In this document: positions 1 through 64,000 of the stretch, piece by piece
Layout: the number at the start of each line of letters is the position of its first letter
Position numbering within the stretch: position 1 is the first letter of the stretch
NCBI GenBank assembly: GCA_001179505.1
Contig: CDMY01001028.1
Coordinates: forward strand, 62,001 to 126,000
DNA length: 64,000 nt
From: Vitrella brassicaformis CCMP3155
Taxonomy: Eukaryota; Protista; Chromerida
Direction of reading: 5' to 3'
The notes under the pieces: generated by a model
What the model was told of the DNA's origin: nothing
The model's database searches: none
Seen by the model: only the letters and a program-made list of their open reading frames with translations
Position numbers and translations under genes: made by a program

Positions 1-736
1 CGGCTTGGATCCGCAGCAGCCCCTCCGCCAGCCGCGTGTGCATTTGGCTGATCTCCTCGTTCGTCAGGAAAGCCGCGCCGTCCCCTCTACGGGCACTTCG
101 AGCGTCGATCTCTGTCTGGTCAGTAAGGTCACCCATCAGGCCATCCAGGATCTCCATCGCTATCTGATAGGTCTCAACTGCTTCAGGAAGGCTCTCTAGC
201 GTCTCATAAGCAGAGCCCATGTTGGCCGCCGAGGCCACAGATGTCCAGCTGAGCGAAGGCATCTCACTCATGGCCGCCTCAGCGGCGATTGCCTGCTCAT
301 AACGATCGATGGCTTCCCAGTAGTGATGTGTGTCGTGAAGCACCGTACCCAAGTTGAAGAGAGCGTCCGCGTGGTCAGGCTGAAACGCTACAGCAGCCTC
401 GAAGAGCCTCCTGGCCTCGTCAAGATCCCCCTTGTCGACCATAAGAGAGCCCATGTTGCAGAGAACAGACACGCGAAGCTCCGCCAAGGCGGAAGCGTCC
501 TTTATCTCCCCGTTAGACTCATCCACACCTTCCAGTAGAGAAACGATACTTCGGTATGCCTTTTCTGCTTCATCCTTCCTGTTGCTGCGGTAGAGTGCGT
601 TGGCCTCGTCGAGATGCTTTTGCAGCAGAACAGCGGGGGGGGACAGATCTGCTGCTCGGCTACCATCTCCGTCATTGAGTGCATGAGTCGAAAGGGAAAG
701 AATGGCCATGCAGACCACAGCCGAAATAAGAGGCAT
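1..736 (-). CDS. Secreted or plastid-pathway tetratricopeptide repeat (TPR) protein, 5' part; runs off the window start
   Basis: Uninterrupted minus-strand frame from ATG at 736. It reads MPLISAVVCMAILSLSTHA (signal peptide), then ...VLCNMGSLMVDKGDLDEARRLFEAAVAFQPDHADALFNLGTVLHDTHHYWEAIDRYEQAI... and ...AANMGSAYETLESLPEAVETYQIAMEI, which are TPR consensus helices. It is absent from the ORF track because no stop lies inside the window. Confidence 0.85.
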   Translation of the reverse strand, partial: MPLISAVVCMAILSLSTHALNDGDGSRAADLSPPAVLLQKHLDEANALYRSNRKDEAEKAYRSIVSLLEGVDESNGEIKDASALAELRVSVLCNMGSLMVDKGDLDEARRLFEAAVAFQPDHADALFNLGTVLHDTHHYWEAIDRYEQAIAAEAAMSEMPSLSWTSVASAANMGSAYETLESLPEAVETYQIAMEILDGLMGDLTDQTEIDARSARRGDGAAFLTNEEISQMHTRLAEGLLRIQA

Positions 737-855
737 CGAACCGATGAGCACTAGCACCGAGAAAGAGAAGAGCGCAACCGCCTCACAACTTTGAGCTTGC
801 AGCAGATCTCTCACGTGAGAAAAGGGCTTCGTCAACGTTTCGCTCATCCATTGCC

Positions 856-2327
856 ATGAAGATGCTGAGACTGTCGACGCTCTCAGTGCTTCTTCTTTCC
901 GCTTTGGCTGCTGTCCGGTATCATCAAGTCGGGTGCCGCGCGAGCGACAGTGTCGCTTTCCTGAGGACTCCGCTGCTCAGAGATCAACGTCCCAGCTCGT
1001 CTGCTCTTCATCGACTCATTGCTAGTGAGCCTTTTGCGCCCCTCGGGTCATCCATCTTGGCTGCCGAGCCCACTCGTGATAGAGATGGTGACCGTACTAT
1101 GATGGGGCAGAGCTCGCCATCGTGGCTGCAGCTATCGCTGCCGCCCCTGCTGTCCTTCTCCGTGACGGCCCTCATTGCCCTGAGCACTCTGCATGGCGGC
1201 AGTGCGTCGGTTGTGCCCCAGCCGCCCGCAGCGGAAGCTAAGGCGGTTGCGCCTGGAGGCTACAAACTGCCGCCTATTGATAGGTAGGTAGGGAGGCAAC
1301 ATGAAGGGGCATGCAGTGCAGTGCAGTGCAGTGCAGTGCATCGTGTGGACCGTGTGCGTGCACTGCAGGGCAGATCCCAACCGATGTCGCTTTCAGTCGT
1401 CGGCTGTGGGCCAGGCCAATGCCCAGCGCGACAAACTCTACGACCTGCGAGAGTGCAAGATGGAAGGCAAAAACGCCGCGGGGTATGACATCAGCGGCGT
1501 GCTAGGGTCCGAGGCGGGTAGGTGGGCAGCCAGGGCAGACACTCGAGAATCATGCAGCGAGAAAGACGGCGCCGAGGTATATATGTCTGTTTCAGATTTC
1601 TCTTACGTCAACTTCGAGGGCGCCCAGCTCAGCAAGGTGAGCCGAAAAGCGACCGGGCGCGCCGCACACACCATGGATTTGTCTGTGTATTCTCTTTTCT
1701 GCCCTTGCATGTCTTCATTACCCCGCCTGCAGGCATTCATGGAGGTACGCACGTGTACACACACGAGTGGCTACTGCTCGGCCCTGTGGCACCCATCCAT
1801 CCCTCCCTCATGTGTGCGTGGGGTGTGTGTGGGTGTGTGTGTGTGTGTGGCAGGACTCTCGATTCGACGGCGCCAACTTCAAGGCAGCTGTGGTCGACCG
1901 CGTCACCTTCAAGCGCTCCGACCTTCGCAATGTCAACTTTGCAGCCGCAGTTCTCTCGGGCAGCACTTTCGAGGACGTACGACGCACTGCACTCACACGC
2001 AGGCCGCCCACACTGAGATTCCCAGGGCTCTCAATGATTCTCTTCTGCTGTTCACTAATGCTTGCGTGTCTATACGGCTCTCTCCCAGGCGAATGTGGAG
2101 AACACCGACTTCAGCGATGTGGTGATAGGCGATTTCGAGCAGCGGTCGCTGTGCAAAAACCCCACACTCAAGGTGCGGTGCGGTGCGCTCGGCCGCAAAG
2201 CTCAGCACGTGTACGTCAACGTTGCCTCTGTGTGTGTGGGTCTGTCTGTCTGTCTGTCTGTCAATTGTAGGGTAGCCATCCCAAGACGGGGGTGGACACG
2301 CGTGAGTCACTCGGGTGCCGCTCGTGA
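856..2327 (+). CDS. TL17: Thylakoid lumenal 17.4 kDa-like pentapeptide repeat protein with plastid and lumen targeting leader
   Basis: Seven GT-AG exons: 856-1283, 1369-1517, 1596-1636, 1733-1744, 1854-1976, 2089-2172, 2271-2327. Spliced protein: ...KLPPIDRADPNRCRFQSSAVGQANAQRDKLYDLREC...QLSKAFMEDSRFDGANFKAAVVDRVTFKRSDLRNVNFAAAVLSGSTFEDANVENTDFSDVVIGDFEQRSLCKNPTLKGSHPKTGVDTRESLGCRS*. It matches the TL17 family pattern. The N-terminus has a signal peptide, a transit region and a hydrophobic domain ending in an AxA site. Confidence 0.9.
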
Positions 2328-4001
2328 GTGAGTGAGGTTTCCTTCTCCGGTCTGGCTGTGCGAGGTCGAGGGGTGGCAGCGCTGGCTTTGTGGGTCTGCC
2401 GTGCCACACAACGATGGACTGGATTGCACGAGTTGGTCTGGCGAATGAAGATTGAGTACTCTACTTACTGGAGCCGTCTCATGCACTGATTGCATCCTGT
2501 CTGTCTGTGCACATGACCGACCGACAGAGGATATGGGCGAGGATGAGCAAATGAATGACGTGGTCGTTGCACTCATGCGGGGCGGGGCGGGCACGGCGCA
2601 GGGGATGGGCGTCCGATGGCAATCAATGCCACGTCGTGTGCCGGCCGGGCCTGGTGGTCCATGAACGGACGTACGCGCACAATTGACTGTCTGTCTGTCT
2701 GCCACGCGCTGCTGCACACGCGCATTCACGAATTTCGCAAGCCCTACGCATAGCTAGGGCTTAGCTGAGCACGTCAGCCACCGCCCGGCCCCCTTGCAGT
2801 GGCAAAAAGCTCCAAGCGAAAGCATTAGGGTTTAGGGCGTAGGGTTTTACGCCGGATGTGCTTCGAAGCACTCGATCAGTGACATCCATCCATCCATAGT
2901 TGTGCCCTGAGCCACCGGCTGTGAGTTCTCCAACTCACAGAGCGTGTCTGTCTGTCTGTCTCTCCAATTGTGTCTGGCTGTGTGGTTGCATGTGTGTCTG
3001 GAGGGAGGCAGGCAGTGTAAAATGAGAGGTCACCCAGCCGGTCAGTCATTTCACAAGAATCAGCAGCCCGCCCGCCGAGCGGCCGAGGAACCCAACCCCA
3101 TCGCACCGCCGGCCGGGTGCTGTGTAGTGGTGTGGGTGGCGAGGTGAGGAAATCATTGCAGGTGAGGACGTCGGGTGTGTGAGTGATTGTAATCAATTCT
3201 CTGTCTCACTCACGATTGACACACAGATTGTCGGGTACTCATTCGATTCATCGACCGTTTCGTTTGTGTGTATGTCCAGCCAGCCAGCACAATAATATAT
3301 GACACCCGCCGTCCTTCCCGGCCCCGAGGCACACACACCACCCGCACCCGTGCAAACGTTAACTGTCTGTCTCAGGTGTATTTGTCCGTCTGGCTGCACA
3401 TCTACACTTACACTATAGCTAAATTATGTTGTGTGTCTGTACTGTACGTGTGGGTGTAGTACGTGTCTGTCTCTGTCTGTTTATCTCTCTATACTATACA
3501 TCGGTCGGTCAATGAGTGCAGCTATAGCTATCTACTCGGTCGTTTCATTGCTGGGTAGGCCGGGATCAAGATACCTTTATGTATAATTATTTGGTGAATG
3601 ATGAGTATGTAGGTAGGTAGATGAGACATACACACGTACACGTACACAGACATCCGTCCGTTCCGTGCAAACGTTAACTGACGTGTGTGATCATGAGGGT
3701 CCGCATCGATCTGTACTAATGTACTATCTTTCATCCACCGTATATATGTACTATTAGTTCCAAGTATATACATATTGACTGTACCGTACGTCTAAGTATA
3801 TGTCTGCCCGATCGTTGCGTCTGTTGATCGGATCGGACTCACCATGCGTCTGTTCATGCATGGTGAGTCAGTCGTATATTAATTTCGATGCATGTGTGCG
3901 GTAAGAGCATGTACGACACGACAAGGTGTGAATTGAGAAAAGAGGATGTCGCATCGTTCCTGTCCAAATCCGCAAATCAATCAATCGTCCACACAGGTAG
4001 G

Positions 4002-6168
4002 TCATGCCAGCTCAAACATACTTGAATGAAAAGGACAAAACTCGTATGTGCTTACTGACTGATCCTTGTTCTCATCAGCACCGGTCAAGAGCATCAGCAC
4101 AAGGACTGGCAGATTGCGAAGCATGATACCAGTGCCACCGATGCCCAGTGCCAGCAAGTGCATCCTGATGACGCCCGGCTCGGTTATGCTCTTAATCAAG
4201 GGCAAGTTGGCAGAGCGCACGAGGCAGATGTAGAGCGCACCTTCGAAGAAGACTTCGATCAGCACCATGATTCCCAGACCTACTAGCCTCTCTAGCAGGT
4301 GACGGACGGATGGAAAGAGGATCTGGCCGACAGTGATGTTGAGCAGGTTGCTGAAGATGAGCACTGTCAACTCAATCAAGCTGTAGGCATGCATTTCCTG
4401 CAGCAGTGGAAGCAAAAAGTGAAGAATGTATGGATCTTCTTGTCTGTCGCTTTCCTTTCTCACATCGCTGAGACGCCGAAGGAATATCGGGTGAAAGCCA
4501 AATTGAACAACCCGAGTGGGGACGTCCAGAAACGTGCTCAAAGATCTCATGTAATAGCGACCTGCCGACTTGAAACTCATAATGGTCGTAGAAAGGCGGC
4601 TGAGTAGCATGACCGGCGTCTGTTTATCGCGCGTTTCCTGAGTATCTTCAGCAGTGACAGTGTCGTAGTGCCGATCTCGTACCGGCCTGCGTAGGAATCG
4701 CACCAGACTTCTTCTCGCGGCACCGCCTATGAGAACGAAATACGGCATGGCTAGGTCGGTGACGAAGTCGAATGATGCAAAGATCAAGCTCCACAGAAGC
4801 TGATAAGGAGAGACATGTCCAGGAAGGACGAGGAATGGATCTGAGGCGAGGACAGCGTCGATGTGCCCACCTACCTGAGAGGAGATATATTCCATCTTGG
4901 CCTGGACGATCCTTGGGAAGAGTGCGAAGCCGAACGCTACAAACGTGATTGCTGGAGACGTTTGCAGGGCAGGGCCGCTCTTCAGAGAACGAACGATGGC
5001 TGTGACTGAAACACAGACCCAATACGCATGGAAACATGCGAATGTGTCCATCGATCGAGTCGCATTTCTTACGGGTCGCAACAAGGGGCGACATCACGAG
5101 CAGCCAAGTGAAGAGGACGCCTGTCTTCTCGCGATCTGTTGTTGCAGTCCGGGCAAGTGGCATGAAGTAGAGGGGTACGGCAAACGAAAGACCGATGACC
5201 ACTAAAAATATGCCCCATGTCTTGAGAATATACGCCCGCTTCCTCACAATTATTGTAGATCTCAGAGCCACTTGGCGAAAGACCCTGACAGGACAGGCAC
5301 AACGACAGAGAATATGTGCTTACTATCACAATTCTTTTCTCACATGAGGGGTACGAGCAGCGTGAACGGGTAGTGCATGAGCGGCGCATATTTGTGGCGT
5401 TTCCGCAGGACCTCCACGTGGTGAAAAAGTGTAGAAGCCATGTATGGGGCAAACCCAGGAAGGAATGAATACCAGGTCGTCCTCAAGCGGCGGACAGCCC
5501 CAATTGCGCTGCCCTCAGCCACAAGTACTATCAAAGCCATAAAGCATAGGTAAACGATGATGCGGCGAGTTACATCAAGGACTATGCCTGCTGCTCTCGC
5601 GCTCATCTTCTCGCACGCCGACCAGTACGCCAGCCACACCAGGGCCCAACAGACTGCAAAGCCGACGGCTGCAATTTGGTGGAATAAGAGTACCTGGAAA
5701 GTGACAGACCTGGAAGGACTGCGACATTGGGGGAATGATTACCTTTGTAAGTCGTCTTATAGTAGTCCAAAGCGGCTCAGGGGTGAAGACCGCACCAACA
5801 AATGAGCCTACTTCATATCGCAAGTCAGTTTGGAACTCCTGAAAGGAGGCTGCATGTCCCGCGCATGCTCGGAATTCATTCACCTTTTCTTCGAGCTCCA
5901 CCTCCTCTTTGCGCAGCGCTCTCCCGTCTTCTTCTCCGTCCTCATGATAGACAACCCCCTCTTCTGAGAAGGTTTCTGTAGGCAGGCCGCAGGTCACGTC
6001 GTTGGTCCCAGTGGCGCCTGTGCTCTCTGGGTCAATGACATGCGCCTCGCCGCTGAGAAGACCTGCTGGTTCATCGCTGACTTTCATGACGTGTTCAACG
6101 TCGAGTTGCGGTTGAGCGGCGGTGAGCTCCGTGGTCAGCATCTTCGAAACAAGGAACAATTCGATCAT
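4002..6168 (-). CDS. Orphan multi-pass membrane protein with acidic N-terminus
   Basis: Four ORF-track fragments join in frame through three GT-AG introns (5742-5694, 5343-5285, 5072-5006). The product contains many hydrophobic spans, e.g. VLLFHQIAAVGFAVCWALVWLAYW, IIVYLCFMALIVLV, WGIFLVVIGLSFAVPLYFM and LVGLGIMVLIEVFF. The start codon and last exon are uncertain. Confidence 0.65.
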
Positions 6169-6895
6169 CTGGGGGCTCCCTGGGGGCGGAGCAACCGTTG
6201 GGGGCTCACTCCATGGAATGCAACGGAATGAGGAAATGGGAGGAGAACAACAACACGTCGTGGACTGGGCCGCGTCTTGCATGCAAACGGGGGGCCAAGA
6301 CATGGCATATCGGACACGGCGGACTGTTTGTCAGGATTGATTCCATCTCTTGAGGGCCGGAAGTTGTCTGACAGATGAGCAGCTATCTGATTGACCACCT
6401 TGAGAGAGAGCATGTCGCGTGCTCTTTCGTTGACTTCAGTGTGTTGCGTGTTCGGGTGTCCATACAAAAGCTCGTCCATTCAATGACATGCCCCCCACCC
6501 CTCCACGCTCTCCTCCAGGTCAGCTGCACACAGTACATGCATCAGAAGAAACGAGTTGCCCACAGAGATCAGAAGGGACGTACGTATGTGGTGGTTCGCT
6601 TGACTGACTAAGTGCCCGGCACCGGCCCAGCTGAACGCACTGAAAAAACGTAAAACGAGGGCACACACGAAACAGCAGGGCAGCTAGGGAGATCGTGTTC
6701 TCTCTCTTTCACTTCCCAGATCAGCCCCAATATGAACATCCCAAGGTTCGGCCTGCTGCGCCTTGATGAATGCCGCATCAGGGCCGTCGTCAAACTTCTT
6801 GGTGCGATCACTGGCTTCGAGCTCGCGGGAAGCTTTTGGGAGGAAAGACAAAAACCTCCCCCTCTCTTCTTCACAAGCCTAGACACCTACGCACA

Positions 6896-7443
6896 ATGAC
6901 CTGGCTTGCCTTTGCGTCTGACGTCGAGCCGGCCTGCTCGTGGCTCTTCGCGCGCAGCTGCACCCAGGAGGAGAGCCTGCGGCAGTCCGACATCAAGAAG
7001 GAGGCGGTGCGCGTCATCGAGAGTGCCTGGCGCCAGCAGAAAACCCGTCGAGAAGTCACCAAGAAGTACAGGTAGAATACGCACCCACGGGCATCAGCAG
7101 AGCACTGGAAGGAAGATCTCTCTCGGCTGTGGTATGTGTCAGCGGCGAGCTGGGTCTTGACTGCAGCATGCCGATGAGGACGCCGAGCAGTCTGGACGAC
7201 TGTGACGACGAGCGAGAGGTGGGCGAGCCGTCTGCCCTGCCCCCGCAGGCTCCACAGCAACTCAACAGCAGCACCTGCCTCACCCACGACAGCCTCTGGG
7301 AGACCCTGTCGGAGGCCATGCCGGTCCACGCGCAACGCCATTACTTCCACATGTGCCGAGTGGCGAGCGAGTGGCGGGTGTCGTTTCTCGTGGCCGCGAA
7401 CACCTGCGGCCATGCCGACCAGCTGCCGCAGACGGCCGCCTGA
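6896..7443 (+). CDS. Small hypothetical protein with IQ-like and F-box-like motifs; both ends uncertain
   Basis: High-GC3 exon 6896-7071 (...VRVIESAWRQQKTRREVTKKY) splices via gtagaa...ctgcag to an exon reading SMPMRTPSSLDDCDD...DSLWETLSEAMPVHAQRHYFHMCRVASEWR. Confidence 0.45.
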
Positions 7444-10285
7444 CGACAGACAGACAGGCAGCCAGAAAGACAGACAGACAGGGAGGAATAGTAAGGCAAT
7501 GGGGTTGGTAGGTAGTGGGTTGGTGGCTTTTGTAATCCCGCAAAGCGGCGTCGGTGCCTGTCTGCTCGTTGGTGACAGCTCGCTCGTGAATGTGTGAATT
7601 CGCACGTGCCCAGGTCCACCCATTCATACTTCTTTACATTCGTACATTCACACGACACCCACCACATGTGCCTGCAGACGAGGCGGTCACGGCACTGCGT
7701 CGACGTGCGTGATTGCGTGTACTCACTGGGCGGGCGTTGACTCGAGTGCGTTTCTCCATGCCCCTCTGCCTGTCTGCCTGCCTGCCTGCCTGTTTGCCGG
7801 TTTGATGTGCGCTTTTCTGCTCTGCTCGGACGGTTGTTCGCATATCTGCGCTGTCTGTGTGTGGAGTGAGCCGAGAATTTATGTAGCAGGGACGAACCAA
7901 TGGCGAGAGAGAGGAGGCCCTGGCTGGGTGGTGCGTGTGTGGGCTGTGTATATCATGTGAGGGCGTGCGAGAGTTTGTTGGTGGCCAAGCCATCCGCGCA
8001 CCTTTTTGCACGTACGGCTCGCCAGATGTTTGTATGCATGGGTGCGGGCGGGTGTGTGGGGGTACGAGCAGATCTCCTGAGGATGTGTGTGTCTGTCTGG
8101 TAGCTCTCTGTGTCAACGGTGCGTGGGTGGAGGATGGCGGTGTGCGGATGAGTCTCGTGGGGGCCGGCAGTGAAAAGAGAGGCTGTCGGTAGTCGGTAGG
8201 ATGAGCTGCAGACAGAGGCCCTCAAGTGTATGAGGGGACGTGACTTTATTTATGTGTGTGTGCACGGGAGGGACCAAGTGACGCACGTCGGATGTCTGAC
8301 ACGCCTTGCAGCTGAGAAACAGACCGACAGCCAAGGGACAGACAGACAGCCAAAGGGAACCTGAAAATGACCTGCTGACCTGCACAAGTCCGATACTTGC
8401 GGACACACAGAGGTCAGCACGCTGAACGCCTGCCCTCGACGTGAGATGACCGAACACACACACCAACAGAACTGTCGCACCACACTACACCAGTGCCCCC
8501 GCCTTAAACCACCCAACGAACGAATCTGTCGTAGCCACTTCGTCACTTGAAGCGCTCTGCTGGTAGGCAGTCAGTCGTCACACATGCACGCAACACACCA
8601 TATTCCATGCAATCCCACTGTCACTGTGTGGCCCTCTCTTTGTGTGTGTCCCTTCCCTTTGTGTAGCTGGTGTTGGTGTCTCTGGCAGCCTGACTGATCG
8701 CCCTGCTCTCCGCTGCCGCACGTAATGAAGAAACGGACACGGACACCAATACGCTGGCGGACTCGGCCATTCATCCATCCATTTGTATGTGTGTGTTGTG
8801 TGCGATGCATTTTGTTGTGGTGGCTGCTTCTTGTGGTCGGCTGTTTGTGGGTGGCTGTTTGTTGGGTACCCGCAGCTGCGATAGGTGGCGACACGAGCAC
8901 AGTGCTGACGCGCCCGGCGGCCTACATCGCCGCAAATGTGGTTCTGTTGCTGGTGCTGACGGGTGGCCGATTTGCTGCGGCAATCATCACTCGGCGTGCA
9001 GGGATGCAGTCTGATGGATGACAGCCAAAGTGCCCATCGACCACATGGCTGAGGGCCATCGCAGACCTCTCACAGACACAGCCTTGGGCACAGCCGCAGC
9101 ACCCCAAGGACACGAGGAGACACATTCATGCAGTGAGTGACACTCAATTGTGTGCGTGTGTGCGTGTGTTGTGGTTGAACAAGGGCCGTTTTGTTGTCTA
9201 GGTGACGTCGTCATTGTGGGGCCTCACTCGGTCAGTCAGCCGAATGCAGACAGACACATATGCTATGCATTGAGTGGGATGTGTTGCTCAGCCCATGCAC
9301 TGTCGAGTCCTCCCTCATCTTTGTGTTTATTGCTCGGCCCTCTCTGCCGCACTGCTACGCTTCCAGCACACAAATACGCACACACCCAAAGACGCTGTCG
9401 GTCGGACATTGGAACTCGTGTGTGTGAGTGTGTGTGTGTGTGCGTGTGATAGCGCACCACCCACACACTCGACTTCTGCTTCCCTCGCTGAGTCACCGCA
9501 GCGCTAGGCGAGGATTGCTTTGCCATTTTCTCGCGATTGAGTGAGTGTTTGACAGTCAAAATCCGTTCACAGTGATCAACGAGGCACGCTGCATGGCGCA
9601 TTCATCACAACGAAGAATGTGCACACGGCGAAAAAGAGTCATGATCAGTCTGTCAGTCTTTCTCTTATGAGACGAAACGATCAGTTGGTCAATCTTTTGT
9701 TGCGCAAAAATCAAAGCTCACCATCCACCCATCCACCCACCCAGCCATCAACGACAGGCCACGCTCACACACGGCGTCGTCATCGCCATTATTCGACTCA
9801 ACACACACGCACACATAGCACAGGAATGCACAAATGACTGACAGCTCGATAGATTTCCTAAGCTGTCTGTCTATCGACGACAAAAATCACAGTGCGTGCG
9901 TGCGTGTGTGTCTCCGACACGCCCACACCACGGATGGACAAATGGAGTGAGTAGGGAGGGAGGGAAAGCAAATGATTCGCGCGTACGTATTGCATTCTCC
10001 GCTCTCTCTGAGTGAGCCAAAGGAATTAAGAGCAACATGCAAGGGAAGGGAAAAGCCCAGATCGAGTGAAGTAAGTGGCACAGCACATGCATGTAGCGAA
10101 AACTCACTGATGAATGCATCTACATCACATCCACGGCGCGGCACACGGAGGGCGGGAGCATCCAACTGGGATGCATTAATTACGCTGATCGATCGTACGA
10201 GCCCTCACTCCATTCTCTTGCCGTGCGATCAGTCTCCTGTTGTCGCCCGAGATGGCGAACGAAAGTGCACAAGTCACTCGATCGA

Positions 10286-10670
10286 TCACGGCGGATTGAG
10301 AAGCTCATCACGCGTAGGCATGCAGAAGCCAGGATTTGGGCCGGCACACGTCAAAGAGCAACACTCGCTGTCTGACCAATGAACCAACAACACATCCATG
10401 CCATGATGTAGCTATAAGTGACTGACTCATCGTGCACACCGCCGTAGCACGCGACTCCCAGGGGTCTGCAGCCGGCGTCTGCGGAGCCGCCCTGCAGCAA
10501 CCGCAGGGTGGGATGCTTCGCTGAAGGGAACACACACGCACAAGTTTCTCTCTCTGTTTGCGTGTCGAGTGCCTACCATTGGCAAGTTGGTGCACCACGC
10601 CGACTTGTGAGGCTTCACATCTTGCGCCGAGAAGGAAGATGGCCAGCAGCACCAAGGAGGAAATCCGCAT
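10286..10670 (-). CDS. Secreted inhibitor-cystine-knot (conotoxin-like/knottin) prepropeptide, 89 aa
   Basis: Exons 10670-10577, 10520-10427 and 10367-10286, both introns GT-AG. Protein: MRISSLVLLAIFLLGARCEASQVGVVHQLANAKHPTLRLLQGGSADAGCRPLGVACYGGVHDDECCSLTCAGPNPGFCMPTRDELLNPP*. It has a signal peptide and a C-X6-C-X8-CC-X3-C-X7-C framework. Confidence 0.75.
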
Positions 10671-11314
10671 GACGACAGACAGGCCGGCTCGTTGCCCATC
10701 GATGGATAGATGCGCGTGTGTCCGCGTGTGCAGGAGTGATACTGTCCTCATCGTGGCGGGATAGAATACATCCGCGGCTGTCGGTCGGTTAAGGATTTGA
10801 CGGGACACCTCTCCCTAAGCCCAGCAGCCTTCCCCGCCGCAACGCAACCAGGCATCTTCTCTGTCCTAATCCACGCAGAATGCATGCACAAGGTTTGCCC
10901 ATGGTCACAAAACAGTATGAAATAATATCGAAACGGGGTTTGAAGGCTGCGTGTATTAATATTACAGCGACGTCGACGTGGCTGGAGAGAGAATGACAAA
11001 GAGCCGTGTGGAGATAAAGGAAATCGACAAGTGTAGACGTCAACTTGGGATGTAGCGGTTGACTCGTCATATGCAGACACACACAGCAGGCAGGCGGGAA
11101 AAAAAGATGCTTACTCAATGACCAAGGCAGAATCAGATATACACCAATTCAGACCAATAAAAGGTGTCACTTGTGTCCTCGCTCACACAGTCACAAAGGC
11201 GTGGACACGACACCGACATCGATGAAAAACAGCATCAATCAGCACAAGTCTCTCGTGACCCACTTGACCATCAAATCCATCCCCTTCTTGTCCTGTCTCC
11301 CGCCCTCAAGACGG

Positions 11315-14300
11315 CTACTTTGCCGCCTTCCGCTTCGGCTTCGGTATGAAGAGGCTGCCTTCCCCCCGCTTAAGCATAGGTGGTGCGGCCTGCACCTGCA
11401 TCGGGCGAAAAGAGGGGGGCTGGGGTGGGACGGGTGGTCGGGATGATGATGCAAACGCAGCAGTGGCGGGGGGCGGGTCTGGCGGTGGCGGTGGCGGTGG
11501 CTGTGGCTTTGGGCCGGGTGGTCGGCGGGGATTGGGAGCGTCGTCCGCTAGCTTCATCTCACGACGCTTGCTCGGTTTGGCACGGGAGGGAGGAGAGCCG
11601 GCGGTCGGCTGGGCAGCAGCTGCTGCTGGTGGAGCTGATGCGTCTGGTGATGCATCTGCTCTCTTCTTCCGGTCCTGTGAGGCAGGCCGTTCCCGTGGTT
11701 GCTTGCTCGAAGGCCGCAAGCTGATTGGGGACGGTCCTCTTGCCTTGTTGTCGTCCTTGTCAGCGTCACGCCTTCTCTTTGGGGACAGCTCCTCACCACT
11801 GTCCTTCTTGCGTTTCTTATCGGCCTTGGCACTCCCCTTCTTCTTGTCGCCCCGGCGGCCTCGCGACCCGTCATCGCGCTCCCTTCTTCTCGCACCATCG
11901 GCTGACGTATCGCCCAGTGAGAGGCGACCTAACGACTCTTGCACACCTTGCACACTTCGGTCCAGGGTGCCGAAAAAGGCGTCAATAGACCGACGCAGCG
12001 CCCTCTCGCCAAGCAGCACATTCCTGTCGCTGTTGTCTGCGGCGCTGGCGGCTGCGGCTGCGGGTGCAGGTGCAGGTGCGCGGTCATCGCATCTCCCCCT
12101 CCAATATCGACCAGGCTGACGCTGCGGTTGCTCTTGGTCATCGATCTTGATGTAGCCCCCATTCCCGTCGTTGAGGCCTTTTGCATAGCGCACGAGGCGC
12201 TTCCACAGCGGGTGAGTGCTCAGGGTGGGCGCATTGCCCACCACCCACAAGGCATCCCGCGCCCGAGTAATGGCAACGTTCATCCGTCGCGTGTCCGACA
12301 CAAACCCCAGCAGGTTCTGGCTGATGCCCCTGCCGCCATCCCTGTCGCTGCGGGGCGACCCAGTCTGGCTGAGTGTCCCGTCCCCGCTGCTGTCTTGCTG
12401 GCTCTGAGACGATGCGGGCTGCTGCGGGGCGTGAACCGACGCACGCACACACGAGAAGATGATTATTCGGGCCTCGCGGCCTTGTATCGAGTCGATTGTC
12501 CGAACCTCAGGCTGGCCCTCGATGAACGACCTGTCGGCGAGTAGGCGTCTGATGAGGACAACCTGCTGCTTGTAGGGGCACAGGACGACGATCGACGAGA
12601 GACTGAGTGGGTGCGGGTTGTCCTCAGAGGGGTTCTGGTGGAAATGGTTGCGGAAGAACTCCAACAACTGGCAGATAAAGAGGGCCTCCCCGCGGTTGGA
12701 CAGGGAGAGCGAGTGCTGATTTTTGCTCTCGGGGGAAGGAAGGTCGAAGAACACGAATGGGCGCAGAACGGGATGGCACGCGAGGCGAGGCCGGATGACC
12801 ACAGAGTTGTCATTGATGATCTGGTTCTGGTAGAAGCAGGCAGATGGGAAGCCGGCGATTTCCGGAGCCATCCTGTATTGCGTGCGCAGCATCGACACGG
12901 GCCAGCCCCCTTCCTGCAGCCGCTGAAAAAGACTCCGGTCGTAGGAGAGACGTTTGGCCTGACAGATACGGGCACACACACACACAAACCCAATGGACAT
13001 ACATCGAACAGGCAGATGGAATGGACAGGTGTTCGTATGCGCACCTGCTGCGACAACACGGTAGCAGGGAGCTGCTGTGGATCGCCCAGAAGGATCATGC
13101 GCGTGAGGCCCAGCCGCAATGGGATCCTTGCATGGGGAAGACAACAGATGGAGAAAGTGTCCCGAGGTGTATCGATGGTGTGCGGATGTTCACTCACAGT
13201 GTGGACAGCTCCACCGCTTGTGCGGCCTCGTCGACGATCACACTGTCAAACGGGGCAAAGTCACCTGTCAGGGACACACCCAGAAGCGGACATGGAGGAG
13301 GGTCATCCATGACCGAATGCAGAGTTCCCTCTCTTGTGTCACCCACCCAGGCACTCTGTCGCCGATCCAGAGAGGGTCGCAAAGACGATGTCGGCGCGAC
13401 GGAGGCTCTCCCGACGGCACCGCCCACGACACCCCTGCACGCGCCACTCCAACCACACAGACTGCATCATGTCGGCGGTGCCTCTTTTCACCCACCCACC
13501 TCGAGTTCGGATTCCATCTTGGCACGTATGGCTTTCTTCTCCTTGGTGAGCTCAGCCTTCTGATGCCGCAGTGTGTCCAGCTCCGCACTCTCGGGCATCA
13601 GCCTGTCAATCTCATCCAGCTGCATCTTGAGCTTCTCTAGCTGCTGAGCGTACTGGTCCCTCACACCCGACTGCGTGGCGCCCTCGGACTCACGCACACG
13701 GACCTCCAAGGAATATGATTTCAGCTCAGGCCGGGTGATTCGCTCTGGATGGCCGACACGAACTATGTTCGGGTCCCATCGGGATCCACCGGGGGTGAAG
13801 AGGCCATCCCTCAGCACGCGACACGCCACCTCATCCACTGCAGCATTGGATGGTGCGCACACGAGGATCTTCATCCTCAAAGGGGCCCGCTGTGATGCCG
13901 ATGCCGATGCTGCTGCTCCTGATGCTGAAATGGGGGAGCCGACAATGTCCCGGGTGTCCCTAGCGTCCTGCAGGATGAGTCTGCGTTCCGCCAGGACGGA
14001 TAGCAGCGCGAGCAGTGTGGCCGTCTTGCCCGTGCCGGGCGGTCCTTGAAGCAGCGACAAGCCGAGCTTCGACGTCACGGCCTCCTTCATCGCCGCAGCC
14101 TGGCACAAACCACAGACACATCAGGCATCCATACGCACTGACCCTGCCCACACCTCCGCGCACCTGTGACTCATTGAGCTTATGGTGCTTGGCCAGCTTG
14201 GGCAGCATCTCGTTCACACGTGCCACAACGGCGCCCCCGCCCTCACTCGGAGGCAGTGGAATGGCAGGTTGCTGGCCTCTCGTGGTAAGCTGGGATGGCT

Positions 14301-17300
14301 GCAGCAGCAGGGGAAACAGGGGTGAGAACTGTGAGCAGAACAAGCTCTGGAACTCGCGGATCGACGTCGTGAGCGAGCACACACTGTACGCCGCCCACAA
14401 CGACGGCGTCCCCATCTGTGCAGGGAGCCGATTCTCGCTATTCCCGCCGGCATGTGCGAGCACTCTCAGCCTCGCAAGCGTCGGGAACTTGCCCGACTCG
14501 TCCTCAGGCTTCATGAGCTGCTCATCCACCCCGCCCCAGCGGTTTGTCTCGCCCTCGCGCTCCATCTCCACCACGCCCAACAGATAACCTTCATCGGGGC
14601 CGTTGGGGAAGGCCGATAGCAGCTGGCCATGTAGGGGCCCGTTGGTGGCTGTCGGTGTGCCTTCTTGGGGCACGGGGAGTGGGAGTGCGACTGGCGCGTG
14701 CGTGTCGGACGTCTGCATTGCGTCTAGGGGTGGGGGAGGGGGAGGGGGTGCTGGCTGGGGGATGAGGACCACCAGGTCGGCGTTGTGGAAGGGGAGAGCT
14801 TTCAGCTTCTCCTGGAGGAACAAATGAACGACCGAAACAGCGGTGAGTGAGCAAAAGGTCGGTACGGACTGGTGCGTGCACCCGACTGACTGACTGACCG
14901 TCTGGTCGTTGAGCGGCTGACCAGATTGGAACCGGGCCAGGAGCCACCTGTCAGCCCTCCGACGCTCCACCACCTGACGCATGGACGAATGCAGACCAGA
15001 AAGAACGATGGCGCGGCCACGGACATTGATTTGTGTCCACTGTAGACGACCTCCCTACCTTGATGGGCCATCCCTCGAGCACTCTCTCAACGGCGCTCTG
15101 AATGATGGAGCAGCGACACTCGTCCAACACCAGAGGGCGAAAACACCTGACGTGACGACACACAGTTGGGGCATAGAAATGGGCATTCATCTAGACGAGC
15201 AGCTGTCGACTTACTCTTGGAACTCTTCGAGGCTCGCGAACTCTCTGGGCAGCTGCTTCCTCTCACCCGACAGCGGCGTGACGGCTCTCGTGTCCCTGCC
15301 TGTGGCGGCCAGCTGGAAGATGTCCCACTGCAGGATGTCAGCCAACATTCCCTCCACGCCCCTCTTGGCCATCGCCCACGCCCTCTTCTTGTCCTCAGAA
15401 CGCAATGGCACACCTAAGGCACACAGAGGCGGGGAGAGAAGCAATGACAGACGGACATGGGAACCACCTGCATGTATCAGTCAGTACACCCACCGAGTTT
15501 GACGCTCTGCTTCTCCCTCTTCCTCTTGATGATGTCCGGCACACCTGTGGACCCCACTGTGAGCCGCATCTGTTTGCCCGTGTGCTTGTCAGGCACCATC
15601 CGGCCCTCGCCAGGCATGGCGAACGCAGGCGGCGATGGCGGCCGGAAAGAACGCCGGCGGAAACCCGGCAGAGAGGGATTGAACACACGACCTGACGCCA
15701 ATGAGAAACCGATAGAACAGACATGGTGATTGGTGTGAGTGCATTTGGTCACGAGGATGGCCTCACCCTTCGGATAAGCGCCCCTCTGTTTGAAATTTGC
15801 CAGTGGTCCCGCCCCTCTCCCGGAAGCCGCGGCCATCTTCCGGCCGACCAGCTTGTTGGCCGTCTGTTTGACGCGCTTGTCGTTCTTGCTGATCCATCTT
15901 GAAGGCCCCGGGCCAGCAGGAGCAGGGGGTCCAGGGGGACGTGACCTGGCGCTTGATGCCGGGACAGCCGGGGGCACGCTGGCCGCAGCAGCTGGCTTGA
16001 GGGGTCTCGGGAAGGCCACCTCACTGGTCCTATTGACATGGTCGTCCTCGTCCATGAAGAGGTTGTCGTTTTTGCTGAGATTGAGCGCGGGAAGCACCAT
16101 GTCGCCACTGCCGCTCTTGTGCTTCTTGCGGCGCCTCTCGTCATCTCCCTTGTCGGCCGGCCGCTTCTTCTCTCGGCCTGGCGGCCGCCTGTCGTTCTCT
16201 CTCCTCTCGTCCTTTTCCTTCCTGTCGTCCTCTGCTGGTGGCCCGATGACCTCAGTGGCTGACGAGGCATCGTCTTGGCCTCTCTGCAGGAGCCTCCGTA
16301 GGTCCTGTGGCAGTGGGGAGGGCAGCAGCGTCTCGTCCGTGTAGATGGCCTTGATGGCCTCACGCAGACGCGATGAGGCCGCCCGTGCGGACAGCAGGTG
16401 GCTTGTGGCGGGGCCGACGTGGGCGTCCAGAGCGTCGATCCACTCCATGAGGGGGCCAACCCACTCCATTGGCTGGTCCCTGAGGTGCTCCATGTGGTGC
16501 CTCCGCAGGGACAGGGACAGCTCGCCCTTGTCCACCACTCCCTCTCCCTCCCCCTCGCCGTCCTGCTCGTCATCGTCCCCCGTCAGGTCAACCATGGCCT
16601 GCCGCAGGTCGGACTCGTCGTCGGGGGATGGTGACGGCTGCGGCAGGCCGCTGACGGCGACAGAGGTCCACGTGAAGAAGTCGGCCAGGAAGGGGAAGAC
16701 AATAGCGAAGAGGGCATCGATGGAGAGAGAGGGGGGAGGGGCGGCGGCCATCTGCCGGACGGAGTAGGTCCACCACTCGTGGGGGTGGTGCTTTAGGGGT
16801 GTGGTGTTGTGAGATGCGGGGCCGAGGATGTGCGGCAGGAACGACCAAATGAGATCGACCAAACCCAATAGCGTGCCCACCTGGCGAACAGCAACCATGT
16901 AGTATGCAGACAGAAGATATCTGTCTGTCTGTCTGTCTGTCTTCCTCCTTTTCTCCGTACCTCTTCTCGCGCCCGTGCGGGGTCACCATCCTGGCCCCTC
17001 TTGATTGCCGGCAGCCACCCAATCACCTTGCTCGCCCACCACAGCAACCTCGACAGCCGGACGGGCGGCCACATCGCCACGTGCACGCACTTGTTCGTCT
17101 CGCTAGCGGCCCTTTTGAGGCTGTCCTCGAGGGTGGCCTGCCTCAATTGACCACCGCTGCCGCCAAACGAAGGCCAGGCGGCCGGCACATTGCCGGACGC
17201 TATCAACCGGCTCCAGAGGTCCCTTTCAGTAGCCATGGTGTCGAGGGTATGAATGGCGTGCTCGCAGAAGCCAACCAGGAAGGACAACCGCTCGGCGGGG

Positions 17301-20300
17301 TGACATAGCAGTGGCTGACAGATGTCAGGGATGGGTGACACACAAGAGGAGCAGGTGCATGGGCTGTAACTGACCCGCCCACCGACCCACCGACCTGCAG
17401 CTGAGCGGCGTGAAGGCGATCGGTCTCGTCGCCGCATGTCCATGCCTGCCTCCCAGCCAGCACGATGACCTCGTCGCCATTCGCCGCTTCACTGCTCCCC
17501 TTGGCCTGGCTGAGGGGCACCAGCAGCTTCAGCACGTGTGTGGTGTATGAGGTGGTGCCGCTGATCAGCAAACTGGCTAATGACTCGAGAGCCGACTCGA
17601 AGAAACGCTCCTGACGACGGCAAGAAAGGGAAGGCTCCACACCTGTTTTCGGTCATGCCTGCTGCCTTGCCTTGCCTTGCTTTACTCACGCACACGCGCA
17701 CCGGGAGGTATTTCTCGCGGTGCTGCTGCAGAGCGACGACCTCCCGAGGCAGCACCGGCGGCACACCTGAGGTGGGAGTCAACACATAGACACGGCGCTG
17801 CATGTCCGTGTGTCGATCGCACCGGCTCCCTCGTCCGTCTGCACGTCAATCACCGCCCCAGGCGCCGCATATTTGCGCAGCCGCTCCACGAGCGCCCTCA
17901 CCATCAGGTCGACAGCCCGGTCCAGCACCGACAGCAGGGCCTGCGTCTCGGATGGCATGCCAGTGAGGTTGGAGAGCGGGACCCGCTGAATGAATGCTGG
18001 GACGAGCGACCAGAGGGAGGTCATGAGACCGCCCTCCTCCCACTCCTGGGGATTGGCGTGAGACGCCTTGAGGGCCACGGGGAGCAGATGGAGCAGCGGT
18101 GACAGACCTGATATGCCGATGAAGCATACAGGCAGGACGCTTCATAAGGGAAGGGTCTGTTGCTCTGCCCACCCTCCCGGCCACCCACCTTCGTTTGGTC
18201 TGCCCTGATGTACCCACCCATCCGGAATCCCCTGCCTCGCATCGCCGCCACCACTGCCACTGCTGCGAGCCCCCGCACTCGCCGACGGCCGGTCATCCCC
18301 CAGGGCAACAAAGCCGTTGGAGCGATGAACCGCCTGCTGGAAGGCTCTGGATGCCGCATAGAAGAGGGACGTGACGGCCGTCGCCCGCAGCTGACACACC
18401 GAGTCGCCCCACACATCACGACGCAACGTCAGGGGCGGCAGCGACTCGCTCTGGCCCTCAGACGCCTCCATCCCGCAGCACTGGCAGCCGGCCAACCCCG
18501 CGTGGCACACGCACACCAAGTTGGGCCGGTCACCTGGGTCAGTGGCCACCGCTGACGTGATGACCCGCTCCAGCGGAGGAAGGATCGTGCGCAGATGGAC
18601 GAGCAGCATGGGTTCAGGTTGGGGGCTTGGCGCGTAGATGTCGACCTCGGAGATTCTGTCACGGTGTGCGATGAGAGTGAGGAAGAGCACCTGGGAGAAA
18701 GTCGTGAGCGCTTGGTGGTGGGAGAGGGGGGAGGGGGAGTCCAGGTCGATGACGGCCGATGCCGAAGAGGAGGGGGACATGACGGACGAGCTGAGAGAAG
18801 CAACATGGTCCATGAGCTTGACGGACCGCGCAACAATGAGGGCGAATAGCTGCTGTGGCTGAGAGAGGCTGGAGAGGCTCTCGGCCCAGTATACCAGCAA
18901 CTGACGGACAGACGGACGGACACAAAGGGGGCATCCATGAGTCTGTGGCATTCTCTCTCACTGGCTGACCTGCATGCCCTCGATCGCCGCCCGCGCTACC
19001 GTCTGCCAGACGACCAGTTCATATGACGGCCCACCCGGGCCTGCTGCCGCTGAGTAGAGGCCCTGCCCTCCCTTCATCAGCGCCACATGGGCGATCGTCA
19101 GGGAGGCATCCACAGCGTCACATATCATCGACAAGACCTGTACGGAGGACGATCAGAGAGAACACAACAGAGGATGGAGTGGGGGAGCCTCTGTTGGTTG
19201 GTGCATCCATGGCGATCCTACTTTCTCCACAGGTCCCCCTAGCTCGTCGGCACCCTTCCTGGTGACCTCGGCTGCCATTCTTTCCATCTGCTTCAGCCAC
19301 CCGTCCCCCCCGCCCGCCTCATCCACATGATGCCCATCCATGGCGGCAGCGCCCCGCCTAGCCTCCTCCTGCAGAGCCCGGAAGGCGTGAAGCATCGCGG
19401 CCGCCAGGGCGACTGTCTCGCGGGGCACCGACGCACCCAAACCGCCCTCCCTCTCCGCCCATGACGCGCCCAGCCGCAGAAGGTTTTGAGTGGCGCTCAG
19501 ATACCACTGAGTGACGCCGATGAACGGTCTCGACAGCGTCGCGCCGCTCTCCTGCTGCTCCCCTTGGTGCGTCAGGCCGATATGACCGAGCAGCCCCAGC
19601 TCAGAGAGAGAGCTGACGGCGCGCCACCCTCTGCACTGGTCGATGGCTCGTGCCAGCGATGGCTGGGGGGGAGTCGTCTGGGGGAGGGTCGTCACAAGGC
19701 CACGCTGCAGAGTCACCAGAGCTTCGTATGCATTGGCGGCGATGCTGGCGAGCAGCCGTGGGTCTCGATCGCCATAGTCGATGGCTCTGTCGATTCCCTC
19801 ATAGGCGATGCGGCGGACAGAGGGGGACGGGTGGCACAGCAGGGAGAACCAACACGACTGGAAGAAGCTGTGGGCGCCAGACAGAGGAGCCGTCATCATC
19901 AGCAGCTCGTCCTCATTCTCGGCCCCATTGGCCGCGACGTCACGCTCGGCGGGCGCCTTCGCGAACATCTCCGCAACGGCGGTAATGACATCGTCCTTCT
20001 CCTGTTGCCACAGCGGCATGACTTGCCCTTGGCACAGATAGTAGTCGCCATAGCAGCAAGCCTCAAACACAGCCGACTCAAAGGCTGGGTTGCCTGCCCC
20101 GAGCCGCAGAGCGTTCTCCACTCTCTCCACATCCCACCGCCGCAGCTCCGCCATCCTCTCCCTGACGTCCTGCTCGTCCTCGAAGTGCTGCGTCAGCGCC
20201 CTCTCTAGCTGACGCCGGTGGTAGTGGTATGCTATGACGCAATCCCTGCAGCCGGGGAAGGTCTCGATGGCGAACCGATTGTATACCCCCCGCACGTTGG

Positions 20301-20562
20301 TTCGCAGGAAGACACAGAAGATGAAGCGGGCGGCGTCGTGACTGTGCGAGGTGTCACAGAAGGGGTGGGCAGCCGATCCAAGAGCCCTCAGTGACTCGTC
20401 GAGAGCAGTCAGCGGCCTCCCCTTCTCGGCATCCTCGAGTAGCCTCTCCAGCCCTCCGTCATCGAAGTCCAGTAGCCGGCAGAGGACAGAGCCATCGGGG
20501 AGGGCTGCATCAGTACCGTTGCCGACCCGCCCCTTGTTGAAACTCGCCGAAATGTGCTGCAT
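11315..20562 (-). CDS. SETX: Sen1/senataxin-like SF1B (Upf1/DNA2/NAM7 family) RNA/DNA helicase, multi-exon
   Basis: Helicase motifs: LLQGPPGTGKT, ILVCAPSNAAVDE, ADIVFATLSGS, IVDEAAQAVELSTL, LLGDPQQLPAT, YDRSLFQRL, MLRTQYRMAPEI, TIDSIQGRE, GFVSDTRRMNVAITRARDALWVVGN. The long helical N-terminal region contains a CxxCxxxYH motif (GCRDCVIAYH) of the Sen1 N-terminal type. The C-terminal tail is basic and Pro-rich. Confidence 0.9.
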
Positions 20563-21199
20563 CTCTGGCCGGCGGCTGCTGTCGTCACGTTGTCGCTGCA
20601 GGTCGCATGAAATGGTCGCTACGTGCCGCTTGGACTCCGATGTCCGCCGTCATGGTGACAATGTGGACGGATCTGCGTCACTTCCACTCCATCTATCGCG
20701 TGTAGAACAGCGGCTGTCAGATTATCACCGTCAGGATCCTCCAAGGAAGACTGTCGAAGCAGACAGAGGTCCGCCTGCTCGCAGCTCTCATCCGCGAATT
20801 GGGCTAGTGCCCAATTTGCGCCTTTAAGAAACAACACGTTCGGCAGACAAAACTTTCGATCACGATCGTACGGAAGAGAAAAGGAAAAGCGGTAGCGGTG
20901 TTGTGTTGCTTGTAGTACTACAGACACTTCAATATGTCGAGAAGCTTCGTGTTTTTTGTCATGTTTGGACCAGTAAGTATTAAACTGATGTACCCTAAAG
21001 CTTCAAGTTAGTGAACAAAGCTTGGCCGTCCCCGGTCCTCCCTGAAACCGCTCTGCTTGAAAAAGATCGCGATTGCCTCGCGCGGAGAGAATCAACGAAG
21101 AAGGGTCTCTCTGGGCGCGAACTTCTTAAAAAAGCAAGATCCGTAACGGAAGAAGCATCAACTGACTGAACAAACACACGAACGCGCCAGTTTGTGGTG

Positions 21200-22128
21200 G
21201 ATGGATGTTTCTCTTGTCCGTTCATCCAGCTGGTTGAGCTTGGTTTTTCTTGGGTGCCTTCTCGCAGGTCCCTCAGTGCCGCATCGACTTTGACGAGCTT
21301 CTGGAGCTTAAAGAAAGAGATCTCGCCGACTATTGTGCAGTGGACTTGGTAGTGGATATGCTTGCAAGACTCCTCTCTGCAAATGCGGTTACCATCGACT
21401 GTCTGCTGCTTCCCGCTCGGCGCCGCAGCGTCTTCTCGCCACTCTCGAAGTCATCGAAGATGTGCAGGAGCGAATCGATTGTTGAGCCTTCGATATTGGT
21501 AGGTGCTGCCAGACACAGCCAGTGTCGGCATTGCAGTNNNNNNNNNNNNNNNNNNNNNNNNNNNNNNNNNNNNNNNNNNNNNNNNNNNNNNNNNNNNNNN
21601 NNNNNNNNNNNNNNNNNNNNNNNNNNNNNNNNNNNNNNNNNNNNNNNNNNNNNNNNNNNNNNNNNNNNNNNNNNNNNNNNNNNNNNNNNNNNNNNNNNNN
21701 NNNNNNNNNNNNNNNNNNNNNNNNNNNNNNNNNNNNNNNNNNNNNNNNNNNNNNNNNNNNNNNNNNNNNNNNNNNNNNNNNNNNNNNNNNNNNNNNNNNN
21801 NNNNNNNNNNNNNNNNNNNNNNNNNNNNNNNNNNNNNTTGCAGTTCAGCAGAACAAGCCTTCACAGCTTTGATGACGTGTGTTTTGCCGGTGCCGCCCTC
21901 GCCGGTCCGGCAGATGCGCAATGGCGCGACGTATTTGTTGTCCCGCATGTCTTTGTAGTGGTTCAGCAAGTGGCTGCAGATGATTCGGAACGCCCGCATC
22001 TGCTCTTCGTTCAATCGGTAACGGCTCGCCCAGTGAACAGAGAAGGTCCTGTCGTCGCTCGTCTCAGGTGGCTTGAATGCGGACGCCGGCTGCGCCAGGA
22101 CCAGTGGGCAATCGTGTGAGGCTGGCAC
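21200..22128 (-). mobile_element. Degenerate PIF1-family helicase of Helitron type (transposon relic)
   Basis: Reads LNEEQMRAFRIICSHLL...LRICRTGEGGTGKTHVIKAV (Walker A), then LAAPTNIEGSTIDSLLHI (eroded APTGxAAxxIxGxTIHS). After a frameshift and stop it reads IVGEISFFKLQKLVKVDAALRDLRE (eroded IIDEISM...LxxIDxxLR). There are no introns or microsatellites. Confidence 0.75.
21538..21837. other. Assembly gap (300 N)
   Basis: A run of 300 N, flanked on both sides by TTGCAGT (21531-21537 and 21838-21844). Confidence 0.99.
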
Positions 22129-22639
22129 ATCCGTCGAGTGACCACCGTGTGTGAAGAGATTCGACTCGAAGAGAAGCTACTCAGGAGGCTTGCTTCATCT
22201 GACGTGGCGCGCTGTGGCCGATTTCATTTACCTTGTTGCGTTGCTGGTGCAGGTCATCGTTGGGCTGATCCTGGGGTCCCATTTGATCGACAAGCCGATT
22301 GACCGTCATCGAGGGCAGTCTTCGATATCCCCTTCAACAGGCACATCCAATTGCATCCAGCGATGCATTGATATACTTTGCGAAGCACGTCTTCAACAAG
22401 GGCGTGTCTTGCGTTCTTACTGCAGCCCTCTCAGTACCTGCGTGTTATCGCCACGTCTGTCTTCGAGATCTGCATGTTTTTCAAGCTCCCGCCGTTGTTG
22501 TCTGCATGTTTTTGACACTCTCGCTATTGTTGCATGCGTCGGTGTGCTTCTCGCCACCACTTTTGCTGTGCACGTCTCTGTGACGCATAATTGACCGCCA
22601 CTTCGCACGCTGCTTTCGACCCCCGCCAAATTCGCGGCC

Positions 22640-23850
22640 CGGGGTGCCCACACAGTGGGTGCCCCTTACTCGGAATGACGAATAAGTTGCCGTAGTAGGA
22701 GCACGGGAGCCCCGAAGGGATTGGTCCATCGCCTCCTCGTGGCGTCCCCCTACCCGGTGCGGTCGATCTCGGCGCCTATCATGCTGCCGCAGATGCTCTT
22801 TGGAAAGCGCACGCCGTAAAACTCGAGGTCGAGAGGCGTAGTATGCGCCTCAAGGATCGCGACGGGTGGGATGTTGTTCGTCTCATTTCGACACCATTCA
22901 TCGTTGTAGTCAGGGAAGAGGCGTGGATGACTCCATTGCGTACCGTTGCCCTGCCCAGTTCTAGCTGACCTTCCGTCCTGAGCAACGAGAAACCTCGTCA
23001 CAATGTGAGAAATCCGTCGATTGCTTCCTGTCTTCAAAGTACGCTCACCAGCAGTACGGATAGCCATAGAACTGCCCGGCATTCTCGGGCTGATATCTAT
23101 TGAGCTCTTCAGCCGGATTACCGATAGCAATATCACCACCCAAATCCTCTCTGAAAAGGTCATTCTCGCCACTGATGACGCCCCACAGGACGCCTTCAAA
23201 GTCCCAGCCAAGGCCCACAGAGTTGCGCAGCCCATCAGCGAAGACCTCCCCTTCAGCACAAGACGTGCCGTTGGGCGGCAGTTGCGCTGCCACGACCAAA
23301 TCCGCCGGGAAGCGACGAATCCGAGAGCGGAAAGGGGTCGGGTCAATGTTGCCGTAGGAGCCTAATGCGACGTATATGTTGCCGTCGAGGTCGAATTCGA
23401 ATGGGCGCGAGCGATGGTTGTGATTCACTATCTCGTGGGGATCAAAATCGAGCTCATTCATGCCGTAGATCTGTGAGGACATACAGGGAAAGACGACCTA
23501 ATGATAGGCCCATCGCCCCCTTTCAGTGCCCTTACCACCACTTGACGCCTCTCGTCGTCGAGGGGGTCCCTCTGCCCCTCGCTGTATGGCCACCGGTAGA
23601 GCACGTCTTCGCTGGAAGCGAAGAGGTAGTCCCCGGTGACGCCGATCCCGTGGGTCAGCATGATATCGCCTTCCCAAAGAACGGACTGCTCGGCCACAGC
23701 GTCGCCATTGTCATCCCATAAGGCGAGGATTCGCGCGGCTTTGTCATCGATAATGCGGTCGACGACCAGAAGCGTCCCGTTGGTATCATGACTGATAAAG
23801 ATGCCCCTCTCTCTTGCCACCGATGGATGACCACGGAGTCTCCCGCCAGC
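22640..23850 (-). pseudogene. Disrupted PQQ-dependent sugar / L-sorbosone dehydrogenase-like beta-propeller gene
   Basis: Family-like motifs: HGIGVTGDYLFASSEDVLYRWPY, NHRSRPFEFDLDGNIYVALGSYGNID, FADGLRNSVGLGWDFEGVLWG, NPAEELN, FYGYPYCW, EAHTTPLDLEFY. Two introns are recognisable (~23540-23474 and 23048-22978). A frameshift falls just after the second intron, a premature TAG lies at 22750, and no clear start codon is present. Confidence 0.7.
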
Positions 23851-23887
23851 TGTAAATTCCAGTTGGTAAATTCACACAAAGGCCGCC

Positions 23888-26800
23888 ATGACCTCCCTTG
23901 TTCGTGGGTGGCACGTTACCTTTGCATCGTTTGCGAACAGCGGCGATGTCACTAAAGGCCATCTCCTCGCTGTCCAGACCGGCCATTCTGTCAAGGTGGT
24001 CTTCGCCATTCGCCACGACGACGGCTATACCAGCCACATCCACGAAACATCAGGCTGCCCTGACGACCTGACGGATGTCGCCACATGGAAGTATGCGCAG
24101 ATTCATCCATCCATCCACGAATCACACGTGTTCTCCCGTTTCCATGCGTGCAGCCCTGAGGACGAGTATTTCGGTGGGTTTGAGCAGTCCGCCATCACGG
24201 GCATCGGTGATGAGCTCGATGAGGAGGACACTGCCACTCTGAAGAGGGTGGTTTACTGTCATCTCAACATGCCGCAGCCCTTTTCCCGCCCTGACACCGC
24301 TCTCAAGCAGACACAGGCTGCCACACAGACCGTCAAGGAGATGGTCAGTGGGTTGGGAGGCAAAAAGAAAACACGGAAAGGGAGGGTGTCGAGTGCAGGC
24401 CCATATGACGCCACTGTGGATGTGCTGCTGTGCGCTTCAGTTGGGTATGTGTCGGGCGCACCCACACAAGACGGCCGGTGATGCGTCTACGTTGGCCCGT
24501 GTGATTGAGAAGGCACGCCAGAATCGCCGCAAAGTCGCAGAGGAGGTCAGTCACCCCACCCCCACACCCCCACCCCCTGCCCTCTACACCATGCCGTGTG
24601 TGTGTGTGTGGATGTGTGTGTGGATGTGCTGCGGTCCGCTATGTGTCAGGACGAGGCCATGGTGGCCAATGACCGTGTGAGTGTGGAGCCGAGTGTGGTG
24701 AAGAAGAGGACCAGAAACAACCGCAAAGTCGCAGAGGAGGTCGTACACCCCACCCCCACACCCCCACCCCCTGCACCCCATCGACGTCGCCTAAGGGGGC
24801 CTTGGCCGGAGGATGTGGTCTGTGGGTGGGGGTGCCCATCAACCCACACTCGCCCCGACCAACACTCTCGGTCTCTGTTTGTGTGTGTGTATCGCAGAGT
24901 GTGAGGGTCCGTTCCAGTCGCAAACGTCGCCATTCGCAGGTTGCCGCCAAATCAGCCGCCCGGCCTCCTAAACTCAAGAAGGTGTGTGCCCCCTCCCCTC
25001 ACCATTGCTCTTCCCTCCTTCTCTGCCCCGTGACGCGCGCCTCATCCATCTCTGTTTGTTTGTGTGGCTGTGTGTTGTGTGTGTAGACTACCTCCGTCGC
25101 TGGTGTTGCTGCCGGTGTGCCGTCGGTGTCTGATGCGGCCGATGCCACACTCAAGAAGGGCCTCAACGACGACGCCTCTGGCGACACGCCCACGATGGTG
25201 ACACATGACCCCCACCTCCCCAACGCACACACACACACACACTCATTCACCTGAGACGTTGTGCTGTTTGTGTGCGTGTGTGTGTGTGTGTTGCTAGATC
25301 CCACTCGAGGACGGCACATCGGCCCCCCTGCCGTCCTGGTGGCAGGCGATGTTGGCTGGCGTGTCGATGGTTGAGGACTACGACCTCGATGAGGGTTCTC
25401 GCCCCTGGGGGTGCACCTCCATCAAAGTCCCACGCAACAAGACCCTGAGCTCCTTCAAGAAGTACCAGAAGGGCCTCGTCACCATCATCCACCGCGTTGG
25501 CTCAACAGAGACACACAAAGTTGTCTTCTGCCCAACTGACAGGTCTACACACGACGACAGCACACACACACACATCAGCGACAGAGAGGTACTGTGTGTC
25601 ACCACACAGATTCGAGCTGTTCTTCAAGCGTGTTGTGACTGGGTGTGAGTGGTTCTGCGACAACGAGGATGAGGCCGAGGCCCTCTTCAGCGAGCCGGTC
25701 GACGATCATTCACAACGCGATCTCATCAAGTGGGCCGCACGGACACCCAGGCACAACACACATCACAGTGCGTCTCGCGGTGTGGTTGCGACGTTGCGTG
25801 CAGGACTGCTGGCGGCTGCGGTGTCAACTATGACAAACACATCAACCTGCTGTACGTGTTGGGCCACATGTGCCTCAATGCTGGGATATCGGTCCCGTTC
25901 ACCCAGGCCGCGTTCGTCCGGTACGTCAAGCTGACCAACAAGGAAGACACGAGTGGGTACATCACCAGGACATATTTGTGTCTGCAGGCTGAGGAGCTAC
26001 TTCAACAAGACCCGTCGACTCGCCAACGCCGTCAACTATGAGGAGATGAACAGTCAGCAAACGCAACAGCCGGCCAATATGACGTATGTATGTGTTTTGT
26101 TTTCTCTCTCTGTGTGTGTGTGTGTGTGTGTGTGTCAGAGTTGCATGATGACGATTGGGTCGATTCATTGAGGGCCACGTCTTTGCTGGCTGCGATGGGC
26201 GACTGGGTGGAGAGGGGCAAGCCAGAGGACAACCCCGCCTTTCACATAGCGATCACCGTCAACGACCACCCCCGTATGCAGACACGTGTCGACGAGGTCC
26301 TGCAGGGCGAATACGATCTCACCATGCCCACGCTGACGGGTGAGGTGAGATGGGTCGAGAAATGAATCGAATCCTGTCCTCTTTCTGCCGTGTCAGCGAT
26401 CTATGTCAATCTCCTCTGACGAGCGGTGGGTGCGAGGGGGGACACGCAGGAACGTACGCCACGTCGCATGGATGCCCGATATGTACTTGTGAACAGTTGG
26501 GCGTCTCATCAAGGAGGGTCCGTTTGCCGGCAAGTACATCCCCAAAGAAGGAAACGTAGTCGTGTGTCTCCGTACGTCCAGCACGTGATACCTCGCACCT
26601 CACCTTGCACGCGAATCTGTGTGCCATGCCCGTGTGTGTGTTTTTGTGCTTACGGTTGTGTGTCTGTGTGTGGATGTAGCTGGTGCTGAGCTGCCGGGCA
26701 GTGTTGGACAGTGGAAGAAGATGGTGGCCAACCCCGAGTACGCCCGTCGCCTCCCCCAGACGCGGGCGAGGTGTGGCAGAAGGGGGGCCCTCTGGCGGCT

Positions 26801-27941
26801 GGTCGACGTGGATCGGATCAACTCAATCTCACCTGACCACGACGACAAAAGCCTACGCGAGGTGAACCACCGACCGGTCCCAGCCACACCACACACACAT
26901 GGCTGCATTTATGGTGTTGCCCAGGCGTTGGGAGGTCGGCCAGTCCGCGATCGTGTGACCGCCGCAACACATCCCGAGCTCGCCAGGGAGTGCAAGGACA
27001 CGGTGGGCTATACCTTCGACGAAAAAAAACAGGTGAACAGACAGACCAGTGGGCACACACAACATGAAGGGGAAACATTCCATCCTCTGTGTGTCATGCA
27101 GCGTGTGTCGTTCGCCACTGTTCGCCATCGTATCGCAACCGGCGTCCGCCTGCCCGGCATGTCCGCCAAGAACGGCATCCGGAAGGACAGTCAAGTGCAG
27201 ATATACTCGACCGTCCTTGGTAAGCCTTACTTGGCGTGTGGAGTGCCGGTGCCTCATGGTCAGCCGTTCATGTCAGAGCACGGCCCAGCGTGTCTCGACG
27301 TCATGAAGGCCCGGGTGGCCGAGTTGGTCCAGTTGCGTTTCATCCACCCCCTGGCAAGCAAGACAAGAGGCCACAGACAAAGCAAAACCAACAGTCAGTG
27401 TGGGTGTGTTGCTCAGGTGGAGACCAAGGGCGAGGCGCAGGAACTGGCGAGGATCGACGCGGCTGAGCGGGCCGGCGGGGTGATGTATCATGGTGTATCG
27501 CCCAGCCTCGGTCGCACCGAGGGCAACGTGCAGTTCAACCTCACCAAACTCGCCCGTGCGATGGAAGTTTCGGTATGCGGCGGCAAAAGAGACACACAGA
27601 GCCGAGACACGCCAGTGGTCGGCACTGTGATATTTGTTACGGGAGGGTGTTTGTGTGGGATGGGTGACCGCCCTCCTCGACATCAACGTTCACCGTCGCG
27701 ACAGGTTTGGCCATCTCAGGGCTGCGAAGAGGATCGCCAACTACACCACCAGGACATACGCAGAGAAGCAGGCAGAGGTGAGGGCCATCCTCCGCCAGTT
27801 GAAGAATCACCAGCCGGGTACGCGCACATGCAGAGAAACACAACACATGCACCCGTGCATGTCCGTCGCTGTCCCTGCCGCACGACAGATCTGCTCATCC
27901 CGGCCACGTCGGCAGCCACGGAAGAGAAGGGAGGCCTGTGA
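23888..27941 (+). CDS. Large multi-exon hypothetical protein (possibly two genes)
   Basis: A chain of high-GC3 exons separated by (GT)n introns with GT-AG ends, e.g. PEDEYFGGFEQSAITGIG..., RFELFFKRVVTGCEWFCDNEDEAEALF..., ELHDDDWVDSLRATSLLAAMGDW... and VETKGEAQELARIDAAERAGG.... No family was recognised, and the exon phases around 26340-26690 could not be resolved. Confidence 0.6.
24528..24774 (+). repeat. Duplicated 53-bp exon-end and intron-start unit (24528-24580 and 24722-24774)
   Basis: Both copies read cgcaaagtcgcagaggaggtc-nnn-caccccacccccacacccccaccccctgc and differ only in the 3-nt spacer (agt versus gta). Confidence 0.95.
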
Positions 27942-28372
27942 TACACGCGGCTGTCAGTTTGTGTAAAGACTCGAAGTGCACCATGTGTATGATCGCACGT
28001 ACACTCAGTCATGTGCATTGATCGCATGAATGTATCGATGAATCCACACACCCAGTCACAGAGTCGTTCCATGCACGTCAAGGTGGGAAGGAGAGGTTAT
28101 TCGCGTACAGGCATACCTCCAGGCCGTCGGGGACCTCAGCGTCAGGGAATGGGGTACAGCAGGATGCGATGGGGATGAGGGTCAAGAGGATAAGCCAAGG
28201 ACCCATCAACAGCGCAAGTTAAAAAAAGTTGACCGAGTTTTCCGTACAGTGTAAGTTACTCCATTTACCGGGGCCGTTATTTCGTTGCAGCGGATCCCCC
28301 ATGCTGGTGACGTCACGGAGCCATGCGGAGAAAGGTCTTCCCATATTGTCCGGCTGATGAAGATCCTCTATA

Positions 28373-31300
28373 CTAATGCATGTGTGGGCCAATTTGGTGT
28401 GGGCGTGGCGTGATGAAGGTATCCTTCACAAACAGATGGATGGGATGGATCGCATACACTACAGTGACAGAAAAGACACGTATGCACCAACGTCCAGTCC
28501 ATCCCTCCCTCCCTCTTTGTGAGCCGATTAGGAGGGTGTCGAAAAGGGAGGGTGGGGCATATCTGACCGCATGCGCACACACACCCAGAGATACAGACAG
28601 ACACGTCACATGCGCTCATATATACGCTTCCCCTTTGGCTGGCTGACCGACCCGCAATGATGAATGTTTGGTTGTCGCCGCAGAATATTCTGCGTGCCTT
28701 GGCGATGTTCTCCAGCTGATCAACAACTATCGGCACGTCCACACACCCGATCTGATGCACACAGGCACACACACACACACACACGCACACAAACATAGGT
28801 AAATGGACAGACACCTGTGGATGTGCGTGTCTCCGTCCGTCACCTTGTTGCCAAAGCCGTCGGTCTGCATGGCCGCCAAATCTCTGAATCGACACACCCA
28901 CACACACGCACACATCCAGCTGACATTCACTCTTGATGTAATTCTCGCTGCCCTGCTCACTGACCCGAGCATGGCCCCACACGCGTCTCCCCTGCCCCAG
29001 GAGAAGACCTCCCCGCCCTGCGTCACCGTGGCCGTGTGAGTCCCACCGCACTGGATCTGCACCACTTGCTGCAGCCAACTCACACGGAGACACACACGTC
29101 GATATGCGAGTTTATCTATCTGTCTGTTTTGTTGGCTGTCAGACCTGTTCGTGCAGGTTGGAGACGTAGCAGGGTGAGTGGCAGAAGGAGTTTTTCTCCC
29201 CCGTGAATGCGTTCTCGTGCGTCCTCATGCTGCGGTCCCTCTCGACCTCGGACAGTGCCAGCTGCCCCTGGGTGCCCATACCCCACGCATACACACCGCC
29301 GAAGGGCTGCACCTCCATCGACGCTATCGGCTCGCACCCACGACCTGACACTGCCTTCAGCTCTTGACCAGCCTGACGACAAAGAGGGACGGAGGGAGGG
29401 AGCCATGGCTCCATGTGTGTGGTGTAGTCTGGTGTAGGTGTTTGTATGTCAGTCATTTGCTGACTGACCTCGTATGTGATCTGCAGTGTGGGAACGCGAG
29501 ACAGCAGGGACTCGTCGAAACCGTTGGCCGGCGGGTCCTGCAGAGCCACGTCAGGCCGCCACGACTGATGCGCAACGATGACGCCCTAACCATACACCCC
29601 GACATGCAGCACACAGGTGGTATCCATAAGCGTGTCTCGTCATGCCTGCTTGTCTCTTATTGTGACCTTAGGTTCAGTCTTGAGCACTTTCTGCAGTCGT
29701 TCGAAGAAGGTGTCGACCTTGACGGACACCAGCAGCCCGTCGGTGCCGCTGTCGACATAGGGCGGCGCCCACCGGTTGGCGCCCGTGATGGTGTTGTGGT
29801 AGTATACGCGGCCTGTGAACTCTTCACGAGACTCCACCCAGTCCTACGCACACACACATGCACTGGATGGATGGATGGCAGCCAGGGTGGCGAGAGGACC
29901 TTTGCCTCTTCTGGGACGCCTCCAGGACTCTGTTTGGCCTTGTCGGCTGTGAGTTTGAGCAGGTGGTCCTTAAGGAACGAGCCGTGCTCGTGAGACATCG
30001 TGGCCACGGGCAGGCTGCATCATGGCCAATCGTGCATTCAATGCTCGCCGCGTGTGTCGTCTCTCAGTGTGTGGGCGAGTACCGACTTTGCCAGATCGGC
30101 GTGTTTGTCTTCAGGCGGTGTGATGGTGAAGGGCTCCATCTTCTCGGGACACACAAATAGACAGGCCATCGCACCGGCAGCAGCAACCTCTACGGCCCTA
30201 CACAGACAGACAGACAGACACTCAATCGAAGGTGGGTGTGCCTTTGCTTTGTTTGTTGGTTGCTTGCCTCGTTGACAATGCCTCGCTGAGTTTGTCTGCG
30301 TCTCGTTCAGTGCCGGTTGTGTGTTGCATCTCGAATATGCAGATGCGGCCGCTGCAGTCTTCCTTCTCCCACTTGCCTTTGTCGTCGGCGATCGGCATCA
30401 TCAACTTGCCGCCCAACTGACACACACACACATGGCCGGCCGCACTCGTGTGAGGCATTTTCTCTCCCTCCCTGCCGCCTGTTGACCCCAGTTTTCGGCG
30501 GTATCTCGGCTGTGTTATCAGCCATGGTGAGCTTGACGTCATAGTCGCTCGTCGTCAGCTTCAGCCACTGACCTGCACTCCTTCGGCTCACTCATATCTG
30601 TGTGCAATAGGGATGTTACCTTCCCAGAGTGAGCGGTCGACCAACAGAACCGACTCCTTGATAGCCGAGGCGGGATACAACTGCATAAAGGCAAATATGA
30701 TCCATGCTTTTTCTGTCTGTCTCTCGCTCTCTGTCTCCCTCTTCGCTCACCTCGTTATTGATGAATTGGTCGTCGGTGGTGTCTTTGAGCGGCAGGTCAA
30801 CCACCAGCAGCGGGGCGGACAGAAACGCATTCAGCTGGAGCATACACACATACGCACATACACACGTACACACCTGGATGCCATACTACCTCCAGCCGCC
30901 GTGTGCGAGGTGTACCTCGATGTTGGTGTTGGGTGGTGTGAGTGGCTGCTGCTTCTCAAGCCACACATCCAGCGGCCCCACAGGCAGGCCCAGGATAGAG
31001 AAGGCCGACAACCCACTCTCACCTGCCGCACCTGCATACAAGGATGCACATCCGCCCATCCCTCCAATGGCGCTATAAGGGCCCAATGGCGCTATAAGGG
31101 CCCAATGGCGCTATAAGAGCATTCGCATGCGGACCAGTGATTGTGATTCTGAATATGGATGCGACGCATGCCGAGTGCATGAAGCCCGCCGACACCTGCA
31201 CGCACTTGTGGGCCTTGAGAACCGACACACACCGAGGCTCGAAGCACGTGCGCGAGTCGCCGTGGCCCTAAACCATGCACGCACAACACAACACAGACAC

Positions 31301-33518
31301 ATCGATTCGTGAAGTCACATGTGATGTGTATGGCATGGCGGATGTGATGTGTGTGCTCACCAGTCTGCCCCACTGGCCAGACCCCCACGCCCACACGGAG
31401 CCGTGTGAGTCGAGAGCCAACGTGTGGGCACCACCACCAGACACGTCAACAAACTACGCACACACACACACACACGCTCTCTGTCTTGCAGATGTCTGTC
31501 TCCTTTCCCCTCATTCATTCATTTGTGTGACATAGCTACCTACCTCTACGTCCTTGACTTCAGGCCCCCTGATAGTTGTGAATCGGTCCAGCACCATAGA
31601 GGCCGTCCTGGCGGTGTGTGGCTCGAGGTGCATCATCCTGTACCCCTTGTACATCTGCCCGTGGCCGCACTGACCCTCCGTCGCGTCACCGGCTGTCACC
31701 AGCCGGCCCTCCTCGCTCAACGCACACGTCGAGAACGAGTTGCACACCACACGCCGGACCTTCACCTGGGATGACCATAAGGACGACACTACTGCGGGGG
31801 TCGCCACATAAGAATATAGACCTGCACAGAGAGAGATGGCAGAGTGTTTTCCCGCAGGTGCTTGTTGTGTTGTGTGTGCGTACCGCCTGTGGTGGGGTCG
31901 AAGGCCCATTTGCGCGGGTCTGATGGGTATCTGCCTTTGTCGTCGGCGAGGCCCAGCTGGCCCATGTCTGCGGCCCCCCAAGTGAACAGCTGGCCCTTCT
32001 CCGACACACACGCGCTATGACGCACCCTGATGAATGAATGGATGATACAGAGAGCCGTCACCAGAGCACTGTGGTTAGCGCGGTAGGTGTCTTGTCTCTG
32101 CTGACCCGACTGCAATGTCTGCAAGCCTGACGTGCTGGAGTGCCTCCACCAACACGGGCTGCGGCCTGTCGTCCAAATCACCGGTGCCTGTGGGGATGAT
32201 GAATCCAACACACACGACATGAATGAATGAACGGTGCGGTGGCCTCATTCAACCCAGCCCACAAAGTGGAGACTTACCGAGTATGCCGGCGAATCCCCTG
32301 CCGCAGCTGAAGAGCCGCCCCTGGTCGGTGAGGAACAAACTGTGGGACTGATTTGTCGCAACCTGAACCCAAAGCGCACAGCACACAGACAGACAGACAG
32401 ACACACCTGCATACACACCCGCGAGCCAAGGCAATGCATAGAGACCACCTTTGCGACGGTATATCCCTCCAGCCCCAGCAGCGGTGTGGGTCTATGCTGT
32501 GTGTGTGGCTCGAGGTGCAGCCCCAGCTGCAGCCGCTCGTTGCGGCCGAACACCCAGGTGGCCCGACGCAGACGAGTGAGACACGACACGAAGTGCAGAG
32601 ACGCGTGGGTCTCCGTTAACCATACAAGGAAATCAGACTAACAGAAACAATCACATGGATGTGAGTGAGTTCATGAGTGGAGAAGTGCCTCGACCGACCA
32701 GCGTGAGTGCCCCGGGTATGTCAGCGAAGAAATCGCCGGCAAGTGTCTCCAACTGCAGCACCGGGGGGGAGGGGGGCAGACCCTGGACCATCCTATGCAG
32801 GCCGGTCGTCGTCGCCTTCAAGAAGATGATGAACTCATCCTGCCGCAAAACATCGAAAGACAGACAGACAGACAGACAGAGAGAGAGAGAGAGGCATAAG
32901 CACACCCCCAGCCGCCCTGGCTCACCTTTCTGATACAGTTGGTGTCATCAAGATCGAAGAGGTGGAACAGCCGACGAATCTTAGCAAAAACAGGCACTTT
33001 GCGGCTCACACACGTCACAGCTGCACACAGAAGTCACGGCCATCGACGCACCACAACATGCCCATCAACGATGATATTCATCATCCATCTGTCCACCCAC
33101 CGGCGACGAATTCGAGCCCGTCGACCATTTTCGAGGCCCTGTCTTTGGAGAACTCTTCGAACCAAGTGCCGATGCTCTCCAAGTGGGCCTCGGGCAAATG
33201 CAGTATCTTGGTGAACTTGGACCTGCACACACGCAAACCATCACATGCATCATCCACTGTCGGTTGAGAGTGTGTGCACATGATGCGTGTGTGTGTGTAC
33301 TTGTCGAGTGCGAAGTTGAGGGCCACGTCTTTGAGCCGCTTGGCGACCTTCTCCAGCTCATCCTCAGTGTCTGCATCAACAACACACGCAGCCCCTCATG
33401 TGTATGAGCCCTCCGGCTGTCAGCCCTCCCAGGACTCACACAGTTGTGCGAGCACTGCAAACTCGGCCTTGATGCGTGTCTTGTGGATCCAAGACGGATC
33501 AGACTGCGCCTGACCCAT
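28373..33518 (-). CDS. N-myristoylated EF-hand / RCC1-repeat / PA-like / WW-domain protein, multi-exon
   Basis: The start MGQAQS fits the G2/S6 myristoylation consensus. It has an EF-hand-like LFHLFDLDDTNCIRKDEF; RCC1 repeats (QVATNQSHSLFLTDQGRLFSCG, HSACVSEKGQLFTWGAADMGQLG, QIQCGGTHTATVTQGGEVFSWGRG); a PA-like EDCSGRICIFE...RAVEVAAAGAMACLFV; and a WW domain W(V)ESREEFTGRVYYHNTITGANRWAPP. The last exons are uncertain. Confidence 0.8.
31064..31120 (+). repeat. Three-copy 19-bp tandem repeat in an intron of the RCC1 gene
   Basis: Two copies of ccaatggcgctataagggc plus one of ccaatggcgctataagagc. Confidence 0.95.
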
Positions 33519-33619
33519 TGTTCGAGGGAGGGGAGGGAAGGGCGGGGAGACCGGGCTTAGGGACAGGTGGTCCGTCAAACCCATAAGCGACCGACCGACC
33601 GGCCTACACGCTTCAGCCG

Positions 33620-36600
33620 ATGGCGTCGAGGCTGCTGAATGCACTGGTCTTGCTGCTGCCTCCTCTCGTCTGCCGCGCCTTCACTTTCAGCCCCCGTCAT
33701 CACTCATGGACGCTCCTCGCCAGGCAGCAGGAGAGGAAGCGACCTGTGCCTGCGTGGAGGAGATCGGGCGGCCATGGTGGTGGTGGTGTGCGTATGTCGA
33801 CAGCTGTAGCCACGCCTTCAGTCTTGGAGGACAAGACTTTGAGGGAACTCGATGACAGGGTCAGTCACTCACCGACAGACAGAGAGGAAGAGATCTGGCT
33901 GAGGGATGGACAGCAGTACAGTACCAAGCTTGGTATTCTTCTTCTGTTGCCGTGTGCGTGCAGCTTGCGTCCTCCAGTGGAGGGCAGGGCATGTCCACTT
34001 CGGAGCTCGCCGTCATGAACCAGGTGACACCTGGTTCACACACACAAACCACAGGCACACACATACAAGCGCTTTAATTGATGTGTCTATCTGTCTGTCT
34101 GTGTTGTTATCTCCATGTGTGCAGGTGAGGCGGTCGCTGCTGGACGTGCTGTTGTCCAAGGACGACCCCGCCCTCAGGGGGATCGAAGAGGCCTCGTCAG
34201 AGGAGGGCCTCCCCCTCACCTACGACGTGGACATTATCAATAGCTACTGGGACAGGCGGCCCTCAAAGGTCAGGACGAGGCTGCTGGAGGTCCTCAACGA
34301 GAGCCTCCCCTTCCTCACTGCACTCTTCCTCGACTGGTGAGTGAGTGGCTCAACAGAACAGAACAAACGTCACACACGTACACGATGGGCGAGAATGAGT
34401 GTGCTGGTGCCTGCAGGAGGACAGGCAAGATCTTCCTGCCTGAGGTGCAGGCAGCGAGGGCGAAGGAGTTCAGGGAGCTGCTGGTAAGGATGGAGGGCGG
34501 AACCTGGCTCTCATGAATCATTTGATCGACATTTACCGCGTGTGTCTTGTGCCTTGGCTTAACGCTGCAGACCCGGCTTGGCCCGACCTTCGTCAAGTTC
34601 GGCCAGGCACTTTCGATCCGCCCCGATGTCGTTAACCAGGTCATCATGGACCAGCTCCAGCTGCTGTGCGACGCCGTCCCCCCATTCCCAACCGCTGTGG
34701 CGCTAGATACCATCCAAGAAGAGCTGGGGCAGCCCGCCAGCAGGATCTTCGAGGGCCTGACGCTGCAGAGCGAGACGGTGGCTGCGGCATCTCTCGGGCA
34801 GGTGTACAAGTGCCGGCTGAGGTCGAGCAAGCAGGATGTGGCTGTCAAGGTGCAGCGTCCAGACATGCTGCGGACCATCTCTCTGGACCTCTACGTGCTG
34901 CGCAAATTCGCGTACATTGCGCAGGACTTCCAGGAGAAGTTCACGGCCCAGCGGACCGACTACGCGGCGCTATTGAATGCCTGGGCGGGTGGCACCTACA
35001 AAGAGCTGGACTACAACAACGAGGCCATGAACCAGAGGACCATCCGTGGGCTGCTGGCCAACGTGACCGATGTGGTGGTGCCAGAGGTGTATGACAAGTA
35101 CACGAGCCGGAAGGTGCTGACCACCGAATGGATCGTTGGCGAGAAGCTGGAGACGTCTGACGCTGAGACGGTGAAGAGCTTGACCAAGATGGGGCTGGAG
35201 GCCTACTTGGTGATGCTTCTCGAGCACGGCAAGATGCACGCTGACCCACACCCAGGTTGGGGAATGCACTCATTGACAGACACGCACACTGTGTATCCAA
35301 TGGATGAATGAATGAGTGCCGTCTGTCGGTCTCTCTGCCGCTCTCGTGTCACACAGGCAACCTGATGAAGACGCCTGACGGGAGGCTGGCGATTTTGGAT
35401 TTTGGGCTGGTCGCGGAGATTGACCGCCGGGAGCGAGACCTGCTAGTGGCGACACTCATCCACCTTGCTAACAAGTAGTTGAGGCAGCACAGCACATCCG
35501 TAGGTGTCGATCGGCTGTGTAGTGGTGGATGTTTTCGTGCGTTCGCTTAGGAATTACCCTGCTGTAGTGGAGGACAGCGTGCAGCTGGATTTCCTGCCGC
35601 AGGACGTCGACCGGTCATTCATCGTCCCAATCACAGCCAGGATACTCAACGAGGCACTGCAGGTGGGCGGGGAGATGCGCATGATCACTGACTGACAGAG
35701 AGACACCACCACACGCATTATAGCCAATGCACGTGTGTGCACATGTGGCAGGGTGGCGGCGCCAAGAAGGTGAATTTCCAATCTTTGGCGCGCGACTTGG
35801 CTGGCGTCAGCTTCCAAATCCCTGTGAGGATACCACCCTACTTCGCGTGAGTGACACCAAAAAACAGACACACCCCTCACCCCTCTGAGACCCCCAGGCA
35901 CCTCATCCCTTTCTTGCCTGTCTGTATGTCAGTCTGATCATCCGAGCACTGGGCGTGTTGGAGGGTCTGGCACTGGCTGGCGACCCCGACTTCCAGCTTG
36001 TTGCCGAGAGCTATCCCTGGGTGTCCCGCCGGGTCCTGACGGCTGGTGACGACTCGCCCATCCTCAAAGACGCCCTATCAGAGATCCTCTACAAGGATGG
36101 CGAGTTCTCTGCACGACGGTTCAACAGCCTCATGAACAGTGCGCAGGGCTACGTGGCGCACCACACGGACGCCTTCGTGGACTTCGACGCCATTCCCGAA
36201 GAGCAGGCCCCGGTGGATGGCGCACTGACGTTCTTTTTCGGCCCTCAGGGGGAGGGGCTGAGGCGGCTGATGAAGGATGAGATTGCCAAGATCGCTGACC
36301 TCTCCGGAAACCTGGTCAGCCCGCCCACACGCCCACATAGTGATTCCATCCATCCATTCTCTCTCTCTGAGTGCGTGTGCAGGTAGCCGGGCGTGCAGCC
36401 CAGGCGGTTTTGTCGCAGGTGGACCTGCTCCCGCCATTCCTGCGGCCCCCCCGGCTATTCCGCGCCCCCCTCGAGAGCTTGGCATACGTGTCGCAGCTGG
36501 ATGAAGGCGAGCAGGACTACATCAACAGCATACTCGCCGTCGCATCGCTCGCCGCCAACCCTGGTGCAGCTGCTGGAGCGGCGTCAGCAGACACCAGTGG

Positions 36601-36799
36601 CATCGCAGAGGGATCGTTGTCTCCTTCTCTACTCGGGCTGGGTGGTGGTGTGAGCCCTGACGAGTTGAGGCGGCTGGGCCCCTCGGCGCTGCCCCTGCTG
36701 GCCAAGCCGGAAGTGCGGGATTTTGCTGTGAGTGTGGCTGATGCGGTCGCGCGGCGGATGGCGTCGAGAGTGCTGAGGAGAGTGGCACAGGCCATATGA
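33620..36799 (+). CDS. ABC1K: Plastid-targeted ABC1/UbiB atypical protein kinase
   Basis: Motifs LGPTFVKFGQALSIRPD, AAASLGQVYK, VAVKVQRP, ELDYNNEA, VLTTEWIVG, HADPHPG|N (intron-split) and ILDFGL. The leader MASRLLNALVLLLPPLVCRA-FTF is a signal peptide followed by Phe at +1, typical of complex-plastid targeting. Confidence 0.9.
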
Positions 36800-38111
36800 G
36801 AGAGAGATGGGCGATCGACAATGCCGAGAGTGTATGTCTGTGTGTCTGTCTGTGTGTACACAGAGACAGACAGGAAGAGGTTTTGTCGGTCACATGTTGT
36901 CAGTCAGTCAGTCACATGAGCACGCGACATACACACATAGGCAGATGGGTGTGTGGGACATATCGTTTTCTACGTATGGAGTCTCTGTGTCCGTCGGCCT
37001 GTCTGTCTGTCGGGCGATGTGATTGCCTTTGGGAGTGTGACGTGACGGACGTACGTCTTATCTTATGCGGGTGCACATAGACTAGACAGACAGACATGGG
37101 GGGCTCAAGGGGTCTGGCCTCTTTCGCGCAGCGAGTGAGTGGACAGACGGACGGAAGGACGAAGGGAGGGATCGCACATCGACTGACTGATATGCGACAG
37201 CGACAGTGATACTGTGAGTGACACTAATATGCGTGCGATGTGACAATGACTGCGAGAACAGACTTAATTGTGTGTATAGATCGACACACGTACACATCTG
37301 TCTGTCTCTTCTCGTTCGTCTGGTGTCCGCAGTGAGTCAGTGCAAAAACGACTCCCTCCTCCGGTGTCAAGTCAGGAGCCACCCCCAACCTACTCATTAA
37401 CCAGCCACACATCCATGCCATGCGTCAACACACACACACATGACCCACTCAACTCAACTCAACACCAATCGCCATCCACTTCACTCCATCTAGCTTGGTG
37501 CCCGCAGCTCGCTTGAAAGACTTCGCAAATCCACCAGACGACCAGACGGCCAGCCCGCCACACACACACACACACACTCTCACGAATGCAGCGCACCCCC
37601 GCAGCTTGCCAGCTCACTCACCGGCCACGAACGAAAATTGCAGTGGAGCCTCTCTCTCGCGGAGGATGGTATCTGTGTCTTGTGGGATCTCACCTCGCAC
37701 GACAGATGCAATGCAAGCCAAGCACCCGTGGTCGGCCAGGCAGCCGGCCCGCCCCTCACGCACACCAAACGACGCAGGGAGGTCTGCACGGAGGTGTGCA
37801 TGTGGGGGAGGCCACCGAGCTGACACACGGGCACTCAAGTCACTCTCAACCACAGAGAGACGACCGGAGTCGAACCATGTAGGCACGCGTGTACGGATGC
37901 GTGTGTGTGTGTGAGTGTGTGTTGGCAGCCGCAAGGGGATGGGTCGCTGATGGGAGGGGAAGGGGGCAAGTGGTGGTGCTCGACTTCTAGGCAGCTAGCT
38001 AGGTCGCTTCAACAAATGGACCTGCAGGAACGGCATACACAGGTGTATGCCAACCAACATGCTCTCTCTGTGTTGTCTCCATCCGTCCGCCCATCCATGC
38101 GCACCTGTCTG

Positions 38112-40012
38112 TCATTGGTCGTCGATGGTGATGGTGGTGCCCGAGCCACTGATGTCGGTGTCTCTGTTGTACCACAGCGCGGCGTCGCTGATGGCGCTTA
38201 CCCGGCCCTTGACGCCGGTCATGAACGCTATCACCTCACGCGCCTCGCGCGTCCTGAAACTCGACAGGTACGGGTGCGACGACGGCGGGATGTCGGGCAC
38301 CTCGTTGCTGGCGAGGCAGACACGACACACACCATTCAGATGGATGGATGGTCGTAGGTAGGGTGGTGTCAGTGGCTTGTTTGCCTACAGGGGGAGTTCC
38401 GGCTCGTCGACTTTCTGTTGTGGCTCGGCTTTCCACTTGTCGACGTCAGTCGTCTCCAACACATACCTGCACACATCCATCCATCCATCCAGCCATCCAC
38501 GATGCGTCCATCTTTCCATTCCACCCCCTCCCTCCCCACACATACACGTCTAGTGAGGTGAACATGCCGTTGTCCTTGACGAGCGAACCCGTGATCCACA
38601 CCGCCGGCTCGTCTGGCCGATCCCCGCCCTCCCCCTCCCCCTCACCCGCCCCCTGGCTCTCCTCGCCATCCGCCTTGCGCTTCCGCGACTGCCGCTTGGC
38701 CTCGTTTCTGGGCCATGCTGCCGCGGCGGCCACGCGGGCGTTGGCCTGCCTCTGGAGGTTGCTGAGCTCGTAGCTGACGTTGCCCTCCTCGAGGTGAGTG
38801 GTCTGGAAGGCGGTGCTGTCCAGCCACTTCTGCAGCTCCGAGGGCAGCTCCCGTGTGTTGTGGCAGAAGTCGAGGGCGAACCCGCAACGCTTCACGAAAC
38901 GGCGGTGGATGTCATACCTGTGCGGCGGGGAGGGGGGATGGATGCGCCAAGGCAGGGAGGGACATGTGAATGAGTGATATGGGGCGGTCGGGCACTGTGA
39001 TCTGTGTGCGGTTGGGTGGATTGTGTGTGTTTGCGTACCGTGGGATCATGCCGCAGTTGGCACACCAGTAGTGTGAGCACTGCGATGCCAACCGGGGCTC
39101 GCCGTTGACACACGTGCCGCCACGGTTGATGCACCGATAGCAATCCTGACACACACACACACACACACAAGCACCGTGCCCCGGGATGGTTTTGATGGCG
39201 TGTCTGTGTGTGGCCCACCCACCTACCTTCATGAGCCAGGTACGAAGTGAGGGTTTGATGAATCCACAGATGAGGAAGAACTGGGCGATGACGGTGGGGC
39301 AGTCGAGGCCGTATTGCCGCGCGTCGCCGCCCCTTTTCTTGGCCGCCTTGTTCCACCTCTGCATCTGCTGCCGCATCTTGGCCATGTCGCTGTCCGTCAC
39401 CGTCTTGACGAACACCGGCTGGCCACCCGATGCAGGTGCTGTGGCGGTGGTGTTCTTGGTCTCCATCTCGTCGATGATGCGGGCGCTGCAGAGGAAGGAC
39501 ACCCACGGGTCCCACAGGCCCGGTCGGCCCGCCAGCTTCCGCGCCACATAGACGATGTTGGCGCGCTCCTTCAGATCAAAACGGATGACGCTCGAGCTGC
39601 TCGGGCCTGCACACACATGATGACCACACACGCACACGCGCACATGAGGCCATGGGGCGTGGCGTGCATTGCGGTGCGTACCGTAGTGTTTGTTGATTTG
39701 GTATGAGAGGTACGGCAGCGTCACGAAGTGTGTGGGGAAGTAGTGAGACGCCGCAGCAAGATTGGCACATGACTGGGGGTCCAACGCATCCAACCTGAAG
39801 AGACGCATCACAACACCAGACCACCCACCCACACACACACGACACAGCCACCGACATGTGCACCGCGCCATGATGGCCGTCTCGCCACGTCGCCGGGCCG
39901 GCCGGTCGGTCGGCGTGCTTACAGTTCTATGCGCAGGCAGTCCTCGACCTGTTTGAAGAGTGAGGGCGTGTTGTGCTGCCAGCATGGGTTGCGATGGTTC
40001 TGCCGCGGACAC
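38112..40012 (-). CDS. Hypothetical protein with a Cys/His cluster; the 5' end may extend to an ATG at 40506
   Basis: High-GC3 exons: VIRFDLKERANIVYVARKLAGRPGLWDPW..., DCYRCINRGGTCVNGEPRLASQCSHYWCANCG, RCGFALDFCHNTRELPSELQKWL... and a terminal exon ending ...TTITIDDQ* at 38112. They are separated by (CA)n introns. Confidence 0.6.
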
Positions 40013-40603
40013 GGACAGCTCGGCTCCCGCTGCCTCAGAACAGAATCCATCACGGCCAAGCCGAGGGACTGCTCACACCGTCTGAGACACCCTCTCTAAG
40101 GCGACTTCCGCTACCTGCAGCAGGACAAGACAGCCAGGTGACGGGCTGAAGGCACGATGCGGTGCTCCTGGTGGATCTGCCGTCGTTGCTTCTATTCTCA
40201 CTGGCTGCGTGTGGCCACTTCCCCTTCTCTCGTACCCAGGAGCTGGCAGGAGTGCGTGTACTGACTCCCCGTCGTCGGCAAATTGATCTTCGTAGGCTGC
40301 TCTCGTGTACTCAGAGATGGCAGCCACACACTGTTTCTCACCTTTGTTATCGTCAACCTGCCTTCAGATAGGGTTTGCTTAGGGCGGTACAAGTGTTTTA
40401 CAGTAAAATAGTGCGACACAAACGGGAGAGAAGAGGGACCACAACGCGAGAAGACATCAGCAGCCGCCTTGCAGACCTTCTGGCTGTCGTCTGCCCACCA
40501 GTGCACCTGATCTGGGCCTGATCATCTAGGCGTGACGGCACATCCGAACCAGCCATCGGGAGACCCAAGACTCAGTGAGCCAGGCGCCGAGCCGGACCCC
40601 GGT

Positions 40604-41310
40604 ATGTCCTGCGGGGCAGGATCCTACCCTCAGCTCCATGAGCAGGCCGTTCACGGCATCCAGTCGGCCTCTCCCCCTCCCCCTTACGCGGCCTCCCAGC
40701 CGCAACACACACACGCCCCTCAGCCTCAGTTTGCTGGCCAGTCTGGCACCCCCTTCCCTCCCACATCGGTCCCCGCCATCCCCATGACGGGCATGGCGGT
40801 GCCACTCATCAGCGGCACAACCGTGACGGTGCAGACCACAGCGGCCAACGGTATGCTAATCAACGTGCCTGCCCGCGTGTGCCTGCCTGGACAAGTGCTG
40901 AGCGACCTCCCACCCACACCCATATGGGTGAGGTGAATTGATGACACACACAAACACACACTCAGAGCGAAAGGAGGCTGTGTTGTTATCTGTCTGATGT
41001 GTTTTGTTCGCGTTTGTTCTGTCTGTGTGTGTCGTGACTGACCATCAGGTGTACGATCCGAGCACAGGCAGAGTTATGCAGACACTTACACGAAGGGTTA
41101 GAGAGATGACATACATCAGATGACATCGACAGATGCAGCGCGGCACGTCGTTGTGCTCTGCTCACGTGCCTGCAGGTGATCGGCCTGACGGATGTTCTGC
41201 TGTGCGTGTTCACTGGGATAATATGCTTCCTCTGCTGCCCGTGTGCCCACGACACCGACCACTACACACCTGACGGCAGATACGTCGGCAAGAGCAAAGT
41301 CACCATATGA
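40604..41310 (+). CDS. LITAF/SIMPLE-like small membrane-associated protein (168 aa) with degenerate zinc knuckles
   Basis: Three phase-0 exons: 40604-40927, 41049-41096, 41176-41310. The Pro-rich N-terminus contains PPPPY. The C-terminus reads LPPTPIWVYDPSTGRVMQTLTRRVIGLTDVLLCVFTGIICFLCCPCAHDTDHYTPDGRYVGKSKVTI*. Confidence 0.7.
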
Positions 41311-41849
41311 TGGATGGATGGATGATAGCAGCGGGCGGGGATAGTGGGATGGTGTCAAGTGTGCCTGTAAGAGAAGGCACCGTGCCACCCATCTTTGTTT
41401 ATGAAGATGGCTGCATGAGGCGTCCTGTGGTTGGTAGTGGGCAGGGTGGCTGCTGGTGTGTCTGTGTGTGTGATGTGCGCATTCGTTCAAGTCCCTGGCC
41501 TGGTGGCTTCTCTGTCTCTGTCTGTCTGTGCCCATCGCATGTATCTTTGTCTGCGTCCTCTTGCCTGGTTGTTTGGTCTAAGATTGGACATTGGAGAGCC
41601 GAGTGCGGACAGTACTTGGTTCCTCAATCCCTCAATCTTTTCGCAACACTTGAACAGTTAGAGCAAGAATGATACACGGGCGCAGATCTACGAGGCACGG
41701 AAGATCCGTTCTCGCCCTTCCTCTCACTTCTCCTCTCAGCCTGATCTATATCTCTGACTCGGACGAACGAAAGGCTTCGGCCAGGCAGCCACCTCGACTG
41801 CTCTCCCGACATCTACCTGCCCTCATCGAGTGACTGCTGACGAGCGGAG

Positions 41850-42884
41850 ATGGCGGTGCGTATCTTGTCGACGTTCTTCCCAGATCTCTTCAAATGGACG
41901 GTCAAGCGGATCGGTCTGGACCCACAAGCCGTCGTCGACGACTCGTGCCCACTGCCCGTGCTGCAGCTGGGAGATGGCGCCAAGGTTGACTGGCCTCTGC
42001 TCATGCCTGTCGTCGTTTCCGGTGTGATTATATCACTCTTCCTGGCTTGTGACCTCTTCTCGAAAGGTGAGCGAGTCACAAAGACAGAATGTCCGGAGAG
42101 CCCGTCGGTCCGTCTGTCATGTGTGTGTTGGTTGTGTGTGTGACGTGGCATTGGTCATGGCACCAGGCAGGCAGCTGATGGCCACCAGGCACGGCGACTT
42201 TGTGCACTACTGGGCCACTTCCCACCTCTGCTATGCCGTCATGAATGCGTCGGCCATCTTCGTCCACTGCCTGGACGACACGATCAGCGACTTCTGGGTG
42301 GAGCAGATGACCATTGTAGACGTCACGGCCACAGCCTGCAGCAGCTCCTCCTTCATCTTCGCCTCAATCACATACCGCCGTCGCGCCAATGGCGGTCGGA
42401 AGGGCCCCTACCTGCTGCTGAGGCTGGTGCACCTTGCCCTCTTCGGCGTGTTCATAGCCATCGGCGAATCGCAGCGTCCCTTCACGCGAGAGTTTCTGTG
42501 GATCGGCGTCACATCTGTGTCGGTGATATTCGTCTACACCAGGGACGTCATCTGTGCCCTCTCACCGGTCCTGTCTCACGTGAGCAAGGGGTGCAGGAGG
42601 AAAGGGGCGGGCACGATTACGACGTTTTGTCCTTGGTTTCATGTTTCCTGCAGACGCGGAAGTGGTTGGTGTTGGCTCTGTTGAGCGTGTTCACATTCAG
42701 CAGTTTGATGCTACTGGGGGTGTTTGGGCACCGGTGTGGGATCGTGTCGCAAGCGGCGATGCCTCTGGGCTTCTTCGGCCACAACGTGGGCATGATGTGC
42801 CTATGGTGCTATGCGCGGATGCTCATCGACTACCACGCGGAGGCGCTGCATGGCTGCACACATAAAGGGGCAAAGGGCGGGTAG
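41850..42884 (+). CDS. Polytopic membrane protein, tandem paralog 1 (CREST-like, tentative)
   Basis: Three exons with multiple hydrophobic spans. It is clearly homologous to the gene at 43519-44454, sharing WATSHLCYAVM, DVTATACSSSSF, GGRKGPYLLLRLVHLA, IAIGESQRPF and FFGHNVGMMCLWCYAR. Confidence 0.8.
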
Positions 42885-43281
42885 GCACTAGCTAGCTGTG
42901 ACATAGGGAGAGAGGCAGTAGTCAATCTACCCACTGTATGCGTGACTACACAGATTGGTCTGTATGCGTGCCCTCACAGTGCAGCGCGTGGTGTGTACAC
43001 ATATATTAATTATTGACAGAGCGGACGATCCATCAGTGTGATCCACATGACATGACATGACGTGTGTATGCCGTCGCTCTACTTACTCAAACATGCGCTT
43101 GTCAGTCAGTGCTGACGAGCAATCAGAGACTATGCAGGAGGGGCGTGTTTTTCGATGTGAGAGAGCTGATTTGTTCATAGCACGGGTGAGGGGCATGGAT
43201 GCACACATAGAGGGGCAAAGGGGGTAGGCACTAGCTACCTGAGAAATAGGGAGAGAGGGAGTAGTAGTCAAATGTACCCAC
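42850..43281 (+). repeat. ~80-bp imperfect direct repeat (42850-42934 and ~43195-43281)
   Basis: gcatgg.tgcacacata.aggggcaaaggg..gtaggcactagcta.ctg..a.atagggagagagg..gtagtcaa occurs twice. The first copy includes the last codons and stop of paralog 1. Confidence 0.85.
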
Positions 43282-43518
43282 CCCGGAGCACGGAGCACTT
43301 GGTGCTTGGTCCTCACTTGACCTTGGTTTGCATGCATGCACTTCAAGTGATGATTCGATATGCCTCTCGGCAAGGCGCGGACGACGTGCGAACTCTTCAC
43401 GGAGAAACGCGGACAATGAGTTCGATCGCATCGAAATGACCCAAAGCTCGCCCAAGGAGCTTCGATGAGGAGCTTTCAGGAGCTTTCCGCCTCTTCACAC
43501 ATCGACTGCAGGAATGAA

Positions 43519-44454
43519 ATGGCGATGCGGATCTTCTCACTATTCTTCCCAGACGGCGTCGCGTGGGTGGTGGAGCGACGGCTCGGGCTGAAGGTGGAGG
43601 CGGTCGTAGGCGCCTCCTGCTCCGTGCCCGTGCTGCGTTTGGACAATGGCGTGAGGATTGAGTGGCCCCTGCTGCTGCCCGTTGTCTTGTCGGGTGTCGT
43701 GGTGCCGCTCTGTTGTGCGTCGGATCTCTTCTCGACAGGTGAGGCGAGTCACAGAGGCTGGAGGAGGTGTTGTGGTCTCAGGTGTGTGTTTGTGTGGCAG
43801 GGAGGAGCCTTGACTGTATCTATTACTGGGCCATCTCCCACCTGTGCTACGCCGTCATGTGCGTCGCTTCTCTCTTTGCCCACTGCCTGCCCCACACGAT
43901 GAGCCCTTTTTGGCTGAAGCAGATGATGATTCTCGATGTCACGGCGACAGCCTGCAGCAGCTCCTCCTTTGTCTTCGCCTCACTCACATACACACCAAGA
44001 GGCAATGGCGGCCGGAAAGGTCCCTGGCTGCTGCTGAGGCTGGTGCATCTGGCTTTCATCGCCGTGTTGATAGCCATCGGCGAGTCGCAGCGGCCATTTG
44101 CGAACGAGATTTTGTGGCTTGGCGTCACGTCGGTGTCGGTCGTCTGTGTGCTTCTGCGAGACCTCGTGTGCGGCCTGTCACCAGTTCCATCGCACGTAAG
44201 CAGCCTACAATAACAGCAAAGACCTCTGTCCAATGGTGTCTTTTTTGCTGCAGGCGAAGAGGTGGCTGGGAGCCGCTCTGTTGTGTATCGCTGTACTTGG
44301 ATCTGCTATTTTTCTCGAGTTTGGGTGGTGTGGGATTGTGTCTGCGTCGGCAATCCCTGTGTCTTTCTTTGGTCACAACGTGGGCATGGTGTGCCTGTGG
44401 TGCTATGCACGGGCGCTGGTTGATGATACCGAGCCACGGAAGCAGGCTGTTTAG
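43519..44454 (+). CDS. Polytopic membrane protein, tandem paralog 2 (CREST-like, tentative)
   Basis: Same three-exon layout and motifs as 41850-42884: WAISHLCYAVM, ASLFAHC, ILDVTATACSSSSF and FFGHNVGMVCLWCYAR. Confidence 0.8.
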
Positions 44455-44845
44455 TGGTGTGTATACTCGTGATGGCGGGACCGTAGGTGTGGTCCGGAGT
44501 CATGCGTCGATGAGTGAGCCATTTGCGGCTGGCAGCGCGTTCAGTAGCGCAGCTCTGTGGTTGTGTGTACGTCTTTTTCCGTGTGTGAGAGCTCATTTGC
44601 TCAGTGTCCTGTGTGTATATACAGTGCAACAATACAGGGGGCACTGGTGGGGTGGGTTGGACGAAACGATGAACTGCCCAATGAATGCATCGGGTCAATC
44701 AATTGCACCGGTCTCAGTCGGTCGAATAGAGGTCAAGGCACGTCAATCCGATGCACACACGCACTCACTGAGTACGAGACAAACAAAGCAGTCCGTCAAG
44801 TCAGATCACATCGCATAGTGTCAGCCAGGCCAGCTTGTCGGTGCG

Positions 44846-45029
44846 TCAGTATTCAGCATCGTTTGCCCCCTCGTCTCGGTCCATGTCATCCTGATCGTCT
44901 TGGCCATCCTCCACGTCCCCATGGATGTCCCGCTGGTAGTCCTGGTCGCCGTACCCCGCCTCCTCCTCGGCTACATACCGAGACGGTGACATGTCCTCAT
45001 CTGAAGCAATACACGCACACACACATACA

Positions 45030-45060
<31 letters not shown>

Positions 45061-45776
45061 GTGTTCGATGTCAACATTTTCCCGTGCTGCCATGTCGTGT
45101 CAGTGACTGACTGACTGACTGACCGTCTCTGAGTTCGCCCTCTGCCGGCTCTCCCTCCTTGGAAGCGCTGCCCCTCCTGCTGCCCGCCTGGTCGAGCTGT
45201 TCCTCCGCAATCTTCCTCTGGAGATCCATCTGCCGCTTCCGCCGCATCGCCTCTCGCCGCCTCGCCGGCGGCACATAGTGCCGCGTCAGACACTCCTCTG
45301 GGAAATACTCCCTGCCAACTGCACTCACGAGCTGCTCCATGACGCTGTCTGCGCTGCTGGCCTGAGGGGCGAATCGGTTTGAGTAGGTCTGGATCTCTGG
45401 CTTGGGCTGCTTGTGCTTGAGGTGGTAGCACGGGGCGTTCATGTAGAAGTTGACGAGTGAGCGGTTGAGCTCGATGAGGCGCTTGTCCTCATCGGTGAGG
45501 CTCGAGGCGGACAGAGGCGCGGGCAGACGGGGGTTGTCGGGATACACAGCAGGCTCCTCGCATATCGGACCTGTGGCAGGCACCACACAGAATGCAAGCG
45601 TCCACATGAGCCACACAAGTGAAACAATGAATCAATGCCGTGTTGCTATGTGCACCTCTCTTTTCCTTGCCGAGTTCCCATGCCAGCTGTTGCGCTGGTG
45701 TGATGGGACCGCCTCTGCCTCGCCCTCTTCCTCGAGCACCGCCGCCGCCGCCGCCGCCACGCCCACCTCTATTCAT
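44846..45776 (-). CDS. POLR3G: RNA polymerase III subunit RPC31/RPC7
   Basis: RGG-rich start MNRGGRGGGGGGARGRGRGRGG, then EPAVYPDNPRLP, NAPCYHL, IQTYSNRF and EYFPEE, ending in an acidic tail with DQDY...DDQDDMDRDEGANDAEY*. This is the RPC31 family layout. There are three exons. Confidence 0.75.
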
Positions 45777-45993
45777 GCCGGCGACAAGTGACACCACACC
45801 ACTGATTCACCTGCCGACTGCTTCACGCGTTCTGCCGATTGATCCGCAGGTGGGGGTGAGGTTGCTTCCTCGCGAATGAACGCTACTTCACAAAAGCTCG
45901 CATTCCCTCCGTGAAACCGTTCTCTTTGTGTGAGCCGAGAGAGGCGGCGAGGTTGGGTCCTGATTTGCTGGCAGTGCTTGCCTTGTGTGTGAC

Positions 45994-46449
45994 ATGATGT
46001 CAGAAAGATCTTTCTTTGCTTTGCTTCAGGAGCTCTCCGCCGACAGCCCGACGGCAGACAGCAACAGCCCCGACCACAGAGGAGATGCCAGCCAGCAGGA
46101 GCAACCGAGGCAGCAGCACGTGTATATGAGTGACAGACCGACAGAGGAGGGATCTGCTGGGAGTGGGAGGCCTGGCGATGAGTCGTACGGGAGCGGCCCT
46201 GGTGACCGCACAGGGAGTGCATCGTCTGCCCTGGTGACCGAGCTGCGGCAAGAGATGCAGCAGGAAATGCAGCGCCAGATGGAGGAGCGTACCGACTGCC
46301 AAATCTGCCAGGAGAGGGAGAGGTCGGTGGTGCTGCAGCCGTGTGGCCACTTCTGCATCTGCCAGCAATGTGCGCAGAATCTGCAGCCGCCCGAGTGCCC
46401 CCTGTGTCGGCAGGCCTTCACCGACTGGACCAACGCCATATTCTCGTGA
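45994..46449 (+). CDS. C-terminal C3HC4 RING (IAP/MDM2-type) protein
   Basis: CQICQERERSVVLQPCGHFCICQQCAQNLQPPECPLCR followed by a short tail to the stop, and preceded by a Gln-rich helix. The true start is uncertain, with a possible upstream exon near 45866. Confidence 0.8.
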   Translation: MMSERSFFALLQELSADSPTADSNSPDHRGDASQQEQPRQQHVYMSDRPTEEGSAGSGRPGDESYGSGPGDRTGSASSALVTELRQEMQQEMQRQMEERTDCQICQERERSVVLQPCGHFCICQQCAQNLQPPECPLCRQAFTDWTNAIFS

Positions 46450-47266
46450 TAACAGATCGACCCACTGTGGGTGTGTGGAGGGGGGGTGCTGGTGCTGGGG
46501 CTGTGAGGCGTCGGAATACGTGTGTCAGCGGCCGGCAGGATATCATGGCAGAGAGACAGGAGGGGGAGGGATGGGGCCAGTGATGGATTTAAGAGTTTTG
46601 TTGCTCTCGGTTCGTGTCCTGCAGAGGCGGCCTTTATGGCTCTTTGACCCCTCACTGCTGTGTGTCCATGTGATTCAGAGGCAGCCTTGATGGCTTTTAT
46701 TTGAGCACACATTCATCGCATTGCATCACACTGCATGTATGGATGCCATTGTATCTTTTCTGTATACCGATCAGCTGTGTACGTGCATGGTTGACGTATC
46801 GATGTGTACGATGATGGATGGATGGATGGATGCGTATACGTCTCTCTCCCTCAGTGTCTGCATTCATCCACGTCATGTGTGGCTGTTGCTCGATGAGAGT
46901 CTGACTGCCTGCCTGTCTGTCTGTCTGCCGAGCCCCTCCCTCTCTATCAGATCTCTCTCTGTACATACATAAGAACGGGCGTCACTGACTTACGTTCCGT
47001 GAACATCTATCGGAGCAATGTGACTGACTGACGTGAACATCTATCGGGGCAAAGCAGCGGCATCCGCACACTGTGGCAGACGCATGTGTTGAATGTCGTT
47101 CCAACGCATCGCTCCCCGAGAGAGCGGTTTCACGAAATGTCCTAAGCATTCAATCACTCCGGAATGCGAGCTACGACCCAGCGCGAGCTTGTAGCGCTAC
47201 AAAGCGAATGAGGCAGGAAAGAAGCAACGCCCCAGCACGTCGCCCGGGAACGCCTTGCCGACCACA

Positions 47267-50163
47267 AATGGCGACAATTTTGCTCTTATTGCTTTGCGCT
47301 GTGTCGACAGCGGCTCGTGGGACACTCAAACTGGATGGCTCTCATCTACGCCGGACGGGCGCGTCAGCAGCCGCGGCCACAGGGCGCGGCGACAAGTTCC
47401 CCTACTACTGCTCCAAAGATGTCCGACGCACGCGGGCCGTCCCGCCGCTGAGCGCCGAGGCGATGGCTAAGAGCCCGCAGCTGGCGCAGATACAGGCAAG
47501 AAAGAACAGCCAGGCCAGCCAGATCATGCGGACACATCGCAAGGTGTGGTTGCCATGCTTGTGCTTGTCTGCCTTGCCAGATGGTGATTCGTCACGGAGC
47601 GCGGACGCCCGACCACTCCTCGTTTTGCTGGGACAACTATGACATCCGCTGGAACTGCTCCCTCACCATGGGCATCAGGGGACAGTCATTCATCCCCAGC
47701 CAGCAGCCCGTCACGCTCGCATCCGTCCTCCCACCCTCATTACCAAACGACACGGCCACCGAGCGGGGCCACGCGCAGACACGTGGCCTGGAAATGCAGG
47801 ACATGCCCACGGTCACCGAGCAGCAGACGTTTCTGTTCCCAAAGGTGTACGACAGCTACCCCAATGTGCTTGGCGGTACCTGCCAGGAGGGGCAGCTGAT
47901 CGAGGAGGGCATGGCCCAGCACGCACAGCTGGGCAAGCTGGTGCGGCAGGCATACCTGAGCGCCGAGAGCGGCAGCAACGCGTCGCTGTCCTTCCTGCCG
48001 CTGGTGCGGATGCAGCGGGAGCAGCAGGGGTCTGGCGGCATCCGTGTGTACTTCCGGTCGGACGACGTGCAGCGGACGCTGCTGAGTGGGGCGACGCTGC
48101 TGACTTATTTTCTGAAGGGTCGGGAGGGCGAGACCGAGCAGGAGGCAGGGGAAATTGTGAGCGACCATCCGGTGCTCCATGTGCACACGGTGAGAGGACG
48201 GTAGGGGGAGACGATGACAGCCCTAGGCTGCTTGCACCACGTGTTGTGTGTGTGTGTGTGTTGCAGGGCGACTACAGATTGGACACCATGTACCCAAACG
48301 ATGGTGAGGCAGGCAGTCACTCACGCGCACAGACAAACGAAGAAACACACACAGACTTTCTGCCTGCCTGCCTGCATGAATTCCCCACAGATGTGTGTCC
48401 TCGTTTGAAGGAGCTCAAGCACGCCGCCCGCAACAGCGAGCCCTGCAAACAGTGGCGCGACTCAGACGAGCAGAAAGCCGTCCTCGAGTCACTGCGTGAG
48501 ATCCCCGACATCGGCGGGCCGAACTACCATTTTTCGCACCACCTGATGGACTGTCTCTTCACGGCCACATGCACCGAGCACCGAGTGCCTCGAGGTCAGT
48601 GGGCTGCATGCAGACAGAAGGAAAGCCACCATACGAACGCATTTGATGGGAGTGTGTAGGTCTCGAGTGGTCGGCTGACAGCTTGTTTGCGCGTTACGTG
48701 GGCCAGGTGGAGAAAGAGGAGGCCGCGTGCCGCTTCAGCGCCAACGACGCCGCCTACTCGAAGCTCGCTGCCACACCAGTCATACACGACATGAGGCAGA
48801 AGGCCGCAAAGGTCAGCAAGTCACCACGCAGTGAATGGCGCCCATCGCACTCATCTCATGTGTGTGTGTTATGCAGGGCCTGTCAGAAGCACAGCGGAAG
48901 AGCGGCGGAGAGCGATCGCCGCCAACGGCCCCGCACATTGCCTTGTGGAGCGGACATGACACGGTCAGACAGACCGGAAATGAGCAAAGCACCTGCACTT
49001 ACACATGATGTGCCGTGTGTGTGTGTGCAGACGCTGATGCCAGTATTGGCTGCCATGGGCGCCTGGGACGGCAAGTGGCCCAGCTACGCATCCATCATCA
49101 TACTGGAGGTGAGAGGCGCGAAGCATGAGCCAGCCACGTCATGGATATATTGGTGTATCTGTCGTGTGCTGACTGATGCGATCGATGCAGCTGTATACTG
49201 TTGGTGCCGACAGCCGTGAGGCCTACTTCCGCCTCATCTATAACGGCGAGGTCATCACGTCCATGATCAAGGGATGCGACCCACAACAAGACCTGTGCTC
49301 GGTACGTAGACGCAATACAAGGGAAACACGTCAATCTTTCTCTCTGTCTGTTTCCTCAGTATGACCACTTCGATGCCGTGACGTCATTCGCCAAGGACGG
49401 TCCCGATTGCGACCCGACCGAACCCCCCACACAACAAGACACAAGCCCCATAGCCCCGCCCCCACCCCTGTCCCCTCCCGAGTACTCATCACACACCAAC
49501 AGAAACGTCGGCGTGTCCGACATGGACGAGCCCCTTGCCTCGGCCGACATCCCCCCGCAGCACCCCTTCCCATGGACGTTGGGTCTGTGGCTGCTGCTCT
49601 GTGTGGCGTGTGCAATTGTGGGAGGCTTCCTGGGGGCTGGGGCGACGCTTGCTTTCGTCAGAAAGGTATGTATGGGACAGAAAGATCGGGCTCGTGGGCG
49701 AGCGGAGAGCGTGGTGTTTGTTTGGCGCGTTTGGTGGTTGCAGACTTCCCGGGGAGGGAATTTGCCGCCAGTCGACTTCCCAACGGGTAAATAGGGAGAG
49801 GGGGCACACACGCCGCGAGAGGTAAACACCAACCTCTGTGTGCATGGTTGTCCGTCAGTGTCGGCATCCAACAACGCCGGCAGTACCCGGCGAGGGCCGC
49901 GCTACGTCGAGCTCGAAAGCCCTACCCACGACCCACACCCATTCGACACACACGAAGGCAGCCACAGCAAGGCAATACCACGGCCGACATCCATCCCAGA
50001 CCACAAAGACTCGCCGCCCGTGGTGGACAGGCGGCCGTCGAAGGAGCGGCCGTTGATGCCAGTATGGGAGCTGCATATGAACGGCACACATGGGGGCGAG
50101 GGCGGGGAGGGGGCAGGGGGAGACGAAGAGAAAGGGAAGGGGCAGACAGACTACCTGACATGA
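47267..50163 (+). CDS. Type I membrane histidine acid phosphatase (branch 2; lysosomal ACP2/ACP6-like)
   Basis: Signal peptide MATILLLLLCAVSTAA; catalytic VIRHGARTP; FRSDDVQRTLLSG; proton-donor motif LWSGHDT|TLMPVLAAMG; transmembrane span WTLGLWLLLCVACAIVGGFLGAGATLAFV; cytosolic tail with a YxxL motif (YVEL). Confidence 0.9.
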
Positions 50164-50947
50164 CCATATTGGTGATGGACACAGTATGTGTATTGTGTAT
50201 GCGTGTTGCGTGTCTGTTGGTTGCGTGTGCGTGGGTGGGGGCGCGTCATGTGACAACATGGGCGGATTTCGCATCGCGTCTGCGTGGCCGTGAAGAAGGG
50301 AGGGAAGTTTTCTCGTCATGTCTCTTTCCGTGTGTGTGAGAATAGTCCAATATTCATGGGTCATGGGTCATGATATATACGTGATGTCAGTCATTTCTGC
50401 ACCAGATCAGGCAGGCCATTGGTGCCTTGAAATGCACGCACGCCTTATTGGTTTGTACCTGTCTGCCTACTGGTGCTCAATTCGTGAACACATGAGCCGG
50501 CCGCCAACACTGCGGCCCTTTGTCAGTGATTCGTTATGTCCCACATACTTGACACGATTTCCACGATCAACCTCCAGTATTTACGAGGAATCGATCCGAC
50601 CCTTACAACACCCCCCTCACTCAGACACACACACACACCTACCCCCACCACACACAAACAATCTAGCCGGACCGAAAACCGGCAGCTACACCAGCATTCT
50701 GTCTACTCATTCGGCCCCTCTCTCTCCCTCCCCCTCTCTCTGTCTTTGTCATCATGGCCAGTGGCCACTCATCCATTCGCATACACTCACTCATGCACAG
50801 TCAGCAGGTGAATTCGCGTGTGTCCATGTGCTCATAAAAGCAAAGAAGACATCCACCGCATGCTTTCCGTGAATGCGATCAGGCTCTTCACCAATCAAAA
50901 CAGTCAGCCCCCCTCCCACCACACACATATATCTGTCCTTCATCCCC

Positions 50948-52096
50948 TCATCCCACCACCCTCCCTCTGTTGATGACGTCATGCTCGAGGCTGAAGTGCC
51001 TCAGCACGGCACGCCAGCGGGGCATCGATGTGGGGAAGCGGACGTCGAGCGGCTGAGACCGATCGCCAACAGACCGCTCGGTCGTCCACAGACTGATCTC
51101 GCCCCCTGCCTCACACAAATAGGCAGCGACGGTCTCACCTGGCCGGAAGCCGCTCACAACCACTTCACGATAGTCGGCTGGGTTGGCATGATGCACGTTG
51201 CCGCGGTCGCAGCGGTAGTCCACAGTGACGCCCCCCTGCTGCTCGCTGATTGCCTCTGTCCGCAGACGGCGACAGCGGGGGTCATCACGGGTGGGAGCGA
51301 AGGGAAGGCCGATGAGAGCGATGGGAGCATCCAGCACGAGCCCGCGGCCCACCCCCTCCTCATGGTGCCACCACGTGAATAGCGCGCTCAGGAGGAATGA
51401 CGAGAAGGAGCGGTAGAGCCAGAAGTCCGATCGGATGACGGAATCGCTCGTCTCGCGGATGACGGGATCAGTCCGCTTGTAGCTGTCGGTGTAGCTATGG
51501 CCGGCCGGCAGGTCACCCAACGGCACCACACGGAACGACACATTGCCGATCCGATAGGCACCTTTGTTGTCGGCTTGCTGCACCGCCAGGCTCTGTCCGT
51601 TGTGGGTGAGCATATGGCCGATGGTCTTGTAGAGGGTCATGGCGAGCGGCAGCTGGTGGAAGGCTGTTCGGGAGGGCAGTGCATCAGCCGACAGCCGCAG
51701 GGGCAGAGTGGCATTGGGGGTGAGCCCATATATGGCGGCCAGCCGAATGAACCGCCCCATCTCCCGCCACTCGCCGCCACTGCCCTGCTCCAGCAGATGC
51801 ACCATCCTCAAGCCGTCCTCAAGACCACCGACGTCGAAGACCAGGACGTCGTCGAGCCCCAGACGACCGACGGCCTCCTCTATGCGCTGCTCGACGAGTG
51901 TGAGCGCGGTGCTGGCCTCGGCCTGCGGCAATCTGACGATGCACTGACGAAGTTTGGCGCGTCTGTCGGGGTGGGGTGACATGGCCATGTCTGCCGCCCT
52001 GGTGATGGCAAGGTCGGGCAGAGAGGGAACTGCCGGAGGGGCGGCGGGGGGCTGGGGAGTGGAGGGGGGCATCTGATGCGACGACGACGACGCCAT
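50948..52096 (-). CDS. Intronless member of a lineage-expanded family of unknown function (382 aa)
   Basis: A single clean ORF. Its C-terminal ~270 aa are strongly similar to the copy at 53180-54224 (LEQGS..W...FIRLAAIY.LTP, TAFHQLPLAM, GAYRIGNVSFRVVPL, AISEQQGG, DVINRGRVVG*). Confidence 0.85.
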   Translation of the reverse strand: MASSSSHQMPPSTPQPPAAPPAVPSLPDLAITRAADMAMSPHPDRRAKLRQCIVRLPQAEASTALTLVEQRIEEAVGRLGLDDVLVFDVGGLEDGLRMVHLLEQGSGGEWREMGRFIRLAAIYGLTPNATLPLRLSADALPSRTAFHQLPLAMTLYKTIGHMLTHNGQSLAVQQADNKGAYRIGNVSFRVVPLGDLPAGHSYTDSYKRTDPVIRETSDSVIRSDFWLYRSFSSFLLSALFTWWHHEEGVGRGLVLDAPIALIGLPFAPTRDDPRCRRLRTEAISEQQGGVTVDYRCDRGNVHHANPADYREVVVSGFRPGETVAAYLCEAGGEISLWTTERSVGDRSQPLDVRFPTSMPRWRAVLRHFSLEHDVINRGRVVG

Positions 52097-53179
52097 CGGT
52101 GAGTGAGAGATCTGAATGAATCAAAAGAGGAAGGACACACAAACGAGTGAATGGCAGGCAGTCAGTCAGTCAGACGAGTGCCATGGGAGGGCGGGATGCT
52201 CTGCTCACCTCAGACAGACGCCGTCACAGCAGAGAGGCGGGGGGAATGAGCCGTGGTGAATGAGTGAGTCTGCAGACACACAGCACAGGCGTCATGCAGC
52301 ACCCGCCCAGACTGACTGACCCGCCGCTTTGCCTAACCGATGTCAGTCAGTCGATGCGATGACGAGTTAGCCGCCGACCGCCGCCAATCGATGGCCACCA
52401 GCACCTCAGCGGAAAGGAAGGAACGAGGAGCGACGCACAGACTGGAGAACCAGTGGAGATCTGAGCAGCCACACAAGCAGCGGCTGTGTGAAGCATTGCC
52501 AGTCGTCCTTTGCGCCGCTCCCTGTCCTCTCACCTTCGATAAGCGACCAGAAGCCTTCAAAATCGCCGATGTCAGTCAACAGCAATCCACTTTGACTCGC
52601 AATCCTCGGCAAACCGCTCTCTCGGCGCATTTCGATGACAGCGCGGCTTTGGCGGATGTGTGTCTGGCGTGTCAGCTGCTGTCGAGATGCTGTCGATCAG
52701 TTCAGCTGCCGCCGCCGTCATCTGTGAGTGCGCTGATCTGACCCGTTGAGGTGCGAGAAGGCCGGCAGGCGGGGCGGAGGGCATCAAAGGTGACAGTACA
52801 TGCTGTTTCTGTGTGCTTAATTCTGTCAGGTTCTGTCACTCAGTCGCAGATCATCGCTTTGAGAGTGAGTCCTTCTCTTCTGGGTGGCCAAGGAGTGACT
52901 CACGGGAAGGCGCTGACCGACAGGGTGTGTGAGGCAAAACGGCAGATCAATCTCTTTGATGCTTTGACACACACACGTGCTGCCTGTGCTGCTGTGTGTC
53001 TGCAGAGCCATTCGTTTGTCACGCCTGCCTGCTGGTGCCGGGCGTCTGATATCGTTTGAGGTGAGCAGAGCAGCCGCCCTTCCACGGCACGTGGCGTGGG
53101 CGTGTGGTGGTCGCCCTCTCCATCGTCGACAGTGTCCGGTGTGCTATGTGGCAGGCGGTGGCCATGTGCTGATTGACGA

Positions 53180-54224
53180 GTGGCGATGTCTGATGCGGTT
53201 CCCGATGAGCTGTGGCGTCGGCGTATTCTCCCCTCCCTCCTCGTCCATGAGGTCGTCTGTGTGCGAGCCACCTGCCGGGCGAAGTCGGCTCTCGTGACGG
53301 CTGGTGTGCTGGTGGAGCGCATCGACGGGTCCCTTGCCCGCCTGACACTCACCGGCCTCATCGACATCGACCGCACGGGCCCCCCTCTCATTCACCTATG
53401 TGCTGGGGGTGGCCTATGTGCTGGAGCAGGGCAGCAGCCAGGATTGGCGTCTCGTCGGTGTGGTTTTCATCCGCCTGGCCGCCATCTATCGGCTGACACC
53501 GGCCAGTGGGCTGCCGCTGGTGCTGTCGGCTCAGTGGCTGATGGCCAATCTCCCCAGCAAGACGGCCTTCCATCAGCTGCCGCTCGCCATGGCCATCTAC
53601 CGCCTCTTCGGCCACATGCTCACATACAGGGGACAGAGCCTGGCGGTGCAGCAGGCCGGCAACGGTGCCTATCGGATCGGCAATGTGTCGTTCCGTGTGG
53701 TGCCGTTGAGTGAGCTGCCCGTCAATCATGACTACACTGACGGCTACCAGACGACCGATCCCGTCATCCGCCATGACACCTGTCTCTACCGCTCCTTCTC
53801 GTCATCCCTGGTGGAATCGCTGTTCATCGAATGGGGCTATGAGGAGGGGGTGGGCGTCAGGTGGGTGCTGCAGGCTCGCATCAACCAAAATGACCCCCGC
53901 TATCGCCCTTTGCTGACAGTAGCCATCAGTGAGCAGCAGGGGGGCATCGCTGTGGACTACCGCTACGACCGGGGCAATCTGAATGCCAACCCAGCTGACT
54001 GTCGTTATGTGCTTGTGAGCGGCTTCCGACCCGATGAGGTCGTCGCTGCTCATCTGTCGGTGTATGGCGGGTACATCTATCTGCACACGACCGAGCCATC
54101 TGCTGCCAATCGGCCTCATCCGCTAGCCGACCGCTACCCCGTGTCGATGCCCCGCTGACGTGCCGTCCTGCAGCAGTTCAACCTCGAGAATGACGTCATC
54201 AACAGAGGGAGGGTGGTGGGATGA
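53180..54224 (+). pseudogene. Disrupted paralog of the 50948-52096 family gene, with an F-box-like N-terminus
   Basis: Starts MAMSDAVPDELWRRRILPSLLVHEVVCVRATCR (F-box-like). There is a +1 frameshift in a C6 run at ~53380-53385, and a TGA at 54156-54158 where the paralog has TGG (W). The homologous frame resumes after it (RAVLQQFNLENDVINRGRVVG*). Confidence 0.8.
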
Positions 54225-54937
54225 GGGGATGAAGGACAGATATATGTGTGTGTAGTTGAGGGGGGCTGAGTGTGATGGGTTGAGTGGAAGTGGCTGAGGG
54301 CATTCATTGATGGAATGGAATGGAATGGAATGGATGTCATCTCTTCCCTTATCAATGCGTGCGGACTAATCTGCTGACTGTATGAGAGTGTGTGAGTGAA
54401 ACTTAGATAGATGACCGCACTCGCATGGGATGCCGACGACATCAACGGAGGGACGGTGTACCACTGTGTCTGATGTGTCCTGACTGTGTGTACGTCCAAC
54501 TGACTGACATAGATTCATTCAAATAATACGCGTGATGTGACATTCATTTGAGTGCTCTCACACCCCCTCCCTTCAGACCACACACACCTACTCCCACCAC
54601 ACGCACACACACAATCTAACCCGACCGAACTGCTAGCTAGCCAGACCTCTGCTTACTCATCCGACCCATCACTTGAGTGTCATTCATTGCTCCTCCCTCT
54701 CCCTCCCCCTCCCTCCCCCTCTCTCTGTCTTTGTCTCTGTCTCTGTCCATCCGGTTGATCATCTCATATCGATCAGCATCATCGAGTGACGGCACCCCTT
54801 TGGCTGCAGCGGACGATGGCATGGACAGGGACAAGAGCGTTCTACTCATCCCATGTAAACACACCCACCCACAGTGCGTTCTGCTCAGTATTTACGAAAG
54901 AATCGTAAACCCGGTGGGTGCGTCCTTTCGACGTCAA

Positions 54938-55447
54938 ATGGCCCTTCCTGGCATCGCTCGAATGGGCCTTTTTGGCATCAGCTTGTATGGCGCCGTCACT
55001 GTCATACTGCTGGGTGTCTTTGTTTTGGTGTTTGTGGCGCTGGTGGTCATCCCCAAGGCTTCCCCTGCCGGCAGCAGCGACACGCGCGCCAACGTGTCCA
55101 TCCTCATCTTCACGACGCTCTTCACCGTCTGGCTGGGAGTCTGCTTCATCGGGCAATTGCAGGACAAGAAAGCATCCGTAAGTGAGATGCAGCCAGTGGC
55201 ATCTCATCTGGTGTATCTGTGGCGCGTTCAGGTGCCTGCACAACTGGTTGCTCTGGGCATGGGGGTGTTCATCCTGGTGTTTGTGTCCATCATGGCCTTC
55301 GTCGGCCCATCGGGCGCCGGGAAGAAGACCGACACACCCACAGACACAGGCTATGACGACGAATCGCCCTTACAAGGGGCGGACGAGATGGCACCTGAGG
55401 AGCCGCTCTTGACGGGCGGACAGGAGGGGAATGGGGCGTATCTATAA
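54938..55447 (+). CDS. Small three-transmembrane protein of unknown function
   Basis: Hydrophobic spans LFGISLYGAVTVILLGVFVLVFVALVVI, VSILIFTTLFTVWLGVCFIG and LVALGMGVFILVFVSIMAFVG. One intron at 55178-55231 (gtaagt...ttcag). Acidic tail. The start is uncertain. Confidence 0.65.
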   Translation: MALPGIARMGLFGISLYGAVTVILLGVFVLVFVALVVIPKASPAGSSDTRANVSILIFTTLFTVWLGVCFIGQLQDKKASVSEMQPVASHLVYLWRVQVPAQLVALGMGVFILVFVSIMAFVGPSGAGKKTDTPTDTGYDDESPLQGADEMAPEEPLLTGGQEGNGAYL

Positions 55448-56055
55448 GTGGGAGGGGACGGGGAAGCGTGGGTTGCGCAGCGTGTCGAGCACAGCGATTG
55501 CTATGGACGGTCAGCATCAATCAATGGTATAGTGTGCATTGGCACGGTGGATGCATGAGAAGTTCGCCTGTCCGTCCATGTGCGTGCCTAAGCCAGGTGA
55601 CTGGCTAGTGTCTGTCTTCCTGCATGGTGTGTGACAAATACATACATAAATGCATGGCATTGCACGTGTTGGTGAGACTGATAAACACCCAATACCCTGA
55701 ACGATGCACCCGTGGACATGTACCCACTCGCATCAATCAAATCGGACGAGCAACCCTCACATACGTGCGTATGGACGTGCCCCACGAGAGCAACCCCCCC
55801 TCCCGCCTGCATGAATGCCTGAGGCAAAGCATGCGATGGATGCCCACTGGCTGGCAATATATGTACAGTCAGCAGCCAACAGCCGCCGGCCAGGCACAGC
55901 AGAGAGGCAGAGACCGAAACCCAAAACCACAAGACCACCAGAGCAGTGAGCCAAAACAGAGGGGCCATAACAACCCAGCTAAGGAGCCCCTCAGGTTCCC
56001 CCCTTGCCCCAAGAGAGAACAGTCCAGCGGAAGAGCAGAGCAGAGCAGAAACAAG

Positions 56056-59000
56056 TCAGATGTCTGTGTTGAGGCAGAGTGCCACCCCCTGCAGCACCCA
56101 GAGGCTGGGGTGCTCCTTTGTGTGCAGGTTGGCGTCGAACACCCAGCCCACACCCATGGCGTTGCGGCGGTCCTGCGTGACGTACACGGGGGTGGTCAAC
56201 GAGTCACGCAGCTTCAAACGATTTGCCTCGATCGGCACAATCTGCATTCCACACATGACGGAGGCAATGTGTGCGTGTCTAATCTCAGGGGTGGTCCCCT
56301 ACCTGTATGAGTGGCATCTCCTGGACGAGCTCCTTGGGGTTTTGTCGGGTGAGACACCCCTTCTCCATATCCCAGCGGGCACCCTTAACACACACACACA
56401 CACATGGCTCTCTCTTTTTCGTTTGCCCTGCCTAGCCTTGCCCATCTCACCTCTAGGTAGAGCCCCTCGATGTATGTGCCGTGCTCCAGCCGCTTGGTGA
56501 CCTGGCTGCGGTCCGTGAACTTGGTCACGACGGTGTAGAGGGTGGATTTGTCGAGGGCCCACCCCTTCTTGCGGCACGTGGCCTGCACCAGGGCCGTCAG
56601 CAGCGAGTCGGGGATGTGGAAACCCGACATCCAAAACACGCTCGGCTCGCCCTGAGTCGCCCAATCGACGTACTGCTTGTACCGACGCGTGAAGTGCTCC
56701 ATCCATGACCCCAGCGGCTTGAGCGTCGCCGGCGCCAGACGGGCCCACGCAGGGGGCAGGAAGCCGTTGAAGAGTGAGTTGCCCATTTCGTCAAGCTCGG
56801 CTGATATGCCGATCTCTCCCTTGAGGGCCCGCTTCAGGTCGGCCAGCATGAGCCCCATGCGACTGACCAGAGCATTGAAGCGCTCGATCTCCTACAGAGA
56901 GAGACCCCTTACAATCAAGACTCTCTCTCTGTCTCCTTGTCTGTGCGAGCACGGATAGATCGGCCGACTTACCTGCATGAGGACCACTTCTGACGGCGTC
57001 GGGACGTCGTCCTTGACGAATTTGAGCTCCTCCTTGGGCAGTTTGTCCTCAATGTCGGTCGCCACCTTCTTGATGTACTCGTCGCGGTTGACCCCGCCCG
57101 ACACGGCACCCTCCGACGTCTGCATAGTGATGAGCCCGTGCCACAGCCGCTTGGCGCTGTCGGTGAAGTAACCGATCTCCGCGTTGGGATGCAACCCGAA
57201 CACCTCTGGCGAATTGATCAGAGGCAGCTCCTGCACATTACAGGGATGGAGGCATTGTCCGTGTCTCTGTGTAGGAGGTGGGTGGATGTCTCAGCTACCT
57301 TGATGTAGTTTTGGTAGACGTCGAGCGGTCCTGGGTTGGGGACCTGGTAGTCGAATCCTGATTGGCTAAAGAAAAAGGGCTGGTCCTCGTCGAACAGGAA
57401 ATCGCCCATGTACTCGCTCAAATACGTGACCAGCACACGACGGTCGAAGTCGTCAGTCACACGACCACCGTACATGGCCTCGCCAATCAGATACCTACAC
57501 ACAAACAGACACGTGGGTGTCTCTCCGGCTCCCGTGTGGTGGATGTACTTGAGTGAGCTCCATGGGACGGGGTCGTCGTTGTCGAATGCCTTGCCGAGGT
57601 ACATGCTGAGCAGCCGTATCGATATCCTGAAGTCGCTCTCGTTGAAGTCGTAGCTCACGTTCCACCCGATCTTGCCGTACTTTCGCCGCTCCTGCACCAC
57701 AGCGTGGAAGAATGCCACCACCCACACCAGCGACCGATACGCCGGGTGTGGGCACTCGTCCAGATCCTCGTCAGACAGCTTAGTGTAGGAGCCCTTGACG
57801 TTCAGCTTGAGGCCGTCCGGCGGCTCCGTGACCACCTTCAGCGAGCGCTGAAGAATGCCCAGTGGGAAGGCGTCGGTCGGGAGGGTCGTGAGCCATAGTC
57901 TGAAGTCCTTGTGCGGCTTGTGCATGCCCTCGAGTATCTTCTCGAGGGTCTTGAGCCATGAGGCCAGCAGGTGGCAGTTCTGCAACATGACCCAGTGGCC
58001 TCTCTGGTAGCCCGTCTCGATGTAGTTGGCCGCCTGTTGACCCATCCCCTGACCAAGCGCCAGGAACTTGAACTTGGTGCCCGAGAAGCCAAGGTGTTCG
58101 CCGAGCTTCTGCACGTCGCTCTGGGGGTCGGCGCCCGGAGACAGGATGAACACGACCGGGCTATTCTCTGATGACTGCGCGAAGATCTTGTCGTACCTGC
58201 CGTCATGGATGAGACACATCAGCGTGTATGCCTGTGCATGCGTGCAATGCCTCACTGAAGGCTGGGTGGCTGGACGTAGTAGTCCTGCAGCCGCCAAATG
58301 ACAAAGTTCTTGATCGCGTTGTAGACCCTGTCCGTTCTGAAGCAGCGGATGACGAGCATCTTCTGGAACATAGACAGGCTCTCCGAGTAGCCCATGGGGA
58401 TTGGCTCGTCCTCGGGACGCTCCAAATCGTACCAATCCTTCCACACCTGAGTATATCATGCACCCTTCACACATGCACCGTGCCAACATACACGCACGGT
58501 TCTCTCTTCTGACCTGCACACTTTCCTGGATATCTTTGAGGAGCGTCTCGAACGGGGCCTTTAGCTTGGTGAGTAGCTGCAGGTCCTTCCAGCCTCCGTC
58601 TGGGAACCACTCGAGCCCCGGCGATTTGGGCTGGACCTGCTCGAGTGATGTATTGCCTTTGGTGAAGAAGTCGAGCTCGTCGCGCTGGAGCTCGGCCTCC
58701 CCGTCCATGATCATGGTGGTCATCTGGAAACTGAACATCAACTTGTGGTTCTCGAAAATACCCATGCACACGAAGTCATAGACATTCTGTGTCAGCTTCT
58801 CGGTCACGTTCTTCAGCCTACAACACAGCAGCAGCAGACAGACGCACCGATTTGCTGCTCGTCCGTGGATGCTTGCCTGTTGTCGACAATGCGATCGGGT
58901 CTGGCCTCTCTGAGTGACCGCTCGAAGACTCCCAGGTAGGCGTTGAGGGAGTACTCGTACATGAAAGAAATGTTGGCAAGACCGACCATGGAGAAATACA

Positions 59001-62000
59001 AGATCGACCCACGCTTGGCAACGCGCTGGTACACACTACGAAGCTGCACACATGAACGAGACACATGGGGATTGGACATGGGTGCGATGTCTTTTGGTTG
59101 TGTGTGCATACCTTGTCTATCTCTACAGCGGTGACCTTTCCGTCCTCTAGAGACTTGGCGATCTCTACTGCCTTCTCCTTGGTGTTCTGAAGCGTCGCGA
59201 TCAGCTCCTCGTTGTCCAAGATGCTGCCCTTCGACTGAGCCAGCTCGCGAAGCAGAACGTCCTCCAGCTGCTTCAGCGTCTGCTTGTCCTCACTCATCCG
59301 GTGAATCAGCTCCTGCCTCTCCTTCTCGAGGTCGGGCCTCTCGAAGCCCACCACGACGTTGAGTAGCTGGTCCTGCAGTCCCTGCATGGTCACGGTGTAG
59401 TTGATGATCGACACCTTGCCCATGACCTCCGGCGAGTAGCTGGGGTTGGACAATTTGGTGGTGAGGAAGAGCAGGAAGCTGTCCGACCACTCGATCTGGT
59501 TGTCGCCGAGTGTAATCATGGTCTGTCCGCCCTCGACGGTGACGCTCTTCTCGAGAACAGGGTCGATCATGGGGTCGAGCTCGTTGTCGATGCCTTCGAA
59601 CAGGAACGGCTTGCCGTACTGGATAGCCAGCTCAAGGTGCTTGGCGTAGTCGTCGTTGAAGGTCTTGACCACCAAACCATTCTTCTCGTGGGCTGACTTG
59701 ATCCAGTGCACAGCCTGACACACACAGATAAAGAGACATACGTGACGGATGCCTTCGCGTCCTTGTCTCTCTGTGCATGGCTACCTGCATCTGTGGGTCG
59801 ATGCACAGAGGAAACCTCGACGCCCTCGTGGTGAGGATGCCGTTCTGCACCGAGAGCTCATCTGACGGCAGCCCCTGGCCTGCCCACAGGGCCACCTCCA
59901 CATCCGACGTCAGCAGGTCTTCCAGCTTGAAGGGCGACGTCATGGGGATATTGCGGTCAGTCACGTCACCCAACCAGTGGTCGACCACCTGCACGCATCA
60001 AGCACCGCAGGGCCCATTTGCGCGTCCATGTCTGGGGAGTGTTCAGTTTGTGACCATTCTGTGTCTGAAGTCGAACGAGAATGGCCCCGTGTACGAGAGG
60101 AAGCCGGCGCCGACCAGACAGTCGCCCACGAGCTTCTTCTTGGTCTCTGCCTGCGACTGGAGGTCTGCAGTCCACCGCACCCGCTCGGACCCCAGCCCCT
60201 CGATAAGGTGGCTGGCAGCAGTGAGGCGCCGCTCCATGGTGGCCGCCTCGTCTTGCAGCTCCTTGAGCTTGGCGGACTGCTCCACCTGGTCGGCAGTGAG
60301 CTTCTCGATCTGCTCGGTCAGCTGAACCAGCTCCTTCTGGATGGCGGCGAGGTTGCGTTCAGCCGTCTCTTTTTTCTGCTGCAGCTCCCTGACGAGTTTG
60401 CGCTTGGGCTCCACTGTCCTGGCGACCTCGTGGTAGTGAACCATAGCCTTGACCCATGTGAGCAGCCCGTTGCCGGCGACGGATATCTTCTTCATGGCTT
60501 GGCCCTCAAACGACTCGGGGTCCTTGGAGAAGTAATCCTTAATCTTCTTCACCTGCTTGTCTGGTGGACGACACGGACGTGGCAATGAAGTGCGTGCGTG
60601 TCTGAGTATGTACCTGTGATGTCATCCTTTGGATATTCGAGGAGACTCTTCATGAAGTTGACATCGGACAGCATCGCCTTGGCCCCGTTCCACCCGTCTC
60701 CCTCTGACTTGGGTGTGACGAGCACCACCACACACATGCACACGTACATGACGGGCTTGGGCGGGGTCGTGAACGCCTTGATCTCCGTAATGTCCTTCTT
60801 GTCAAGATTCTCTAGCGCCTGCGCGGCCATCTCGAGGGCCGGGATCGCCGCTGCCAACGCCACATCGGCCTCGGCCTTCTCTTTCGTGATGATCTACACC
60901 AGAGACACAGAGGCAGGCAAAAGTCGCTACTTATGTTGTTTCTCCGTCTTCTGTCCGTCACCTCATTGTCCCTGGCGATCTGTTCGGCCGCAGCAGTGGC
61001 CTCTTCTTGACGCTTGTTAGCCTTTTCGCTCTTCTCATTGATGTCATGGATGAGCGCCTCGACCTTCCTGGCGTTCTCGTCGACGATCACCTTCTTCTCC
61101 GCCAGTTCCTTGCTCATGATCTCCACTGCCTCTGCGGCCTGGATGAGCTTGGTGAGCCCGCCCTCCAGCCGCTGTGACATGGCGTCCAGGTTCTTGCGAT
61201 TCTCGGCCAGCTTGCTGCGGTAGTTGTTGATGAAGTCCAGGTAATTCTTGGGCGTTGCGTAGTTCTTACGCCGGCGCTGCATCTCAAACTCGGGACTGTA
61301 CTTCTCTGTCACGCTGAGATGGACCATCACAAAGTGCTGTACAATCTCGTCGCGACTCTCGTCGGGAAGCGACTCGTTCTGAAGCAGAGAGCATATGTAC
61401 CCGGCCTGCAACGGGTGTCCGTGCGCCTACCTGTAGGAAATGGCTCGCGACGGCGTGCAGGGCCTCAGAAGGCCACGGGAAGAACCAGTCGATGGACGTG
61501 CATGACACGAGACCGGGGAAGTTGCGGCAGCGAGTGCGAAGTGAGCTGCCGGCAGGAGACATCGCCAGCACTAGGTGCAGGTTCTCTCGGGCCTGCAGCG
61601 CACACACACGCACACACAACTAATGTATACGATGCTGCAATATTTCAAGGATGAATCGGAAAACACATTTGACCTTGGAGACACAGAAGTTCCACATGCG
61701 GTCTCCCCTGATGCCCTGCTCGGAAGCCTCCTTTCTGATCTTGCCGATGAGGCCCTCCTTCTCATCCTCAGCGAACAAGGCCGGCACCATGCCCACAGTG
61801 AGGAGGTTGTTGAGGTACTCGAGAAACCCCTCCTCGACCACATGGGCGTCAGTGAAGAGGAAGGTGCGAGGGGCGGAGACCACCTCTGTGTACAGAGCCT
61901 TCAAGTCGTCGCGGAACTCCGTGTCACCGTAGCCGCGCGACAGCGTGATCTCAGACAGAGTATACCTGGATGGGCAAAGAAGAGAAAGGAAAGCAAGGAC

Positions 62001-64000
62001 CACGGTATGTCAAACCCCCTGTGTGTACCCTGCGGCGAATGTGGCGAGTTTTGTGAGGCTTTGTCGGCCCGAGCCGCCAGTGCCGACCAGCAGCGCGTTG
62101 CCCTGCGGCATGCGGATGATGCGGTGGATGCGGACCAGGTGGGAGAGGGCGTCCTCGAACAGCACGAGATTCATCGGCCTCTTCTCGGCATTGTAGTTCT
62201 CCAGCAGCTCGTTGAATATCTTGCGCACCGTTCCGTAGTCACCCATGTCCTGATACAGCCGCACCTATATGTGTACATCGACAGGAAGAGACACACATAC
62301 AATACAAGAGTATAAAAGGAGGACAAGATGATTGAGTGATTGGTCCATGCATGCACCTCTTGCCACGGGCTGTCTGATGACAGCAGGATGTTGAGGGCAT
62401 CCTGGAAGTCACCCCAGATGAGCGGATCGGCCAGCGCCTCCTCCGCCTAAAGGCACGTACACGCAGTACACACACTCATGCCATCAGCACTGTCCGATTG
62501 AGTGACTCACTTGACTGGGGAAGGTGTCTTTGATGATGTCTGGCAGGCGTCTTTTGCCGACAAAGTCCTTGTCGTCCTGCGTGATCAGGCGGTCCTCAAA
62601 GACCCGCAGACACTCGTTGCGCCACAGCCGGATGAGCGTAGTGCCGGCGTTGACCACCTGCGGATCGGCCAGCCACACGCCCTGGTACACACGCGACAAG
62701 TCGCGCAAATTGAAGACATAGTGGAACTTGGAGGGAGTCCTGGGCAGCGCCTCGATGATGCTGTCCTGCAGCTGGAGGGTGGCCTGCGGGAGTTTGGATG
62801 CCACCTCCTGCACCGCTTCGCTGAATGACATGAACTTGTGGTTGAGGATGGTCTTGTAGATACGGTCGATGCTGCTCTGTGAGGGGAAGCTCATGTGGAT
62901 GGCGGCGAACAGAGACACGACTCGGGGATCGACGCGGTTGCGGCCAGCGCCTGGTGGATTCATGGCCGCGAGCCACTCGATGTCCTTGAGAATGATCTTG
63001 TCCAGGTCACCACCTCTCTCGAACATGTGCTGCCGCTCAATCACAAACTTGAGCAGAGCCAGCGGCTGCTGTGTGCCGTATGTGTCAATCTGAAAACACA
63101 AAAACGAGCAGACTCCCTGTGACTGTCTATGTGTGTGCAAAAGACCGACCTTTGGCATCGACAAGTCGTCAACGAAGATCCGGAGTGTCTTCCCTGACGG
63201 CGGGCCAAATATACGGCCCGTCCGCTTGTCGACGTTGTCCTGTATGGTCTTCTGTAGGTCCATGGATGAGGTGCGGCTCGAGAGGTTGATGTTGAGCTGC
63301 AGTGCGGTCTCAGGGTCGAGGCCGTCCAGCCAGTTCATGACGGTGACCGACTTGGCTGTGCCAGACTCGCCGACGAAAAGAGTGGGCCGCTGCCTGGTCA
63401 TGAACTGCTCCAGCAGCCACGAGTACCGCACCGTGTCGACAGTGGGCACCAGGATCTTGGTGAATTGCACGTCGGGAGGTGGTTTGTACTCGGGCACCTT
63501 CTCCTCCCACGGCACCCATCGCCCCTGGTTGATGTCGTACATGGTCTCATACAGGCTCTGTTTCGGCAGCAGCCGATTGGCGACTTTCTTGAGGAACTCG
63601 TCGAATTTGGGCCGCTCGTTGTCGGCGAGACATGCGCCGACCGACCAGACGAGGCAGAAGATGAATATGTTCTCGACGTGCTCCATGGAGATGATGTTCT
63701 CGTTGGGCACCATGGCGTCGAAAAGGATGCACAGCTGCGTGACCATGTTTAGATCGGTGCGCGGCAGCGACTGCACAAGGGGGTTGCCGATATCGTCACC
63801 ATCGCGGCCCTCGAGGACGTGAGCGGTGCACAGGGGCAGGTACTTCTCGTAGAGCTCCTCCAGCACTTCGTAGAGTTTGTCATTATTCTTGTCCCGACAC
63901 CACTTGTCATAGTACGGGCCATAGCCGAGGTTCCGTGAGTCCACGTAGACCATGCCGCAACGGGAGATGGTGGCTGGCGACGCGTACTGGAGGTCGTACA
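56056..64000 (-). CDS. DNAH10: Axonemal inner-arm dynein heavy chain, DNAH10 / I1-alpha type; 3' portion (AAA2 end to C-terminus)
   Basis: Motifs [54 protein letters not shown] and LALGQGMGQ. The C-terminus [39 protein letters not shown]...[14 protein letters not shown] is characteristic of DNAH10. Confidence 0.92.

Follow-up and report, generated by a model that had tools for sequence, protein, structure and literature searches.

A predicted knottin fold for the pre-pro-peptide of an annotated, uncharacterised gene in the alga Vitrella brassicaformis

Introduction

Does a coral-associated, photosynthetic relative of the malaria parasites encode a secreted cystine-knot peptide, and, if it does, is that peptide kin to the conotoxins or only similar to them in its architecture? 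The question is raised by a short minus-strand locus of Vitrella brassicaformis CCMP3155, lying within a 64,000-nucleotide stretch of DNA (the window, meaning that whole stretch; all positions below are counted within it). The original prediction, drawn from the letters of the sequence, had placed at this locus a "hidden" gene of three exons for a conotoxin-like precursor. Knottins are very stable miniproteins that serve as toxins, inhibitors, antimicrobials, and drug scaffolds.

The gene is real and transcribed, it encodes an 86-residue pre-pro-peptide, and it is annotated yet uncharacterised. As computed from the contig joints, its three coding exons add up to 94+81+86 = 261 nt, that is, 86 codons and a stop (Table 1). 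In a protein database search the spliced product is 100% identical, across 86 of 86 residues, to an existing protein (P0001), which is named "unnamed protein product [Vitrella brassicaformis CCMP3155]" at NCBI and "Uncharacterized protein" in UniRef, and which has no recorded Pfam domain. The gene can thus hardly be called "hidden", because its exact product is already in both collections, and for "hidden" genes in general the existing annotation should be consulted; the same record bears out the suspicion that the host was a chromerid. Gene prediction in the Vitrella genome paper was guided by RNA-seq intron evidence. A chance open reading frame is ruled out by transcription together with a cysteine-conserving paralogue, shared intron phases, and dN/dS values well below 1.

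The gene model itself being already public, what is apparently new is the reading of the annotated gene as a knottin; in the literature searched, no paper mentions Vitrella alongside knottins, conotoxins, or cystine knots. New here are the fold assignment, the two-gene lineage-specific family and the host group, while the evidence so far holds no pointer to a new mechanism.

Gene structure and transcripts

The features of the locus, and of its paralogue elsewhere in the genome, are collected in Table 1. Exon 1 carries the start codon (10670-10668), a signal-peptide-like leader (residues 1 to ~20; 10611-10670), and the onset of a conserved pro-region. Exon 2 covers the pro-region (KHPTLRLLQGGSADAG) together with Cys 1 and 2 of the core (CRPLGVACYG), and exon 3 encodes DSECCSLTCAGPNPGFC, with Cys 3-6, followed by a conserved tail, MPTRDELLNPP.

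Table 1. Coordinates of the gene, its parts, and its paralogue (window positions unless a scaffold is named)
Feature	Position	Strand	Remarks
Exon 1, coding part	10577..10670	-	94 nt; ends in phase 1; X1 record 4, X2 record 8
Intron 1	10521..10576	-	56 nt, GT..AG; joint 10520/10577 in X1 and X2
Exon 2	10440..10520	-	81 nt; X2 record 8; translation as in P0001
Intron 2	10372..10439	-	68 nt, GT..AG, phase 1; joint 10371/10440 in X2 record 8
Exon 3, coding part	10286..10371	-	86 nt including the stop, 10288-10286 (TGA)
Knot core, first to sixth Cys codon	10322..10470	-	residues 49-75; interrupted by intron 2
3' UTR, at least	9595..10285	-	X2 record 8 unbroken over 9595-10371; X1 record 3 covers 9534-10396
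5' UTR or possible N-terminal extension	10671..10751	-	in-frame upstream ATG 10751 in one assembled transcript (P0002)
Paralogue	G000:C86 90520-91019	-	exons 91019-90926, 90820-90701, 90638-90520 (manual model)

Part or all of the locus DNA is present in eight public runs. Two of these, X1 and X2, come from the same study and are guessed to be RNA, the sole backing for that guess being their spliced joints; they were compared with the DNA runs X3 and X5 over window positions 9000-12000. All of these data are assembled contigs, from which expression levels and transcript ends are not readable. The intron 1 joint is found in both RNA-type runs, while X3 and X5 run continuously through the same positions. 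Contigs of X1 and X2 extend 5' as far as 10690 and 10677, respectively. The fully spliced form is seen in a single 959-nt contig, X2 record 8, which covers 9595-10371, 10440-10520, and 10577-10677 and is the only one spliced at intron 2. The locus is therefore transcribed and spliced, as the contigs of the RNA-type runs attest.

Set against these contigs, the three-exon architecture with GT-AG junctions that had been drawn by eye survives in outline, with intron 1 placed exactly (10576-10521) but intron 2 bounded differently. The predicted second intron (10426-10368) would have produced a joint, 10427/10367, that occurs in no contig; the observed donor lies 13 nt upstream of the predicted one, and the acceptor used is the proximal AG of the tcAGacAG sequence. 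We reject the predicted intron 2 because the joint 10440/10371 is observed directly and because the corresponding intron of the paralogue sits at the same position in the gene. It had been argued that the distal AG was required, with the proximal AG destroying the knot, yet this is true only in combination with the predicted donor: with the donor at 10440/10439, both the reading frame and all six cysteines are kept at the proximal AG, and the argument from knot loss fails.

The consequences for the protein are modest. The exons as first drawn do join into 89 residues with the core described for them, but the actual product is three residues shorter. The cysteine order C-C-CC-C-C stands, with a spacing of C-X6-C-X5-CC-X3-C-X7-C in place of C-X6-C-X8-CC-X3-C-X7-C. 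Loop 2 of the core reads YGDSE and not YGGVHDDE, the codons for "GVHDD", together with the predicted donor, lying inside intron 2. Because that stretch is intronic, the likeness that had been suggested between a "VH.DECCS" motif and baculovirus conotoxin-like (ctl) peptides falls away. A plausible hand-drawn splice model can evidently err in detail while the biological idea behind it survives.

Intron 2 is partly retained among the transcripts. It is present in X1 record 4, which is unspliced through 10369-10520, and also in the MMETSP transcript behind P0002, a 114-residue protein from the same locus that matches it letter for letter with intron 1 out and intron 2 in. P0002 begins at the upstream in-frame ATG 10751, so that 27 residues precede the leader, and it is without Cys 3-6 of the knot. 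DNA likeness between the paralogues starts ~20 nt upstream of ATG 10670 and is lost further up, a pattern that speaks for ATG 10670, where the annotation begins, being the start that is conserved. ATG 10751 was considered for that role and set aside, the stretch 10671-10751 being unalignable with the paralogue.

Without splicing, the frame at 10308-10808 (minus strand) is open for 166 codons from a GTG, or for ~120 codons from ATG 10670, and lacks the knot; a prokaryote-style ORF caller would therefore report the wrong protein here.

Several features of the surroundings may be recorded. The upstream neighbour on the same strand (11315-13144) is a 609-residue ORF with a strongly matched AAA_12 helicase C-terminal domain (Pfam PF13087, E 3.8e-52), a superfamily-1 helicase of the Upf1/DNA2 type, and it is transcribed (RNA-type contig X1 record 7, 11055-12000). 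Small dispersed repeats of 20-45 nt lie at 10780-10822, 9536-9569, 9149-9170, and 11477-11503, identified by near-matches with few mismatches in many DNA and RNA contigs; an apparent "joint" from 9169 to 11480 in a DNA run is a match between such repeats, not a deletion. The G+C fraction dips to 0.47 at window positions 20001-22000, the remainder of the window being at 0.52-0.64.

A single paralogue

Queries of the locus DNA, exon 1, and exon 3 against the organism's own genome (72.7 Mb, 1064 scaffolds) return exactly one further locus, on scaffold C86, so that the search for a family that the original prediction had called for yields one paralogue. Both introns of this second gene are GT..AG and in phase 1, they interrupt homologous codons, and their donor and acceptor contexts are the same as in the window gene; the gene structure thereby provides independent support for the donor and acceptor seen in X2. 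Our manual model equals P0003, the 116-residue product of an MMETSP transcript, from residue 7 of P0003 onward, P0003 itself starting six residues further upstream at MRMPVV, so that its span on C86 is 90520-91037. P0003 is recorded only from MMETSP and not in the NCBI/UniRef genome annotation, where the gene may be missing or modelled differently.

The two genes are 82% identical in the DNA of exon 1, and in exon 3 their products share 63% identity over 27 residues. Kept in both proteins are a leader of the form MRI..LLAI.LLGARCE, a pro-region SQVGVVHQ.LA..KHP.LR.LQGG, and a tail PTR..LLN.P, as well as all six of the core cysteines, the D/E-CCS letters around the CC pair, and G-F-C at the last cysteine. 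The two differ in length in the linker before Cys1 and in the last loop, the core loops being 6/5/0/3/7 in the window gene and 6/5/0/3/10 in its paralogue.

Predicted fold

The core cysteines of the window gene product (residues 49, 56, 62, 63, 67, and 75) follow the C-C-CC-C-C order, spread over ~25-40 residues, that is expected of a knottin. An AlphaFold model of P0001 residues 44-86, built from an alignment of two rows in which the paralogue is the sole other sequence, has a mean pLDDT of 83; the corresponding value for the paralogue model is 70. With so shallow an alignment, AlphaFold may be recognising the cysteine pattern alone. In the window gene model a hairpin at 23-25 and 30-33 pairs the strands that carry Cys5 and Cys6, and a short helix covers RDELL. 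The paralogue model has a full three-stranded sheet with the same C-terminal helix.

The likeness to a cystine knot that had been proposed holds up in these predicted models, both of which match knottin peptides. Foldseek against the PDB gives no significant E-value, and ~45 of the best 50 rows are knottins, drawn from spiders, cone snails, sea anemones, sponges, and plants. At the top of the list is poecitoxin-1a, which aligns over 30 columns at an rmsd of 1.7 Å, with 40% identity and a probability of 0.98. A second-look aligner gives as its best match Z 4.4 and rmsd 1.9 Å over 34 of 35 residues; by absolute standards all of the structural E-values and Z-scores are weak, as is expected for 35-residue domains. 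When the comparison is made independently of Foldseek, 53 of 48,161 PDB representative chains reach a Z of at least 2, and nearly all of these are either knottins or related disulfide domains of the colipase, Dickkopf, or IGFBP type. For the paralogue model the matches include bleogen, SOTI-III, asteropsins, tachystatin A, PAFP-S, and spider toxins, with unrelated rows of low TM-score mixed in. The three-dimensional likeness is a property of predicted models throughout, and on that footing the six cysteines would probably pair into three disulfides to give an inhibitor cystine knot (knottin). The defining pattern of that class is I-IV, II-V, III-VI, with the third disulfide threaded through the ring that the other two close.

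Could the peptide instead be a secreted six-cysteine molecule with some other disulfide pattern, LEAP-2-like or otherwise compactly folded? The best Pfam match and the best PDB sequence match are indeed both to LEAP-2 (PF07359, 17.4 bits against a cut-off of 27; E 0.055 in the PDB), and the models of our peptide come from an alignment of two sequences. Yet LEAP-2 has four cysteines, the match is limited to "RP.G..C..DSEC" and falls below the cut-off, and as a structure LEAP-2 ranks far below the knottins (Z 2.3, rmsd 3.7). The C-C-CC-C-C order with loops of 6/5/0/3/7-10 is, moreover, typical of knottins, and we regard a different pattern as unlikely.

Leader, pro-region, and proposed route

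The N-terminal signal-peptide-like leader that had been noted is present: it has a basic N-terminus and a hydrophobic stretch of ~12 residues, with Kyte-Doolittle values up to 2.9, and small residues occupy -3/-1 in A-R-C or C-E-A (putative cleavage as ARC/E or CEA/S). We propose that this hydrophobic leader (MRISSLVLLAIFLLGARCEA) would direct the precursor into the ER and be cut off near residue 20, a predicted cleavage that would also remove a seventh cysteine (residue 18). The remaining six would then close three disulfides in the predicted knottin, with its Cys5-Cys6 β-hairpin and, at the C-terminus, a short helix that is conserved. The conserved KHPxLRxLQGG pro-region is probably a processing or sorting element. 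What results would be a small, acidic, protease-stable peptide bound, most likely, for the outside of the cell, the cell wall, or a secretory compartment, where on release it could bind an external target tightly in a role of defence, competition, or inhibition.

Of these functions, an inhibitor-type or defence-type binder is our best guess, offered with low confidence. The mature part has a pI of ~4.3 in the window gene and 4.05-4.3 in the paralogue, which has no basic residue between its cysteines; so low a pI weakens any reading of the peptide as a classical cationic, membrane-active antimicrobial. Taken as a whole, the explanation that we consider likely is that of a real gene for a pre-pro-peptide of predicted knottin fold with a signal-peptide-like leader, proposed to bind a target outside the cell.

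Release from the cell may be questioned on the ground that leader and pro-region might sort the product to the complex plastid, the ER, or an apical or other secretory organelle, leaving the peptide to act within the endomembrane system. In chromerid plastid proteins a transit peptide comes after the signal peptide, and the C-terminal tail of our product contains RDEL/REDL-like letters. Pro-region and tail are also conserved as much as the knot, which suggests that they hold sorting or processing information. Against internal sorting, the region after the leader is short (~28 residues), neither rich in Ser/Thr nor strongly basic, and begins with no aromatic residue; the RDEL-like letters stand away from the C-terminus; and miniproteins with three disulfides typically belong to oxidising surroundings outside the cell. 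Internal sorting is accordingly, in our judgement, distinctly improbable, and we keep the outside of the cell, the cell wall, or a secretory compartment as the proposed destination.

The pro-region invites one further speculation. KHPxLRxLQGG fits the K-X4-R rule of convertase-type sites and also contains R-x-L. Canonical PEXEL (RxLxE/Q/D) and TEXEL (RRL) motifs were considered and rejected, R-x-L alone being present and position 5 being Gly. The element KHP(T/S)LR(L/S)LQGG is nevertheless strictly conserved, ~18 residues past the predicted signal cleavage site. There is perhaps a slim chance that the two genes are the first alveolate knottins and that this element is an R-x-L-type site cut by a protease like plasmepsin V or ASP5; it could alternatively be a K-X4-R convertase site, and cleavage before Gln would permit a pyroglutamate N-terminus. 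Were a plasmepsin V/ASP5-like cut to occur, a free-living relative of the Apicomplexa would already employ the processing step that parasites went on to use for exporting proteins.

Selection between the two copies

Estimated by the Nei-Gojobori method from two genes, and hence from small counts, dN/dS lies at 0.15-0.37 in every part of the protein; for the core it is 0.15, or 0.26 when the cysteines are left out. Purifying selection thus acts between the two copies. Venom-type diversification, which would show as dN/dS > 1 in the mature part, finds no place among these core values from the two genes. Leader and pro-region are better conserved than the knot loops, and synonymous divergence is lower there as well, with a dS of 0.48 against 1.7 for the core.

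These values bear on whether the window gene is a decaying or noise gene, poorly expressed and poorly spliced into no product, with only its higher-covered paralogue functional. Retention of intron 2 in X1 and in the MMETSP transcript, with a truncated product lacking core Cys 3-6, would suit such a gene, as would the higher word depth of the paralogue in the RNA contigs (65 against 8-14), although word depth is a poor measure. An intact frame, canonical splice sites, a fully spliced contig, the retention of six of six cysteines, and the low core dN/dS all argue otherwise, and we hold decay to be very improbable indeed.

Searches for relatives

When 1.84 billion representative proteins are searched exhaustively with phmmer, P0001, P0002, and P0003 are returned and, beyond these, only repeat-protein noise, to which P0004 and P0006 belong. 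A word search of a 5.8-billion protein set with a profile of the two paralogues likewise finds P0001, P0002, and P0003 only, and scans of IMG/VR viral contigs and of JGI metagenome contigs find no relative; a look-up of contigs encoding P0001 likewise yields no record. In these searches, no sequence relatives outside Vitrella are thus detectable. Since with a 30-residue cysteine-rich domain only fairly close kin are visible, "restricted to Vitrella" is to be read as restricted as far as HMMER sees. Within that range, what emerges is a lineage-specific family of two genes for peptides of predicted knottin fold.

The kinship with conotoxins and ctl peptides that had been suggested does not hold. 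All of the relevant Pfam families score under their curated cut-offs: Conotoxin (PF02950, which includes baculovirus ctl) gives 12.5 bits, E 0.3, against 25.1; Conotoxin_I2 (PF17557) gives 12.1 bits over the whole sequence and 17.0 for the domain alone (E 0.006) against 27, over profile positions 1-19 of 38 only; and Toxin_23 gives 11.5 bits against 22.2. On these scores, membership of the conotoxin, ctl, I2-conotoxin, LEAP-2, and Magi-5 families was rejected. After LEAP-2, the PDB sequence search lists venom knottins at E 0.13-0.8. A feature search of the ESM Atlas puts a spider Toxin_12 cluster first (0.86), by the tool's own calibration a lead only. Because the Pfam scores fall short, the PDB E-values are weak, and the feature neighbour is no more than a lead, we do not assign the peptide to the conotoxin, ctl, or spider-toxin families.

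True homology with animal conotoxins or baculovirus ctl peptides, acquired for instance when a virus or an animal host passed the gene on horizontally, is in our judgement very improbable. In its favour stand the identical cysteine framework, the sub-threshold Conotoxin and Conotoxin_I2 matches, and the likeness of the model to conotoxin GXIA (Z 3.5, with 38% identity across 29 aligned residues). Against it, the Pfam scores lie well under the cut-offs, and spiders, cone snails, sea anemones, sponges, and plants all contribute to the nearest structures, without preference; two spliceosomal introns shared with the paralogue lie within the coding region, no relative was found in the viral contigs scanned, and the "VH.DECCS" stretch is itself intronic.

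By shape, the closest entries of the ESM Atlas are two unnamed clusters of 93-94-residue proteins (TM 0.68-0.69, rmsd 1.4-1.5 Å over 36 residues), with 50-54 members and a bacterial label that rests on one known member. In the language-model feature search, unnamed clusters of the same sizes take second and third place (0.85). The unnamed clusters may be similar precursors from metagenomes.

Significance

A two-gene family with a knottin fold and without sequence relatives would widen the known range of that fold, its host being a photosynthetic alga that is associated with corals and related to the malaria parasites. The family would also provide a small, easily synthesised candidate for studying how such algae interact with bacteria, grazers, or hosts, and its conserved pro-region and tail make the processing of peptides in a free-living apicomplexan relative simple to approach.

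Comparison with known systems

LEAP-2 (2l1q) has the best raw sequence scores of any known family, and differs from the predicted Vitrella peptide in the number of its cysteines and in its fold. The Pfam Conotoxin family and the peptide agree in their cysteine framework and, about the CC pair, in the letters "ECCS..C".

Some of the best structural matches, especially for the paralogue, are to acidic or plant-type knottins: the asteropsins (2lzy, 2n3p, 3q8j), Spinacia SOTI-III (4aoq), the EETI-II-derived chains 6msu and 7nam, PAFP-S (1dkc), and bleogen (5xbd). Asteropsins are likewise acidic marine knottins, and the "GPNGFC" of EETI-II resembles the last loop of the Vitrella peptide, "GPNPGFC". 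The EETI-II-derived chains reach 44-48% identity over 23-25 Foldseek columns; the likeness to this group as a whole is short and local, with non-significant E-values. Squash inhibitors, for their part, are without the adjacent CC pair and have in loop 1 a basic P1 residue that is absent from the Vitrella paralogue.

With the knottin class represented by poecitoxin-1a (9ep7), omega-theraphotoxin-Pm1b (7jpm), and conotoxin GXIA (6cei), the Vitrella peptide shares the C-C-CC-C-C framework and the predicted Cys5-Cys6 hairpin, and its gene shares the precursor layout of signal, pro-region, and knot. It has no significant sequence similarity to these families, however, and its core is acidic (pI ~4.3). 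Unlike the known knottins of spiders and cone snails, it carries a conserved C-terminal tail of at least 11 residues, predicted to be helical, its host is a photosynthetic alveolate, and its introns fall inside the knot-coding region. The likeness to conotoxins and spider toxins is thus one of fold and precursor layout, and it is most likely convergent, or else too old to trace, rather than a sign of family membership.
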